Source: a virus. Taken from it: a stretch of DNA of 56,349 bases. The notes beneath the pieces are model-generated. The model was not told the origin of the DNA and searched no databases. It was given only the letters and a program-made list of their open reading frames with translations. Shown here one piece after another: positions 1 through 56,349 of the stretch. Location of the stretch: UHGV virus genome UHGV-0011358; one strand, written 5' to 3'. The translations under genes and the position numbers were made by a program. Every line of letters starts with the position of its first letter. Positions within the stretch are counted from its first letter, which is position 1.

Positions 1-2
1 GT

Positions 3-626
3 CACCCTAATCAGTCATATATAACCAGTAAAGAGAACATTAAAGATATACCCCCTTGTATCCCCCCAGAAGAAAAACATGTCAATCAGGATGGTGCAAA
101 CGAAGCGGCATTGCGTTGCCTGGCCTTCTACAACGACAAGGCAGGATGCAAATGTCGTGATGCGAAGCCATTCATCGAACTACTGACAGAAACAAAAACA
201 CGTAAAGCGTATACGGAGGATGAGATCACATTAGTGATTGAGTGGGCTTTAACGCAATGGCGTAGCCGTGGCGGAACACCTAAACCTATCAACATTTGCC
301 GGGTAACTAAATTTGACGGGTATCTTGCTGATGCTGAACAATGGCGCAATCTGTCAGTTACTGTAAACGCTGCCGATGTGGTAAATGAGTTTAACATCAC
401 GTTTGATGGCCTGTTGCCACCTGCTGAACTGGATCGGGATCTTGAACGTAAAATATATGCGTTCACTGACTACCTGAAAAACAAAAGCATTAACGGATTT
501 ATCGCCTACTTTGAAGCATTCAAGAGCAAGGCTTCAGACTTTTACTTCGGCGATGGCTTCACGGCGACACTTGATTTCCTGCTTAAACCAAAAACGCTAC
601 GCGATACACGCGCAGGCGCTCTTTGA
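3..626 (+). CDS. 5'-truncated ORF with no in-frame ATG; probably the C-terminal part of a replication initiator
   Basis: Frame open from position 3; track ORF starts at TTG 111 and the 171 aa contain no Met. An AT-rich stretch at 10-60 precedes it. Confidence 0.45.
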   Translation, partial: HPNQSYITSKENIKDIPPCIPPEEKHVNQDGANEAALRCLAFYNDKAGCKCRDAKPFIELLTETKTRKAYTEDEITLVIEWALTQWRSRGGTPKPINICRVTKFDGYLADAEQWRNLSVTVNAADVVNEFNITFDGLLPPAELDRDLERKIYAFTDYLKNKSINGFIAYFEAFKSKASDFYFGDGFTATLDFLLKPKTLRDTRAGAL

Positions 627-994
627 CCAACCACGATCCACAAAAACCCAAAATAACCCGCAAAACAAGCTCGCCAGCGAGATAAATCGCATGTGGTGCT
701 ACACTTGCTTACCTTTTTGCGATTAGCTCGTTATAGAGCGTTACAGAGAGGATTTCAAAAAATGGACGGTAAACACGTTTTTGCCCTGGTCTTTGCCATC
801 GCTGCGGCAATCGCTGTTAACGTCGCTTTGTTCGGCGGTTTGTTCCTTCTAGTCAATCCATAACCTACCCACCATTCTGTAAATCAAAAATTAGCCACCT
901 GAGAGCGTCTATAACGCAATAAGACACTGCAACCTATGCAAACGGGTTACGCGGTGGAATTTTGCGTTGTAGAGCGTTTTACGGAGAAAATACA

Positions 995-1735
995 ATGTCT
1001 GATTTAATGGTTTTTGATGTCGATAGCGAAGTATTAATGATTTCATCGCGTGAAATAGCAGAAGCAACAGGCAAGGATCATTCTTCTGTGGTTGTGCGTG
1101 ATATTAAAAACATGCTGATCGATTTAGGGTTTACTGAGCATGATTTTTATCCTGCAAAAATGCAGGATTATGAATTTATAGGGTTTTTGTTTAAGTACAA
1201 GCACTACAACGGTCGCAACGTCATTGATGAGGTTTTGCTAAATAAAGAGCTAACAATGTGCTTGATCACTGGCTATGACGTTAAGCAACGCATGAAGGTA
1301 ATTAAACGCGTTAAAGAGTTGGAGGAGGCGCAACACAAACTAGCTTTGCCGGATTTCACTGATCCGGTTGCGGCAGCCCGCGCATGGGCGGATGAGGTAG
1401 AGCAAAAATTATTAGTTAAGCAAGAAAATGAACGGCTTACACTGGTTAACAAACAGCTTGCGCCAAAAGCTGCTGTATGTGACGCGATAGTCAAAAACGA
1501 TATGCACCGCACGGCTTCAGAGGTAGCTAAACCGCTGGGAATGTCAGCCGTAAAATTAAACAGAAAACTTTCGGCGGTTGGTGTTTACGATCTTCGCTGT
1601 CGCCGTCGTGTATTCAGTCAGTGGTTTATTGATGAGGGCTACGGTGAAATGAGGGTAACTTACGATGGATATGAGCAGGCTGTATTCACTGCTAAAGGAC
1701 AAGTATGGATCACTGAGCTTTTAACTTGTAACTAA
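995..1735 (+). CDS. antirepressor-like protein (Rha-like N-terminus, KilA-C-like C-terminus)
   Basis: N-terminal SSREIAEATGKDHSSVVRDI resembles phage Rha regulatory proteins; ATG 995 preceded by GGAG. Confidence 0.55.
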   Translation: MSDLMVFDVDSEVLMISSREIAEATGKDHSSVVVRDIKNMLIDLGFTEHDFYPAKMQDYEFIGFLFKYKHYNGRNVIDEVLLNKELTMCLITGYDVKQRMKVIKRVKELEEAQHKLALPDFTDPVAAARAWADEVEQKLLVKQENERLTLVNKQLAPKAAVCDAIVKNDMHRTASEVAKPLGMSAVKLNRKLSAVGVYDLRCRRRVFSQWFIDEGYGEMRVTYDGYEQAVFTAKGQVWITELLTCN

Positions 1736-1769
1736 GTATACAATTTGTTATTCGTGAGGAAATGACACT

Positions 1770-2900
1770 ATGTCACAAAGAAAGATAAGCGATGAGCAAT
1801 TGATCGCTGAATATAACAACGGTTTAACGTACAAGCAGATCGCTGAAAAATATGGTATGTCAAAACGCAACGTCGAGCGGCTGGGCGCAAAGCTGGCGAA
1901 ACGCGGTTTATTATCAACGCGCCGCGCCCCTGGTTTTGGCGTCAATGGCGAGTCGTTACTGGTCGATAAGAACGGCAATGTGATCATGCGCTGGATTAAA
2001 ACAGCCCGTGACCGCGACGAAATGGAACAGCTAATGGAAGCAGCCCGCGACGCTTTCACGGATGAAATACCACGCGCGGAGGCTGTGCCAGTGCCTGAAA
2101 TTGATTTTCAAAAAAGCCTAGCCCTTTATCCGGTGTTTGATCTGCATATCGGGGCGCTTGCTCATAAAGCTGAATGCGGCGAGAGCTACGACACTGGGAT
2201 CGCTGAGCGCGTGTTAAATGACTTCTTTGACTACGCCGTGGGCGCTGCGCCGATGTCTGAAAAAGCCGTCTTACTTCTCGGTGGCGACCTGATTCACACT
2301 GACGGATTGTTACCAGTGACGCCATCAAGCAATCACGTTCTTGATTGCGATTCGCGCTATGCAAAACTTGTTTATGTAGCGATCCGGGCAGTACGGCGGG
2401 CAGTCGGGAAGATGTTGCTAAATCATAAGGATATTGAAATCCAGGTGTTATCAGGCAATCACGATCAGTCTGGTATGATTTGGCTACGTGCGGCGCTGGC
2501 GGCTTTTTACGAAGATGAACCGCGCGTGACGGTTGATGTGTCACCTGCTATCGTCCACCACACGCAGTACGGTAAAACATTTCTTGCTTACCACCACGGG
2601 CACACTATCAAAAAACCGGAAAATTTATTGGCTGCTTGCGTATCTGACTGGCGCGATGATTTCGGGAAGTCGAAATATGTTTACGTCCATGTCGGACATT
2701 TGCACCATAAATCAGTAACAGAATCATCTATAGGCATAGTTGAACACCACGGCACGTTAGCGGGCAAAGACGCTTATTCAACTAATGGAGGATGGAGATC
2801 GCAACGTTGCGCTGCGGTTATCCTTTACAGTCCTGATTATGGCGAAATTGGTCGCTTTGTATATAGGCCTGAAATGGTGGGGTGTCATGATGTGGGATGA
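1770..2900 (+). CDS. HTH domain fused to calcineurin-like metallophosphoesterase
   Basis: N-terminal HTH (LTYKQIAEKYGMSKRNVERL); phosphoesterase motifs DLHIG, GGDLIHTDG, GNHD, HHGH, GHLHH in canonical order. Confidence 0.55.
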   Translation: MSQRKISDEQLIAEYNNGLTYKQIAEKYGMSKRNVERLGAKLAKRGLLSTRRAPGFGVNGESLLVDKNGNVIMRWIKTARDRDEMEQLMEAARDAFTDEIPRAEAVPVPEIDFQKSLALYPVFDLHIGALAHKAECGESYDTGIAERVLNDFFDYAVGAAPMSEKAVLLLGGDLIHTDGLLPVTPSSNHVLDCDSRYAKLVYVAIRAVRRAVGKMLLNHKDIEIQVLSGNHDQSGMIWLRAALAAFYEDEPRVTVDVSPAIVHHTQYGKTFLAYHHGHTIKKPENLLAACVSDWRDDFGKSKYVYVHVGHLHHKSVTESSIGIVEHHGTLAGKDAYSTNGGWRSQRCAAVILYSPDYGEIGRFVYRPEMVGCHDVG

Positions 2901-3393
2901 TTTGTTTACATATAGCGACGGCGTTCTATATTGGTCTTGTAACCGTGCAAATAACAAAATAAAAGCAGGTAGCGTGGCTGGATGTAAACATTATCGCGGA
3001 TATTGGACTGTACGCGTTAATGGTATTTGTTGCACATGGCGTCACCGCATTATCTGGGAAATGTTTAACGGCCCTATTCCTGATGGAATGGAAATAGATC
3101 ACATAAATCATGTACCTGGTGACGATAGAATCGAAAACTTAAGGATGGTGACAAGGAAGGAGAATAACAGAAACAAAACAATGCCATCAAGTAATACTAG
3201 CGGATGCGTTGGCGTTACGTGGAACAAGAAAACCAATAAATGGCGTGCGCAAATAGGTATAAGGGGGTCTGATGGGAAAAAGAAAACAATATACGTTTAT
3301 TACGGTGACTCATTTGATGATGCCGTAAAAGCAAGAAAAGAAGCTGAAAGAATGTATAACTTTCATAGCAATCACGGTATTTCTTTACCCTGA
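2887..3393 (+). CDS. HNH homing endonuclease (HNH plus AP2-like domain)
   Basis: IDHINHVPGDDRIENLRMVTRKEN HNH motif and C-terminal AP2-like segment; paralog of three other ORFs in the window. Confidence 0.75.
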   Translation: MMWDDLFTYSDGVLYWSCNRANNKIKAGSVAGCKHYRGYWTVRVNGICCTWRHRIIWEMFNGPIPDGMEIDHINHVPGDDRIENLRMVTRKENNRNKTMPSSNTSGCVGVTWNKKTNKWRAQIGIRGSDGKKKTIYVYYGDSFDDAVKARKEAERMYNFHSNHGISLP

Positions 3394-3427
3394 ATTTTCC
3401 ATTTTGTAAACCGGAGGTAATAACATA

Positions 3428-4843
3428 ATGGTAACTGAACAAATAAACTCACTACGGCAGGAACGTGAAGCGTCAGTTATCGGCGGGCTGCTGTTAGGCG
3501 GCCTAACTCCTAACGCGCAAGATGTTCTCGCCACACTTGATCCTGAAGTGTTCACGATCCCGCTTTATAAACGTGCGTTTGAAGTTATCCGGGCGCAAGC
3601 CAGAAACAGAAATCTTATCGACGCCTTGCTGGTTGGTGATGAGATTGGTAATGAAAATTTCGTACCGCTAATGCAAACGGCGCGATCGTGCCCGTCTGCC
3701 GCAAACCTGAAAGGATACGCACAGCTACTACGTGAAGAGCACCAGCGGCGGCAGATGTTGGAACTCATCGACGATATGCGCTACAAGCTGGAAACGGGGA
3801 CGCTTGAAGTCGTCAAAGAGACGATGAAAGATTTTGATTCCCGGTACTCAAAATTAAAGGTAACGAAAGATAAGATCATTCCGGTTCTGTTGCGCGATGC
3901 GGTACAGGAATATACGGATGTTTTAAGCAAGCGCATGGAATGCGGTGTCAATTCTGACAACATCAAAACAGGTATAGAACCACTCGACGAAATGTTGGGC
4001 GGCATTAACGCTACTGATTTGGTACTTCTCGCCGGACGCCCTGGGTCTGGTAAATCTGCGTTGGCGCTGACAATTGCCCGCGCAGCCGCTGAACGCCCTT
4101 ACCCTGGCAGTAAAGAACAGCGGGTTGGCGTTTTGCTCTTCACGCTTGAAATGTCACTCGATCAGATGACTGAGCGGGCCATTGCTGGCGCTGGTAATTT
4201 ATCAACTGACTGCCTGCGCAATCCGGTAAAACTTGATGATGAGGGTTGGGCGCATGTAGGCCAGGGGATGAGCGCACTTGCTAATCTTGAGGTGTGGATC
4301 GTTGACGCGTCGCAGTTGACGGTTGAGGAAATACGCGCAACAACGGAACGCATGAAGCAGGAACACCCGAACCTGGGTATGGTAATGATTGACTACATCG
4401 GTCTAATGAAGCTGGCGAAGGCCGAACGTCACGATCTCGCTGTAGGGCAATTGTCATGGTCGTTGAAGATGATGGCGAAAGAATTGCGCGTACCAGTGTT
4501 GGCGCTGGCGCAGTTGTCACGCCGCGTTGAGGAACGACCGAATAAGCGTCCTAACAATTCAGATCTTCGTGATTCCGGGAACCTTGAGCAAGATGCTGAC
4601 AGGATCATCATGGTGTACCGCGATGGTTACTACGATGAGCAGTCTGTTGCCCGCGAATATATGGAAATCATTGTATCGAAAAACCGTCACGGGAAAACGG
4701 GGACTGTCTACCAGCGGTTTGACGATAACGGCAACATCATACCATGCGACCAGGGCAGGGCCGCCGCCGCGTGCATTCAATCTATGAATCACCGCACAAG
4801 CCGATTTAACCAACGAAACAACCAGGATAACGCATCTTATTAA
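3428..4843 (+). CDS. DnaB-family replicative helicase
   Basis: 471 aa; Walker A GRPGSGKSALAL and DnaB-like C-terminal motifs (QLSRRVEER, DSGNLEQDAD). Confidence 0.85.
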   Translation: MVTEQINSLRQEREASVIGGLLLGGLTPNAQDVLATLDPEVFTIPLYKRAFEVIRAQARNRNLIDALLVGDEIGNENFVPLMQTARSCPSAANLKGYAQLLREEHQRRQMLELIDDMRYKLETGTLEVVKETMKDFDSRYSKLKVTKDKIIPVLLRDAVQEYTDVLSKRMECGVNSDNIKTGIEPLDEMLGGINATDLVLLAGRPGSGKSALALTIARAAAERPYPGSKEQRVGVLLFTLEMSLDQMTERAIAGAGNLSTDCLRNPVKLDDEGWAHVGQGMSALANLEVWIVDASQLTVEEIRATTERMKQEHPNLGMVMIDYIGLMKLAKAERHDLAVGQLSWSLKMMAKELRVPVLALAQLSRRVEERPNKRPNNSDLRDSGNLEQDADRIIMVYRDGYYDEQSVAREYMEIIVSKNRHGKTGTVYQRFDDNGNIIPCDQGRAAAACIQSMNHRTSRFNQRNNQDNASY

Positions 4844-4922
4844 TCAATATGAGCGAACTGCTTACCGGAAAGTTTAGCGCTTTCTGGTGGCTGTTATCGC
4901 GTTTAAAACGAGGCTAAAAACA

Positions 4923-5480
4923 ATGAGCGCTGAACTTGAAACAAAAGTTATCAATGTCCTTGAACTTGATGGCATCGCAACAATGCACCAGTTACGCAAT
5001 AAAACGGGATTATTGGCTGGATATGACAAAGACGGATTGCTGCCTGAGACAATTAAACATTTAATAAAAAACGGTATCGTCGAGCGCGTATATACATGTT
5101 TTGGACGCCGCCGCCGTCTGCTGGGTTATCGTATTAAACAGTTATATGCTGAACGTCGTGGGCGTGTTGCGTCGTTATTTAGTGACTACAGCGTTAAAAA
5201 GCGTATGCGCGACATTAGCGCTGAAACGGGAATACCGTGGAATTATCTTTCTCGTACTATGCGTTTAATGGTGATTGATGAAACGCTTTGCGTTGATCCA
5301 AATAGACACGGCGTTAACTTTTACTCACTGTTTAAACCTGGGCGATTCGGTCACGCTAATGATTTGGCGTTTGACTTTGACAGCCGCCTGAACGAATACC
5401 GGAAAAATAACGGCCTGCTACCTGATAAACCAGTGTTTGAGATTGAAAAACTTAACGGTGAAACGGGGTTGGAATTATGA
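4923..5480 (+). CDS. hypothetical protein
   Basis: ORF in early-right operon; ATG 4923 chosen over the upstream GTG. Confidence 0.4.
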   Translation: MSAELETKVINVLELDGIATMHQLRNKTGLLAGYDKDGLLPETIKHLIKNGIVERVYTCFGRRRRLLGYRIKQLYAERRGRVASLFSDYSVKKRMRDISAETGIPWNYLSRTMRLMVIDETLCVDPNRHGVNFYSLFKPGRFGHANDLAFDFDSRLNEYRKNNGLLPDKPVFEIEKLNGETGLEL

Positions 5481-5683
5481 GACGGGTAATTTTTTATTCA
5501 GTTGAAACGTTTGTTGACGAATCTCACTTTAAATTCGCATGCGATCCTTGCGGCACAATGGTTTATACGCCGCCACTAATGCGCAAGTATAAGCACGTAA
5601 AATTTAACCGGGCTTTTGTGCCGATTCGTTACGCTTTGCAGGCGTTGCGCGGTGAATTACGAAACACAATGCGGATTGTGTAA
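5477..5683 (+). CDS. hypothetical protein
   Basis: 68 aa ORF; start overlaps the previous stop. Confidence 0.35.
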   Translation: MRRVIFYSVETFVDESHFKFACDPCGTMVYTPPLMRKYKHVKFNRAFVPIRYALQALRGELRNTMRIV

Positions 5684-5694
5684 GGGGGGGGGCT

Positions 5695-5892
5695 ATGGGC
5701 AAGGAATTGGATTTAACAGTGGAAGACTTAAGCACTATCGCGGAATACATGCGAGGCGATAATCCTGATAAGCCTGTCACGGTTGACATGAAATATTTAA
5801 AAGGCACTTTTATGACTTCTTCAAGATTGATAAGTCTTCAAATAATCATGAAAGCACGCAGCGAAAGCTATAAAGGGGTGAAGCATGAATAA
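5695..5892 (+). CDS. hypothetical protein
   Basis: 65 aa ORF with strong G-rich RBS upstream. Confidence 0.4.
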   Translation: MGKELDLTVEDLSTIAEYMRGDNPDKPVTVDMKYLKGTFMTSSRLISLQIIMKARSESYKGVKHE

Positions 5893-6445
5893 AGTGGTTA
5901 AATTCTCGTTTGATGATAAACAAGTGCAAACGGTTGTTTATGCAGATAAGCCCGCTTTTGTTGCAATGGATGTGGCGCGGGCGCTGGGGTACGCTACACC
6001 ACAAAAAGCCATCAAAGATCACTGTAAGTCATTGAAAAAAATAAAATGTTCTGAAATGGAACATTTGGGTTTTGCTCCAATCCCGCAAGGAATTACGCTA
6101 ATTCATGAACCGGATGTTTTTCGCTTAATTATGCATTCAAAACTTGAATCCGCCGAACGTTTCCAAGATTGGGTATTTGAGGAAGTGTTACCATCTATTC
6201 GTCAGAATGGCTATTACGGCGAAAAACCGAAAACACCGAATGACATGGCGGCGCACGTTAAAGGACTTATTTGTGACGGCGCAAGCGGTGAGCAAGTAAT
6301 GAATGCAGTAAGCAGTTTTGCCGCTGATAGCGAAACGGTCGGCAAGGTTGGTAGTCGCCTGTTAACGCAACGCAAGCGAGATAAAAAGCAGGTTAAGCAG
6401 TTAATAAAAGAAGTTAACGAGCGTTTTCAGTTGCAATTGTTTTGA
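5885..6445 (+). CDS. Bro-N domain protein (antirepressor-like)
   Basis: N-terminal FDDKQVQTVVYADKPAFVAMDVARALGY and later VFRLIMHSKLESAERFQDWVFEEVLPSIR fit the Bro-N pattern. Confidence 0.65.
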   Translation: MNKVVKFSFDDKQVQTVVYADKPAFVAMDVARALGYATPQKAIKDHCKSLKKIKCSEMEHLGFAPIPQGITLIHEPDVFRLIMHSKLESAERFQDWVFEEVLPSIRQNGYYGEKPKTPNDMAAHVKGLICDGASGEQVMNAVSSFAADSETVGKVGSRLLTQRKRDKKQVKQLIKEVNERFQLQLF

Positions 6446-6454
6446 GTTGATATC

Positions 6455-6886
6455 ATGCGGCAAATTAGATTTGAAATAGTAAACGACGCCGTAAAAGAAA
6501 ACGCTATCAGGCAGATAAGGGAGATCCAGCCTGATAGCAAAAGCCCGCTGATAATTACCATCCAGGAGAAAACACGATCACTGAGTCAAAACAGCCTTTT
6601 ATGGGCGCTATTAACAGACGTTAGCGATCAGGTTAATTGGTACGGTAAAAAGCTGTCACCGGAAGACTGGAAGGCGGTATTCACTGCCGGGCTTAAGAAA
6701 TATGGCGTTGTCCCTAATCTGGATAAATCAGGTTTTGTTGTGCTGGGTACGTCAACCAGCCGGATGAGTAAAGCAGAATTTAGCGAATTAATCGAACTGA
6801 TCTACTCGTTCGGCGCGGAACATGGTGTTCAGTGGTCTGGCGATACGAAGTTAAACGAGGAATTTATAAAACGCTGGGGGCGATAA
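6455..6886 (+). CDS. ninB: NinB-like recombination protein
   Basis: 143 aa with SQNSLLWALL motif and the size typical of lambda NinB. Confidence 0.7.
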   Translation: MRQIRFEIVNDAVKENAIRQIREIQPDSKSPLIITIQEKTRSLSQNSLLWALLTDVSDQVNWYGKKLSPEDWKAVFTAGLKKYGVVPNLDKSGFVVLGTSTSRMSKAEFSELIELIYSFGAEHGVQWSGDTKLNEEFIKRWGR

Positions 6887-7062
6887 TGGTGAGTTATTAC
6901 AGGGCCAAACCTACAGGCATTTTGTATAAGGTTGATGGCGAATACGTTTATTACTTTCACAATCAGGCGCGTGAGTGGCGATTGTGTCACGCGCACTTAC
7001 AGCACGAAATAGAAAATCACCCTGAATATTTTATCAAAGTTGACAATGTAACTGTGGCGTAA
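6886..7062 (+). CDS. hypothetical protein
   Basis: 58 aa ORF; ATG overlaps the ninB stop (TAATG). Confidence 0.4.
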   Translation: MVSYYRAKPTGILYKVDGEYVYYFHNQAREWRLCHAHLQHEIENHPEYFIKVDNVTVA

Positions 7063-7077
7063 TTGAGGATAAGCAAA

Positions 7078-7737
7078 ATGAGTGAATCAAGAGTAATTGG
7101 CATAATTCGTCATCGCACTAACCCTGATGTTTACCCATCGTTTGAGGTAACAACATGCCGCACGGAATACAATTTTGGATCATGCTATTTAGTTGGTGTC
7201 CGCGCTGATACTCGCGGCACTTATTCAGTTATGGCGTCAAGCTGGAAATTTGATAAATACGCTAATTTATCGAATAAGGATGATGACGGCATGAATAAAG
7301 AAAGTGAAATCATTGATGAATTAATCGAAGATGAACGCCATGATTGCGATAAACCGGAAGTTACAGAATGGAAGGCAGGAGAAAAGCCGCCGTGCGGAGT
7401 GTGGCTTGATTGCATTGGATCAAGAAGCGATATAGTGATTGATGTCGTTAAGTTTTTCTACCTGGGCGATAAGTGGTCTATTGCTCACAGTAAATTAGAA
7501 ACAGGTATTGAAACACCAATTGCATGGAAACAATACTCGTACCGCATTCACATTGACCCGAAAGAAAAAGCACTGGCGGAAATTGCGTTTGCGCTGGCTA
7601 CTAAGGTGATTGGTGAAGATGCGGCAAAAGAGATTGACTTTAACCATGACAATGATTTTTCGTGCGATTATCGCAATATGGCGCAAGCAATTATTGATGG
7701 ATGTATCGGGCACGTTGAATACACCGGGGGCAAATAA
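7078..7737 (+). CDS. hypothetical protein
   Basis: 219 aa ORF with GAGGA RBS; no recognised domain. Confidence 0.5.
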   Translation: MSESRVIGIIRHRTNPDVYPSFEVTTCRTEYNFGSCYLVGVRADTRGTYSVMASSWKFDKYANLSNKDDDGMNKESEIIDELIEDERHDCDKPEVTEWKAGEKPPCGVWLDCIGSRSDIVIDVVKFFYLGDKWSIAHSKLETGIETPIAWKQYSYRIHIDPKEKALAEIAFALATKVIGEDAAKEIDFNHDNDFSCDYRNMAQAIIDGCIGHVEYTGGK

Positions 7738-7955
7738 TGGATAAGATCGGGGCAATACTTATTAATCGTGAGCAAGTGCAAAAAATGTTAGGCGGGCTTA
7801 GCAAGTCCGCCTTTTTTAAACTGGTTAAAAAATGGAAGGATTCAGGTACTCCATTCCCTGAACCCGTTAAGGGAATGCCAGCATTAAAGCGCGGCGGTTC
7901 TCTTTACCGTTATCAGGATGTTATTTCATTTTGTAGGTCAATGGGCTTCATGTAA
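7737..7955 (+). CDS. AlpA/excisionase-like small DNA-binding protein
   Basis: 72 aa, basic, HTH-like; convergent with and overlapping the integrase 3' end. Confidence 0.4.
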   Translation: MDKIGAILINREQVQKMLGGLSKSAFFKLVKKWKDSGTPFPEPVKGMPALKRGGSLYRYQDVISFCRSMGFM

Positions 7956-9112
7956 TAATCAGCAAGCATGTTCATCGCCTCTGTCTGTTCCCTCACGTAG
8001 TCATACTGATCATATATAGCCAACATCCCCGCCAGCTTATGACCTAAAACCTTTTCTGCAACGTGAGGCGCAATGCCAATGGCAGAGAGGTTCGTTCTCA
8101 CAGTGCGGCGTAGATCGTGACACGACCACGGCTCGCCGCCCATCCTTAACATCAAATCCCTTGCCGCTGTTTTCGGTACACTTCTGTCCACCGCCTCATC
8201 CCTTCCAGAAAGCACAGGAACGAAGACAAAATTAAAGCTATGCAGATCCATAGCCTCACGCAATAAATCGACGCTAACGTCGGATAAACCGCGTTTAAAC
8301 TCGTTTCTGTTCTTACTCAATGCACCCGGCACAGTCCACACGCAGTTATCAAGATCGAAATGTTCTCGCCTTGCGTTTGTTAGCTCGCTTGTCCTGCATC
8401 CGGTGAATATAATCAGTTTCATCAATATCTGATTTAGACGCGCCATTTTTGAACTGTCTATAAGGCTGATTAGATGGCGAATCTCCTGTATTGACAAAAC
8501 CCGCTTCCCTTGCGCCGGGTTTTTACCAACGTCTTTCACGCGTAGTAAAGATATGTCGTCACGATCCACGCGGCGGCGACGCATGGCGTATTTTATTACC
8601 GCTTTCATTCTATTGAGAACTATGCCCGCCTGAACTGGTGCACCACCATTAGCCACCTTTCTAAAAACACCCTCCCACATCATAGCGTCCATATCATCGA
8701 CTATATAGCTACCGTATGACCTGATGACGTGCTTATTCAACATCGCTTCAACCTGCTTATAGTTAACCATGTTTCTTGCCTGTGGTGATTCCATGTACTC
8801 CCTGACAATATCCTCAACCGTTGCCCGTGTCGTAACGCGGGAAAAGTGCATTCTTTTTACGATTGATGGATCTCGTCCTGAGTTTAACACTTCCTTATGT
8901 TCAGCCACCGCCGCGCGGGCTTCTTTAAGTGTTATTTCTCCGTATGTGCCGATCTTCATCCGTCGAGGCTTGCCGTTGAATCGGTAGCGATACTGGAAAG
9001 ATATAACTCCGCGCGGGCTTATCCTGGCAGACAATCCGCCCGCATCCGGTACTTCTTCCGGGCCGTCGTATGGCTTGCCGTGGATGTTTCTTAGTTTGGT
9101 ATCTGTAAGCAT
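7913..9112 (-). CDS. int: tyrosine integrase (P4-like)
   Basis: MLTDTKLRNI N-terminus and C-terminal catalytic region (HDLRRT, HVAEKVLGH); ATG at 9112. Confidence 0.9.
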   Translation of the reverse strand: MLTDTKLRNIHGKPYDGPEEVPDAGGLSARISPRGVISFQYRYRFNGKPRRMKIGTYGEITLKEARAAVAEHKEVLNSGRDPSIVKRMHFSRVTTRATVEDIVREYMESPQARNMVNYKQVEAMLNKHVIRSYGSYIVDDMDAMMWEGVFRKVANGGAPVQAGIVLNRMKAVIKYAMRRRRVDRDDISLLRVKDVGKNPAQGKRVLSIQEIRHLISLIDSSKMARLNQILMKLIIFTGCRTSELTNARREHFDLDNCVWTVPGALSKNRNEFKRGLSDVSVDLLREAMDLHSFNFVFVPVLSGRDEAVDRSVPKTAARDLMLRMGGEPWSCHDLRRTVRTNLSAIGIAPHVAEKVLGHKLAGMLAIYDQYDYVREQTEAMNMLADYYMKPIDLQNEITS

Positions 9113-9370
9113 AATTTGGTCACTATTTGGTACACACATTTTACGCATGGATAGTACCACGATAGGGAACGATATGACACGATAGAATAAATATTTCTTT
9201 TTAAATCAACGCGAAACGGTGACGATGCGACACGATATGAAATTATAGAAATGGCACTATCCGTTTATCTTTTGAATGGGTAGCTTAACGAAAAATCTAT
9301 TGGTATTCAATATCTTATGATTTGTTTTTGTTTTTGATTTATCAATTTGGTCACAATTTGGTACACAAAA
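9113..9370. repeat. candidate attP region with arm-type direct repeats
   Basis: AATTTGGTCACNATTTGGTACACA at 9113-9138 and 9344-9368; three to four ACACGATA copies at 9158-9243. Confidence 0.4.
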
Positions 9371-9394
9371 AGAAACGAGGCGTAAGCCTCGTTT
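9363..9394 (-). terminator. rho-independent terminator after tail fiber gene
   Basis: Hairpin AAACGAGGC-GTAA-GCCTCGTTT followed by a T-run on the minus strand. Confidence 0.5.
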
Positions 9395-9424
9395 CGCGCG
9401 GCGATGCTCTTCGCACATCACCTC

Positions 9425-12400
9425 TTATTCTTCGCTTCCTGTGAACTGACTGACAAGCGCTTCAAGTTTTGCGATCCGCTCATCCATTGCGGCAATATTA
9501 GCTTTCAGGCTGGCGTTTTCCTCTTCCAGTTCTGTGACGCGGTTATCTGTTTCTCGTGCCACCTGGACAAGCAAACCAGTCACCGCCGCATAGTCAACAT
9601 TAAGGTAGCGTGTTTCTTCTCGTAGCTCGTTGCCGTCAACGGTCGGCCCCTGCAATTCATTACCGTAACGAGTAAACGATCCTACGGCTTCCGGTAGCGC
9701 CTCCATTACTTCCTGTGCAATAACGCCAGCATAAGGAAGGCCGTTTTCCTTGAGCGTGTAGGTGTACCCGTTCATTTTGCGGATTGATTCAGTGGCTTCA
9801 CCTATAACCTGAATGTTATCTTTAAGGTCGCGGTCAGATGATTGGTGAAGTGTCTGGCATGTGATATTACCGCTAACATCAAACATTTGACCTGATGATG
9901 TTTTTTGTGCATAAAACAGGTATCCGGCAGATGTTCCAACCTCAAAAACGTTTTGTCGATCACTTGACCCCCAGACCCTGATGCTAACTGGTAGTTCTGA
10001 ATTACCTGAATTAAGTAAAGCAAAACGACTGCCCGTCCCTGTTTGTTTTCTAATTACTAAATCGGCAGTTGAATTAACCTCATTTTTGTTAACGGTTAGC
10101 GCCTGTGCTGTAGCACCGTTGACAGTACCGCTTAGTAGTTGCACTGCGCCATCATCGCCATTTAACAGCACTTGAGCGCTGCTTCTGTGGTTTTTCAGGA
10201 ACAACATTTTGCCTGTGCTTTCCGATGTACCTACCGACCACGCCGAATTGGTTTCAGTGCTATCAACACCACGCACAGTACAATTCATCGCGCTATAATC
10301 TGACGTACTTCCAAGCACATCAATTCGCCCACCACCAGATTTTACAGGAGTATCAGTGGTTAACGACCTTACGTTTACATCCTGATTCCTTCCTGAAACA
10401 ACAACCTGACTCCATGCCGACCAATTGCCATTTTCATAATAGCGAACGTATATTTGTTTTGTGTCTGTGCCAACAAGGGTTTGCAAGTTTGTATAATCTG
10501 AATCCGTGATCTTACGAATTGACTCTACACGAAGCAAAAAGTTGCCGCCTACGCCGTCAGGCTTATTGGTAATATTTGCACCGCCTCCGGCACTTTTGCA
10601 TTGATAGTATTTAACTGATCCTTTATCTGAGGCCTTAATGGTCAGATCATTAAGATCAATAGTCAGGTCGCCAATGTCTTCAGGCTCGATTGCTCCCGAT
10701 ATACCTGCGTTAAATGTGGCAAGGTCAGAAAATGTTGTTTTACCGCCTACCGTTAACCCGCTATCGAGTTTTGCTTGTGTAATTACTTTGCTGTTTTTTG
10801 AGTGGTCAGAAGAATTACCAAAATACAAATCACCGTCACCAGCTATACCTAGGTATTTTTGATCAACATCATCAACCTTAAACCCAATGGACAAGTTTTT
10901 AATTGTGTTGTTGCTCGTTAAAACCAAAGGCGTATGCTGAGATCCTTTGATGCTTACCGTAGTGTTATCGGAACTGGTGCTTGTGTTTGCAAATTCTGCG
11001 GTGGCTGCGCTGATTTTGTAAGTTATTTTTAGATTGCGGGCCTCAACCCTCCCGTCGTGGCGAACAATAAAATCACCACTTGATTCACCTTTTGTGTTTT
11101 TCGCCCTGATGTGGATTTCGCCAAGTGATTCGTTGTTTTCAGGCGACCAAACAACGCCGCGCTCGCTTCCGTCGTTGTTCATGAACCACAGATGAGCGGT
11201 TCCTTTTGCTGATTTTAGCCTGATAGATGGCATTTCTTTCAATATATCAAGATCACCAGACATAACATCGCCGGATTTTTTCACCTGCGCATCGTTCGTT
11301 ACGTTGCCAAGTCCAACATCCGATTTCGACGGCTTGTTTTGGGTTCCGTATAGCTCATTAATGGCATAAGTGCCGCTGTTGAGTCCAGTATCGTTACCAG
11401 CGAAAATCTTGACCCTGGCCTTTTCGTATTCGATATTAATCGCTGACCACGTATCACCGCACCGAGAGAATACACTAGAACCGTGGTTATAATGGGTCGC
11501 CGTGCTTCCGGTAGGCTTATCGGCACGCCAGAAATGACCGCCTTTGTCACGCAGTGCTTTTAATAGTTCTGTATTGCTCATCTTGCCGTTTGTTGCTATC
11601 CCGCTACCGCCAAGACCGAAAGCGCCTGTAAGCATAGCATTAGAAAGGCCCAAATCTGCCTTGCTGGGTTTGTTTACCTGGTCGTAAATCCTTGCTGCTG
11701 GGCTTTCAATATATCCAGCGGGTGCGTCGGCTTGCTCAACAAATCCTTCAGGAATGTATAATTCCGTGTTGCCAGTCTGCGCCAGCACCGCTACTTTTGT
11801 GTTTTTAATATAAGATCGCTGGTAGCACCAGACCTCGATATAGCCGTCACCTTTAACCAGGCCGTAACACATTTGACCATTATTGGGAAGGTTTGGTGAA
11901 CCGAGTCGGCGAATACTTAAAAATTTAGATATATTTTCACTGGTTACTTCGCCTGTGTCGTTAAGACCTCGAGCGGAGATCTCTATAAAGTCAATATTCC
12001 CGTAACTTAAACCGTAGCCACCGCCATTTGTAACCATTAGCGTTAAGTGGCAGTCTGATGACTTTGGATCGCTAAGTTTAGCAATCTTAACGTAAGCGCC
12101 ATTACCGCTAGTTTTAACAGGCCAAGCACATTGGACCATTGGGCTGGTAAGCCTTCCCATTTGATTCAGATATTCTTGCGCCCTGTTCTCTGATGTTTTG
12201 GCGTTGGTTTCGCTTGTTTTCGCTGCCGTCTCACTTGCCTTAGCGTTGGTTTCTGATGTTTTCGCTGCCGTGGCGGATTTTGCAGCCGCTGTTTTTGACG
12301 CTTCTGCTGCGTTTTTGTCGGATCCTGTTTTTTGAGCGTTGGCGGTTGATTTGGCTGTCTCTGCGCGAATGTTGGTAAGAAGCTGATCCAACTGACCTTC

Positions 12401-12745
12401 GCCGCCAAAATCCTCCCACCACTCGACAGCGGCGGCGATCTCTGTTTCCTTGCCCTGGTAGTAACGCAGGGTTTCAGCCACATCCTGAGCAAGCCCATCA
12501 ACTGAGATCGAGTCAGATAGCAGGATGCTGAATTTTGTCCCGGCAGGGATGGCGGGGTTAGCCGCTGGCGTCACTGACAGTTCAGTGCCGCTTTTAATTT
12601 CTGTGATGGTAAAGATCTGTACCGGATTGCCAACAGCAATGAGCGTGCAGCCTACACGAATGAGAGAAAGCGGCGCGGAGAAGTTTGTGCCCGTGCCTGT
12701 AACAGTATTGCCGCTAATGGCAATTGTTCCAGTTGTGTAAATCAT
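9425..12745 (-). CDS. tail fiber / tailspike with C-terminal S74-type intramolecular chaperone domain
   Basis: 1106 aa; Ala/Lys/Thr-rich repeat region; C-terminus DLKDNIQ...GVIAQEV...YAAVTGLLVQ resembles the self-cleaving chaperone domain. Confidence 0.8.
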   Translation of the reverse strand: MIYTTGTIAISGNTVTGTGTNFSAPLSLIRVGCTLIAVGNPVQIFTITEIKSGTELSVTPAANPAIPAGTKFSILLSDSISVDGLAQDVAETLRYYQGKETEIAAAVEWWEDFGGEGQLDQLLTNIRAETAKSTANAQKTGSDKNAAEASKTAAAKSATAAKTSETNAKASETAAKTSETNAKTSENRAQEYLNQMGRLTSPMVQCAWPVKTSGNGAYVKIAKLSDPKSSDCHLTLMVTNGGGYGLSYGNIDFIEISARGLNDTGEVTSENISKFLSIRRLGSPNLPNNGQMCYGLVKGDGYIEVWCYQRSYIKNTKVAVLAQTGNTELYIPEGFVEQADAPAGYIESPAARIYDQVNKPSKADLGLSNAMLTGAFGLGGSGIATNGKMSNTELLKALRDKGGHFWRADKPTGSTATHYNHGSSVFSRCGDTWSAINIEYEKARVKIFAGNDTGLNSGTYAINELYGTQNKPSKSDVGLGNVTNDAQVKKSGDVMSGDLDILKEMPSIRLKSAKGTAHLWFMNNDGSERGVVWSPENNESLGEIHIRAKNTKGESSGDFIVRHDGRVEARNLKITYKISAATAEFANTSTSSDNTTVSIKGSQHTPLVLTSNNTIKNLSIGFKVDDVDQKYLGIAGDGDLYFGNSSDHSKNSKVITQAKLDSGLTVGGKTTFSDLATFNAGISGAIEPEDIGDLTIDLNDLTIKASDKGSVKYYQCKSAGGGANITNKPDGVGGNFLLRVESIRKITDSDYTNLQTLVGTDTKQIYVRYYENGNWSAWSQVVVSGRNQDVNVRSLTTDTPVKSGGGRIDVLGSTSDYSAMNCTVRGVDSTETNSAWSVGTSESTGKMLFLKNHRSSAQVLLNGDDGAVQLLSGTVNGATAQALTVNKNEVNSTADLVIRKQTGTGSRFALLNSGNSELPVSIRVWGSSDRQNVFEVGTSAGYLFYAQKTSSGQMFDVSGNITCQTLHQSSDRDLKDNIQVIGEATESIRKMNGYTYTLKENGLPYAGVIAQEVMEALPEAVGSFTRYGNELQGPTVDGNELREETRYLNVDYAAVTGLLVQVARETDNRVTELEEENASLKANIAAMDERIAKLEALVSQFTGSEE

Positions 12746-12922
12746 CTCGATGACTCCATTTTGTTAATTAACGGAATAATTCTACCATTTTATGATCTGT
12801 GTTGCATTTTCTGCTTACACAAAATGTATTTGTTGATTTATATCAATATACGAAGTGTTGTTTTGTCGGATATTCAAGACACCGGATGAACCGGACGAGC
12901 TAACAAGAACGAGGATTAAAAA

Positions 12923-13171
12923 ATGAAAAACATGTTCAAAGTGGTTTTATTCTCTGCGGCTGTAGCTCTTACTGGTTGCGCTGTTGACAAAGAGACCGCA
13001 TTGCATAACCTGCCGAATAGCGGAGTAATTCCACAAGATGTTGTCTATGATGGTGAAGGTCATCTTGTCTATGACACTGAAAAACTGCCTTATACTGGTC
13101 AATGGTGTCATGAACTCGATCACAACATGCGCCGCATCGGTAGCCCTTCTAACTGTGTAGCTAACTACTAA
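12923..13171 (+). CDS. small lipoprotein (moron; Cor-like candidate)
   Basis: 82 aa; signal peptide with lipobox LTGC; opposite strand to flanking tail genes; own terminator. Confidence 0.65.
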   Translation: MKNMFKVVLFSAAVALTGCAVDKETALHNLPNSGVIPQDVVYDGEGHLVYDTEKLPYTGQWCHELDHNMRRIGSPSNCVANY

Positions 13172-13178
13172 AAGAAAA

Positions 13179-13200
13179 CCCCGCGCGAAGCGGGGTTTTT
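13179..13200 (+). terminator. rho-independent terminator (bidirectional)
   Basis: CCCCGC-GCGAA-GCGGGG hairpin followed by TTTTT. Confidence 0.6.
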
Positions 13201-13202
13201 GT

Positions 13203-16200
13203 TTATCCTGAGAATGAACCAGAACCGCGCGACACTATGACTGTCGGCGAATTTATATAAGCCCCCTTGTCATTTTGAGCAGATACCTTAATTTTAACTG
13301 TAACGCCCCTGCTGGTTACTGCTGCTGAATGCATAACAAGGCGCTCCGTGCCATCCAGTGCTAAACCTTTTGATGAACCGCCAATTGTTATTGTGCAACC
13401 ACCAAAACCCTTAACGTTAGCCATAACGCAGATATGTCGGCTATACGCTGCGTCAGATGTGTCATTGTATGTTATTACTTTTTCTAACGCCCCATCCCTT
13501 AACGTGCTAACGTCAGAACCTGTGTACATGTTTGCAACATCACCGATAAAGGTTTTCGCCTCAAGTGAACCGGTAAACTTGCCGCTGTCTGCATGTATTT
13601 CACCCCTTACAACAACGTTGTTAAATTCTGATGCGCCGCTTTGTGTTATCCTCCAACCATTGGAACCGGGGACGAAGTTTGCTGATTTAATTTCATTGAC
13701 AATTTTAGCCATAGTAATGGAGGCATCTGCAATTTTAGCTGTCCCTATTGATGCATCCTTAATAAATGCCTCTTTCACATACATTGCGCCGTTAGTGACA
13801 TAGAAGGGCGATGTATATGCGCCGTTTGCCGCCGTCATTAACATAAAGCGATCAACAAGGAAAATACACTGCGACTGAAAGTTAGTGCCGTCACCAGTAA
13901 GGCCAAGCGACATACCTGTAGCGTATTTTACGCCATTGCTATCTGTGGCGAGCTTGATTGAATATGTCGCATCAACATTACCCCTAAAGTCGGTTAACGC
14001 TTTAGATGTCGTCTCTATTGCCGTCTTGTTCCCGTTAACGGTCACTGTTAGCTGATCAATTTTCGTTGACAACGCCTCGTCTGCCGTAGCCATTGTCTGC
14101 GACCATTCTGTAATACTTGAGTTTACTGATTCGAAAGACGCTGAGATCTGGCTAAATTTTTCCGCGCTTGATTCCTCATGCGTAGAGAGCGCCGTCGACA
14201 CTTCAGATACTTTTGAGTTGATCGTACTGGTAAGCGATGCGCTAAGGCCGCTTATTGCGTCCGCGCGTGCTTTTTTTTCGTCGGCGATGGCTTTGTCCAT
14301 CCTGGTGACGTTGCTTGTCACTTTATTATCAAGCGTGCTGACACTTGCGCTAACTTCGCTGATAGCTTGTCCTCTGGCGCTTGTTTCGTCAGCAATTACC
14401 TGATCAAGACGGTTTACGCTTGCTTCAGTCTTCTTATCAAGATTAGTGATCGATGCGTTTACACCGCTAATGGCTTCAGCCGTTGCTTTTTTCTCTTCAG
14501 CGATAACGTTGTCAATACGGTCAATTTTCGCGTTGGTTTCTCTGATTCCTTTCTTGTATTGGGCTGAAAGAGTAACACGCGTGTTGGTTTGAGCGATTGA
14601 GTTATTGATAAGTGCAATAGATGCGTTTTGCAGGCTTGCTTTTGCCTGATTTATTTCGTCGCTGTTTTTGCCAACATTATTTTCAACAGTGCCAAGATTT
14701 GCGCTGAGGCCTGATATTGCCTGAGCGCGGGCGCTTGATTCATCGGCAATTGCCTGATCAAGACGCTTAACGCTGGCGTTTGTGCTGTTCTCAAGCGTTG
14801 TTAAGTCTGCTTTAACCTCTGTTATTGCGTCGCTTCTTGCCTTCGTTTCGTCTGATATTGCTTTATCAAGGCGGGAAACGCTGGCATCTGTTTTCTTATC
14901 AAGGCTGTCTATTGATGCCTTCACGCCGCTAACGGCCTGTGCGCGGGCACTGGCCTCGTCAGCGATTGCCTGATCCAGGCGTTTAACGCTGGCGTCAGTT
15001 TTCTTATCAAGTGCCGAGATACTTGCGTTAACGTCACTGACCGCCTGTGTGCGGGCGTTCGTTTCATCTGCAATAGCCTGATCAAGCCTATTGACGCTGG
15101 CATCCGTTTTCTTGTCGAGATTGCTTATTGAGGCGTTCACACCGTTAATAGCTTCAGCGCGGGCACTAGCCTCGTCAGCCACTGCGCGTTCCACACTGGA
15201 GATCTGACCTTTAAGGTTGGAATCCATCGTGTTCATTTCTGCCGTGATGGTTTTCAGTGATTCAGCCGTTGCTTTTTTCTCTTCAGCGATAACGTTGTCA
15301 ATACGGTCAATTTCCGCTTTCGTTTCCGTTCTGCCTTTTTTGTACTGGGCGGTAAGGGTAACGCGCGTGTTTGTCTGTGCAAGCGAGTTGTTGATAAGCG
15401 CCAATGACGCGTTTTGCAGGCTTGCTTTTGCTTGCGCCAGTTCGCTGCCAACTTTTTCGCTGGACACTTCTAATAGGTCAATCCTGGACTCATGCTGACC
15501 AATATCATCGGCGTTTTCCTTAACTTTTTTGTAAAGATCTTCCGTTTCTTTTTTAAGTGTATCGGTGTCAGCTTTTATTGTTCCCGTTTCTGTGATCAGG
15601 TTGTCAGTGTCAGTCCTTAAATCTTCAGTTACGTTCGTAAGGTTATCAGTTGTAGTTTTGAGGTTGTCAGTAGCTGTTTTCAGTTCTTCCGCAACACCTT
15701 CGATAACATCGGTGCGGTCGCCTAGATCTTTGATGTCACCAATCATTTCCTTGAACTGTTCCGACCCCATGACATCCTTCATCACGTAGTCACTGATTTC
15801 ATCAAAATTCTCTGTCGGCTTACCTGACGCCTCTACAAAGTCAGACACGCCAAAAGCATTGCGTGTGCGCACGTAAACGTAATAAGTATGGCCCGTGTTC
15901 ATTCCGCCGAACGTCCACTGATAACCACGTCCGGTATATTGTGCATTAGTGGGGACTAATGCCGGATTAGTGATTTGTGTTTCGCCAGCAAAATAGAATT
16001 CATAGCTTGTATCGCTGGTCAGAGTTGTTTTGCTGATTGGGTATACAGTAGCCTGAAATACGCCTGGTATCCAGTTAACACCAATTGGTTTTGAAGGTGC
16101 ACCAATAACGAGATCAACGATAGATTCCGCGCCTTTCATACCGGTATCATTGCGGGCGCGAACGCCTAAAGAGTATTGACCGCAATTCAGGCCATTAAAA

Positions 16201-18215
16201 TCATACCGGAATTCGGTCGTCTCATAACTGGCGACAACTTTGCTGTCTTCGTTATAAACACGTAATTCAAAGGTCAGGCGGTGAGTTGTGGTCTGCGTCA
16301 TCCACGACGCGGAGCACTGAACGGTTTCGGAACCAACATTCATTACCTTGAGGTTTTCAATGTTAGGAACACGGAAATGATTCAGCGTGTCGTTGTTGAT
16401 TTCGAAGACTGCGCCTTCATCAACTACGGCCTGTTTGTTAGGGTCGTGCTGTGCGGCTTCGATAGTGTATACGCTGTTATTTTCTGTTTCTGCTACGCTG
16501 GTGATCCTACATAAAACGGGTTTTGCTGCTTCAGTCGATACAGCAAAAACAGTGCCATTGCGAATCCATGCCGGGGCCGCAGCAAGGGTAATATTGTTTC
16601 CATTAACTCCGGTGATCTGGTGTTTTTTAAATTTACCATCGCTATCAAGTAAGCTGATGGTGTCACCAGCCGCGATATATTCAGAATCAACCTTGTCGAC
16701 CGTTATCACTTTGCCATTGTTCGCCACGATACGACCGCCTAAGCGAGCGCCTGCGCGGTTATTGTCGAGGATCTCGATGATATCCCCTGGTGTAAAGTGA
16801 ATGGCGTCACGGGCCATTTTAAACGTGAATTTTGACGGCTCGCGTTTTGCTGTTTCGATCAGCCATTTACCAGCGCGATAAGCCTGTCCGCGAGACGTGC
16901 ACCCGAACGCCTCTAGCGTGGTTTCGTTGTAGCCGTCGCGGGCGATTAGTTCATCGTCAGAAACGTATTCTTTTGACTGTTCCCAACCGTTACCCGGATC
17001 GGTCCAGGATACAATCACGGCGTTGTAGCACTCCGCGCGGGCAAGGCTCGAACGGGTGAATGCACCATCTACGACATTTGCGTTCGTGATAGTTGCAATC
17101 GGATCTTGTGGCGCATCAATCATCACTGTAAGACGTTGCCCGTCCCATAACGCAATACCACGGAACATGCCAGCAATGTTATCCAGTAGGTCGCGGGCGC
17201 TCATTTGCTCCGTAATGTAAGCGTTAAGCGTCATGCGAGGTTCAAGGCCACCATAGCCATCATCAACCAACTGATCGCAGTATTGGGAGAGCACGTACAA
17301 AGCGCCATCATCAACATCAATGTAACCAGCATGTCGAGCAAGCCCGAAGCGCTCGTTTTTAACCAGATACCGGAAAATCCACGCAGGGTTATTGGTGTAC
17401 GCTTTTTTGAATCCACCAAGCCATAAGCCCGAATATGTGCGCGTTTCTGTGTTGTAGTTATCAGGCACGTCAACAATCAGGCCGCGAAGATGATAGGTGC
17501 GGGTAGGTGTATCAGTGTACTGGTCATGGTCAATCACAGCGCCAGCTACAGCGGTATGAGGATAAGACAGATTATCGTCTATGATTTCGCTGTAACTACT
17601 CCACCGCGTATCATTCTGCAATAGATCGCTGTTGCTGTCTGCTGTTATGCGACGAATGCGAATATCAAACGGTTTTTCATCCGGCGCTTTGATAATGTGA
17701 GCTTCCAGATATTCACCGCTTTGTTTACCGGGGCCAATGTGTATATCTTTAATCAGCGACCATGTAGAAGATGATGACGGTTTAACGTCAACCATCAACA
17801 TAACGGATGTATTGTATTGATTGCCCTTGTCGTCTGACTGAACGAGAGCGTCAACACCAAGATTCAACCTGACGCGGGTAACGTTTGGATCTGAAACAGT
17901 CCTGATTATTGGCGTGTCGTGAGTTACCTTTGCGTTGACAATAACGGTTGACTCGATGGCATTAAAACCATTAATCGGCGATTGGTCAGCCGTGCCGTTT
18001 CGCCAGGCTATACTAATCCCCGGTATTGATGTATTCCCGTTTGCGTCAGTAACAGGCGTGTCATTAAGCATCACGTTATTCAGTGGTGCTTTCTGGTTTA
18101 CCGGACCATATATCGGCCCCTCACTGAGAATATCTAAGACACGATAAAACTGTTTATGATACAGGTTATCGTTCAATAATGTTGGTGTTTTGGCTTTGCC
18201 GCCGCCGCTACTCAT
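13203..18215 (-). CDS. J: central tail fiber / host specificity protein J
   Basis: 1670 aa; N-terminal two thirds align by eye with lambda J; has an added coiled-coil repeat insertion. Confidence 0.9.
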   Translation of the reverse strand: MSSGGGKAKTPTLLNDNLYHKQFYRVLDILSEGPIYGPVNQKAPLNNVMLNDTPVTDANGNTSIPGISIAWRNGTADQSPINGFNAIESTVIVNAKVTHDTPIIRTVSDPNVTRVRLNLGVDALVQSDDKGNQYNTSVMLMVDVKPSSSSTWSLIKDIHIGPGKQSGEYLEAHIIKAPDEKPFDIRIRRITADSNSDLLQNDTRWSSYSEIIDDNLSYPHTAVAGAVIDHDQYTDTPTRTYHLRGLIVDVPDNYNTETRTYSGLWLGGFKKAYTNNPAWIFRYLVKNERFGLARHAGYIDVDDGALYVLSQYCDQLVDDGYGGLEPRMTLNAYITEQMSARDLLDNIAGMFRGIALWDGQRLTVMIDAPQDPIATITNANVVDGAFTRSSLARAECYNAVIVSWTDPGNGWEQSKEYVSDDELIARDGYNETTLEAFGCTSRGQAYRAGKWLIETAKREPSKFTFKMARDAIHFTPGDIIEILDNNRAGARLGGRIVANNGKVITVDKVDSEYIAAGDTISLLDSDGKFKKHQITGVNGNNITLAAAPAWIRNGTVFAVSTEAAKPVLCRITSVAETENNSVYTIEAAQHDPNKQAVVDEGAVFEINNDTLNHFRVPNIENLKVMNVGSETVQCSASWMTQTTTHRLTFELRVYNEDSKVVASYETTEFRYDFNGLNCGQYSLGVRARNDTGMKGAESIVDLVIGAPSKPIGVNWIPGVFQATVYPISKTTLTSDTSYEFYFAGETQITNPALVPTNAQYTGRGYQWTFGGMNTGHTYYVYVRTRNAFGVSDFVEASGKPTENFDEISDYVMKDVMGSEQFKEMIGDIKDLGDRTDVIEGVAEELKTATDNLKTTTDNLTNVTEDLRTDTDNLITETGTIKADTDTLKKETEDLYKKVKENADDIGQHESRIDLLEVSSEKVGSELAQAKASLQNASLALINNSLAQTNTRVTLTAQYKKGRTETKAEIDRIDNVIAEEKKATAESLKTITAEMNTMDSNLKGQISSVERAVADEASARAEAINGVNASISNLDKKTDASVNRLDQAIADETNARTQAVSDVNASISALDKKTDASVKRLDQAIADEASARAQAVSGVKASIDSLDKKTDASVSRLDKAISDETKARSDAITEVKADLTTLENSTNASVKRLDQAIADESSARAQAISGLSANLGTVENNVGKNSDEINQAKASLQNASIALINNSIAQTNTRVTLSAQYKKGIRETNAKIDRIDNVIAEEKKATAEAISGVNASITNLDKKTEASVNRLDQVIADETSARGQAISEVSASVSTLDNKVTSNVTRMDKAIADEKKARADAISGLSASLTSTINSKVSEVSTALSTHEESSAEKFSQISASFESVNSSITEWSQTMATADEALSTKIDQLTVTVNGNKTAIETTSKALTDFRGNVDATYSIKLATDSNGVKYATGMSLGLTGDGTNFQSQCIFLVDRFMLMTAANGAYTSPFYVTNGAMYVKEAFIKDASIGTAKIADASITMAKIVNEIKSANFVPGSNGWRITQSGASEFNNVVVRGEIHADSGKFTGSLEAKTFIGDVANMYTGSDVSTLRDGALEKVITYNDTSDAAYSRHICVMANVKGFGGCTITIGGSSKGLALDGTERLVMHSAAVTSRGVTVKIKVSAQNDKGAYINSPTVIVSRGSGSFSG

Positions 18216-18228
18216 GGCTTTTCTCCTG

Positions 18229-18765
18229 TTAACTTACAACGTCTAAGGCGTCTTTGTTGTTGCTTGTGTCTATGCCTAACGATCCGACGTTTGAACCTAT
18301 TTTCATTTCACCCAACAGGATTGGCACTGGCCTGCCCTGTCCTACCTTGTTTTCAATGCTGGTGTAGGTGTTGTTCGTTATGGTGTTATCTTGTGCGCTT
18401 TCTGCTGATGTTTTTACCTTCATGTTGCGTGACATAAAGATTGAAAACGCAACACCAACAACTGAAACGCCAATCATGATCCAGCCAAGTACACCGATTT
18501 CTAAACCGCCAAGCCCACCCTCTACCACTGGCGCAATAATGACGGTAGTCCCATCCGGGTATTTACTATTAACCGCTGCTGGCGCGGTATTTTCGTCATA
18601 ATCTTTTCCGGCAATTCGTAAGCGCAAAGGGGTGCTTAAAAACGCCTTCTTGAATTCATAATTCTGCGCAACCAATAAGCTAAGCCCCTGCGCTGGTGTT
18701 TCAACGTTTAAACACACCTTGCCGTAATATCTTCGAAGATTGCCCGTAAATCTAAATTTGAGCAT
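18229..18765 (-). CDS. I: tail assembly protein I
   Basis: C-terminal PVPILLGEMKIGSNVGS matches the lambda I motif; position between K and J. Confidence 0.7.
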   Translation of the reverse strand: MLKFRFTGNLRRYYGKVCLNVETPAQGLSLLVAQNYEFKKAFLSTPLRLRIAGKDYDENTAPAAVNSKYPDGTTVIIAPVVEGGLGGLEIGVLGWIMIGVSVVGVAFSIFMSRNMKVKTSAESAQDNTITNNTYTSIENKVGQGRPVPILLGEMKIGSNVGSLGIDTSNNKDALDVVS

Positions 18766-19445
18766 TTGTCAGATCTCCATATTGAATGCGTTTGTCGAAC
18801 ATACGCGGGCCGCATTTGCTCGCGGCGGCTTAACAGTCCGGCATTGTCATGATGCAAAACAGTGTTATCGCCCAGGTAAATCATCGCGTGACATGGGTCA
18901 GCGCCTTTAAACGGCTGACGGATAATTACGTCACCTGGCTGAATACTTTGCGCGTCAACCATGAAAAACCCGTTCAATGGCAGGTTTTTTATGTACAGGT
19001 TTTCCCCACGCAGCCACCACCCATCGTGGCGCTCAAAGTCCGGTAGATCCACGCCGCAAAGGTGATAGGAGTCACGAAAAAGCGAGTAGCAGTCTGTTTT
19101 CCCGTGCTCAAATTTACGACCTAACAGGTGCGCTACCGGGCGGAATTTTCTTACCCTGCCACCGGAACATAAAAACCACGGTAGGCCGGAAATAACCTGC
19201 TGTTGTCGATCCCGTGCTGACAATACCAATGAATCGTCAGTATGGGAGTGAAAAACGGCTGTTATAACGCCTAATTCGTCGGCCTTGATATAATCGTCAG
19301 GCGAGATTTTAAAGCTGTTGTGAGGCGTTTCAGACACGTTTAAACACGGGTAAAAATAATCGTTATCTATCACCAGCCCGCATACTTCCTCGTCAGGGTG
19401 GGCCGCTGCATAGCGAATCATTTTATCTTCAATCGCCATAATCAA
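18708..19445 (-). CDS. K: tail assembly protein K (MPN and NlpC/P60 domains)
   Basis: 245 aa; lambda K-like by eye; gene order L-K-I-J. Confidence 0.8.
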   Translation of the reverse strand: MIMAIEDKMIRYAAAHPDEEVCGLVIDNDYFYPCLNVSETPHNSFKISPDDYIKADELGVITAVFHSHTDDSLVLSARDRQQQVISGLPWFLCSGGRVRKFRPVAHLLGRKFEHGKTDCYSLFRDSYHLCGVDLPDFERHDGWWLRGENLYIKNLPLNGFFMVDAQSIQPGDVIIRQPFKGADPCHAMIYLGDNTVLHHDNAGLLSRREQMRPAYVRQTHSIWRSDKCSNLDLRAIFEDITARCV

Positions 19446-20155
19446 CCCACCTTGCTGGATCCCGGGAAACAGGAAATTGGTAACGGATTAGGACGCGGAA
19501 AACGCAAACGGCAACCGCTTAGGCGGTGGCTGCATTTATCCAGCTTTGGATCACTGGTTGGCTCGTCTTTGTCAGTAGCTACGGGGCCGCCACTGTATCT
19601 GCAACCGTCGCCGCGATATTGCCACTGGCAAACGTCAGCGAGAATTGTGCGCCCAGGGATAACCGCTTTATCTGCATCAATTGGCGTTGACAGTTCATAT
19701 TGCACCTGGTCTGCTGTTTCTTCGCTCATCGCCTCAACGACGTAAAAAGATACAGCCTCAATAGATGGATCTGCATCTGGATTGCCGTTAGGGAAGTTAA
19801 CGGCGTCCAGGTATTTTACTTCCACCTGGCGGCGCGTAACTTTCATTCCTCGCAGGTCGTTGAAATCGTTATTCATCCCCGTAATGAGTCCGCCAATGTT
19901 GGCAACAACCATTTGCGGGCGCGAGTAAACACCTTCGTTTTTCATTTCGAAGCCAGTAGCCTCGATTGGGTAGCTGTTGTAAGTCACTCCCTTCCAGATA
20001 ACCGGGCCGTAATAGCCATTCGCGCCGGAATGGAAGCGGATAACCTCGCCACCCAGGGGCGTTAGGTCTAATTCAAACAAGTCAATTACTGCGCCGACTC
20101 CGGCATCGACGGAATCAATAATCATTTCTGTAGGTATGCTGCGCATTTTTTTCAC
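19442..20155 (-). CDS. L: minor tail protein L
   Basis: Strong by-eye match to lambda L (VEVKYLDAVNFPNGN, Cys-rich C-terminus). Confidence 0.9.
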   Translation of the reverse strand: MKKMRSIPTEMIIDSVDAGVGAVIDLFELDLTPLGGEVIRFHSGANGYYGPVIWKGVTYNSYPIEATGFEMKNEGVYSRPQMVVANIGGLITGMNNDFNDLRGMKVTRRQVEVKYLDAVNFPNGNPDADPSIEAVSFYVVEAMSEETADQVQYELSTPIDADKAVIPGRTILADVCQWQYRGDGCRYSGGPVATDKDEPTSDPKLDKCSHRLSGCRLRFPRPNPLPISCFPGSSKVG

Positions 20156-20275
20156 CTTGTCATTTTGTGATCGCTGTCACGCTAAATCATACCAAAACGG
20201 TTGATAGCGCTTTTTACAATATGTATATTGTACTCAAAAGGAAGCAGGGTTAACAAAATGGCGCGGAGGTGTGAG

Positions 20276-20431
20276 ATGGCTGATAAGGTGTGGAGGTTGA
20301 CGGTATTCCTGTCAGGCGGCAGGGAAATGACTGTAGCTCTGTATAAAGACGAAGGCGAGGCACTAACTGACGCGCTTTTACTTGCTGAAGATGACCGCGT
20401 TTTGGGATACAGGATCGAACCTGCCAAATAG
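20276..20431 (+). CDS. hypothetical small protein (moron island B)
   Basis: 51 aa from ATG 20276 with GGAGGT RBS; opposite strand to tail genes. Confidence 0.35.
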   Translation: MADKVWRLTVFLSGGREMTVALYKDEGEALTDALLLAEDDRVLGYRIEPAK

Positions 20432-20497
20432 GAGGTTAACAAAAAATGAAAAAAATACAGGTTAGACGTGTGGACTGATAAATGCGAATGGGAAAGC

Positions 20498-20797
20498 ATG
20501 GGGCTATTTGACACATTCGAATCAGCGCGTGATGAAGGTTGTGAATTGCTCCGCTGTTGGTCTAGTGCTCGTGATTATTATGTTATTCCGGTACAAGTGC
20601 AGGATAAGGTGGAAGAGATGAACCCGAAAGATATTAACTTTAACGTCAGTGTTGAATTTGCTGACTCTATGGATCAGTCTTGCCCTGGTGAAATACACGC
20701 AAAAGGTTTCCCTGCTGACGATCCAGAAGCAAAACGCGAATACGAAAAAGCTGCGAAAGACTTCTGCATAGATAACCTGGGCGCATTCGATAAATAA
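20498..20797 (+). CDS. hypothetical protein (moron island B)
   Basis: About 100 aa acidic ORF; start uncertain. Confidence 0.4.
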   Translation: MGLFDTFESARDEGCELLRCWSSARDYYVIPVQVQDKVEEMNPKDINFNVSVEFADSMDQSCPGEIHAKGFPADDPEAKREYEKAAKDFCIDNLGAFDK

Positions 20798-20806
20798 GGC
20801 GGCAAC

Positions 20807-21055
20807 ATGGGGAGGCGCAATCACGGCGATTATGTGTACACGTTGAAACAGGCCGCCCGCCTCATCGGTTATCATGAGCACGAATTTATTGATTTGCTGA
20901 TTGAGCGCGGGATACTGTACCAGGTCTGTTTAACGCTGTACCCAAAAGCGAAATACCTACAGGAAAAGTTATTTATCATCATGACGGACGAAAACCAGGT
21001 TAATCATTCATTCGTCACTGATAAGGGCGTTAATTATCTGCGTGATAACTTGTAG
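20807..21055 (+). CDS. hypothetical protein (moron island B)
   Basis: 82 aa ORF. Confidence 0.4.
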   Translation: MGRRNHGDYVYTLKQAARLIGYHEHEFIDLLIERGILYQVCLTLYPKAKYLQEKLFIIMTDENQVNHSFVTDKGVNYLRDNL

Positions 21056-21065
21056 GTGACAGATT

Positions 21066-21182
21066 ATGAAAATAGAAGTTTTGGTGCTAATAATAATGGG
21101 ATTGATAGTATTTGGCGTTCATGCTGTAGAACTGGACTGGAAAACGATAGCGGAAAATATAGCATTAATGGAAATGGAATAA
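21066..21182 (+). CDS. small hydrophobic peptide (moron island B)
   Basis: 38 aa with one predicted TM segment; AGGTGA RBS; terminator follows. Confidence 0.35.
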   Translation: MKIEVLVLIIMGLIVFGVHAVELDWKTIAENIALMEME

Positions 21183-21188
21183 CAATAA

Positions 21189-21213
21189 CCCCGCTTCTCG
21201 CGGGGTTGTGTTT
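21189..21213. terminator. rho-independent terminator
   Basis: CCCCGC-TTCT-CGCGGGG hairpin then T-rich tract. Confidence 0.5.
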
Positions 21214-21409
21214 ATACGCCATCAACCAAAAATAAAACCTCCTTCCCTTCCCGGGATCTACACCCCACGTACCCATCACCAACGTCGTGAAGATACCATA
21301 TATCGCCGTTGTCAGCTTTTACAGTAAGGTCGTTGATCTCATAGTCGTCAAACAATGTAAAAGCGTAAGTTTTGTCAACTACACAAGTCCCGTACATAAC
21401 AACCCCCAT
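21212..21409 (-). CDS. hypothetical small protein downstream of M
   Basis: 65 aa ORF abutting the M stop. Confidence 0.3.
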   Translation of the reverse strand: MGVVMYGTCVVDKTYAFTLFDDYEINDLTVKADNGDIWYLHDVGDGYVGCRSREGKEVLFLVDGV

Positions 21410-21762
21410 TAGCCAACAACTTGTTCAAACGTTGCGTTTAGCGTGTACACAGGCCCGTCTTTGGTCATGCTCCAGCTACGGCAAACGAAAAGCCTTTGCA
21501 CCCCATCCATCGAAGGCGTCCAGTAGAAAGCATCGACAGCGCCGCGCGCCCTCAAAAATGCTTCAGCCTGGATCGCCACGTTTCCACCATCACCACATCC
21601 CGCGCTACTGCCTTTGAAAACCAGGGTATAACTATCAAGCAACGTGTTAATCCCTTTCGCCTGGCGCTGTTCATAACCATCACCAAGTTTAACGACAGAC
21701 ACATTTGGTTCCCTGGTCACGCTGTAGCTTCTTTGCGGCGTCCATCTGAAAACTTCTGGCAT
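21409..21762 (-). CDS. M: minor tail protein M
   Basis: 117 aa; VKLGDGYEQR and C-terminal FEQVV match lambda M by eye. Confidence 0.8.
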   Translation of the reverse strand: MPEVFRWTPQRSYSVTREPNVSVVKLGDGYEQRQAKGINTLLDSYTLVFKGSSAGCGDGGNVAIQAEAFLRARGAVDAFYWTPSMDGVQRLFVCRSWSMTKDGPVYTLNATFEQVVG

Positions 21763-21932
21763 GATTCCCCCTATAAGTTACATATTGCATACATCTTTAC
21801 GCGCTTCTACGCGAAAAATGAGAAATTCATCACAAGAATTATAACCAGTTTACAAAATGGCTTCACATAAGGCGTGACAAGATGTATATAGTAAGCAAGA
21901 AGAAAAAGCAGTACCGACAAAGGGGGGACAAC

Positions 21933-22088
21933 ATGGAACGCTATATGGTTGTGATGCTGAACAAAGCATTCGAACAGGTGGAAGTTGCGATTGTGAAGGG
22001 CTTTGATGATGCATTCAAATACGGTCAATTCATGATGAATGCAAAAGAAGATGAATACCGTGATTTCTTCCTGAAAGTGGTCAGCTAA
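21933..22088 (+). CDS. hypothetical small protein (moron island C)
   Basis: 51 aa; strong G-rich RBS. Confidence 0.4.
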   Translation: MERYMVVMLNKAFEQVEVAIVKGFDDAFKYGQFMMNAKEDEYRDFFLKVVS

Positions 22089-22106
22089 TGGATTGTGGGG
22101 TGTGTT

Positions 22107-22361
22107 ATGAAATTGGTGGCGATTGGTAAAAACCTGAAAGCACAGAAAAACGCACAGGACCGGATCATCAAAAAGGGCAAGGCTTTATTAAATGCTTTCC
22201 TGAAAAAAGAGGCCAACCCCAAAAAATTACGCGATGGCTACGGTTATAAATTTGACATCAACCCCGATTGGCGGTTATTCAGCGAAGATTTAAAGATGTG
22301 GTTAATTATTGACCACCTGGAATATAACAGGCACTGTGGGGTGAAAGGCGCTCACAAGTGA
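22107..22361 (+). CDS. hypothetical protein (moron island C)
   Basis: 84 aa basic ORF. Confidence 0.4.
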   Translation: MKLVAIGKNLKAQKNAQDRIIKKGKALLNAFLKKEANPKKLRDGYGYKFDINPDWRLFSEDLKMWLIIDHLEYNRHCGVKGAHK

Positions 22362-22392
22362 CACGGATTTGAATGTTGCGGAGGAAAACAAA

Positions 22393-22563
22393 ATGAAAAA
22401 TCCGGCAAATAAAAGCAACGTAAAACGCATAGCATGGGTGCTAAAATATATGGATAGTAAAGGGGATACATATACATGCCCATTTTTTAGGTATACTGAC
22501 GCGGTATTTGCCAGAAGTGTACACGGAGGGAAAATTGAAAGAGGATATACAAGATTTGAGTAA
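22393..22563 (+). CDS. hypothetical small protein (moron island C)
   Basis: 56 aa; GGAGGA RBS. Confidence 0.4.
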   Translation: MKNPANKSNVKRIAWVLKYMDSKGDTYTCPFFRYTDAVFARSVHGGKIERGYTRFE

Positions 22564-22601
22564 ATTTATTCACGAAATCAATAACATGATGAAGGTTTAT
22601 A

Positions 22602-22781
22602 ATGATTATTCACGAGACTGAAGAATGTAGAAGGATTGATCTTAGTGTTGAAGATGATGGAAGATTATGGATCGTTAGCGACTGCGAGATGATTGTAATA
22701 GACAAAAAGCAAGCTGACGAACTGATAAGCGCATTACAGCTTTATGCAAACGGCGAATTTAAAAATGATGAAATTGAATAA
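22602..22781 (+). CDS. hypothetical small protein (moron island C)
   Basis: 59 aa ORF not in the track; terminator follows. Confidence 0.35.
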   Translation: MIIHETEECRRIDLSVEDDGRLWIVSDCEMIVIDKKQADELISALQLYANGEFKNDEIE

Positions 22782-22787
22782 AAATAA

Positions 22788-22810
22788 CCCCGGCATTGCG
22801 CCGGGGTTTT
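22788..22810. terminator. bidirectional rho-independent terminator
   Basis: CCCCGGC-ATTGC-GCCGGGG hairpin flanked by T-runs on both strands. Confidence 0.6.
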
Positions 22811-22812
22811 GA

Positions 22813-25800
22813 TTATTTGCGGCGCGGTTGCAGCATTCCGCCCGGTCTGGATGATTCGCGGTGTATCAGGCCCATGCAGATCTTTTCCATATCCTGCTGT
22901 AGTTTTTTGGCGTCCTCATCACTCCATCCATTTTGTGGGTAAACGCTAATCGGTGCGTTTATACTAACGTTACCACCACCCGCACCACCAATGTCGCGAT
23001 TTGGTATTACCCTGCCGTTGTCACCAGGAATCATATACTGTTCACCGTTTCGAGATTGGAAGATCTCTGGCTTACCGTGTTCCCCTACGCGATACAGGCT
23101 ACCACCGTTAACCGCACCGCCGTTATAACGAGCGCCAGCCAGTCCAAGCGTTTTGGCGGCAGCGACGCCAGTAGTAAGCCCAGTAAGTCCAGTGGCCCCA
23201 GCGCCGCCCATCGTGGCAACGTTTGCCAGGTATGCAGGAGTAGCCCACGCTGATGATAACGCTGCCGCCTCTGCCAGTGCTTTGGTTGTTGCCATAGTTC
23301 TTGCTGTATCACCAATCAATTGCTGCTTGACCCACTCAGTACCCATTTGAACAATCGTACCAATCACGGAGGAAAGGATTGTATTGCCAATGTTAGCGAT
23401 CGCCTGTTGCCAATTTTGAGTACCGTTAATCAGGCCGACAAGCGCGTTAGTTGCGGATCCGCTCATTGCATCAACAGCATCGCCTAACAGTTGGTTGGTC
23501 AATGACTGCGCCTTATACCTCTCCCACTGAAGTGATAGCATTTCCCTCTCATGCGCTTTTTCTTGCTCCCTCATATATTGCTCTGTAGCGCCTAAATCTG
23601 TGAGCATCTGCTTGCGAACCGCCCATTCATTCATCGCCTGCTGAATTGGGTCTAGTTGCCCGCGTAGTTGTAGCTCTTTGTTTACCAGATTATCCCAGCT
23701 AGCCTGACGTTTGCGTTGTTCCTCGGTTCCAATTAATTCTTTCCATGCCTTATTATATTGTTCCGCGCTTATTTTGCCGCTTTTTAATGCTGCATTTAGC
23801 GCATCCTGATCCTCTTTTAATTTCCGTTGCGCGGCGGCTTCTACATTGTATTTATCTGCAACATTCTGGCCCCGTTTCTCAAGCTCTTTGCGCAGGCGTT
23901 CAGCCTCTTTTAGATGTTTTTTCTCCTCGCTTTCGCCAGTTTTTTTCCCATGACTGGCCTTTCTTTCAGCTTCGGCGCGTTTCTGCTCGGTGTCGTATGC
24001 TTTGGTCATTGTAGCCATGTATTTTTCATACGCTTCCCCGGTCAGGTTTGCTTTCTCAGCCTCACGCTTAAACCCATCAATCGCCTTTTCCCTGCTGGCT
24101 GTTTTGGAGTCGAGTTTTGCCAGCTCCAGGCGGCGGTTTGCCAGATTCATTAATTCTTGCTGATCTGCGTTAAGTGCTGCTGAAGCGTGTTGCGTTGCTG
24201 CTGCTGCGCGTTCTGCTTCTGTGGTGATTCTTCCGTATGCATCCGCTACCAACCCCAATGAAGTGGCAACGGTCTTCATTAGCGGATCTGTATCCTGCAT
24301 AAGCAGAATATATTTGCGCTGCATTTGATTAAGGCGGTCGAGAATATCCTCACGCTGCGCCTCTTCCCTGGTCAGGCGGGCTGTGATTTCCTGATTAGCT
24401 TTCGATAGGTTGGCGTAAGCGCGTGACCCCTCCTCTGCTTTCTCCAGTGCCTGTTTATTCAGTTCCAGCGCCTGCGTGTCCTGGTCAATCTGTTTGTTGA
24501 GACTGGCAACGTCTTCCTCTAACTGACCCATTGATATTTGTAGTTTATCTGCACCAGCCAGCTTAGCCGCCTTACTCATTCGTTCCAGTGATTCGGTACT
24601 AACGTCCACTGAATCGGCAAGGTTGCGGTTTGCCTCTGCCGTTTGATCTACGTGATCTACATATGCTGTCAACCCGTAAACAGCAAGCATTAACGCGCCA
24701 GGGATACCACCAATCGCACCCAGAGTAGCGCTAAACGCTGTTTTTAGTAGCCCTGCATTAGCCGCCGCCGCAGTGTGGGCCGCAGCAAGGCGCTGCTCTG
24801 CCGCAGTAAGGGCGTTTGATGCCGCTGTGTTCTGTGCTTTGGCTACAGCCAATTCTTTCAGTGTCTGAACTTCGAATTTTGTTCCGGCATTTGCCGCAGC
24901 ATAAGCCTGCGCCTCTCTCAACCTTGCCGCCGCCGCCGCTACTGATTGCCGTGCTGATACCACCTGAGCGTTAGCTAGCGCCAATTCACTCTGAGCGGCC
25001 TGCCGTGCCGCTGCCGTTTGTGCCCTGGTCGCCTGAGCGTTAGTTAATACCTCTGCTGTTGCAGCTACGAATTTATTTACCACTCTGCCACCCATCACAG
25101 TGGCAATGCCAATAAATGCAGTAGCTATTTCGTTAAGGTTTTCTGACAGGGTTACAACTGCCGAATTAAAAGCACCAATCCCGCCCATAATTGACGAATT
25201 GCTGCCGAAAAATTTAGCTGCGTTGTTGCCTGCAACAGTGAAAGCCTCCTGCATAGTTGGGGTGAGTTTAGAAAACTCAGCATCAACCTCCGCTTTCATT
25301 TCCTTAAGGGCTTTAATGATAGCTTCACGGGTGATTTTCCCTTCTGCTGCCATCTTGCGCATTTCCGCTGACGATACGCCCAGTGATTTAGCCAAACCCT
25401 CTGACAGCCTGGTGGCGTTTTCTGTAACGGAGTTAAATTCATCGCCATTCAAAACACCTTTGGCGAGGGATTGACCCAACTGACGGATCCCGCCTTCTGC
25501 TTCAGCGGCAGAAGCGCCAGAAATGCGGAATGTTTTGTTAATGGTTTCAACCATATCACCAAGTGCTTTCGTCGATAAACCAGCGTCGCGCGTCGAGCGC
25601 TCTAATTTACCGTAAAGATCTGCTGTAGCATCAAGATCGCTTCGTGAATTTTGCGCGATCTGAAATACACGCTGATTAACGTCTGCCAGTGATTCACCAG
25701 CACGAACGCTATTGATTAGCCTGTTATTCACCTCCTGCCAGGCGTTTGCATACTCAATGATTTTTTTTGCTGCCATTGCAGCACCCAGGGCACTGGCAAT

Positions 25801-25968
25801 CGAGGATAGCTTTGACAGTGACTTACTTGCCTGAGTGGCGGCACTATCCACGCGCTCCAAATCCTTTTCCATTTTGCCAGTTGCGCGATCTACCTCGCGC
25901 TGAACAGTCAGAAGCTGACCCGTTTTTGCATCAACCTCGTAATAAATTGTGCCTAAATTTGTTGACAT
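22813..25968 (-). CDS. H: tail tape measure protein
   Basis: 1051 aa, coiled-coil rich, Gly-rich C-terminus; sits upstream of M-L-K-I-J. Confidence 0.9.
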   Translation of the reverse strand: MSTNLGTIYYEVDAKTGQLLTVQREVDRATGKMEKDLERVDSAATQASKSLSKLSSIASALGAAMAAKKIIEYANAWQEVNNRLINSVRAGESLADVNQRVFQIAQNSRSDLDATADLYGKLERSTRDAGLSTKALGDMVETINKTFRISGASAAEAEGGIRQLGQSLAKGVLNGDEFNSVTENATRLSEGLAKSLGVSSAEMRKMAAEGKITREAIIKALKEMKAEVDAEFSKLTPTMQEAFTVAGNNAAKFFGSNSSIMGGIGAFNSAVVTLSENLNEIATAFIGIATVMGGRVVNKFVAATAEVLTNAQATRAQTAAARQAAQSELALANAQVVSARQSVAAAAARLREAQAYAAANAGTKFEVQTLKELAVAKAQNTAASNALTAAEQRLAAAHTAAAANAGLLKTAFSATLGAIGGIPGALMLAVYGLTAYVDHVDQTAEANRNLADSVDVSTESLERMSKAAKLAGADKLQISMGQLEEDVASLNKQIDQDTQALELNKQALEKAEEGSRAYANLSKANQEITARLTREEAQREDILDRLNQMQRKYILLMQDTDPLMKTVATSLGLVADAYGRITTEAERAAAATQHASAALNADQQELMNLANRRLELAKLDSKTASREKAIDGFKREAEKANLTGEAYEKYMATMTKAYDTEQKRAEAERKASHGKKTGESEEKKHLKEAERLRKELEKRGQNVADKYNVEAAAQRKLKEDQDALNAALKSGKISAEQYNKAWKELIGTEEQRKRQASWDNLVNKELQLRGQLDPIQQAMNEWAVRKQMLTDLGATEQYMREQEKAHEREMLSLQWERYKAQSLTNQLLGDAVDAMSGSATNALVGLINGTQNWQQAIANIGNTILSSVIGTIVQMGTEWVKQQLIGDTARTMATTKALAEAAALSSAWATPAYLANVATMGGAGATGLTGLTTGVAAAKTLGLAGARYNGGAVNGGSLYRVGEHGKPEIFQSRNGEQYMIPGDNGRVIPNRDIGGAGGGNVSINAPISVYPQNGWSDEDAKKLQQDMEKICMGLIHRESSRPGGMLQPRRK

Positions 25969-26125
25969 GATTTAACCTCATACAAAATGTGATCTATGCC
26001 TCTATTTTATACAAAATGGATTTACTTCAGTGAACACATTTTGTATAAAGAAGCCAAAGGAAAGGGATTGAGCGAATGGATTCAGAAGACCGGATGAACC
26101 GGAGGAAGCAAAAGAGGATAAGAAA

Positions 26126-26215
26126 ATGAAAAACGTAAACTACCACCCCAACGAACATGAGCGCTATGCAGACTTTATTGAAGAAATGCTGAAGGCACTT
26201 AAAAACAAAAAATAA
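26126..26215 (+). CDS. very small ORF (moron island D)
   Basis: 29 aa; preceded by a leader homologous to the one at 12868-12922. Confidence 0.3.
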   Translation: MKNVNYHPNEHERYADFIEEMLKALKNKK

Positions 26216-26346
26216 TTGGGTTGGTTAAATGGACACAATCAAAACGGTTATAGATGTATATATTACAGCATGGTTAGCATTTAATGTGATGGCTGTACTG
26301 GTGCTGGCAATGACAACCGAAGATAAACGTAACTGAGAGGTGTATC

Positions 26347-26649
26347 ATGGAACTGGTAATTTGCTTCATCGGATTTATCGCAACTATGGTTGTGGCTCAG
26401 AAAAAACATCTGAATATGCTCCTGGCATTCTTTGGTGCGCTGATTTGCTGGCCTGCTGTATTGATTTACGCACTGTGCGTTAACAAAAGGATGTTCAAAC
26501 ACTACGTTGATGCAGTGACTTTTGTAAGCATGGAGTTCCCGAACGCAACTGACGTACAGAAAGCACAGGTCGCAACTTACATTTACGATAACGTGTACGA
26601 TATTCACGACTTGGATGAGGCAAGATGCAGATTTGCAGCATACAAATAA
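26347..26649 (+). CDS. small integral membrane protein (moron island D)
   Basis: 100 aa with two hydrophobic helices; opposite strand to tail genes; own terminator. Confidence 0.55.
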   Translation: MELVICFIGFIATMVVAQKKHLNMLLAFFGALICWPAVLIYALCVNKRMFKHYVDAVTFVSMEFPNATDVQKAQVATYIYDNVYDIHDLDEARCRFAAYK

Positions 26650-26657
26650 AGATAAAG

Positions 26658-26680
26658 GCCCGGCTAATCCCGGGCTTTTT
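26658..26680 (+). terminator. rho-independent terminator
   Basis: GCCCGG-loop-CCGGGC hairpin followed by TTTTT. Confidence 0.55.
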
Positions 26681-27353
26681 CTTGCTCGCTATTTTCCATT
26701 CTTTTTAGTATCTCCATAGCCTCCCTCATTCCATCGTCATAAGCCTTTTTATCCAGTAATACATCTGGTCGTTTTTGTTTGTTTCTTGCTTCTGGCGGCG
26801 TTTTAGCACGCACAGCGGCTCTATATCCGGTCATTGTCATATTCCACGCTTCTGATTCTGATAACCCCAGGTGAGCAACGGCAGAATAAACAAACTCCAG
26901 TATGTCGAACGTTGGTTTGTATTCACCTTCCCGTCTCTCGCTTGCAACCTCTTCAGGGCCGTCACCGATTAAACCGTGGTACATGCAGTGTTGCGCCAGT
27001 GTAATAACATCATCAACAGGCATTATTCCTGATTTTAGCCTTAGTTTACCTGAGGGAGTGAACCAGCATTCGCCTAATAACGAGCCTGTTTCGTCGTCTG
27101 AGCAACATTTCAGGATGTGTATAGACGTTTGCACTATCTCACCATAACACCGCGCCATAATGCGATTGCGGAGGTCTGGATCTGTAGGTAATCGTGAAGG
27201 GTATTTGCTGCCGTGGATAAGTGCGAAATATTCGACAAGCTCACTATCGTTGCCGATTTTAGCCATCGCAGCAAAGCAAGGATTAAATTCATAGCGCTTA
27301 CCGTTCACCACAGCCGCAAATTGTCCTGTACGAACATGGATCATAGTATTCAC
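26664..27353 (-). CDS. putative tail assembly chaperone (G/GT position)
   Basis: 229 aa ORF between major tail protein and tape measure; assignment by position only. Confidence 0.45.
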   Translation of the reverse strand: MNTMIHVRTGQFAAVVNGKRYEFNPCFAAMAKIGNDSELVEYFALIHGSKYPSRLPTDPDLRNRIMARCYGEIVQTSIHILKCCSDDETGSLLGECWFTPSGKLRLKSGIMPVDDVITLAQHCMYHGLIGDGPEEVASERREGEYKPTFDILEFVYSAVAHLGLSESEAWNMTMTGYRAAVRAKTPPEARNKQKRPDVLLDKKAYDDGMREAMEILKRMENSEQEKARD

Positions 27354-27388
27354 CCTAAAAGGAAGGGGCTAGACAGCCCCTTTATTGT

Positions 27389-27865
27389 TTATGCAGCAAC
27401 CGGATCGGTTACAGTTACCTGGCCCGCGCTTTCGCACTCAATGGACCAGGTTGTCACATCATCGTGCGGCGCTTCTTCTTCGAAAGACGTGCAAAGGAAT
27501 GGACCCTCAGTCACATCGGTGGGGGTGACGATTTTTAGCCACACGTATGGCTGATTTCCGGTAGCAGTGCCCGGTGACATTACATGACGCTTTAGTTCTT
27601 TCTGGTTGTGTAGAGCATCACTACGTGATACGCCGTCGCCGGAGAAAGAAACAGATTTGTAAGTGACCAGGGATTCTTTGGTATAGTCGGCGGATTTATC
27701 AGCGGTGGCGTCTGCGGTTTCCCATTCTACGGAAAGCGTTTTGCCGCGCATCATGCCTAACGCTTTATATGCTTCTTTACTAGGTTTCGCATTAGGGCAA
27801 GCGATAGCAAAGAATACAGCAACGTCACGGCCTGTAAATGAGCCATTTTCGCAAGTCTGAGACAT
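27389..27865 (-). CDS. putative major tail protein
   Basis: 158 aa; position upstream of chaperone and tape measure. Confidence 0.55.
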   Translation of the reverse strand: MSQTCENGSFTGRDVAVFFAIACPNAKPSKEAYKALGMMRGKTLSVEWETADATADKSADYTKESLVTYKSVSFSGDGVSRSDALHNQKELKRHVMSPGTATGNQPYVWLKIVTPTDVTEGPFLCTSFEEEAPHDDVTTWSIECESAGQVTVTDPVAA

Positions 27866-27878
27866 GGTTTGTTACCTC

Positions 27879-28265
27879 TTATCTAGATATGATAGTTTGA
27901 AAAGCTACGGTAAAAATAAAGCGCCCTTCTTTTGTCTGCATTGCAGGAATAGCGCCTACTGGCTTCATGTGTGTAATTTTATCAGTTTTATACTCTGTTA
28001 TCATACTTTGCCGTATAGCGTCGGCGAGATCTTCCACTTCACTGATATTTGCGTCATTACGCGCCGAAATAACCAGGATGCGGAAATAGTCGCGGGTTAT
28101 CGCCTCTTCTCCCGCCGCTCCGCCGTTTTGCTGTATGACAATGTATCTGTCTTTATTAGAATTGGATCGCTCATTCCAGAAACGGGCCTGCAAAATATAG
28201 CCTTCATCGTACCCGTGGGATTTAATCCAATCCCTTATTTCGTCGTATACTTCGCTGCGTTTCAT
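27879..28265 (-). CDS. putative tail terminator / tail completion protein
   Basis: 128 aa; position in head-tail joining block. Confidence 0.45.
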   Translation of the reverse strand: MKRSEVYDEIRDWIKSHGYDEGYILQARFWNERSNSNKDRYIVIQQNGGAAGEEAITRDYFRILVISARNDANISEVEDLADAIRQSMITEYKTDKITHMKPVGAIPAMQTKEGRFIFTVAFQTIISR

Positions 28266-28702
28266 GTTTTGTAACCTTCTACAATCTCTTTATAAATATC
28301 GTCAGCGTTGTTTGGATCTTCGAATGCCTTGCGCAAAAATTCCGGCTCCGCGTTTGGGTCCCAATATTTACCTTTTCCAGTACCGCCGCCGAATTCAACC
28401 CCTTCGCTAGTCTTGCCGAAATGTTCGCGCGGCTGTCCTTTTAATTTACCTGGCATATTGTGCACCCATTCAGCATACCGGGCCGTATATCCCAGCCGTA
28501 ACTGCATGCCCTCCGCCGTGCTACCTATATACTGAAATTGGCTGTTAATTAAAAAACCCGTATCAACGGGGGTCATGTTCGCCGCGAAGCCACCAGCCAG
28601 CATCCCTACTCGCCATAACACCTCATGAGTTTTCTTATCTGTGATTTCCTTTAGCTCCTGCTTTAATCGCTCCCTGACACGTTTAACACCCTTGATAGGC
28701 AT
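28262..28702 (-). CDS. putative HK97 gp10-like tail component
   Basis: 146 aa; position and weak family resemblance. Confidence 0.45.
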   Translation of the reverse strand: MPIKGVKRVRERLKQELKEITDKKTHEVLWRVGMLAGGFAANMTPVDTGFLINSQFQYIGSTAEGMQLRLGYTARYAEWVHNMPGKLKGQPREHFGKTSEGVEFGGGTGKGKYWDPNAEPEFLRKAFEDPNNADDIYKEIVEGYKT

Positions 28703-28704
28703 GA

Positions 28705-39185: not shown

Positions 39186-39386
39186 TTACTTGTTCCCCAT
39201 TCGCGCGTCGTGTTCCTCTTGCGCTCGCTTGTTCTCCTGTGATTTGAAGTAATAATTAACGGCAAATGTGCCTACGGTTGATAAGATACCAACGAAAACA
39301 GCGACGTCATTGATGGTTATCGCGCCGAAAAAAGCAGTTACGGCCCCAGTCACATACGCACACGCCTCCCGTATTCTGTCGAACAT
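39186..39386 (-). CDS. class II holin (pinholin-like)
   Basis: 66 aa, two TM segments, charged C-terminus; immediately upstream of SAR endolysin. Confidence 0.7.
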   Translation of the reverse strand: MFDRIREACAYVTGAVTAFFGAITINDVAVFVGILSTVGTFAVNYYFKSQENKRAQEEHDARMGNK

Positions 39387-39400
39387 AGATTTTCCTCCAA

Positions 39401-39428
39401 CAAAGCAAAAACCCGGCGCGGGGCCGGG
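39401..39428 (-). terminator. rho-independent terminator just upstream of holin (tR'-like position)
   Basis: CCCGGC-loop-GCCGGG hairpin with T-run on minus strand, 15 nt before the holin RBS. Confidence 0.5.
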
Positions 39429-39468
39429 TAGTTACAGTTTCGCATTGTTGTAAATATGCTAATCTTTT

Positions 39469-40167
39469 TTATTTTTCATTGCAATATTGCGCAGTTTCCG
39501 TGTCAAATATGCGACACCGAAAAAATGAACATCCCAACTCCTCTTCAATACGGCGCTGACGTATAGCGTCAGATGCCTCCTGGCTTTTATGATGCCCTTC
39601 GTCAATTTCTACGGCGATATTATTTACCGGATCATAACCATCTATCCGGTATTCCAATACCTTATATTGTCTAATTAGCTTAACACCAACCAATTGTTCA
39701 TACATGCATAAAGCGCCGTGCTCAATTCTGGCAAACGCCTCATTGCCGTAAGGTCTATTATTCTCAATACCACACAACCACGCATCATAAGCAGCGGCCA
39801 CATCTTTTGTTGCGTAAGTCTTACTGCCTATAACTTTTGTGCTGTCTTTGTATATCCACCCACGACGTTGCAACCAAAGATAAGGACGACGCGACTCGGG
39901 CGCATCGTGATTCCTCCATATATCTGTAAGGCAGACAAGTGACGATACTTTAGTCAATGACCTGGCCAACCAGCCGCCATACTCATTTGCCACATATTGC
40001 GGAGCAAAATACCCGCGAGCAGCGCTCCCTTTTTTCCCTATCCGTCGCAACTCACACTTATCTTGATATTCCTCACCGCTTTTGCTATTCAACCAGCAAG
40101 CTGGGGAATAACCTTTCTCGCTTCCGAATTTATGCCATATTGATGACAATAAAACCATTTCTTCCAT
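39469..40167 (-). CDS. hypothetical protein, possible restriction-endonuclease-like C-terminal domain
   Basis: 232 aa; C-terminal NIAVEIDEGHH...RQRRIEEELGCSFFRC resembles Vsr/DUF559-type endonuclease folds. Confidence 0.45.
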   Translation of the reverse strand: MEEMVLLSSIWHKFGSEKGYSPACWLNSKSGEEYQDKCELRRIGKKGSAARGYFAPQYVANEYGGWLARSLTKVSSLVCLTDIWRNHDAPESRRPYLWLQRRGWIYKDSTKVIGSKTYATKDVAAAYDAWLCGIENNRPYGNEAFARIEHGALCMYEQLVGVKLIRQYKVLEYRIDGYDPVNNIAVEIDEGHHKSQEASDAIRQRRIEEELGCSFFRCRIFDTETAQYCNEK

Positions 40168-40395
40168 ATTGCCCCCAATAAATAAAACCCGCCGAAGCGG
40201 GTCCTGTTTGCGCTCTACAAATACGGCTTTATGCAGTTCTGTATATCAGGCCGTTATCAAGCAATGTTTGCATGTGTTCGCGATCCATGCCGCTTGATTC
40301 CCAATATTTATTGCCCGCGCTTTGTATCAACACCCTATCACCTTTAACCAAGTAAGCGAAGGTAAATAACTTGTGCAAATAGATACCGTCTTCAA

Positions 40396-40632
40396 TCATT
40401 TCTCGCGCTCCTTAATAGCTCGCTTGATCTGCACTACCGTAGCATCAAAGAAAGCGAGAAAAACCAATACAGGCCAGAAAGGGATCTCAAATCCGCAACG
40501 GTCAGCCTCGCTAACCTTAATAAAACATGACATCAGGATAGCGCCAGCGATATAAAGCAAAACAATAACAGCAATAAGGCACTCAATCATCATCATCGTC
40601 CTCGTCGTCATGTTCGGCCATGAAATCATCAA
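40396..40632 (-). CDS. small membrane protein (cargo block)
   Basis: 78 aa with two hydrophobic segments. Confidence 0.4.
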   Translation of the reverse strand: MMISWPNMTTRTMMMIECLIAVIVLLYIAGAILMSCFIKVSEADRCGFEIPFWPVLVFLAFFDATVVQIKRAIKEREK

Positions 40633-40843
40633 CGTCGCGGTAAGTTATCGGCGGGATGTATTCGAAATCATCAGAATCAAGATCAAGCGTCCTGCTGTCG
40701 CCGTCGTCGTCCATCGTATTCATCCCTAACTCACCGAAAGGGCCATACCCAATATGGCCCAGGTATTCGCATCCAGTAGTAAAGCCAGGGTATTCGCCTT
40801 TGCACCTGATCTTGTATAGCTTACTTGATGCGCTCAATTTCAA
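40583..40843 (-). CDS. hypothetical acidic protein (cargo block)
   Basis: 86 aa; poly-Asp/Glu C-terminus. Confidence 0.4.
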   Translation of the reverse strand: MKLSASSKLYKIRCKGEYPGFTTGCEYLGHIGYGPFGELGMNTMDDDGDSRTLDLDSDDFEYIPPITYRDVDDFMAEHDDEDDDDD

Positions 40844-41144
40844 TTCCCCCTTCTACCCCTTCAGTCATTTTGTATTCCGCAAACAGTTCAGCGCCAAGTA
40901 ATTCGACATCAGCATCACCAATACCAGGGAACGCCAGATAAGCAAAAATAAGGCTTTTAATTCTATTCAGGTCTTCAAGATGGTCTGCATTAAAAGGCGG
41001 TTCAGCTACATGGAAGCACTTGACGTTAGCTTCGTCGTCAGTTGCCACGCGGAAACATGCGCCAGATTGTCCGGCGAATTGTCCCAATCTTTCTTCGTTC
41101 GGAAAAGTACCACGAAAAACTTTAACACTGACAAATTTAGACAT
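40821..41144 (-). CDS. hypothetical protein (cargo block)
   Basis: 107 aa ORF. Confidence 0.4.
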   Translation of the reverse strand: MSKFVSVKVFRGTFPNEERLGQFAGQSGACFRVATDDEANVKCFHVAEPPFNADHLEDLNRIKSLIFAYLAFPGIGDADVELLGAELFAEYKMTEGVEGGIEIERIK

Positions 41145-41167
41145 TTGTTATTCTCCTTCGTAATAAA

Positions 41168-41557
41168 TTAAAATTCTGCACCAGGTAAGCTACGCGCTTT
41201 ATTTACCGCATCGTGTTTTAACGATAAACCAGCGTGATAATTCATAATCCCCATATTACCAACCGGTATTTCATTATTTTCTGCCTTTATTCTTAACAAC
41301 TGGTTTTTAGTGAAGATCCTGTCTCCATCAGTGATATATAACCAGTCGCCGCGCTTACCAACAACAACATGAGATCTGCCTAAGCTGTCTTTAAATTCAT
41401 AATTGCAGAAAACATCACCTTTAGGAACTTCAACAAAACAGCACGCAATGAACTTATTGCTTTTCATGATTTTGCCCATCCGCCTTTCTGTGCTCATATA
41501 TAACAAAACGGCGCTGCCTGAACAATGCCATTTCGTATACATTGTGATACTAGTCAC
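41168..41557 (-). CDS. hypothetical protein (cargo block)
   Basis: 129 aa ORF; start uncertain. Confidence 0.4.
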   Translation of the reverse strand: MTSITMYTKWHCSGSAVLLYMSTERRMGKIMKSNKFIACCFVEVPKGDVFCNYEFKDSLGRSHVVVGKRGDWLYITDGDRIFTKNQLLRIKAENNEIPVGNMGIMNYHAGLSLKHDAVNKARSLPGAEF

Positions 41558-41578
41558 ATTTTGCGCAATTAACTTTTA

Positions 41579-41845
41579 TCAGAAAACACCTTTATAATCG
41601 ACCGTGTATTTTGCCACTAATTTCCAGTCACAATAGTTTTCCATGTCGCGCGGTTGCCAGCCTTTCATACCAACAGCACTTCGCGCAGCGTGGCGGCGAC
41701 AGTTGTCGTTAAGATCTACAACACACCACGACTGAAGCACAAACATGTATCCAGCCTCGTTAACCAGGATCGCCATCTGCTTTCCTGTTGCCTTATCTTT
41801 TGCCCGGAAATAACTTACCCTGATTTTCATTTTTAATAACCTCAA
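41579..41845 (-). CDS. hypothetical protein (cargo block)
   Basis: 88 aa ORF. Confidence 0.4.
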   Translation of the reverse strand: MRLLKMKIRVSYFRAKDKATGKQMAILVNEAGYMFVLQSWCVVDLNDNCRRHAARSAVGMKGWQPRDMENYCDWKLVAKYTVDYKGVF

Positions 41846-42041
41846 TCAACATTTCTTCTTCCAGGTTGGCAGGACGTTTACGGAATATGCCAGCAAAAAC
41901 CAAATCGTCCAGGTGCCCCCTGGTGCAAAACAGCTTTTCTTCCCTAACCCCATCAGAATCGCACCTGTAAGTCTTATCGTTGATCAGAAAGTAAAAGCTA
42001 CAGAATGAAGGGGCCAGGTAAACATCTTCGTAAACGTCCAT
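41793..42041 (-). CDS. hypothetical protein (cargo block)
   Basis: 82 aa ORF. Confidence 0.35.
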   Translation of the reverse strand: MDVYEDVYLAPSFCSFYFLINDKTYRCDSDGVREEKLFCTRGHLDDLVFAGIFRKRPANLEEEMLIEVIKNENQGKLFPGKR

Positions 42042-42045
42042 GATG

Positions 42046-42288
42046 TTAACCCTCGACTACTTCCAGCCCGCGCCCCTTATCGCCAACGAAGTCGCCCAGG
42101 CTGAACATATACGACCATGCCGGATTTATGTAATGGTCATCAGCGCCAGCGGCGATTAAATCAGCACCGTTAATCATGCAAGTGACATCATCGCTATGAA
42201 CGACATTAACGACCTTACCAACAACCTGTTTCAATGACGGATAACCGTGATCGTGCAAGAATTTAACTTTCATTCCCCTGTCTCCCAA
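42046..42288 (-). CDS. hypothetical protein (cargo block)
   Basis: 80 aa ORF. Confidence 0.4.
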   Translation of the reverse strand: MGDRGMKVKFLHDHGYPSLKQVVGKVVNVVHSDDVTCMINGADLIAAGADDHYINPAWSYMFSLGDFVGDKGRGLEVVEG

Positions 42289-42548
42289 CGGCCCATACTG
42301 ATTAAAAAGTCCCGGATAGCGTGGCGCTCGTCGCGCGTTGGTTTGCGCTTACGGTAAATCCTGAAATCGAACCATGCTTTTTCCTGCTCAAAATCCAGGT
42401 CGTAAGCAAGCGCCTCAATGTAACCGCATTCGTGATACTGGTACGCCACGCCAGCACGAACAAAAAAGCGGGTTTTATCCCGCTTGTGCTCATAGATACG
42501 CATATTCACCCCGTTAAGCAGTTGTGTAGCTGTCCACCAGCTTTTCAT
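42270..42548 (-). CDS. hypothetical protein (cargo block)
   Basis: 92 aa ORF. Confidence 0.4.
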   Translation of the reverse strand: MKSWWTATQLLNGVNMRIYEHKRDKTRFFVRAGVAYQYHECGYIEALAYDLDFEQEKAWFDFRIYRKRKPTRDERHAIRDFLISMGRWETGE

Positions 42549-42744
42549 CTTTCATTCTGGCAAGCTGTGCGATGTTCATCGTGTAGCCGCCTTCAGAGAA
42601 AAACCACTCCGCCGTTCTGCGACGAAAAGAAATATCATCATGGTTGCGCGTCCATGTAGCGATCACCACGCGCTTTCCGTCAGTGGCAAACATAGATAAT
42701 TCATTATCAACTACGTCGATAGCCTGCCAGATTTTTAGCTCCAT
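42514..42744 (-). CDS. hypothetical protein (cargo block)
   Basis: 76 aa ORF. Confidence 0.4.
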   Translation of the reverse strand: MELKIWQAIDVVDNELSMFATDGKRVVIATWTRNHDDISFRRRTAEWFFSEGGYTMNIAQLARMKDEKLVDSYTTA

Positions 42745-43100
42745 GATTTATCTCCGTAGATCTTGAATAGTTCACACGCTTCCTGATTTTCCAATATATT
42801 CATATGCAGGTCACGCAGGCGGCGCATTGTGCGGAATCGTGGCCTGAACTCCTGGCTGCGTTTAATGTATTTGCCGCCAATTGAATAAATATGCCCGTAT
42901 GCGTACCATCTGTTACCTACCCATATATCATATTCTTTTCCTTCGTAATTAAATTTTATCGTTAGCTCGCCTACTTCAACTATTAATCCTTTATCAATGA
43001 TGTCATTTAACATTTCATCCCATTCTTTCAGGAATGGTTGTTGATACATGCCAAAAACTGTATTTGCAGCATGGCAAAGATAATCAATGATTATTTGCAT
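42735..43100 (-). CDS. hypothetical protein (cargo block)
   Basis: 121 aa ORF. Confidence 0.4.
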   Translation of the reverse strand: MQIIIDYLCHAANTVFGMYQQPFLKEWDEMLNDIIDKGLIVEVGELTIKFNYEGKEYDIWVGNRWYAYGHIYSIGGKYIKRSQEFRPRFRTMRRLRDLHMNILENQEACELFKIYGDKSWS

Positions 43101-43104
43101 GTTA

Positions 43105-43317
43105 TCACCACATCATATAATAAACGTTCTCATCAGCTAACATGTCAGCTACATCCTGCGTCATGTGCTTGGCATCAAGGAAATAGTCCTCGCTATGCCA
43201 TTCTCTTACAAGCATTCGCGCCCATTTACGGCGCTGGCGCTTATTGCGACGCAAATCATCAAAAGCCTTTAATGCTTTGTCATATGCCCTTACAAGGCGC
43301 TTACGGTTACTTTTCAT
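43105..43317 (-). CDS. hypothetical basic protein (cargo block)
   Basis: 70 aa; Arg/Lys-rich. Confidence 0.4.
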   Translation of the reverse strand: MKSNRKRLVRAYDKALKAFDDLRRNKRQRRKWARMLVREWHSEDYFLDAKHMTQDVADMLADENVYYMMW

Positions 43318-43576
43318 TGCTATGATCCTGTAAACAGTCGTTATAGCCTTCGATGTATCCGGTTAATCCAGTGTTGCTAACTGACCAATCAGCCGAACGG
43401 CGCTTGATGGCCTTGTCCATAGTCATAGCATCAACCGGATCTGTTAAGTCTATATATTTCCGCAATTCAGTAACTATTACCGCCCTTAATTGTTGTGCAT
43501 TTGAGTACGTCCTTGCTTTGTCAGTTATTCCGTTTATAAGCTCCCTAAATTCATGATCCTTTAATTTAGGCTTCAT
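43307..43576 (-). CDS. hypothetical protein (cargo block)
   Basis: About 89 aa from ATG 43576. Confidence 0.4.
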   Translation of the reverse strand: MKPKLKDHEFRELINGITDKARTYSNAQQLRAVIVTELRKYIDLTDPVDAMTMDKAIKRRSADWSVSNTGLTGYIEGYNDCLQDHSNEK

Positions 43577-43769
43577 TGTCGTTTCTCCGTCCGTAAATAT
43601 GAACAGGCTCAATTGGCACGGCTGGTAATTCACCTTCGTTTAATGCGCTTGCCATGCCCAATATTAAACGCGCTTCAGCACCGGTAACTTTCTTGCACCA
43701 TGCACCGCCCGTTTTATCTTCGAACAAGATAACAGCAAACTGATCGTTTATTTCCAGCTTATCCATCAT
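43566..43769 (-). CDS. hypothetical protein (cargo block)
   Basis: 67 aa ORF directly downstream of Q. Confidence 0.4.
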   Translation of the reverse strand: MMDKLEINDQFAVILFEDKTGGAWCKKVTGAEARLILGMASALNEGELPAVPIEPVHIYGRRNDNEA

Positions 43770-44488
43770 TCACCCCGTGTCACTCGTTTGATTTCGTTGT
43801 CAGCCCGCGCCTCTTCTTTGAACAATTCGGCAATGGCGTCTTCATAGAAAGCGCGGTACTTCTTCCACCATGTTGATCGGCTTACCGGAAAAACAAGCTG
43901 ATTAACCGCCTGCCGGACAAGATCTACAGGGAAACGCGAGTACCCGCGCCCGCCGCAGTGCTGGCACGTTTTGAATACTGGCATTTCCGCCGCTTCGCTG
44001 GCTGTTTTATCCGGTATCTCGCCACGACCCTTGCATTGTTTACAATGATTGCGAACTGTCCCATGCCCCTTGCATTTTTTGCAAAGGTGTTTTTCTCCGT
44101 ATTCGTCAAACGTAAATTTATATCCGCCGCACTCCATACAAGTTTTTTCCGTCGCGGCGCTTTGGCAATAATCCCGAAACGCGAAAACGGCAACAAGAAT
44201 AATGAGATCATTGCGTTTGGCCTCGTCCAGTTCCATAACGTATTCATAATCTTTTGCCATAGCCCTTAAACGCTCTGTAAGCAAAACTACGGCCTTATGT
44301 TTTTCGGCTTGTGATAGTTCCATCTTCCCTAAAAAAGCGCTATAACCAAGCTCTACGCGCGATTGCGCCATACCTGCGGCAGTTAGTGCATCCGTAGTAT
44401 TAAACGCATCCGGGGACGTGCCCCGACTTTCATCTGATAAACGCGGTGATTTTGGGAAGTGGAATTTGAGAATTGATTCCAAATTCAT
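43766..44488 (-). CDS. Q: late-gene antiterminator Q
   Basis: N-terminus MNLESILKFHFPKSP and Cys-rich zinc-finger region match lambda Q by eye. Confidence 0.85.
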   Translation of the reverse strand: MNLESILKFHFPKSPRLSDESRGTSPDAFNTTDALTAAGMAQSRVELGYSAFLGKMELSQAEKHKAVVLLTERLRAMAKDYEYVMELDEAKRNDLIILVAVFAFRDYCQSAATEKTCMECGGYKFTFDEYGEKHLCKKCKGHGTVRNHCKQCKGRGEIPDKTASEAAEMPVFKTCQHCGGRGYSRFPVDLVRQAVNQLVFPVSRSTWWKKYRAFYEDAIAELFKEEARADNEIKRVTRGE

Positions 44489-44670
44489 TATTTGCCCCCG
44501 TAACGCGCAACAAGTTTCTTGCGATCAGATATTGCCTGCACCAACTTTCTTTCAAGCTCTTTAAGCGCAAGCAATTCTCGCATGTGGAAAGCCTGTATTT
44601 GTCGCACAGTCTCTAAATCATGCTCATCGCGCTGAATATCTATTTGCAGATCTTTAATTTCGTTTTTCAT
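44488..44670 (-). CDS. hypothetical small coiled-coil protein
   Basis: 60 aa ORF between rusA and Q. Confidence 0.4.
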   Translation of the reverse strand: MKNEIKDLQIDIQRDEHDLETVRQIQAFHMRELLALKELERKLVQAISDRKKLVARYGGK

Positions 44671-44673
44671 TTG

Positions 44674-45075
44674 TCACCCCCACATATTAGTTTCGTATTC
44701 ACCAATATCCGGTAACAGGTCGCCGCGTTCGCGTACCTTAATAAACAATCGCCCGCCCTTTACCTTCCGGCAGCGTACAAACTTCATTACGTCAACCTGG
44801 CTGTCATCGGCCCAAAAACCGGAATAAGTTATAGCGTCAAACAATGCTTTCCCCACATTATCAATATCACGGCGGCGGGCGTCTGGCGGGGCAATATACA
44901 CGGTTATTGATAATCTGCATTGAAGACTTATATCAAGATTGAGTAGCTCTATAATATCCTTCACCTGCTCCCTGTATTCTTTACCTTCCTTGCTTATGTA
45001 GTTAACTCCCCTGGCGTGGCGGTAATATTTATTCGCCGTTGGCGGATACGGAAGTGTCATAGTGTATTCGTTCAT
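44674..45075 (-). CDS. rusA: RusA Holliday junction resolvase
   Basis: MNEYTMTLPYPP...KYYRH and DIDN motif match RusA by eye. Confidence 0.8.
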   Translation of the reverse strand: MNEYTMTLPYPPTANKYYRHARGVNYISKEGKEYREQVKDIIELLNLDISLQCRLSITVYIAPPDARRRDIDNVGKALFDAITYSGFWADDSQVDVMKFVRCRKVKGGRLFIKVRERGDLLPDIGEYETNMWG

Positions 45076-45556
45076 TTCTGTCACCATGTCCAGAGTGAAA
45101 ATTATATTTTATCTCTGCTTCCTCTCTTGCTTTAACAGCATCGCTAAAGCTATCAAAATACCCTAAATTATAAAGCACCCCTTTAACTCTTATATATGAA
45201 TGCCATTTACTTAACGGCTTATACCAACGAACACCGACCCTACCACTCTTATTTCTTGAGCTTAAACTAGCATTTTTCATGTTTTCTTCATGAGTTACTA
45301 ACCTTAAATTTTCTATTCTGTTGTTATATGGTATATGGTCCAAATGATCTATCTCGTAACCTTTAGGAATCGGGCCGTTAAACATTTCCCAAATAATACA
45401 ATGGCAAAGATGATGTTTATACTTGTACATCACCCTTACATAACCTATCCCAAATCTATTTCCGGCGATGTCACCTTTATTGACGTTCCCGCTAGGTTTT
45501 ATTTTCCAGTATAAGGTTCCGTCGTTGTATTCAAATATATCATGCCAATTAATCAT
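45029..45556 (-). CDS. HNH homing endonuclease (HNH plus AP2-like)
   Basis: EIDHLDHIPYNNRIENLRLVTHEEN; paralog of 2887-3393, 46550-47077, 51515-51979. Confidence 0.75.
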   Translation of the reverse strand: MINWHDIFEYNDGTLYWKIKPSGNVNKGDIAGNRFGIGYVRVMYKYKHHLCHCIIWEMFNGPIPKGYEIDHLDHIPYNNRIENLRLVTHEENMKNASLSSRNKSGRVGVRWYKPLSKWHSYIRVKGVLYNLGYFDSFSDAVKAREEAEIKYNFHSGHGDRNERIHYDTSVSANGE

Positions 45557-46158
45557 GCTACCTTTCTCCTTAAGGCGTCCAATTTCGCCTGATAGACTTT
45601 TATGATCTCCTTACATTCTTCTATCGTCCATTTGTGAGTTTCGTTGTTGTTCTCCAGCGCCACCACCCTGGCGAGGCCAATTTTTCGAATCAGCGCCGGG
45701 CGATACCCTCCGATGTTGCCGTCTAGTGTCTGGTTGCAGTGCCTACATTGCTTGTGGACGTTATCTTCATTGAAGCGAAGGTGTCCGGCGGCGGCTACAG
45801 TCCTATAATGGCCCGCATCGTATCCGCATTGCTCACCGTAATAAGTCCCGCAGGATATACACGGCAAACTCGCGTCACGCTCGCGGATATAGGCATTAAA
45901 TACCGCTTGCGCCTGCTTTAACCAATAGCTACGCGGATTTAACTGCTTCCGCTTTCGGTTGCGTTCATCACGCTGGCTATCACGGCGTTTCTTCCGTTCC
46001 ATAGCCTTCATAGCCTTCTCACGGTCGCGGCATAGCTGATCAAATTTCAGTTCTTCCAGACATTCATCGCTGCACCACGTTTGATTATGGTATTTAGGCT
46101 CAAAAAAAACGCCGCAGCATTTGCAACGGCGTCTTATGGGTTTTTTAGGGTTTTGCAT
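45553..46158 (-). CDS. ninG: NinG-like recombination protein
   Basis: Strong by-eye match to lambda NinG (RRCK...CSxEC, YWxKQAQxxxNAxIRERD, GHYRTxAAA, RFNExNxHKQC). Confidence 0.85.
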   Translation of the reverse strand: MQNPKKPIRRRCKCCGVFFEPKYHNQTWCSDECLEELKFDQLCRDREKAMKAMERKKRRDSQRDERNRKRKQLNPRSYWLKQAQAVFNAYIRERDASLPCISCGTYYGEQCGYDAGHYRTVAAAGHLRFNEDNVHKQCRHCNQTLDGNIGGYRPALIRKIGLARVVALENNNETHKWTIEECKEIIKVYQAKLDALRRKVA

Positions 46159-46171
46159 AAAAACCACCCCG

Positions 46172-46348
46172 ATTATTTTTGATTCTCTGTTTCGTTCAGC
46201 CTTTCGGCGTGTCCGGCCCTTAGCCAATGTTCTAAGCATTCGTTGCACTCGTTACAGCCTCCTTTCTTCGTGCTGCATACATTGCACATTGCACGCATGA
46301 CGCTCTCTCGTTCATAGTCGTCATGCCATTGGTAATTATCAAAAGTCA
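46172..46348 (-). CDS. small Cys-rich ORF (zinc-ribbon-like)
   Basis: About 58 aa with CxxC...CxxC, not in track; coordinates approximate. Confidence 0.3.
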
Positions 46349-46549
46349 TAATGCTCTCTCCTTTTCAGGTGATTTCTACGCATTTCAGCGCTGCCGGATT
46401 TTTAAAGAGCATTTTGTTTGCTTGAAGTATACAAAATGGATACACCAGAACAAGGCGAAAAGCGCCATTATGTGATCCATATCACACAATGACGCCATTT
46501 TGTAAACTTCAGTCCGGTAAAACGCTGGCGTGGTTAGCTAAAAGCTGTT

Positions 46550-47077
46550 CTATTTGCCGTGATTTTCATGATAGCCATACTCTTTTTCAGCGTCTAGCCG
46601 CGCTTTTATCGCGTCATTAATATTAGAAAAACACCCTATATAAACTCTATCACCTCTCTTGCCTCCACCTATTCTAACAACCCATTTACCATGTTTATTT
46701 TTATGGATACCAGAATATCCGCTGGTATTGTTTACCATTAAAGACATGTTGCGCATATTATCTTTATGGTCTTTTAATCCAAGATTGACGGCTCGATTAT
46801 CTGTTTTAACGTGATTTATATGATCAACCTCCTTACCTTCAGGTATTGGTCCATAGTACATCTCGTAACATATTCTATGCACCTTTAAATTATAACGCTT
46901 TCCACCCACGGTAAGCGCTGTATTAAGATACCCACCGCTTCCGCCAATATGCCCAACTTCATGACCAGCATTACACGCATTCCATTGTTTACGCCTTGAT
47001 TCTTCTATGTCATTTCTATATTTCCAGTACAACTTACCTGTGTCTGGATTGTATATAAAATAATCATCCCAATTCAT
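46550..47077 (-). CDS. HNH homing endonuclease (HNH plus AP2-like)
   Basis: EVDHINHVKTDNRAVNL motif; paralog family. Confidence 0.75.
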   Translation of the reverse strand: MNWDDYFIYNPDTGKLYWKYRNDIEESRRKQWNACNAGHEVGHIGGSGGYLNTALTVGGKRYNLKVHRICYEMYYGPIPEGKEVDHINHVKTDNRAVNLGLKDHKDNMRNMSLMVNNTSGYSGIHKNKHGKWVVRIGGGKRGDRVYIGCFSNINDAIKARLDAEKEYGYHENHGK

Positions 47078-47607
47078 TTTCTACCCTCAAACGTGAAATA
47101 GCGGCGCATGATGATAGTAATCACCGTTACCGCTGCCATTTTTGAGATGAATTGCATAGCTGATATTTCCGGCATAAACGCCATAAACGATAGCGTAGGA
47201 AAAATTAACGCATCACCAATGGCGGACGCTATATTTGCAGGCCAACGTTTAGAATCAAAGTCACCAGGTAAAACCCGGTAAACGCCGCCAGAAATAAGCG
47301 CACCGGAAACAACCGCGACGAATGACGCGATCGCCACCATCCCGGCGTCGTAATTTATCAGCACCGTGATTGCGCCAGCGGCGGCGCATGTTGTAGCCGA
47401 CCATTTCAGGCCGCCGTCGTATAAAAGAAAGTCACGGATCATCATATTTACACACACTGCGGCTACCGTAGTGATAGGAATTACCCACGGGCCGCAATGG
47501 TTAACAATAAGGTTGATGATCACGAAAACGGCGACATAAACGCAGGCCAGTAACCTGTCAATTGCCACCTTTTCCATTTGGCTATCCCTCTTCTGACTGA
47601 TACCCAA
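47074..47607 (-). CDS. multi-pass membrane protein (possible VUT/YhhQ-like)
   Basis: 177 aa, several TM helices; loose pattern similarity to queuosine-precursor transporters. Confidence 0.45.
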   Translation of the reverse strand: MGISQKRDSQMEKVAIDRLLACVYVAVFVIINLIVNHCGPWVIPITTVAAVCVNMMIRDFLLYDGGLKWSATTCAAAGAITVLINYDAGMVAIASFVAVVSGALISGGVYRVLPGDFDSKRWPANIASAIGDALIFPTLSFMAFMPEISAMQFISKMAAVTVITIIMRRYFTFEGRK

Positions 47608-48055
47608 AATTCAAATCAAGCAAATCAGTAGTGCAACGACATTGAGGGTTAATCTCTGAAGAGCCATTACGGAATGTTATAACCCCATCATTTATTATTC
47701 CATCATTAATATTGGCGGCAGTGAACTGATTTTTCTTTTGCTCATTCTCCCGATCATTTAATATTTGCTCCGCTTTTAGTGCGCTGTAGCTGATTAAGTC
47801 AACCAAAGTATCAGTAGGGTCAGAACCATTAGCCAAAATTGCCTCTAAACGCGCCTCCTTAAGACAAATCAACAGATCCCATACATCAAGTGGGGTTAAA
47901 TTTGCGCCCTTCTTAGCGTTGTAAATGGTGGCTATTTTTGGCGCTGATTTTTCTTCTTTTCTGTCGTAGCCGTTTTGTTTACCTCTTTGCTCTATTGTTT
48001 CTGCTGCAAGTCGTAATAAATCTGCTGCACTAGTCATTTTCTGCACCTCTTGCAT
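47582..48055 (-). CDS. hypothetical protein
   Basis: 157 aa ORF tightly packed between the membrane protein and methyltransferase genes. Confidence 0.45.
   Translation of the reverse strand: MQEVQKMTSAADLLRLAAETIEQRGKQNGYDRKEEKSAPKIATIYNAKKGANLTPLDVWDLLICLKEARLEAILANGSDPTDTLVDLISYSALKAEQILNDRENEQKKNQFTAANINDGIINDGVITFRNGSSEINPQCRCTTDLLDLNFGYQSEEG

Positions 48056-56349: not shown

Follow-up and report, generated by a model that had tools for sequence, protein, structure and literature searches.

Morons, in the sense of Juhala and Hendrix, are stretches of extra DNA between adjacent genes that deviate in base composition, carry their own promoter and terminator and are expressed from the prophage. 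The presence of such elements between chaperone and tape-measure protein (TMP) genes, as well as of defence genes lying antisense in late operons, is already known in general terms. In HK97, the gene between the chaperone and TMP genes encodes gp15, an inner-membrane exclusion protein (PMC3594210), whereas phi80 carries taiEcA, an antisense gene within the Q-dependent late operon (PMC11364771), and the Pseudomonas F10-like phages encode P-FimU between the tail tube and chaperone genes (PMC12952977). In the mEpimmI group of phages, which in a human gut E. coli phage collection are reportedly as common as lambdoid phages, the lipoprotein Lpp010 excludes mEp010, mEp044, mEp554 and lambda (PMC11893012).

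Judged from its sequence, the DNA stretch analysed here (the window; 56,349 nucleotides) is an E. coli prophage of the mEpimmI group, namely, a mEp021-like temperate siphophage, with mEp554, mEp044, mEp515, mEp010, mEp013 and MagusPhagus as its closest relatives. The cassette considered below (25969-26663) is flanked on the left by the TMP gene (22813..25968, minus strand; PF20155 TMP_3, E 1.7e-55; phrog_1107, E 5e-222; ribosome-binding site [RBS] GAGGT at 25979-25975) and on the right by a DUF6246 gene in the chaperone slot (26664..27353, minus strand; PF19759, E 2.5e-53; phrog_791, of unknown function). A previous sequence-only reading had placed antisense genes between the TMP and a ‘tail chaperone’ gene, and this arrangement was borne out. 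The slot of the latter gene, from tail tube to TMP, fits a tail-assembly chaperone, but the name is a positional label: DUF6246 and phrog_791, families of unknown function, were its sole family matches, and a PDB search yielded no relative with a solved structure. On the plus strand, the cassette comprises a promoter-like region, three ORFs of 29, 35 and 100 aa and a strong terminator. The same reading was right about the 29-aa ORF (ORF29, 26126..26215) and about the 100-aa ORF (ORF100, 26347..26649) with its two hydrophobic helices, but fell short in its count of two genes, having missed ORF35 (26229..26336).

As in the case of HK97 gene 15, this is extra DNA in the slot between the chaperone-position and tape-measure genes, with its own terminator and a product predicted to be a small inner-membrane protein (PMC3594210). 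By contrast, HK97 gp15 (YebO-like) is a single 62-aa, one-helix protein encoded on the tail-gene strand, whereas the cassette carries three genes on the opposite strand, preceded by a conserved promoter-leader-micro-ORF arrangement. BLASTP produced no alignment of ORF100 with gp15 at E <=100, and Pfam and NCBIfam searches no gp15/YebO match. With phi80 taiEcA, the cassette shares the orientation opposite to, and embedding in, the late operon, such that late read-through is antisense to it (PMC11364771); however, Tai blocks the assembly of tails and its gene lies 5′ of the packaging module, and the cassette has no evident adjacent counter-defence gene. Closer to home, window gene 12923..13171 is 95% identical to mEp010_116 (gp116), that is, Lpp010, and this Lpp/Cor-type island resembles the cassette in residing in the same phage, antisense in the tail module, with its own terminator. 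The two share a homologous 5′ leader (CCGGATGAACCGG ... GAGGAT ... ATGAAAAAC) and an upstream TACACAAAATG motif, the leader identity with the stretch preceding the Lpp exclusion gene (12875-12930) being ~80% over ~55 nt as read by eye from the alignment. Nevertheless, the Lpp island occupies another site, flanked by J and the tail fibre gene, and the core promoters of island and cassette are not collinear. Moreover, the Lpp island encodes an outer-envelope lipoprotein that contains a lipobox, whereas ORF35 and ORF100 have neither a lipobox nor a signal peptide.

An antisense island of 640-1275 bp was found at the TMP/DUF6246 junction in 45 of 45 mEpimmI-type viral contigs. In 18 of 26 distant DUF6246 phages, the TMP gene begins at -4 to +77 nt relative to the stop of DUF6246, and the two genes overlap in a Castellaniella prophage; a DUF6246 scan of species-representative genomes recovered two Castellaniella loci only. 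Because the TMP gene abuts DUF6246 in most of these distant phages, the island is added DNA. Its GC content is 38-40%, compared with 47-57% in the TMP gene, and both GC and AT skews change sign. Extra DNA, deviant base composition and a dedicated terminator are moron traits and, combined with the skew flip and with the conserved promoter-like module and the cargo exchange described below, lend support to the earlier designation of this region as a moron island. The cassette is thus very probably a prophage accessory (‘moron’) unit inserted in a cargo-exchange hot spot between the DUF6246 and tape-measure genes.

Across the slot, the promoter-like module, the leader, the 29-aa ORF and a Shine-Dalgarno sequence for the next gene are conserved, whereas the cargo is swapped and differs even between otherwise collinear phages. 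At least eight cargo types are represented, namely, 35+100 (that of the window and also of mEp554 and mEp044), 116/119, 137/138 (that of mEp021, gp63), VasI-like 203/219 with 106/124, 59+124, 60+245, 165 and 117 aa. Most cargoes contain a signal peptide, a lipobox or transmembrane helices and accordingly look like lipoproteins, secreted or membrane proteins, but the 106-aa and 60-aa proteins of relatives look cytoplasmic, so not every slot protein is an envelope protein. One of the alternative cargoes is a VasI/TagO-like lipoprotein (PF11319, E 2e-16) and another is a lipoprotein with weak, sub-threshold BamE/OsmE-like similarity. A TMP-directed exclusion protein might be expected to follow the TMP allele, but cargo type and TMP N-terminal allele proved unlinked, and hence TMP is not indicated as the target. 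The constant opening gene of the slot, ORF29, accompanies most cargo types; in one relative (L013), the island at this junction contains no other gene. The same relative has two copies of the promoter module, one ahead of this solitary ORF29 and the other, in the interval from tail tube to DUF6246, ahead of an ORF100 homologue (P0008, E 2e-19). The latter slot is that of P-FimU, likewise a prophage-expressed envelope protein encoded in the tail cluster (PMC12952977), although the host is different and so is the protein, a minor pilin mimic.

The explanation we favour overall, and consider on balance probable, is a moron cassette in a hot spot acting through the following mechanism of exclusion. 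In the lysogen, host sigma-70 RNA polymerase would start near position 26056 at TTTACT-N17-TATAAA, perhaps helped by the upstream TATACAAAATGG element and possibly also by CRP at ~-60.5, transcribe ORF29-ORF35-ORF100 and stop at the hairpin. ORF35 and ORF100 would then enter the inner membrane, their predicted location, and there most likely prevent DNA delivery by superinfecting phages, much like HK97 gp15, whose gene sits in the corresponding slot. In the lytic phase, Q-antiterminated transcription of the late genes would pass the terminator and cross the cassette antisense, and this read-through should damp cassette expression in the manner of a noncontiguous operon. Taken by itself, the assignment of superinfection exclusion as the function, by analogy with HK97 gp15, is tentative. 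Should the cargoes indeed be exclusion or defence proteins, the slot would amount to a compact collection of eight or more envelope-acting factors, amenable to easy cloning and comparison thanks to the single conserved promoter ahead of all of them, and, if exclusion holds, would also yield a new orphan family of inner-membrane exclusion proteins.

Among the alternatives, the one that fares best, albeit unlikely, is that the cassette is a lysogenic-conversion module altering host envelope physiology (a transporter, sensor kinase, stress response, colicin or T6SS resistance) rather than an exclusion device. The VasI/TagO-like and BamE/OsmE-like lipoprotein cargoes are not classic exclusion proteins, and the independence of cargo type from the TMP allele points in the same direction, as does the established knowledge that many small E. 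coli membrane proteins regulate larger membrane proteins (PMC3594210). On the other hand, a lipoprotein proven to act in exclusion is the product of the other antisense tail-module island of the group, the leader of which is related (PMC11893012); HK97 gp15, as the classic protein of the slot, acts in exclusion too; and the ORF100 family has turned up only in this tail module.

Expression of the cassette hinges on the region upstream of ORF29, where the previously noted palindrome-flanked TTTACT-N17-TATAAA was recovered inside an inverted repeat. The core hexamers on the plus strand (26021..26049) consist of the -35 TTTACT (26021-26), a 17-nt spacer and the -10 TATAAA (26044-49), with transcription predicted to start at ~26056. 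The hexamers match in 9 of 12 positions, which alone is no better than chance, and they escape a simple sigma-70 scan owing to the terminal A of the -10. Among relatives, however, the -10 TATAAA is invariant, and so are the blocks TGTGAT, CTCTATTTTATACAAAATGG and CATTTTGTATAAAGA, whereas the spacer and the -35 (TTCACT, TTTACT or TTCATT) vary. The case for a functional promoter region is, accordingly, a comparative one, resting on these invariant blocks and on the recurrence of the module in other slots; an exact-pattern promoter scan of species-representative genomes gave no match. The inverted repeat enclosing the core promoter (26006..26049) has 21-nt arms (26006-26026 and 26029-26049) that are 86% complementary and contain the conserved TTTATACAAAATG and CATTTTGTATAAA, with a third copy of ATACAAAATG at 25980-89. 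An operator for a dimeric regulator is not favoured, given the 29-bp half-site spacing, out of helical phase, and the lack of a second arm at the other promoters with this motif.

Owing to the palindrome, the minus strand reads an equally good TTCACT-N17-TATAAA towards the tape-measure gene, which raises the question of whether the region mainly serves the late strand, either as a restart promoter (26034-26006, start ~25999) or as an RNA hairpin in the tape-measure leader, in which case its conservation would say little about plus-strand expression. Such a minus-strand promoter, with the same 9/12 match, would lie 31 nt 5′ of the TMP ATG; the palindrome folds as minus-strand RNA at -14.1 kcal/mol (z = -4.0); the module in L013 is also located directly 5′ of a late gene start; and the bidirectional terminator precedes the palindrome on the late strand. 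We nonetheless consider this possibility quite improbable. The minus-strand -35 has degenerated to TTCGTT or GTCGTT in relatives, whereas the plus-strand one stays TTCACT, TTTACT or TTCATT. The stems being invariant, there is no covariation in favour of an RNA structure. Furthermore, the late genes of the group reportedly use Q-like antitermination, which would make a restart promoter unnecessary (PMC11893012), and the real plus-strand genes downstream need a promoter.

Directly 5′ of the plus-strand -35 (~-48 to -37) lies the TATACAAAATGG element (26008..26019), pinpointed by enrichment and fixed spacing. With up to one mismatch, TATACAAAATG occurs 16 times in the window compared with 1.8 expected, a count reached in 0 of 100 shuffles, and TATACAAAATGG occupies the same place relative to -35/-10 at 54674 (minus strand), 21849 (plus strand) and 41539 (minus strand). 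The first of these belongs to a promoter-like site (54674-54620), a candidate early promoter 5′ of the N-like gene, and the second to a neighbouring island, island C (21849-21890), both with the TATACAAAATGG-[-35]-N17-[-10] layout. Island C carries a ParE-like toxin domain. Class I CRP-dependent promoters combine a weak -35 with an upstream TGTGA-N6-TCACA site, the centre of which lies close to -61.5 (or -71.5). Further upstream in the cassette, a putative CRP-like site, TGTGA-TCTATG-CCTCT (25988..26003, plus strand), combines a perfect left half with a right half matching in 2 of 5 positions and is centred at ~-60.5 from the predicted start. In 29 distinct promoter copies, one of them in another slot, TGTGAT is invariant exactly 14 nt 5′ of TATACAAAATGG, even though it lay outside the pattern used to find these copies. 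The counterpart in island C is TGAGA-N6-TCACA at ~-70.5 from its predicted start, with the half-sites conserved and the N6 variable in 10 relatives. The TGTGA-type site is possibly a CRP site, or could be that of a phage regulator, for instance an operator of the phage repressor; the study of the mEpimmI group defines no operators (PMC11893012). Along with the 29-aa micro-ORF, the recurring TATACAAAATGG and TGTGA elements offer handles on the regulation of prophage-expressed genes in the mEpimmI group.

A more far-reaching, and unlikely, version of the moron reading views the island as a standardised ‘expression dock’, whereby the mEpimmI phages would employ one portable promoter-leader-micro-ORF repeatedly, at different antisense positions within the tail operon, and swap envelope-targeted defence cargo behind it by recombination. 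Perhaps the module would respond to CRP and a phage factor would bind it at TATACAAAATGG as well. The 29-aa peptide would be functional in its own right, and ORF35 and ORF100 would exclude phages at the inner membrane as a new system with no sequence relationship to gp15, SieA or Imm.

The putative transcript would begin with a purine-rich 5′ leader (26056..26125, plus strand), which resembles the Lpp leader, includes a small hairpin, CCGGATGAACCGG (26090-26102), and the ORF29 RBS AAGAGGA (26112-18) and folds weakly overall (-8.3 kcal/mol, z = -1.8). At the other end, 5 nt past the ORF100 stop, is a bidirectional intrinsic terminator (26654..26683), AAAGGCCCGG-CTAATC-CCGGGCTTTT then TCTT, the stem (26654-63 and 26670-79) being followed by TTTTTCTT. 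The DUF6246 stop codon (26664-66) sits in its loop. The hairpin folds at -18.6 kcal/mol (z = -3.3) on the plus strand and at -18.7 kcal/mol (z = -3.4) on the minus strand, and was also found by a terminator scan, confirming the terminator proposed earlier. An Rfam scan of 25700-26900 returned sub-threshold terminator-like matches only.

The coding capacity of the cassette was assessed from the variation per codon position across relatives, with an excess at third positions taken as protein coding. For ORF29, a hydrophilic 29-aa micro-protein (MKNVNYHPNEHERYADFIEEMLKALKNKK), the counts are [5,4,20] in 11 loci, for ORF35 [9,3,17] and for ORF100 [21,10,44]. Since variation among relatives is concentrated at third positions in all three, we conclude from this pattern that ORF29, ORF35 and ORF100 are all real genes under purifying selection as proteins. 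ORF35 is predicted to form one transmembrane helix (maximum Kyte-Doolittle window 2.6) and is found upstream of ORF100 in the examined mEpimmI loci, L019 excepted. ORF100, preceded by the RBS GAGAGGTG (26335-42), consists of two N-terminal hydrophobic, presumably transmembrane, helices (~residues 2-17 and 24-45, with QKKHLN between them) and a 55-aa helical C-terminal domain, and displays the conserved motif WP(A/V/G)VLIYALCVNK; its AF2 model is all-helical with moderate confidence (pLDDT 70). The topology and homology check on this protein upheld the two helices but left their orientation ambiguous, basic residues flanking TM2 on both sides, and the homologues are close relatives only: 7 clusters with at least 81% identity among 5.8 billion clusters and, in a profile search, 3 hits among 1.84 billion representatives. 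By these searches, ORF100 is a narrow orphan family. Exclusion lipoproteins (Cor, Llp, Lpp, Ltp) have a signal peptide with the lipobox [LVI][ASTVI][GAS]C; neither lipobox nor signal peptide is present in ORF35 or ORF100, the LVIC of ORF100 (residues 3-6) having I at -1. Comparison of the three proteins with Pfam, PHROGs, NCBIfam and PADLOC gave nothing usable (weak matches only, to phrog_15053, E 0.007, and Aa_trans, E 0.025), a sequence search of PDB with ORF100 gave no match, and neither did its AF2 model against PDB and BFVD at E <=0.001.

These features bear on yet another possibility, that ORF35 and ORF100 together act on the membrane as an abortive-infection or toxin-type module, which senses a phage, depolarises or permeabilises the membrane and kills the cell. 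Both proteins are very small and hydrophobic, with a size comparable to that of type I toxins and holins; holins are also among the weak BFVD fold neighbours of ORF100, yet at E >=2.8; and there is the ParE-like domain in island C. We regard such a module as very improbable, considering that no PADLOC defence model shows similarity, the fold matches are not significant, no antitoxin-like or antisense-RNA arrangement is apparent and constitutive co-expression from a single promoter is expected. Class II holins are small two-helix proteins encoded in the lysis cassette, beside the endolysin. ORF100 would fit in size and helix number, but its antisense location in the tail operon and the insignificant fold matches to holins led us to reject this candidate; a type I toxin was likewise rejected, with no supporting context or similarity.

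Finally, the notion that the plus-strand ORFs are due to chance and the real genes are the minus-strand mEp554_92 and mEp554_93, or none, prompted by PHANOTATE late-strand CDSs over the interval in mEp554 and mEp044, including the minus-strand ORF 26281..26607 preferred in mEp554, can practically be dismissed, because variation peaks at third positions in the plus-strand frames and at first positions in that minus-strand frame ([44,10,21] for the same data), good RBSs precede the plus-strand ORFs, the reversed skew is in keeping with coding on that strand and PGAP calls the plus-strand 100-aa gene. The slot is occupied in every mEpimmI member examined, yet it has been left un- or mis-annotated, as exemplified by the ‘hypothetical’ gp63 of mEp021 and the late-strand CDSs of mEp554.

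The gap between two minus-strand tail genes at 25969-26663 holds island D, a plus-strand cassette of three ORFs, each with a Shine-Dalgarno sequence: ORF29 (26126..26215), ORF35 (26229..26336; one hydrophobic helix) and ORF100 (26347..26649), in which two predicted hydrophobic helices (residues ~2-17 and ~24-45) precede a helical tail of 55 aa. On the left lies the tape-measure (TMP) gene (22813..25968, minus strand; PF20155, E 1.7e-55; phrog_1107), and on the right the gene for a 229-aa DUF6246/phrog_791 protein (26664..27353, minus strand) in the position of the tail assembly chaperone, with the tail tube gene (27389..27865) upstream of it. A terminator hairpin (26654-63/26670-79, followed by TTTTTCTT) begins 5 bases past the ORF100 stop; its plus strand folds at -18.6 kcal/mol (z = -3.3), the other strand folds too, and its loop holds the DUF6246 stop codon. 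At the opposite end, promoter-like plus-strand hexamers (TTTACT, 26021-26; 17 nt; TATAAA, 26044-49) lie within an inverted repeat with 21-nt arms, with a third copy of ATACAAAATG upstream (25980-89). With ORFs, hairpin and hexamers all located, the sequence-only reading of an antisense gene for a 100-aa two-helix protein, a 29-aa ORF, a palindrome-flanked TTTACT-N17-TATAAA and a terminator is confirmed, except that it counted two genes and overlooked ORF35.

Across 6-11 related loci, variable columns at the three codon positions number 5, 4 and 20 in ORF29, 9, 3 and 17 in ORF35 and 21, 10 and 44 in ORF100, indicating purifying selection in the plus-strand frames. When these columns are counted in the frame used by the minus-strand ORF 26281..26607, the numbers become 44, 10 and 21, and the late-strand CDSs called by PHANOTATE in mEp554 and mEp044 are therefore unsupported. 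These CDSs over the island (mEp554_93 and mEp554_92, L001 4145-4330 and 4421-4696; the mEp044 call, L007 2644-2823) conflict with the codon-position variation and are probably mis-annotations; ORF29 is unannotated in both deposited records, and the mEp554 record also lacks annotations for ORF35 and ORF100. The island has a GC content of 38-40%, whereas that of the tape-measure gene is 47-57%; the GC and AT skews also change sign, as expected of foreign DNA coding on the plus strand.

The records nearest to the window, mEp554, mEp044, mEp515, mEp010, mEp013 and MagusPhagus, are members of the mEpimmI group of Nus-dependent, non-lambdoid phages (PMC11893012), the description of which does not treat the TMP-DUF6246 interval; gp63, which occupies this slot in the archetype mEp021, is annotated ‘hypothetical protein’. 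Viral contigs were scanned for DUF6246 relatives and divided into mEpimmI-type (DUF6246 identity of at least 68%) and distant (28-41%). All 45 mEpimmI-type contigs have a gap of 640-1275 bp with antisense ORFs ahead of the tape-measure gene, whereas in 18 of 26 distant phages the distance from the DUF6246 stop to the start of the tape-measure gene is -4 to +77 nt, and in a Castellaniella prophage the two genes overlap directly. The comparison therefore indicates that the island is ‘more DNA’ added at an ancestrally tight junction. Together with the low GC, the reversed skew and the island's own terminator, this supports the earlier interpretation as a moron.

Alignment of the first ~260 nt of the island from 12 loci, combined with a pattern search that recovered 43 promoter copies (29 distinct), revealed a constant 5' module. 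It comprises the tape-measure RBS, TGTGAT, CTCTATTTTATACAAAATGG, a 17-nt spacer that includes the -35 and varies in sequence, CATTTTGTATAAAGA, a leader rich in purines, ORF29 and a G-rich Shine-Dalgarno serving the gene next after ORF29. Behind this module the cargo varies. About one fifth of contigs have ORF35 with ORF100; others encode secreted proteins (116/119 aa or 137/138 aa), a VasI/TagO-like lipoprotein (203/219 aa; PF11319, E 2e-16) accompanied by a partner of 106 or 124 aa, a 59-aa membrane protein with a 124-aa lipoprotein, a 60-aa protein with a 245-aa lipoprotein, or proteins of 165 and 117 aa. Most cargo proteins carry a signal peptide, lipobox or transmembrane helices; the 106-aa and 60-aa proteins look cytoplasmic. 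Across relatives, cargo type showed no linkage to the N-terminal allele of the tape-measure protein, which fits frequent cassette exchange. The VasI/TagO-like cargo, associated with type VI secretion and unexpected for a moron of a phage tail operon, was found in L006 (2761-3420), L015, L017 and ~17 of the 45 viral contigs in L047-L093, often paired with the 106- or 124-aa protein.

The island D hexamers match the consensus at 9 of 12 positions and were not called by a simple promoter scan of the window; it is the recurrence and invariance of the module that mainly argue for a functional promoter. On the metagenomic contig L013 (Logan SRR29277969), from a distant relative, the module occurs twice within 480-2140: in the TMP-DUF6246 slot, promoter and ORF29 homologue are followed directly by a terminator, without cargo, and between the DUF6246 and tail tube genes a second copy is predicted to drive P0008, the sole distant ORF100 homologue (122 aa, E 2e-19), followed by its own terminator. 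In the window, TATACAAAATG occurs 16 times with at most one mismatch (1.8 expected; reached in 0 of 100 shuffles), at several sites directly upstream of -35/-10 pairs. Such sites are 41539-41498 (minus strand), TTCACA-N17-TATATA at 21849-21890 (plus strand), the promoter-like site of the second antisense island, island C, between the minor tail and tape-measure genes, and TTGACT-N17-TATATT at 54674-54620 (minus strand), a candidate early promoter upstream of the N-like gene. The palindrome might instead serve primarily the late strand, since the minus strand of the window reads TTCACT-N17-TATAAA toward the tape-measure gene, with a start at ~25999; in relatives, however, the minus-strand -35 decays and the plus-strand -35 is kept, which makes this an improbable, minor rival to the plus-strand promoter.

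ORF100 is a narrow orphan: a search of 5.8 billion clusters returned only 7, all with at least 81% identity, and a profile search of 1.84 billion representatives gave 3 matches. No family match was found in Pfam, PHROG, NCBIfam or PADLOC, no relative among PDB sequences, no significant hit in fold searches with a pLDDT-70 model and no similarity to HK97 gp15; with basic residues on either side of TM2, the predicted topology of ORF100 is ambiguous. The function therefore has to be read from context. HK97 gp15, the classic occupant of the chaperone-TMP slot, is an inner-membrane exclusion protein (PMC3594210). The window itself carries a second unit of this kind (12746-13202), in antisense orientation between the genes for the tail fibre and J. 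The leader and start of its gene (12923..13171, plus strand) are homologous to the island D leader, and the 82-aa lipoprotein product (lipobox LTGC) shares 95% identity with mEp010_116 (Lpp010), for which exclusion has been demonstrated experimentally (PMC11893012). Given this slot, the Lpp010-like island, the mostly envelope-directed cargoes and the fact that members of the ORF100 family were found only within this tail module, we tentatively favour superinfection exclusion at the inner membrane; another envelope or host-physiology role seems rather unlikely, and an abortive-infection or toxin module is very improbable. Lying antisense in a Q-dependent late operon, the cassette conforms to the noncontiguous-operon logic described for phi80 taiEcA (PMC11364771). 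Late read-through would accordingly damp the cassette during lytic growth, and would also have to pass the bidirectional terminator.

Island D is thus an orphan three-gene cargo. Morons in the chaperone-TMP slot and antisense prophage genes in late operons were known already; what the analysis adds, for a group of coliphages common in the gut, is the recognition of a slot for cargo exchange that is universal and holds a portable module of promoter, leader and micro-ORF. Expectations are not overturned, but the slot is a compact set from which candidate exclusion proteins can be taken and tested directly, and it informs the prophage-promoter logic of the mEpimmI group.

Several further features touch on regulation. 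TGTGAT lies 14 nt upstream of the conserved motif without variation, and the 16-bp core TGTGA-N6-CCTCT of island D is centred at ~-60.5 from an inferred start at ~26056; in island C, TGAGA-N6-TCACA is centred at ~-70.5, with half-sites conserved and spacer variable in 10 relatives. Both positions would be compatible with class I CRP spacing. Perfect copies of the CRP core consensus, TGTGA-N6-TCACA, occur at 41543-58, 46471-86 and 49840-55 (~0.1 expected in 56 kb), all intergenic in the early/middle operon and adjoining TATACAAAATG-type motifs, and mismatched ones at 20166-81 and 55458-73; CRP could bind at these, or they could be operators for a phage regulator. Island C (21763-22812, plus strand), flanked by the minor tail gene and the 3' end of the tape-measure gene, contains four small ORFs and a terminator (22786-22808); the ORF at 22107..22361 encodes a ParE-like toxin domain (PF24732, E 7e-12) and is preceded by a 51-aa ORF, so that the two may form a toxin-antitoxin pair. 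The leader downstream of the 54674-54620 site contains TGCTCTTTAACAA (54540-54600, minus strand), a boxA-like element that matches the boxA of E. coli rrn; a GC-rich hairpin comes after it, and together they presumably represent nutR1 of the N-like gene (54206..54496), which encodes the arginine-rich motif NARERRRIKRENERK. Finally, the cI-type repressor (54786-55432, minus strand) is split across two frames, with PF01381 in an HTH ORF (55175..55432) and PF00717 in an S24 peptidase ORF (54786..55232). The segment measures 701 nt, whereas the corresponding region of mEp010 and mEp515, which holds a single cI CDS, measures 702 nt; this implies a 1-nt indel and hence either a frameshifted repressor or a sequencing error.

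Follow-up and report, generated by a model that had tools for sequence, protein, structure and literature searches.

Dispersed copies of a 15-bp near-palindrome in an mEpimmI-group coliphage: probable operators of a lambda-CI-type immunity repressor

The repressor gene and its flanking early promoters

The window, meaning the whole 56,349-base stretch of DNA that was analyzed, holds the complete genome of a temperate coliphage in circularly permuted form. The phage belongs to the mEpimmI group, which a 2025 study introduced as a new, prevalent gut coliphage family (PMC11893012). Its tail region is approximately 96% identical to that of mEp515, its early region is 88–91% identical to those of mEp010, mEp554, and mEp021, and its orientation is opposite to that of the mEp021 GenBank record. 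The repressor of the group is the lambda-CI-like protein Rep021/gp15, and expression of Rep021 from a plasmid confers immunity against all six sequenced group members (PMC11893012). Members of the group also have an N-like antiterminator, gp17, together with three nut sites, and a lysogen would be expected to express accessory cassettes of the Lpp kind (PMC11893012). In that study, the repressor and the N-like antiterminator were characterized, and the operators and promoters were left without definition (PMC11893012).

In the window, the homolog of Rep021/gp15 is encoded on the minus strand at 54786..55432. This protein, Rep, combines an HTH_3 domain (5e-13) with a Peptidase_S24 domain (1.7e-18), has lambda CI as its closest solved relative (structure 3bdn, 1.6e-18), and is the proposed binder of the motif described below. 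The gene carries a 1-nt deletion near 55264 that truncates the product after the DNA-binding domain. As in lambda, an early promoter lies on either side of it: TTGACC(55492)-16-TAAACT(55514) at 55492-55519 on the plus strand, for gp14 and the replication operon, and TTGACT(54661)-17-TATATT(54638) at 54661-54633 on the minus strand, for the N-like (gp17) operon. No Cro homolog was found in the window. The product of gp14 was considered as a Cro analog and rejected, as it shows no similarity to the Cro of the lambdoid phage Midgardsormr38 and its PHROG matches are to the N-termini (winged helix) of O-like replication initiators. A search for known RNA elements and tRNAs returned none.

A 15-bp near-palindrome concentrated in intergenic DNA

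The original prediction described a recurring TATACAAAATGG motif in intergenic regions, and the counts bear out this description. The core, TACAAAATG, has 14 matches in the window compared with an expectation of 1.15 ± 1.09, and the 12-mer with up to two mismatches has 27 compared with 7.6 ± 3.0 in shuffled sequences. A semi-curated gene map assigns 11 of the 14 core matches to non-coding DNA, which makes up 9.3% of the window (binomial P = 1.3e-9), and the core occurs at 2.10 per kb of non-coding DNA versus 0.059 per kb of coding DNA. This approximately 36-fold difference is clearly at odds with an equal frequency in coding DNA, the result that would have marked the motif as AT-rich background. 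The core is also distinguished from such background because 1000 9-mers of identical base composition average only 0.69 matches, with a maximum of 6. In mEp021, for which a curated annotation was used, 10 of 11 matches are non-coding (P = 8e-9), and although 88% of the genome is coding, 14 of 16 matrix matches are intergenic. The mEp021 copies are found at the same gene junctions as those of the window.

An alignment of the copies shows that the 12-mer, although real, is part of a longer unit, a 15-bp near-palindrome of the form TATACA-AAA-TGTAT(A/T), of which the TATACAAAATGG motif is the better-conserved half. The left half, the A-tract, and the TG are near-invariant, and the right half is weakly conserved in the mEpimmI group (TGG or TGT, then variable). 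In the window, symmetry is limited to the CA...TG core and one flank, the right half being weak, and perfect or near-perfect palindromes are found in Midgardsormr38, in the related phage L021, and at the mEp021 lpp promoter. All but one of the predicted copies lie at, or one to three bases from, their predicted positions. The corresponding 12-mers are 12816-12827, 21849-21860, 25979-25990 (weak), 26008-26019 with an inverse at 26036-26047, 46428-46439 with an inverse at 46495-46506, 49821-49832, 54196-54207, and 54663-54674. The exception, an inverse copy placed at 46410-46418, is spurious: only an 8-mer, CATTTTGT, is present there in the boxA flank of nutR2, and it is not conserved, reading GCAAAATG in most relatives. 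Copies at 1737-1751, 3396-3410, 6914-6928, 20213-20227, 21874-21888, 49797-49811, 55503-55517, and 55468-55482 are additional to those predicted. The copies had also been described as inverted repeats; they do exist as pairs, but the members of a pair are separate operators 25 bp apart.

The motif is also found outside the mEpimmI group. A scan of IMG/VR for the inverted pair at 26008/26033 matched 44 contigs, 43 of which represent the same tape-measure/cassette junction in mEpimmI-group phages. The 44th, L021 (3300023280_000099), is a different, lambdoid-type phage. Among annotated phages, it is closest to Erwinia phage Midgardsormr38, whose complete lambdoid genome spans 50 kb. The repressors of L021 and Midgardsormr38 are 46% identical overall to Rep, and by our own count from the alignment, their DNA-binding domains are approximately 67% identical (HTH GITKGAVSHWLNARREP versus GITKGGLSHWLNGRREP). 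Both phages have three near-palindromic copies between the divergent rep and cro(-like) genes, with an XRE-type Cro encoded beside the sites. Both also have two copies 25 bp apart at the promoter upstream of boxA and the N-like gene (which encodes an arginine-rich product in L021), where they cover the −35 and −10 and are centered at −41 and −16. No convincing copies were found elsewhere in the 50 kb of Midgardsormr38. Across three phage lineages, the motif tracks the DNA-binding domain of the repressor. An independent, symmetric operator matrix, trained only on the L021 and Midgardsormr38 sites, identifies nine window sites at 14 bits or more, eight of them non-coding; at this threshold, 0.40 sites would be expected in the whole window and 0.06 in its non-coding part, given the composition of that part.

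Copies at early promoters, tail-region cassettes, and operon junctions

The two early-promoter regions that flank the repressor gene have no conserved element in common other than the motif. At the promoter of the N-like operon, operator TATACAAAATGGATT (54660..54674, minus strand) abuts the −35 and is centered at −41. This is the copy that had been predicted beside the PL −35, and its 12-mer (54663-54674) does abut the −35 TTGACT of a promoter scoring 10/12. The block AAAAAAGTATACAAAATGGATTGACT, which contains the motif and the −35, is invariant in eight of eight phages, and the −35/−10 spacer and the upstream DNA are variable among the same phages. A degenerate sequence, ATCACGGGGCGTATA (54635..54649, minus strand), is a possible −16 partner of this copy by analogy with the position of a full operator in L021 and Midgardsormr38; only its outer half-sites match, its center is G+C-rich, and it reads TTTACGGGGCGTATA in mEp554-type phages. 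On the other side of the repressor gene, operator O1, TTTACATAATGGCTT (55503..55517, minus strand), is centered at −16 of the gp14/replication promoter and overlaps both its spacer and its −10, TAAACT. Operator O2, GTCACAAAACGTGTT (55468..55482, plus strand), is inverted and 35 bp from O1. It is degenerate in the window (6.4 bits), reads GTCACAAAATGTA(A/T)T in mEp554, mEp013, mEp044, and the PAR prophage, and appears to be situated at about −41 of a predicted near-leaderless promoter of the repressor gene. The immunity region of the window contains only one or two clear sites per early promoter. A different sequence, AAAACACGTTTT, was considered as a second, separate operator common to both control regions of the window and rejected. 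Its copy downstream of rep is not conserved, and the one upstream of rep proved to be O2 itself, an inverted and degenerate copy of the motif for which other phages have CACAAAATGTAAT.

Four motif clusters are located in divergent regions between minus-strand tail genes and plus-strand accessory cassettes, which encode an Lpp exclusion lipoprotein, a KilAC-domain antirepressor, a ParE-like toxin, and small ORFs. Beside the tape-measure gene, a second TATACAAAATGGATT operator (26008..26022, plus strand, 14.9 bits) is centered at −41 of the promoter TTTACT(26021)-17-TATAAA(26044) and at −16 from a mirror promoter on the minus strand. Operator TATACAAAATGTGTT (26033..26047, minus strand, 18.4 bits), which is 25 bp away, overlaps the spacer and the TATAAA −10 of this plus-strand cassette promoter (26021-26049) and is centered at −16. 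The 26008 copy is invariant in mEp515, in mEp021, and in the 43 mEpimmI-group contigs, and in these contigs, the sequence between the two members of the pair varies but is always 18 nt long. Past the operator pair, the IMG/VR contigs have at least four alternative cassettes, each starting within a few bases. A weak third copy, CATACAAAATGTGAT (25979..25993, plus strand, 10.5 bits), positioned 11 nt from the start of the tape-measure gene, is degenerate and not conserved in mEp021.

The plus-strand cassette of the ParE-like toxin is preceded by operator TTTACAAAATGGCTT (21849..21863, plus strand), which is centered at −41 of the promoter TTCACA(21862)-17-TATATA(21885) at 21862-21890 and has an orthologous copy in mEp021. 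Its partner, TATACATCTTGTCAC (21874..21888, minus strand, 12/15 matches), is 25 bp away and centered at −16 of the same promoter. For the plus-strand cassette that holds the KilAC-domain antirepressor, operator TTTACAATATGTATA (20213..20227, plus strand, 15.3 bits) is centered at −16 of the promoter TTGATA(20201)-17-TATATT(20224) at 20201-20229; it has an ortholog in mEp021, and only a weak copy is present at −41. Operator TACACAAAATGTATT (12816..12830, plus strand, 18.4 bits) is found in the divergent region that separates a tail-tip gene from the gene for the Lpp exclusion lipoprotein. A promoter could not be placed for this cluster in the window; in mEp021, the copy at lpp, TATACAAAATGTATA, is perfectly palindromic and has TATAAT 2 nt downstream.

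Further copies are located within the early operons. On its reverse strand, operator TATACAAAATGGATA (46428..46442, plus strand, 15.3 bits) supplies the TATACT −10 of a minus-strand promoter, TTGTTC(46453)-16-TATACT(46431) at 46453-46426, approximately 9 nt upstream of the nutR2 boxA (46399-46410); the operator is centered at −16 of this promoter. A second operator, TTTACAAAATGGCGT (46492..46506, minus strand), is 64 bp away. Both operators, the −35 CTTGTT, and the −10 TATACT do not vary among eight phages, whereas the spacer does. This conservation points to an internal early promoter before nutR2 that may be under the same control as the early promoters. In the gp25/gp26 intergenic region, operator AATACAAAATGTACA (49821..49835, plus strand, 14.9 bits) is accompanied by a weaker tandem copy, TTCACAAAACGGACA (49797..49811, plus strand), which is 24 bp away and reads TTTACAAAACGGATA in most relatives.

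Single copies occupy other spacers. AATACAAAATGTAAA (54193..54207, minus strand, 14.9 bits) overlaps the gp17 stop codon just upstream of the gp18 ribosome-binding site. In the replication operon, TTTACAAAATGGAAA (3396..3410, minus strand) is found in a 34-nt spacer between an HNH gene and a helicase gene and has an ortholog in mEp021. TATACAAAATGCCTG (6914..6928, minus strand), in the NinB/gp03 intergenic region, is conserved as a motif within flanks that differ, and the weak copy TATACAATTTGTTAT (1737..1751, plus strand, 9.3 bits), at the gp12/gp11 junction, reads TATACAAAACGTAAA in mEp021. The single copies in the gp17/18, gp12/11, gp10/09, and gp04/03 spacers are all conserved in mEp021, and where measured (3396 and 6914), the within-operon spacers that hold copies are 34–176 nt long. 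No promoter in register was found with the copies at 3396, 6914, and 54193.

Where promoters are present, two positions are preferred for the operator center, approximately −16 (over the spacer and −10) and approximately −41 (touching the −35), and these are often filled by pairs 25 bp apart. Seven of 18 operator centers fall at −43 to −40 or −18 to −15 of promoters scoring at least 9/12; random non-coding positions yield 0.64, and none of 1000 trials reached seven. The −16 association is to some extent inherent in the motif, since the reverse strand of the operator itself reads as a −10 (TATACT, TAAACT, or TATAAA). From center to center, the 26015/26040 and 21856/21881 pairs are 25 bp apart, as are the PL copies of both lambdoid relatives; the distance is 24 bp for 49828/49804 and 35 bp for O1/O2.

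The immunity repressor as the likely binder, and competing readings

For this motif, which is real, biased toward intergenic DNA, conserved, regular in its promoter geometry, and found together with one repressor family, we consider it likely from the sequence evidence that it serves as the operator of the lambda-CI-type immunity repressor Rep and that its occupancy represses promoters. The suggestion that placement at promoters marks an operator for a phage regulator is supported on several counts. The motif is the sole conserved element shared by the early-promoter regions on either side of the repressor gene, and phages with homologous repressors have it only at OR (three copies) and PL (two copies). 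Its −41/−16 placement at sigma-70-like promoters is far above that of random non-coding positions, and it is invariant within one immunity group in which the adjacent spacers vary. The finding that Rep021 blocks all six sequenced phages fits with operators that are invariant across the group (PMC11893012). In the proposed mechanism, Rep, through its HTH_3 and Peptidase_S24 architecture and presumably as a dimer, would recognize the 15-bp operator, and occupancy at −16 or −41 would block RNA polymerase. Pairs spaced by 25 bp may allow cooperative binding, as at lambda OR1/OR2, and O2, in a position like that of lambda OR2 relative to PRM, may stimulate the promoter of the repressor gene itself. 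The cassette and internal copies would extend the reach of the repressor beyond the two early promoters, and single copies in operon spacers could silence weak internal promoters or act as roadblocks to read-through. Some features run against the assignment to Rep: the sites of the mEpimmI group show marked asymmetry for targets of a symmetric dimer, the strong promoter of the N-like operon has a clear copy only at −41, the repressor gene of the window is frameshifted, and repression of Lpp-type cassettes in the lysogen would be contrary to usual prophage expression.

The last of these features bears on whether the repressor instead activates at the dispersed −41 sites, as lambda CI does at OR2/PRM, so that the cassettes are switched on in lysogens. 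A center at −41 is the position of a class II activator, O2 stands in the same geometry beside the repressor's own promoter, and Lpp-type accessory cassettes are expected to be on in lysogens (PMC11893012). Yet at two of the three mapped cassette promoters, the copy over the −10 equals or exceeds the one at −41: the −16 copy 26033-26047 scores 18.4 bits versus 14.9 bits at −41, and 20213-20227 scores 15.3 bits with only a weak copy at −41. Strong −16 copies at cassette promoters predict repression. At the third promoter, neither copy of the 21849/21874 pair reaches the threshold of the independent model, and this promoter is hence uninformative about activation versus repression. Moreover, the strongest −41-only case is the lytic promoter of the N-like operon, which must stay off in a lysogen. 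Activation at these sites is thus unlikely. The related idea of an upstream promoter element or class II activator site, based on three copies that abut a −35 in identical register, was downgraded because the −16 partners and the lambdoid relatives were found.

The strong left half and weak right half of the motif would suggest a monomeric or directional binder, which could be a Cro-like or other phage protein or a host factor (Fis, an OmpR-type protein, or an AraC-type monomer). In lambda-type switches, Cro uses the same operators as CI, and the lambdoid relatives do have an XRE-type Cro beside their sites. We nevertheless regard a binder other than Rep as quite unlikely, given that no Cro homolog was found in the window, that the motif follows the repressor DNA-binding domain in three phage lineages, and that confinement to OL/OR in Midgardsormr38 would be odd for a host-factor site. 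We know of no E. coli factor consensus that the 15-mer fits, those of Fis, IHF, OmpR, TyrR, LexA, and MarA having been compared; by our reading, a Fis-like fit fails at both key outer positions. It is highly improbable that the motif is no protein operator at all and instead a shared promoter module, consisting of a UP-like A-tract and an opposite-strand −10 and serving as a recombination linker for mobile cassettes. Its appeal is that ACAAAATGG at −45 to −37 is UP-like, resembling the proximal UP subsite AAAAAARNR, that the reverse strand reads TATACT, TAAACT, or TATAAA, and that at least four alternative cassettes start just past the operator pair in IMG/VR contigs. Such a module leaves unexplained the three tandem near-palindromic rep/cro copies of the lambdoid relatives, the copies at 3396, 6914, and 54193 with no promoter in register, and the strict conservation of TAC...TG outside the A-tract. 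The UP-element rule (−38 to −59, one orientation) fits only the copies at 54660, 26008, 26033, and 21849; the others are over a −10, in the opposite orientation, or without a promoter. A role as a recombination linker is compatible with operator function and is not an alternative to it.

As Rep operators, the sites can be compared with those of known systems. Like the OL and OR regions of lambda, 434, and P22 c2, they are accompanied by a repressor gene encoding an HTH domain and an S24 self-cleavage domain, and this gene is situated between two early promoters in a phage with an N-like antiterminator and nut sites. The operators are likewise near-palindromic over 15 bp, if only partly symmetric in the window, with one consensus and one weaker half, neighboring operators are approximately 25 bp apart over the −35 and −10, and one site is OR2/PRM-like. 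The textbook arrangement of three sites plus two is seen in L021 and Midgardsormr38, which share with the window the repressor family, the operator consensus TATACAAAATGTAT(T/A), and the −41/−16 pair at the N-operon promoter; their operators are, however, more symmetric and confined to the two canonical control regions. The window, in contrast to the lambda-type phages, has no detected Cro homolog and has about a dozen extra copies far outside the immunity region, in the tail cluster and the early operons. These are distributed over about ten other intergenic loci, the same loci as in mEp021. To our knowledge, the operator sequence is unlike that of any lambda-type operator. A literature search with the motif sequence found no relevant paper, and no published description of the Midgardsormr38 or L021 operators was found.

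Dispersed operators have precedents in other phages. Brown et al. reportedly described in 1997 the stoperators of mycobacteriophage L5 gp71, many dispersed asymmetric sites in intergenic spacers and at the early promoter; they are said to be 13-bp sites bound by a monomeric repressor in one orientation relative to transcription and were reportedly proposed to silence the prophage beyond its early promoters. The many dispersed asymmetric copies in short within-operon spacers of the window (1737, 3396, 6914, and 54193) are similar. The orientation in the window is, by comparison, mixed: the replication operon copies are plus, minus, and minus, and the gp25/26 copies are antisense, whereas the gp17/18 copy is sense. 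Furthermore, most copies are at promoters in the −41/−16 register, and the CI/LexA-like repressor with HTH_3 and Peptidase_S24 domains belongs to a different family than gp71. The C1 operators of phage P1 are asymmetric 17-bp sequences, ATTGCTCTAATAAATTT, found singly or as inverted pairs at over a dozen scattered places, where they overlap promoters of diverse functions, including that of an antirepressor, in a plasmid prophage without N-type antitermination. P1 thus shares with the window scattered asymmetric operators at promoters, antirepressor included, but its operator sequence and the C1 protein family are unrelated. The window system belongs to neither the L5 nor the P1 system: the repressor family differs, and the orientation rule of L5 is not followed. 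An immunity-repressor operator is a well-known kind of element; as far as we found, its dispersal in a CI-type, N-dependent coliphage is unusual, and this specific operator is apparently undescribed.

We tentatively raise a broader reading, less probable than that of a Rep operator as such, of a genome-wide CI/LexA-type operator network of approximately 18 sites at 10–12 loci that takes in late-region cassettes, a nut-linked promoter, and operon junctions and operates with no Cro. Such a network might combine lambda-style promoter operators with dispersed silencing in the style of L5 and P1, and repressor control of the antirepressor cassette itself would create a feed-forward commitment switch. 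The present analysis contributes a testable operator consensus and a map of likely early, internal, and cassette promoters. It may also explain the unusual third nut site, as one placed downstream of a repressor-controlled promoter of its own. If bound, the dispersed copies would constitute a CI-type regulon of accessory genes (antirepressor, toxin, and possibly Lpp) in the manner of P1 or L5. This would change the view of lysogenic conversion and induction in the mEpimmI group and offer handles for engineering immunity-insensitive or hyper-inducible variants.

Finally, separate palindromes adjoin two of the internal operator copies. The first, TGTGATCCATATCACA (46471..46486), has a perfect CRP-type core, TGTGA-N6-TCACA, and is approximately 20 bp from the operator at 46492..46506; in eight phages, its half-sites are conserved and its center is free. 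The second, TGTGATCGCAATCACA (49840..49855), is of the same kind, with a core that is perfect in the window, and is approximately 20 bp from the operator at 49821..49835. At both positions, most relatives read CGTGA...TCACA, with conserved halves and a free center.

Cassette junctions and accessory genes

At the junction between the tape-measure gene and the adjacent cassette, the operator pair (26008-26022 and 26033-26047), two copies of the 15-bp near-palindrome that is the putative site of the CI-like immunity repressor Rep, is conserved. When window positions 26050-26060 are compared with the related IMG/VR loci L012-L055, at least four unrelated cassette sequences start within approximately 5-10 bases past the second operator copy. 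Because these differing cassettes begin shortly after an operator copy, the conserved pair marks a mosaic boundary. Based on this arrangement, it is possible that the pair serves as a recombination linker for cassette exchange. Two further cassettes within the tail module encode, on the plus strand, a KilAC-domain antirepressor (20807-21055) and a ParE-like toxin (22095-22361). The ORF upstream of the toxin gene (21882-22088) may encode the partner of the toxin. An antirepressor under the putative operator of the immunity repressor itself would constitute a feed-forward induction circuit.

Putative regulatory elements near operator copies and nutR2

Two perfect CRP-type palindromes (TGTGA-N6-TCACA) are found at 46471-46486 and 49840-49855, each approximately 20 bp from an operator copy. 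By our estimate, only about 0.05 such perfect cores would be expected by chance per 56 kb. Comparison of eight relatives shows that the half-sites GTGAT/TCACA are kept while the center is free to vary, a hallmark of genuine binding sites. These putative sites could be bound by CRP or by some other protein of the phage. On the minus strand, in the 46453-46399 region, a predicted internal early promoter, TTGTTC-16-TATACT, ends approximately 9 nt upstream of the boxA of the nut site nutR2. Across eight phages, the −35 and −10 elements are invariant and the spacer is variable. This sequence is likely an internal early promoter, and its position before nutR2 may provide a reason for the presence of a third nut site in this phage group.

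The repressor gene and early region

The rep gene (55432-54786, minus strand) contains a 1-nt deletion within 55260-55268: relative to mEp554, mEp010, and mEp021, a G-run is shortened by one nucleotide, from GCGGGCGC to GCGGCGC. As a result, the Rep protein is out of frame after approximately 56 residues and stops at 85 amino acids, without the S24 domain. The same allele was not found among 35 E. coli prophages, the closest of which shares 93% identity. The deletion could be a sequencing error, could mark an element in decay, or could identify a variant that is virulent or forms clear plaques. Cro is absent from its usual position in the window. The product of gp14 (55736-55981, 81 amino acids) resembles O-like replication initiators. 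This match is limited to the N-terminal winged helix, and the initiator therefore looks to be divided over two genes. The replication-protein gene, located at the window's right end, contains three iterons of 22-23 bp (GGGGTAGTGTCACAGAGTCACT) at 56280-56346. Finally, relative to mEp021, mEp010, mEp515, and MagusPhagus, the region from the N-operon promoter to the nut site nutR1 lacks, at 54605-54612 of the window, a block of approximately 210 bp. This block, which in mEp021 contains the small gene gp16, is likewise missing from mEp554, mEp013, and mEp044.

Additional motif copies

Two good motif copies are located in coding DNA, inside the portal gene (33554-33569 and 34572-34586). The copy CGGCATACAAAATGGC is identical in mEp021. 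The copy GATACAATTTGTATA, which scores 21.3 bits with an operator matrix trained only on Erwinia phage Midgardsormr38 and IMG/VR contig L021, is partially conserved, as its mEp021 counterpart reads TGTACAAACTGTATA. Upstream of the N-operon promoter, an invariant minus-strand sequence, CACCAAAACGTAAACAG (54721-54737), resembles a reversed operator with an inverted A-tract and is positioned 69 bp from the main operator copy of that promoter.

Follow-up and report, generated by a model that had tools for sequence, protein, structure and literature searches.

The Q-to-holin gene block of a mEpimmI-group coliphage as a probable distal part of the early-right operon

Analyzing a 56,349-nucleotide viral genome, UHGV-0011358 (the window; all features below lie on its minus strand), we found that the string of small genes between the Q antiterminator and the lysis cassette is an ordinary post-Q segment of mEpimmI phages and not unique cargo. 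In our preferred reading, to which we assign a probability of about 0.62, the block forms the post-Q end of the early-right operon and precedes the late promoter PR', and its last gene, W15, is a homing-type cassette. The preliminary description had taken the string for accessory cargo in the slot where Stx phages carry toxin genes. The cargo interpretation gives way to a conserved syntenic post-Q segment of a published phage group (PMC11893012), and the analogy with the Stx slot would be topologically wrong if our holin-proximal assignment of PR' is right, which would make the block part of the early operon.

RESULTS

Fifteen co-oriented open reading frames (ORFs) of 56 to 232 amino acids, W1 to W15, occupy positions 43769 to 39469, flanked by a lambda-type Q gene on one side and a terminator and holin on the other. 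The dense run of unknown small ORFs ending in a terminator ahead of the holin was thus as first described, and only its count, given as about 14, had to be raised to 15 tiled ORFs. The Q antiterminator (43766..44488) belongs to the lambda-Q family (Pfam Antiterm PF03589, 1e-29) and resembles the Q-lambda of PDB 7UBM (6e-38), with query residues 115 to 147 left unaligned; there it carries an extra CxxCxGxG zinc-finger insert (Pfam DnaJ_CXXCXGXG) compared with lambda Q in the loading complexes PDB 7UBM/7UBN. Q is immediately preceded by NinF-like, NinG, and RusA genes, and its stop overlaps the start of W1 as ATGA. Most gene junctions overlap or leave ≤10 nt, and the block contains only three real intergenic gaps, of 99, 23, and 61 nt. 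Downstream, the terminator is followed by a class II holin as the first late gene (39186..39386; Pfam PF16080, 6e-15), with its GGAGG ribosome-binding site just 3' of the terminator U-run, and then by lysozyme and Rz/Rz1. No toxin-like or tRNA genes were found in the block.

The window is a mEpimmI-group coliphage related to mEp021 and mEp554, from the group published in 2025 with mEp021, mEp010, mEp013, mEp044, mEp515, and mEp554 (Negrete-Mendez et al. 2025, PMC11893012). Megablast matches were confined to mEp021-group phages (seven records) and 35 of 5426 complete E. coli genomes, and every matched relative has 8 to 28 hypothetical ORFs between Q and holin. The mEpimmI phages share with the window the order Q, small ORFs, terminator, and holin, as well as 14 of the 15 ORF families and ~90% nucleotide identity over 45 to 76% of the block; the window differs from them in its own combination of cassettes and in W15, which is missing from the seven sequenced isolates. 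Our comparison set consisted of 20 complete related Q-to-holin blocks, spanning 2.0 to 6.8 kb with 8 to 28 ORFs, across which 14 of the 15 window families recur in the same gene order.

With dN/dS values of 0.11 to 0.38 for the 14 of 15 ORFs that have homologues in related phages, W1 to W14 are genuine protein-coding genes under purifying selection. Their core comprises W4 to W6, W8, W9, W11, W12, and W14. Present in all 20 blocks are W5 (76 aa, 42514..42744; phrog_38280; dN/dS 0.17), W6 (77 aa, 42270..42503; dN/dS 0.11; phrog_30442 matches residues 16 to 92 of its 92-aa long ORF), W8 (82 aa, 41793..42041), the basic W9 (83 aa, 88 in its long form, 41579..41830; phrog_38609; dN/dS 0.12), and W14 (56 aa, 40229..40399; phrog_15318), whose family occurs in relatives as one to three tandem copies (35 in the 20 blocks). 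The near-core W4 (121 aa, 42735..43100; phrog_16975; dN/dS 0.11) and acidic W11 (107 aa, 40821..41144; phrog_23107; dN/dS 0.29) recur in 19 blocks, and W12 (86 aa, 40583..40843; phrog_25234), very acidic at pI 4.1 and with a poly-D tail, in 18. The flexible members are W1 (67 aa, acidic, 43566..43769; phrog_35000; 12/20 blocks; dN/dS 0.16), W2 (~89 aa from its likely ATG, 43307..43576; 17/20; dN/dS 0.26), for which the longest ORF of 108 aa starts at 43633 and matches phrog_29262 over residues 20 to 108, W3 (70 aa, basic, pI 9.9, 43105..43317; phrog_8758; 17/20), W7 (75 aa, 80 in its long form, 42046..42273; phrog_5009; 15/20; dN/dS 0.11), W10, and W13. For the basic W10 (~103 aa, 129 in its long form, 41168..41479; 15/20; dN/dS 0.28), which had no PHROG match, we placed the start by a GAAAGGCGG Shine-Dalgarno sequence; W13 (64 to 78 aa, 40396..40632; phrog_10061; 17/20; dN/dS 0.38) is a predicted membrane protein with two predicted hydrophobic segments. 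Cassette swapping is concentrated in a hot zone between W9 and W11.

The earlier statement that none of the ORFs is recognized held for W1 to W14, which gave no match in Pfam, NCBIfam, or PADLOC, and failed for W15, in which the proposed profile searches detected DUF559; they also placed 13 of the 15 ORFs in PHROG families of unknown function. The abortive-infection or anti-restriction activity considered earlier gains no support from these searches, though W1 to W14 may still have one. The alternative named at that stage, ordinary conserved nin-type genes of a known phage group, largely describes the block, except that lambda Nin homology is absent: none of the 15 ORFs matched the Pfam Nin families. 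Outside the group, homologues of W3 (~49% identical) occur in Sasha-like Salmonella and E. coli siphoviruses, W3 also being a weak paralogue of a family that PGAP names "RNA-binding protein" (f14). Homologues of W4 (38 to 50%) occur in Salmonella and Enterobacter, and the one Salmonella copy examined lies between Cox and gpA of a P2-like early operon. W7 has homologues (40 to 43%) in a further 119 phage records, most of them from rV5-like virulent E. coli phages of ~137 kb. W8 matches mEp021_41 by size, position, and family, a protein annotated "virion structural protein" in the mEp021 record and reported in virions by mass spectrometry in PMC11893012. The named W8 homologues all come from E. 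coli, and its AF2 model (pLDDT 58) gave no fold match.

Judged by motif pattern and comparison, the best candidate for PR', its pause element, and its terminator is the ~85 bp directly upstream of the holin. The proposed PR' and sigma-dependent pause element (39444..39484) reads TTGCAA-17-TAGCAT-N6-AACAAT, with a putative −35 at 39484 to 39479, a −10 at 39461 to 39456, and a −10-like hexamer at 39449 to 39444. It is followed by a terminator equivalent to tR' (39401..39429; stem 39429 to 39411, U-run to 39401; −18.2 kcal/mol, z −3.2), and the candidate region lies 13 nt from the holin ribosome-binding site. The homologous terminator is annotated TERM_5 in mEp021, and the legend to Fig. 7 of PMC11893012 counts t5 among the experimentally demonstrated terminators. 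The sequence GATTAAAATAyTwCCTAACAATGCGAAAyTGTAAyT, then terminator and holin ribosome-binding site, is kept in 46 of 46 related sequences. A TTG −35, a −10, and a pause-like hexamer coincide at the holin-proximal site in 14 of the 20 blocks, the window included, and nowhere else from the Q gene to the terminator in any of the 20; in the other six, whose upstream sequence is of class B, the −10 and pause-like hexamer are retained without the TTG −35. The −35 differs between the two upstream sequence classes and is not conserved, and a simple promoter scan, in which the site scores 8 of 12 positions, misses it.

The succession of a −10, 5 to 7 nt, and then AAC(G/A)NT recurs in six other lambda-Q-family phages: lambda and P22 (TAAATT-N6-AACGAT), phi80 (TAGATT-N7-AACGCT, with pR', Q site, and terminator annotated in its record), SE1 (TTGCAA-17-TATCAT-N6-AACAGT), Klebsiella phi5.1, and Erwinia 49. 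In the five comparators checked (the Erwinia phage left out), a terminator lies ~30 to 195 nt from the predicted start. The window resembles the lambda PR'-qut-tR' region (−10, 6 to 7 nt, −10-like AACNAT, intrinsic terminator), and the Q proteins are homologous; its terminator hairpin starts near +21, and the predicted leader of ~45 nt would be shorter than those of P22 (+31) and lambda (194 nt). In all six comparators nothing lies between Q and PR', and the proposed module of the window group stands 2 to 6.8 kb from the Q gene versus about 40 nt in lambda. The searched text of PMC11893012 gives no late promoter position and no discussion of the post-Q segment.

Within the block, promoter-like sites are not enriched (13 found versus 16.6 expected), and no convincing internal promoter for expression in a lysogen was found. 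A terminator-like hairpin and T-run lie inside the W6 coding sequence (42466..42485; −18.4 kcal/mol, z −5.3), at a site whose homologue is annotated T9 in mEp554. The gap between W9 and W10 holds a conserved intergenic module (41497..41558) with a perfect TGTGA-N6-TCACA palindrome (41558 to 41543), a hairpin with U-run (41529 to 41502), and promoter-like hexamers (TTGTTC-17-TATATA); this module forms the left border of the variable zone. Upstream, a boxA-like GCTCTTTAA occupies 46410 to 46402, where the nut-site map in PMC11893012 places nutR2.

W15 (232 aa, 39469..40167) is a rare inserted cassette in which a middle region joins an N-terminal domain of ~71 aa (PHROG 23715) to a C-terminal DUF559/Vsr-like nuclease domain (Pfam 3.8e-5, above the gathering score). 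The C-terminal domain modeled with pLDDT >90 and the N-terminal 70 residues poorly; D176, D179, E187, D189, E190, and H193 are invariant across 20 homologues. Weak but coherent Vsr-fold matches were obtained to AbaSI, PvuRts1I, I-Bth0305I, and Vsr, all at E > 0.001. The full-length form was absent from 42 IMG/VR loci, and none of the 5426 complete E. coli genomes contains W15. Where present, it is always the gene directly ahead of the holin, in phages whose blocks otherwise differ in content, and a hairpin with T-run (40184..40205; −14.6 kcal/mol), 16 nt before its ATG, travels with it. Two backbone classes carry alleles of it, 90% identical, at one and the same site; each allele has its own upstream hairpin, and both share one altered right flank. 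The insertion has split the proposed PR' precisely in its spacer, 2 nt ahead of the −10, and the 3' end of W15 supplies a new TTG −35 and A-rich spacer.

DISCUSSION

Because PR' is assigned next to the holin, we place the block between Q and PR' and not in the Stx slot, and from this position it would not be Q-dependent. Q and W1 to W14 would instead share a transcript, made by RNA polymerase that the N-like Gp17 modifies at nutR2 to ignore terminators, the N-type antitermination being suggested by the nut-site map of PMC11893012; such a modification would explain why intrinsic terminators inside the block are tolerated. The lambda/P22 nin region offers a parallel, with small, dense, partly dispensable genes that are mosaic between phages, in an N-antiterminated PR operon with interspersed intrinsic terminators, except that nin precedes Q (delayed-early, after the replication genes) and the window block follows it.

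A challenge to the placement of PR' is a lambda-like GTGACA-16-TAAGCT-N7-AACGAT, present in the window and 11 more of the 20 blocks, which begins inside the final codons of Q, with a pause hexamer identical to that of lambda and at the position expected from the six comparator phages, which all have PR' ~20 to 60 nt after Q. A promoter there would make the block the 5' part of a Q-antiterminated late operon, as Stx-like late cargo, with the internal and holin-proximal terminators all read through by Q-modified polymerase. We consider this quite unlikely: the motif sits in coding sequence (Q C-terminus and W1 N-terminus), lacks the A-rich spacer common to SE1 and the holin-proximal site, and is missing from eight blocks, in five of which, that of the viable type phage mEp021 included, another gene comes first after Q. 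Since an essential promoter would be expected in every block, the Q-end motif is disfavored against the holin-proximal module kept in 46 of 46 sequences. The intergenic palindrome opens a different route to expression, in which W10 to W14/W15 form a moron or lysogenic-conversion island that confers a fitness or defence trait on the host, transcribed in the prophage from TTGTTC-17-TATATA under activation by CRP-cAMP at the palindrome centred near −61.5. In its favor, a perfect CRP-consensus site occupies the only large intergenic gap of the block, within a module that relatives keep at the border of the variable zone; CRP-like palindromes within one mismatch number nine in the window versus 1.66 expected, two further perfect ones being followed, like the first, by 17 nt, TTGTnn, 16 to 17 nt, and a −10-like hexamer; and a strong terminator precedes the holin, as a moron unit would require. 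However, about half of the relatives have lost the right half-site, the −10 candidates of the palindrome modules lack either A2 or T6, the −35 lies inside a terminator-like hairpin, and the block shows no defence, toxin, or Pfam matches. The window's own cI gene is moreover frameshifted, so this phage may form no lysogens. We regard an island of this kind as unlikely.

For W15, the most likely assignment, predicted from sequence features and distribution, is a free-standing homing endonuclease gene, which fits its precise insertion in the PR' spacer of two different phage backbones. I-Bth0305I (EDxHD family, PDB 3R3P) similarly combines an N-terminal region with an acidic and His nuclease core and, like the T-even seg/mob genes, is intergenic and patchy, recurring with altered flanks at one site in divergent genomes; W15 differs in that its sequence similarity is to DUF559 and not EDxHD, and the similarity in fold is weak (prob 0.85, E 0.14). 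A prophage-encoded nuclease for defence or exclusion, such as a methyl-directed restriction enzyme, is suggested by a PADLOC mREase_II match (2e-8, residues 168 to 225) and by the weak fold similarity to the 5hmC-specific AbaSI and PvuRts1I. That match, however, spans only a ~60-residue catalytic core without the partner domain of those enzymes, W15 has no evident promoter and a hairpin with T-run shortly before its ATG, the insertion site recurs precisely with a co-varying right flank, and elsewhere the nuclease domain occurs in fusions with phage DNA-binding domains of the Rha or Bro-N kind, all of which makes a defence role improbable.

If the block is indeed an early-operon segment, W1 to W14 may act in lytic growth as dispensable accessory or host-takeover proteins, and not as lysogen toxins or defence genes. 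The W7 and W3 homologues in virulent phages and the W4 homologue in a P2-like early operon are consistent with such a lytic character, these homologues outside the mEpimmI group covering 3 of the 14 families; the W8 counterpart found in virions fits a host-takeover role poorly. Stx phages, which like the window are Q-regulated temperate phages with extra genes between Q and holin, carry their Stx genes downstream of PR' and tR', in a Q-dependent position. In the window, by contrast, the PR'/tR' module appears to adjoin the holin with the block upstream of it. If this holin-proximal PR' is the true one, the block would be early-operon baggage and not toxin-slot cargo.

Gene order and membership of the mEpimmI group

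On the minus strand, fifteen tiled ORFs (43769-39469; W1 to W15 in order from Q toward the holin) fill the interval between the Q gene (44488-43766; Pfam PF03589, 1e-29) and a terminator with a T-run (39429-39411, the T-run ending at 39401), which is followed by the holin gene (39386-39186, identified with Pfam; ribosome-binding site from 39398, ATG at 39386), a Pfam-recognised lysozyme gene and Rz/Rz1. Upstream of Q, on the same strand, lie NinG (46248-45553) and RusA (45087-44674), both recognised by Pfam, with a 175-aa HNH endonuclease gene between them (45556-45029; PHROG 99, 8e-61), and a 60-aa ORF separates RusA from Q. The Q stop overlaps the start of the first block ORF in an ATGA, and the majority of junctions within the block overlap or lie no more than 10 nt apart, the only real gaps being three of 99, 23 and 61 nt. 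With gene order and junctions mapped, the preliminary description of a dense string of unknown ORFs, then a terminator, then the holin proved accurate, save that its count of about 14 becomes 15.

The block is not confined to this genome. A megablast against 50,697 phage records matched only seven, every one an E. coli phage of the mEp021 group (mEp554, mEp010, mEp044, MagusPhagus, mEp013, mEp021 and mEp515; coverage 45-76%, identity 87-92%), and among 5426 complete E. coli genomes, 35 have the same segment in prophages. The mEpimmI group, to which mEp021 and mEp554 belong, was named by Negrete-Mendez et al. 2025 (PMC11893012) for Nus-dependent non-lambdoid temperate siphoviruses that have three nut sites and encode a CI-like repressor, an N-like protein (Gp17) and a Q-like protein. 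Here, as in mEp021-type genomes, NinG is followed in order by RusA, Q, the block, the holin, the lysozyme and Rz. The repressor region shares 90-97% identity with cI of mEp phages, in keeping with a CI-like repressor of immunity group I, and a boxA-like GCTCTTTAA lies at 46410-46402, upstream of a NinF-like ORF, at the place downstream of the methyltransferase gene to which nutR2 is assigned (PMC11893012). In every annotated relative, the Q-holin interval holds 8-25 'hypothetical protein' genes with a predicted terminator at its end. Hence, by megablast and synteny, the block is an ordinary example of the accessory segment that a known group carries; of the earlier idea of novel cargo, the lack of functional recognition holds and the novelty of the block does not. 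The cI-like repressor is itself split by a 1-nt deletion at ~55272 (GCGGGCGC to GCGGCGC, with the 215-aa cI of mEp010 as reference), leaving an 85-aa HTH fragment and a separate 148-aa S24-domain ORF (55432-55175 and 55232-54786, minus strand), which marks either a clear-plaque/virulent mutant or an assembly error in the G-run and bears on any plan for lysogen work on this phage.

Conservation and functional searches of the block proteins

We drew 42 further loci from IMG/VR by terminator/RBS sequence, and compared 20 complete Q-to-terminator blocks. These are 1975-6773 bp long and hold 8-28 ORFs from 39 families, whose relative order is constant; in mEp021, the segment between Q and the proposed PR' spans only 2 kb. 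All 20 blocks contained W5, W6, W8, W9 and W14; W4 and W11 were found in 19, W12 in 18, W2, W3 and W13 in 17, W7 and W10 in 15, and W1 in 12; cassette turnover occurs mostly between W9 and W11, and W14 is present in one to three tandem copies. Against their relatives, W1-W14 showed pooled Nei-Gojobori dN/dS values of 0.11-0.38, and they are therefore real genes under purifying selection. Elsewhere among the block versions, that of L033 encodes a 239-aa PAPS-reductase-like protein (family f35; PF01507, 4e-8), E. coli prophages (H16-H23) carry proteins named ASCH-domain or 'RNA-binding' by PGAP, and the 'RNA-binding' family f14 is a weak paralogue of W3. We rejected a single diverged paralogue superfamily, proposed by eye from an F-x-G-x-x-Y ... 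DDxG pattern: all-against-all hhalign supported only the pair of families f13 and f23 (96.5%; f20 reached 57%), and none of these three is among the families of the window. A merger of W4, W12 and W14 in the first clustering was a single-linkage artefact from chimeric ORFs.

The profile searches that the preliminary description had called for gave W1-W14 no match in Pfam, NCBIfam or PADLOC, and the PHROG families matched by 13 of the 15 ORFs are all of unknown function. None of W1-W14 belongs to the Nin proteins (NinB-NinH, NinX/Y/Z) by Pfam or NCBIfam, NinG itself lying upstream of Q, and the PADLOC models of known anti-phage defence yielded 0 matches for W1-W14 and only the mREase_II catalytic core (2e-8) for W15. 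Rfam at the gathering threshold and a tRNA scan detected no RNA genes across the whole window. W12 is very acidic (pI 4.1) and W13 has two hydrophobic segments. For W8, whose counterpart mEp021_41 is reported to occur in virions by mass spectrometry, a RegA-like RNA-binding protein has been proposed (PMC11893012); its named homologues come from E. coli only, its AF2 model has a pLDDT of 58 and Foldseek returned no meaningful match, and on these two structural results we set the RegA-like assignment aside without considering it disproved.

Three families reach beyond the group. Homologues of W7 (40-43% identical) occur in another 119 phage records, for the most part rV5-like E. coli phages of ~137 kb, homologues of W3 (~49%) in Sasha-like siphoviruses, and homologues of W4 (38-50%) in Salmonella and Enterobacter, the one Salmonella case examined being an early-operon gene that P2-like prophages carry between Cox and gpA. 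Because of this distribution, these three families, and these only, point to lytic-cycle accessory roles of the block genes rather than to lysogenic conversion.

Probable position of the late promoter

Whether the analogy with Stx phages holds is decided by where the late promoter lies. Directly before the holin and its terminator (39429-39411) we found, as pattern evidence, the layout TTGCAA-17-TAGCAT-6-AACAAT; relatives have TTGT(A/G)G-17-TAAAAT-7-AACAAT in the same stretch, and all 46 sequences compared keep the part from the A-rich spacer through the holin ATG, though the ORFs directly upstream vary. The Q protein is homologous to Q-lambda (PDB 7UBM, 6.1e-38; 4MO1, 7e-25; Pfam PF03589), relative to which it has an insert of 33 residues (aa 115-147) with an extra CxxCxGxG pair, making four motifs in a DnaJ-like two-zinc arrangement. 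Six comparators of the Q-lambda family have the same layout as the window, positioned just after Q: lambda (TTGACT-17-TAAATT-6-AACGAT, AACGAT being the sigma-dependent pause element at +1), P22 (TAAATT-N6-AACGAT, the same sequence as lambda, with the late terminator from +31 in a richly annotated record), SE1 (TTGCAA-17-TATCAT-N6-AACAGT; the closest Q outside the group, 38%), phi80 (TAGATT-N7-AACGCT; pR', Q site and terminator annotated in its record), Klebsiella phi5.1 (TTAATT-N6-AACGAT) and Erwinia phage 49 (TATAGT-N5-AACACT); the mEp group has TAAAAT-N7-AACAAT. In the five comparators checked for it (lambda, P22, SE1, phi80 and Klebsiella phi5.1), a terminator comes within ~30-60 nt of the start in most and at 194 nt in lambda, and the position between Q and PR', the Q-dependent late promoter, is empty in all six.

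A late promoter right after Q would be GTGACA-16-TAAGCT-N7-AACGAT. This motif (43740-43790, minus strand) covers both the stop of Q and the start of W1, has a pause hexamer identical to that of lambda, and is found in 12 of 20 relatives. We rejected it as the late promoter on two grounds: it lies within coding sequence, and 8 of 20 blocks lack it, in five of which (that of mEp021, a viable type phage, included) Q is followed by another first gene. It may be what is left of an ancestral PR' position, or it may be due to chance. Those two grounds, together with a holin-proximal layout like that of the comparators, led us to place a putative PR', Q site (qut) and following terminator (tR') at 39484-39401, with a probability of roughly three in four. 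With PR' there, the block lies between Q and PR', in the early-right operon, and entirely upstream of both PR' and tR', that is, not in the late-cargo location of Stx-type genes. The Stx slot to which the block had been assigned is thus most likely the wrong one: the T-run ends at 39401 and the holin ribosome-binding site begins at 39398. Terminator t5, which we assume to be TERM_5 of the GenBank record, is experimentally demonstrated according to a figure legend (PMC11893012).

Transcription signals within the block

Terminator-like hairpins occur within W6, in a module between W9 and W10, and before W15. The one in W6 (42466-42485, minus strand; -18.4 kcal/mol, z -5.3) lies within a core gene's coding sequence, and the homologous site in mEp554 is a predicted terminator (T9). 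Such internal hairpins would fit transcription of the block by an antiterminated polymerase. The block shows no enrichment of promoter-like sites (13 found versus 16.6 expected), and, as to the own upstream promoter and downstream terminator that mark a moron, a unit autonomously expressed from the prophage, no coding-strand promoter appeared at scan level before any ORF, W10 being preceded by a weak promoter-like module with a CRP-type palindrome and W15 by a terminator and no promoter.

This module, in the 99-nt gap between W9 and W10, combines a perfect TGTGA-N6-TCACA palindrome (the CRP consensus), a hairpin with a U-run, and TTGTTC-17-TATATA. Perfect palindromes of this form lie at 41543-41558, 46471-46486 and 49840-49855 of the window, where we estimate that ~0.05 would be expected; all three are intergenic in the co-oriented early region and are followed by 17 nt, TTGTnn, 16-17 nt and a -10-like hexamer, and the middle one (46486-46471) is directly upstream of the nutR2 boxA. 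An internal CRP-dependent promoter at this point, which we keep as a minor rival, would agree with the geometry, but its -10 is poor, its -35 lies in the hairpin and the half-site is not conserved, the module being kept at the left edge of the variable zone with its right half-site lost in about half of the relatives. As judged from sequence, the module may be a terminator, a weak CRP- or regulator-dependent promoter, or a recombination linker. Palindromes, CRP and operator sequences do not figure in the part of the mEpimmI paper's text that was searched (PMC11893012).

A nuclease cassette in the proposed late promoter

The last block ORF, W15 (232 aa), has a DUF559 domain (PF04480, 24 bits against a cutoff of 20.6), with additional weak matches to MTES_1575 and KilA-N. 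Residues D176, D179, E187, D189, E190 and H193 are invariant, the C-terminal domain is modelled with an AF2 pLDDT above 90, and Foldseek gave weak, coherent matches to the Vsr fold (AbaSI, PvuRts1I, the catalytic domain of I-Bth0305I, and Vsr), all with E > 0.001. By domain match and conserved catalytic residues, W15 is a predicted DUF559/Vsr-like PD-(D/E)xK nuclease. At full length it recurs in only one other cluster (P0001, 90% identity) and is absent from the 42 IMG/VR loci; W15 is likewise absent from the seven isolate phages and from all complete E. coli genomes searched (5426). Its C-terminal ~70 residues are elsewhere fused to Rha or Bro-N domains, as in mEp044_12.

The gene always stands directly before the holin, in mEpimmI-type phages that differ in block contents, and its two alleles come from distinct backbone classes, A and B. 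Both sit at the identical point between AAACAG (or AAATAG) and ATTAAAAT, in the spacer of the putative PR' and 2 nt before its -10, where the allele without the cassette reads ...AAACAGATTAAAATATTACCTAACAATGCG... Both carry their own upstream hairpin and T-run, and both alter the right flank alike, from TAAAAT-ATTwCCT to TA(G/C)CAT-ATTTAC. A precise shared site, the same changed right flank and absence from most relatives are together what a free-standing homing endonuclease gene with co-conversion of its flank should show, and W15 would qualify as one. The last codons of W15 give TTG at the correct 17-nt spacing and an A-rich spacer.

A short version with only the N-domain (79-91 aa, PHROG 23715) is found at a nearby site, between the W14 family and PR', in locus L038 (5063-5340) and at the same site in L020, L022, L025, L026, L037, L041, L043 and L046. 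In L038, the relative examined, the gene is flanked by a direct repeat TAAAGCCGTATTTGTGG, the 18-bp repeat being given as TAAAGCCGTATTTGTGGG, which suggests that a conserved post-stop linker was the site where duplication or recombination added this cassette. The HNH gene (45029-45556, minus strand) separates NinG from RusA, a pair that abuts in mEp554, mEp021, MagusPhagus and the prophage of E. coli strain 127, and resembles another insertion of a free-standing homing endonuclease in this phage; one relative (L051) has an HNH_3 gene after Rz instead.

Implications

The main gain is a clarification: the apparent unique cargo island is the accessory segment that is standard in a gut coliphage group, one described in 2025. 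There is some novelty in the displaced Q/qut arrangement and in the promoter-embedded nuclease cassette: a putative lambda-type late promoter, pause site and terminator directly against the holin, and a rare cassette resembling a homing endonuclease parked inside that promoter, both go beyond the searched text of PMC11893012. With the promoter adjoining the holin, the small genes would be part of the early operon, from which their expression timing and control can be predicted. The older lambda genetics literature reportedly describes a cis-preference of lambda Q. A bolder joint reading, which we regard as speculative and rather unlikely, would have W15 represent an undescribed family of free-standing homing endonucleases with a DUF559/Vsr core that target the late promoter of their host phage and persist in this essential element by restoring its -35 and spacer with their coding end, the 2-7 kb between Q and qut in this phage group serve as a natural test of that cis-preference, and some of the 14 orphans be new host-takeover or anti-defence factors. 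Those 14 orphan proteins form a pool of uncharacterised early phage genes under purifying selection, three of them (W3, W4 and W7) common to other phage groups including virulent phages, and as targets for anti-defence or host-takeover screens they are reasonable, though nothing exceptional.

Follow-up and report, generated by a model that had tools for sequence, protein, structure and literature searches.

Predicted CRP-type sites at a fixed distance upstream of a putative promoter family in an mEp021-like temperate coliphage

Introduction

It is a long-standing observation that E. coli and Salmonella strains mutated in cya or crp lysogenize poorly with phages lambda and P22. Few direct targets of CRP have, to our knowledge, been described in the genomes of temperate phages, and a literature search for such sites in prophages gave no relevant report. 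In phage lambda, the CII-dependent promoters pRE, pI and paQ are weak, activator-dependent promoters of the early region that have one activator site at a fixed position. CII is encoded by the phage and recognizes direct repeats, TTGC-N6-TTGC, straddling the -35, and the promoters that depend on it oppose the early operon.

The CRP consensus is a 22-bp site, N3-TGTGA-N6-TCACA-N3, centred at -61.5 in class I promoters (PMC10199772). At lac P1, the sequence of which we confirmed upstream of lacZ in E. coli genomes with 100% identity, the site TGTGAGTTAGCTCACT is followed by 17 nt and TTTACA. CRP binding can also occlude Dam, giving rise to undermethylated sites and to ON/OFF subpopulations, as described for nanA and dgoR in Salmonella (PMC7708049).

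The mEpimmI phages are Nus-dependent, non-lambdoid temperate coliphages, reported to be prevalent among the Nus-dependent coliphages from human faeces (PMC11893012). The same study lists the terminator t4 as predicted only and places nutR2 in the gap upstream of ninF; it never mentions CRP and uses the word "promoter" once, in a plasmid-construction method. The reading of the predicted t4/nutR2 locus as a putative promoter with a candidate CRP site, which we propose below, is new here.

Results and discussion

The phage, its early operon and its nut sites

The window analysed here, the whole 56,349-nucleotide stretch of UHGV virus genome UHGV-0011358, is an mEp021-like (mEpimmI group) temperate coliphage. 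The phages mEp021, mEp013, mEp554, mEp010, mEp044, mEp515 and MagusPhagus are 89-93% identical to the region around position 46471, and this locus was found in 34 of 5,426 complete E. coli genomes, among them those of O157:H7 LSU61 and M1/5. Minus-strand genes form a long early operon running from about 54.6 kb down to 39 kb. Its first gene encodes an N-like antiterminator (54206-54496), and it further includes erf, ssb and abc2 homologues (names from the MagusPhagus and mEp021 annotation), a Dam-family methyltransferase gene (PF05869, 48030-48578), an HNH endonuclease gene (46550-47077), ninF (46173-46349) followed by NinG, and Q (43766-44488), all on the minus strand. The strongest early promoter is TTGACT-17-TATATT (54661..54633).

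The boxA motif occurs in three copies within the window, corresponding to nutR1 (boxA 54589-54581, minus), nutR2 (46378..46410, minus) and nutL (boxA 55596-55604, plus). The last is located downstream of the promoter predicted at 55492-55519 and is followed by the replication operon, which encodes an O-like initiator, a Rha/ANT protein, an exonuclease, DnaB and NinB. The nutR2 element is composed of the boxA GCTCTTTAA (46410-46402) and of a boxB-like hairpin at about 46391-46378, and is almost unchanged in the relatives: boxA differs in a single sequence out of 48, and the boxB stem varies at some loci. It lies directly downstream of a predicted promoter, P(A), and upstream of ninF. The presence of a third nut site deep within the operon becomes understandable if a promoter stands just ahead of it.

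Palindromes matching the CRP consensus

An earlier note on this DNA had reported two exact matches to the CRP core TGTGA-N6-TCACA, TGTGATCCATATCACA at 46471-46486 and TGTGATCGCAATCACA at 49840-49855, together with a near copy, TGTGATCGCTGTCACG, at 20166-20181. All three are located as claimed, the near copy being a 9/10 match, and the list was incomplete, as it missed the perfect core TGTGATACTAGTCACA at 41543-41558 and the 9/10 match TTTGATGCAAGTCACA at 55458-55473. Describing them as exact 16 bp palindromes was inaccurate, since arms of 5-6 bp flank a centre that is not palindromic. Hereafter the sites at 46471, 49840, 41543 and 20166 are called A, B, C and D, respectively.

The sites were scored by matches to the consensus and not with a weight matrix built from real sites. 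On this scale the whole window contains three perfect cores (0.04 expected; three were reached in none of 100 shuffles) and nine cores with at most one mismatch (1.66 expected; nine reached in 0/100 shuffles), six of which, including D and the 55458 site, are 9/10 matches. The identical scan of phage lambda returned no perfect core and two 9/10 sites. A chance origin is therefore very unlikely, as had been argued. By a crude ORF map, six of the nine sites fall in intergenic gaps or divergent regions of a genome that is almost all coding. The genome-wide scan for TGTGATC that had been suggested as a check gave just a mild enrichment (13 occurrences versus 6.0 expected). Beyond the core, the extended CRP consensus is also matched, by GATCACA and, in the 41543-type cassette, by AAATGTGATCT.

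A shared promoter-like architecture

When each site is read on the strand of its downstream gene, the loci at 41543, 46471, 49840 and 55458 have the same succession of elements: the palindrome, 17-18 nt, TTGNNN, a 16-nt spacer ending in CCRTT(T/A)TG and beginning with an 8-nt variable stretch, and then T(A/G/T)(A/T)A(C/T)T. A scan of every CRTTWTGT copy in the window found all these parts combined at those four loci only. Over about 70 nt, the three perfect sites align solely at short, identically spaced islands, namely the palindrome, 17 nt, TTGTTC or TTGTGA, the 16-nt spacer ending in CC(A/G)TTTTG, and TATACT, TGAACT or TTATAT. The co-occurrence of the palindromes with CAAAATG, pointed out in the earlier note, holds in a longer form: CAAAATG is weakly enriched (30 versus 18.9 expected), CCRTTTTGT is strongly enriched (15 versus 1.84 expected), and the latter stands at one and the same distance, 31 nt, from the palindrome at each of the three perfect sites. 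It follows from the four-locus architecture that CAAAATG is the reverse complement of the spacer/-10 junction in a palindrome-bearing family of predicted promoters, and it should be annotated as a putative promoter element.

Promoter strength was estimated with a heuristic sigma-70 weight matrix. Since hits to this matrix are frequent (the window yields 613 collapsed hits at 7 bits or more), a placement test was run, in which four of the nine near-perfect sites were found to have a predicted promoter of at least 7 bits with its -35 starting 16-19 nt downstream, as compared with a mean of 0.43 for random positions (P = 0.0004). The predicted site centres range from -59.5 to -62.5, and the gap to the predicted -35 from 17 to 19 nt (17 nt in lac). 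The values of -59.5 and -60.5, which assume a start 7 nt past the -10, miss -61.5 by 1-2 bp, as the spacer has 16 nt where that of lac has 18. Most of the predicted -35 and -10 elements are weak, in line with what activator-dependent promoters should show.

In common with lac P1, the phage loci have a weak sigma-70 promoter, here a predicted one, that is preceded by TGTGA-N6-TCACA, a gap of 17 nt between site and predicted -35, the same at A, B and C, and a predicted centre near the -61.5 of class I (PMC10199772). By our own count, the phage sites match the 22-bp consensus at 15 of 22 positions, as does the lac site, with better pentamers. The phage copies differ in that they form a family of four to five in one genome, their promoter spacer is of 16 nt, the conserved spacer motif CCRTTTTG has no lac counterpart, and one of them also forms the apex of a hairpin that resembles a terminator, ahead of a nut site. 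With the lambda CII promoters they share the principle of several weak early-region promoters, here predicted, that have one activator site at a fixed position. The element itself is different, an inverted repeat at about -60 that matches a host factor, and the predicted promoters run with the operon and do not oppose it.

Conservation in relatives

Relatives were retrieved from IMG/VR, with 32-50 loci per site. The conservation footprint, drawn from 32-48 relatives per site, retains the arms of the palindrome, the TTG and the -10 region, and leaves the centre of the palindrome and the first 6-8 nt of the spacer hypervariable. The distance from palindrome to -35 is free of indels at A and B and differs by 1 nt at D. 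Conserved arms around a free centre are observed at A and D; B is partly degenerate, and at 55458 the centre is conserved as well. At A and B, the majority of relatives have C, A or G in place of the first T of TGTGA, so that the perfect form is present in a minority only. The CRP-site reading of the earlier note thus gains from the consensus, the conservation of the arms and the lac-like spacing, and loses by the rarity of the perfect form and by the Dam link discussed at the end.

An exact search of 2.9 million viral contigs for the composite pattern returned 44 instances, all in this phage group. The palindromes could, according to a suggestion made with the first description, be part of a mobile repeat; the copies, however, share short islands at fixed spacing only, with unrelated sequence in between, and with four copies per genome and a pattern confined to this phage group they do not look like REP or MITE elements. 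It is also conceivable that the sites are functionless, either left over from recombination joints or matching by chance within A/T-rich intergenic DNA and spread by mosaic modules. The cassettes do stand at mosaic boundaries, as a conserved block begins about 40 nt upstream of site A and C-type copies are found between different genes. Nevertheless, we consider this very unlikely given the enrichment over shuffles and over lambda, the island-like conservation beside hypervariable positions within the same 190 nt, and the recurrence of one spacing at independent loci that have unrelated sequence between the islands. The sites are probably regulatory DNA sites of promoters.

Site A, its predicted promoter and the t4 hairpin

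Site A (TGTGATATGGATCACA, 46471..46486, minus strand) is a 10/10 CRP-type core centred at about -59.5 from the predicted start of P(A). The predicted -35 of this promoter, TTGTTC (46448..46453, minus), is found 17 nt past the palindrome, and the end of the spacer, CCATTTTG, together with the predicted -10, TATACT, occupies 46426..46439 on the same strand, the CAAAATG first noticed being at 46432-46438. With 10.27 bits, TTGTTC-16-TATACT ranks at the 99.989th percentile of the window. Among 48 sequences from relatives (39 distinct), the arms (T/C)GTGAT and TCACA are invariant but for the first base, with the central 4-6 nt in more than ten forms; TTGTT is invariant in all 48, between 5 hypervariable nt before it and 6 after it, and GTATCC[A/G]TTTTGTATACTTCAA is almost invariant.

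The site is homologous to part of the hairpin annotated as TERM_4/t4 in mEp021, with the boxA and boxB located downstream corresponding to nutR2 (PMC11893012); the annotation covers the 34 nt homologous to the hairpin described here. The nut-type succession of a boxA consensus and a boxB hairpin is found in the element adjoining site A and not in the palindrome. In the minus-strand RNA, a hairpin of 16 bp is predicted (46461..46496; arms GGCGUCAUUGUGUGAU and AUCACAUAAUGGCGCU) that has site A at its apex, includes three G.U pairs and is followed by UUUUC. It folds better on the transcribed strand (-24 kcal/mol, z -4.56) than on the opposite one (-17.7 kcal/mol), and in the relatives 94.9% of cells are paired.

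These features, which the earlier note did not mention, raise the question of whether the palindromes act as RNA, being stem-loops at which the early transcript is terminated intrinsically or processed (e.g. by RNase III) and which N-like Gp17 antitermination reads through, in which case their likeness to CRP sites would be incidental. Besides the strand preference, the UUUU and the t4 annotation, this would agree with stem flanks as conserved as the core and with the strong fold of the surrounding 150 nt (-54.8 kcal/mol, z -6.15). On the other hand, covariation in the hairpin gave no signal above shuffles in the 39 distinct sequences, the commonest variant (27/39) has a C.A mismatch in the stem, and the U-tract is short and interrupted in some relatives, including mEp021 (CTATTC). 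A simple terminator scan did not call the hairpin, an Rfam scan of the whole window returned no matches, and the fixed distances to TTG and to CCRTTTTG would be left unexplained. An RNA role does not explain the palindrome family as a whole, and as the general account of these sites we regard it as improbable.

For site A alone, an RNA role as an extra function is plausible. The conservation of the stem flanks and a dyad symmetry that extends past the 22-bp CRP footprint indicate that something else also constrains this site. When transcribed from upstream, the sequence would form the top of hairpin t4, and the locus could plausibly be read as a terminator, a CRP-dependent promoter and a nut site, in this order. 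A hairpin annotated as a terminator may hence double as an activator site.

The fold of about 150 nt around site A arises because a mirror copy of the -10 region flanks the palindrome on its far side. This copy, CCATTTTGTAAACT (46495..46508, plus strand), makes up the outer stem of the large predicted fold, whose 42 pairs gave no covariation above shuffles. Taken with the palindrome arm ATCACA as -35, it also yields a divergent promoter-like element, ATCACA-16-TAAACT, of 8.0 bits. Antisense promoters on the plus strand were considered at the three perfect sites and discarded, as no consistent -35 and -10 were found.

Sites B and C and a portable cassette

Site B (TGTGATTGCGATCACA, 49840..49855, minus) is positioned just past the stop codon of 49859-50488 and upstream of 49541-49759. 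Its predicted promoter, P(B) (49795..49822, minus), consists of TTGTGA (49822-49817), a 16-nt spacer ending in CCGTTTTG and TGAACT (49800-49795). Its -35 overlaps a third half-site, GATCACA (49815-49821, plus strand), and it is a weak promoter in the window (4.07 bits, percentile 99.24). In 44 relatives, site B matches the core at 10/10 positions in 5, 9/10 in 20 and 8/10 in 19; some copies bear GTAAT or TCGCA, changes that would be expected to weaken CRP binding. The -10 also varies, being TGAACT in some loci and mostly either TAAACT, which is better, or TAAGCC, which is worse, having no T at -7, and is present in about half of the relatives.

At B and C, the stems that an RNA role would require are only 5-6 bp long, A/U-rich and without U-tract, with ordinary folds (z -1.5 and -1.4). 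An alternative 10-bp stem at site B (GCGATCACA-N18-TGTGATCGC) shows one compensatory double change in 3 variants, which speaks for pairing, but the compensation is inconsistent, as the change is one-sided at 4 loci and the partner is lost in the variant L210, and this stem was rejected. L210 has kept TGTGA and TCACA around a wholly different centre and has lost the third half-site, so that a protein site is favoured over an RNA stem.

Site C (TGTGACTAGTATCACA, 41543..41558, minus), a perfect core, falls within the 99 nt that separate 41579-41845 from the gene with its start at 41479. P(C) (41498..41525, minus) is predicted from TTGTTC (41525-41520), a 16-nt spacer ending, as in P(B), in CCGTTTTG, and TTATAT/TATATA, and scores 7.3 bits when the spacer is taken as 17 nt (percentile 99.89). 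A different combination beside this site on the plus strand, TTAACT-18-TATAAT, is strong; it was set aside because it would put the site at -54.5 and is unique to the 41543 locus.

Site C precedes its window gene in only about a quarter of the variants, and its right half is missing in two. The C-type cassette, of about 66 nt from AAATGTGA to TTATAWA, occurs in at least four upstream and at least three downstream contexts in the relatives. The similarity starts exactly at AAATGTGA and stops at the -10, and the neighbouring genes differ. In most copies the left half is AAATGTGATCT, an 11/11 match to the left half of the CRP consensus. Conservation from the edge of the 22-bp CRP footprint to the -10, together with shuffling among genes, would be expected of a portable regulated promoter, here a predicted one. 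Morons are accessory genes of prophages that have a promoter and a terminator of their own. The cassette recalls them in travelling with various small genes, as does the module downstream of site D with its strong stand-alone predicted promoter; the general concept of a moron does not include a CRP-type site at a set distance.

The 55458 site and site D

The 9/10 site TTTGATGCAAGTCACA (55458..55473, plus) precedes, by 18 nt, the -35 of the rightward early promoter, which is predicted at 55492..55519 (plus) from TTGACC, a 16-nt spacer ending in CCATTATG, and TAAACT. With 12.48 bits (99.998th percentile), and since it adjoins the repressor gene and is followed by nutL, this element is credible as an early promoter with the same spacer motif and the same type of -10 as the palindrome family. 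In the relatives the -35 and CCATT(T/C/A)TG TAAACT are conserved and the first eight bases of the spacer are free. The 55458 site, the left half of which is FNR-like (TTTGA), is nearly invariant in 44 relatives. A leaderless promoter is predicted for the repressor gene on the opposite strand, and its -35 overlaps the site.

Site D (TGTGATCGCTGTCACG, 20166..20181, plus), a 9/10 match, is found 19 nt upstream of TTGATA-17-TATATT (20201-20229), the strong promoter predicted for an accessory (moron) module that is inserted on the plus strand between the tail genes M and L; the predicted centre of the site is at -62.5. In 32 relatives TGTGA and TCACG are invariant, the centre varies and the gap is of 19 or 20 nt. 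The possibility that this locus is a mere junction between the M and L tail genes was dismissed, as the plus-strand ORFs are real genes by PHROG hits. Both D and the 55458 site are upstream of promoters that point away from the long operon, a further argument against a common role as stem-loops of the early transcript.

The factor that may bind the sites

A search of the window with E. coli CRP (tblastn) returned noise only; as the phage has no CRP homologue, host CRP would be the obvious binder. Perfect TGTGA-N6-TCACA cores are expected from established knowledge to be bound by host cAMP-CRP. We rate host CRP as the factor acting at the predicted sites at somewhat better than an even chance, and from their sequence features the loci at 41543, 46471, 49840 and 55458 probably constitute a family of class I CRP-dependent promoters. 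In this scheme, where we infer that the -35/-10 elements are real promoters and that CRP binds and activates them, a CRP-type dimer, most likely host cAMP-CRP, would bind the palindromes 17-19 bp upstream of the -35 of the phage promoters. At high cAMP, bound CRP would recruit RNA polymerase via the alpha C-terminal domain and raise transcription. Its targets would be the replication operon (through 55492-55519, followed by nutL), an internal restart promoter at 46471 that feeds nutR2, the nin genes and Q, two small accessory units at 49840 and 41543, and, at 20166, the moron in the tail region. Early genes may in this manner be coupled to the nutritional state of the host. Should the sites be real, this phage group would offer a clean model in which a global regulator of the host directly drives early, replication and accessory promoters of a phage.

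Alternatively, the sites could be operators of a phage-encoded regulator or of a host regulator other than CRP, for example an early dimeric helix-turn-helix protein or the Rep021 repressor, that binds TGTGAT-N4-ATCACA and switches the promoter family on or off, the CRP likeness being coincidence or mimicry. The restriction of the composite architecture to this phage group would suit such a regulator, as would the phage-specific spacer motif CCRTTTTG, which no sigma-70 or CRP rule accounts for. The same can be said of the conservation at the centre of the 55458 site, which a typical CRP spacer would not show, of the position of this site in the immunity region over the predicted repressor promoter, and of the precedent of lambda CII with its three activated weak promoters.

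We nonetheless judge another regulator unlikely. The main early promoter at 54661..54633, necessarily under repressor control, has no palindrome, and better candidates for immunity operators exist elsewhere, AAAACACGTTTT and the inverted repeat TTGACTCG..CGAGTCAA; on both counts the immunity repressor is an unlikely binder, and we rejected immunity operators as the identity of the sites. In addition, the CRP-specific flanks (AAATGTGATCT, GATCACA) are matched, which would be needless for an unrelated protein, and host CRP would bind the perfect cores regardless. No candidate protein was found, the sole Crp-like helix-turn-helix hit (HTH_Crp_2, 55736-55981) being weak, below the Pfam cut-off, and attributable to the wHTH of the O-like replication initiator. 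Among other known elements, neither LexA, DnaA, IHF and Fur boxes nor the sigma-54, sigma-32, sigma-28, sigma-E and sigma-S consensus sequences fit the sites when compared by eye.

GATC in the sites and the Dam link

The presence of a Dam-family methyltransferase encoded by the phage, claimed in the earlier note, is confirmed by the PF05869 match. The companion claim, that GATC is embedded in the sites, is true of A, B and D and does not extend to C and the 55458 site. GATC is kept in 30 of 40 relatives at site A (lost in 10) and in 38 of 44 at site B (lost in 6). Since the extended CRP consensus TGTGATCTAGATCACA itself includes GATC, and GATC is over-represented across the whole genome (236 versus 172 expected), a link to Dam is not special to these sites; it is a reasonable idea that on present evidence would be no more than a by-product of the CRP consensus.

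As a speculation to which we attach little probability, the sites might form a small cAMP-CRP regulon of portable promoter cassettes that ties phage decisions to the carbon status of the host. In it, 55458-55473 would be a nutritional toggle between the leaderless repressor promoter and the replication promoter, 46471 would restart transcription at nutR2 towards Q, and competition between CRP and the Dam of the host or of the phage at the GATC-bearing sites would add heritable ON/OFF heterogeneity among lysogens. The likeness to Salmonella nanA and dgoR is that of GATC embedded in predicted CRP sites. In contrast to these, GATC is absent from two of the five phage sites and is not fully conserved, and the phage adds a Dam of its own.

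Dyad symmetry around site A and sequences flanking the strongest promoters

Dyad symmetry extends beyond site A, the perfect CRP-type palindrome at 46471-46486 (minus strand), and gives rise to a predicted RNA fold of 42 pairs (46370-46520, minus strand; -54.8 kcal/mol, z -6.15) that contains the t4 hairpin as well as the predicted -35 element. Since no covariation was detected for this fold among 39 distinct relatives, it may correspond to a mirrored promoter element instead of an RNA structure.

In its reverse form, CAAAATGGA, the motif immediately adjoins the -35 element of the two strongest predicted promoters, a position in which it resembles a proximal UP-element subsite; the weak promoters carry CCRTTTTG within their spacers. 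At the main early promoter (TTGACT-17-TATATT, 54661..54633) CAAAATGGA occupies positions 54663-54676 (plus strand). At the moron promoter the window copy reads CAAAACGG-TTGATA, with the reverse motif at 20190-20200 (plus strand), and in most of the related loci from other viral contigs (L216-L247) CAAAATGGA abuts a moron promoter of the form TTGATC-17-TATATT.

Accessory modules in the tail region

The moron promoter (20201-20229) lies next to a three-gene accessory module (20276-21055, plus strand), an insertion that separates tail gene M (21409-21762) from tail gene L (19442-20155). Its -10 element is overlapped by a 434-like perfect palindrome, TACAATAT-GT-ATATTGTA (20215-20232, plus strand), which suggests that the module has a dedicated repressor. 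A second accessory module is found at 21882-22781 (plus strand), and the divergent gap separating it from gene M harbors a copy of CCATTTTGTAAACT (21852-21860) together with TGAGAAATTCATCACA (21819-21834), a CRP-type palindrome with a single mismatch (9/10), centered at about -72.5 relative to a promoter-like TTCACA-19-TATAGT on the plus strand.

The repressor gene and candidate operators

The gene for the CI-like repressor (54786-55432, minus strand) consists of two ORFs sharing 58 nt, one encoding the HTH part (55175-55432) and the other the Peptidase_S24 part (54786-55232), and its total span of 647 nt is not divisible by three. The split looks like a frameshift, which may mean that this is a repressor-defective variant of the phage or that there is an error in the sequence. 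A promoter, TTGCAT-17-TAGGGT, is predicted for this gene at 55439-55467 (minus strand), with its -35 element overlapped by another 9/10 palindrome (55458-55473). As transcription from this promoter is predicted to begin at the first base of the repressor start codon (ATG, 55432), the resulting mRNA would be leaderless, a trait shared with lambda cI transcribed from pRM.

Each early control region contains one near-palindrome, AAAACACGTTTT at 54716-54727 and AAAACGTGTTTT at 55473-55484, and at the main early promoter a 38-bp inverted repeat, TTGACTCG..CGAGTCAA (54624-54661), covers the core. We consider the near-palindromes and the inverted repeat as candidate operators of a Rep021-type repressor.

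Genome organization and occurrence in E. coli

The gene for an O-like replication initiator appears to span both window ends (55736-56349 and 1-626), with positions 55736-55981 encoding the N-terminal wHTH and positions 111-626 the C-terminal part. The window thus appears to represent the genome in circularly permuted form. The nin region includes two HNH_3 endonuclease genes on the minus strand (46550-47077 and 45029-45556), the former located where relatives have a DNA cytosine methyltransferase, and both are possibly homing-endonuclease insertions. GATC is enriched across the window, with 236 occurrences versus 172 expected (a count reached by none of 100 shuffles), and the phage encodes its own Dam-family methyltransferase.

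Among 5,426 complete E. coli genomes, 34 contain the region comprising nutR2 and site A, each as a single chromosomal copy, and the carriers (matches H11-H35) include O157:H7 LSU61 as well as several STEC and human isolates.
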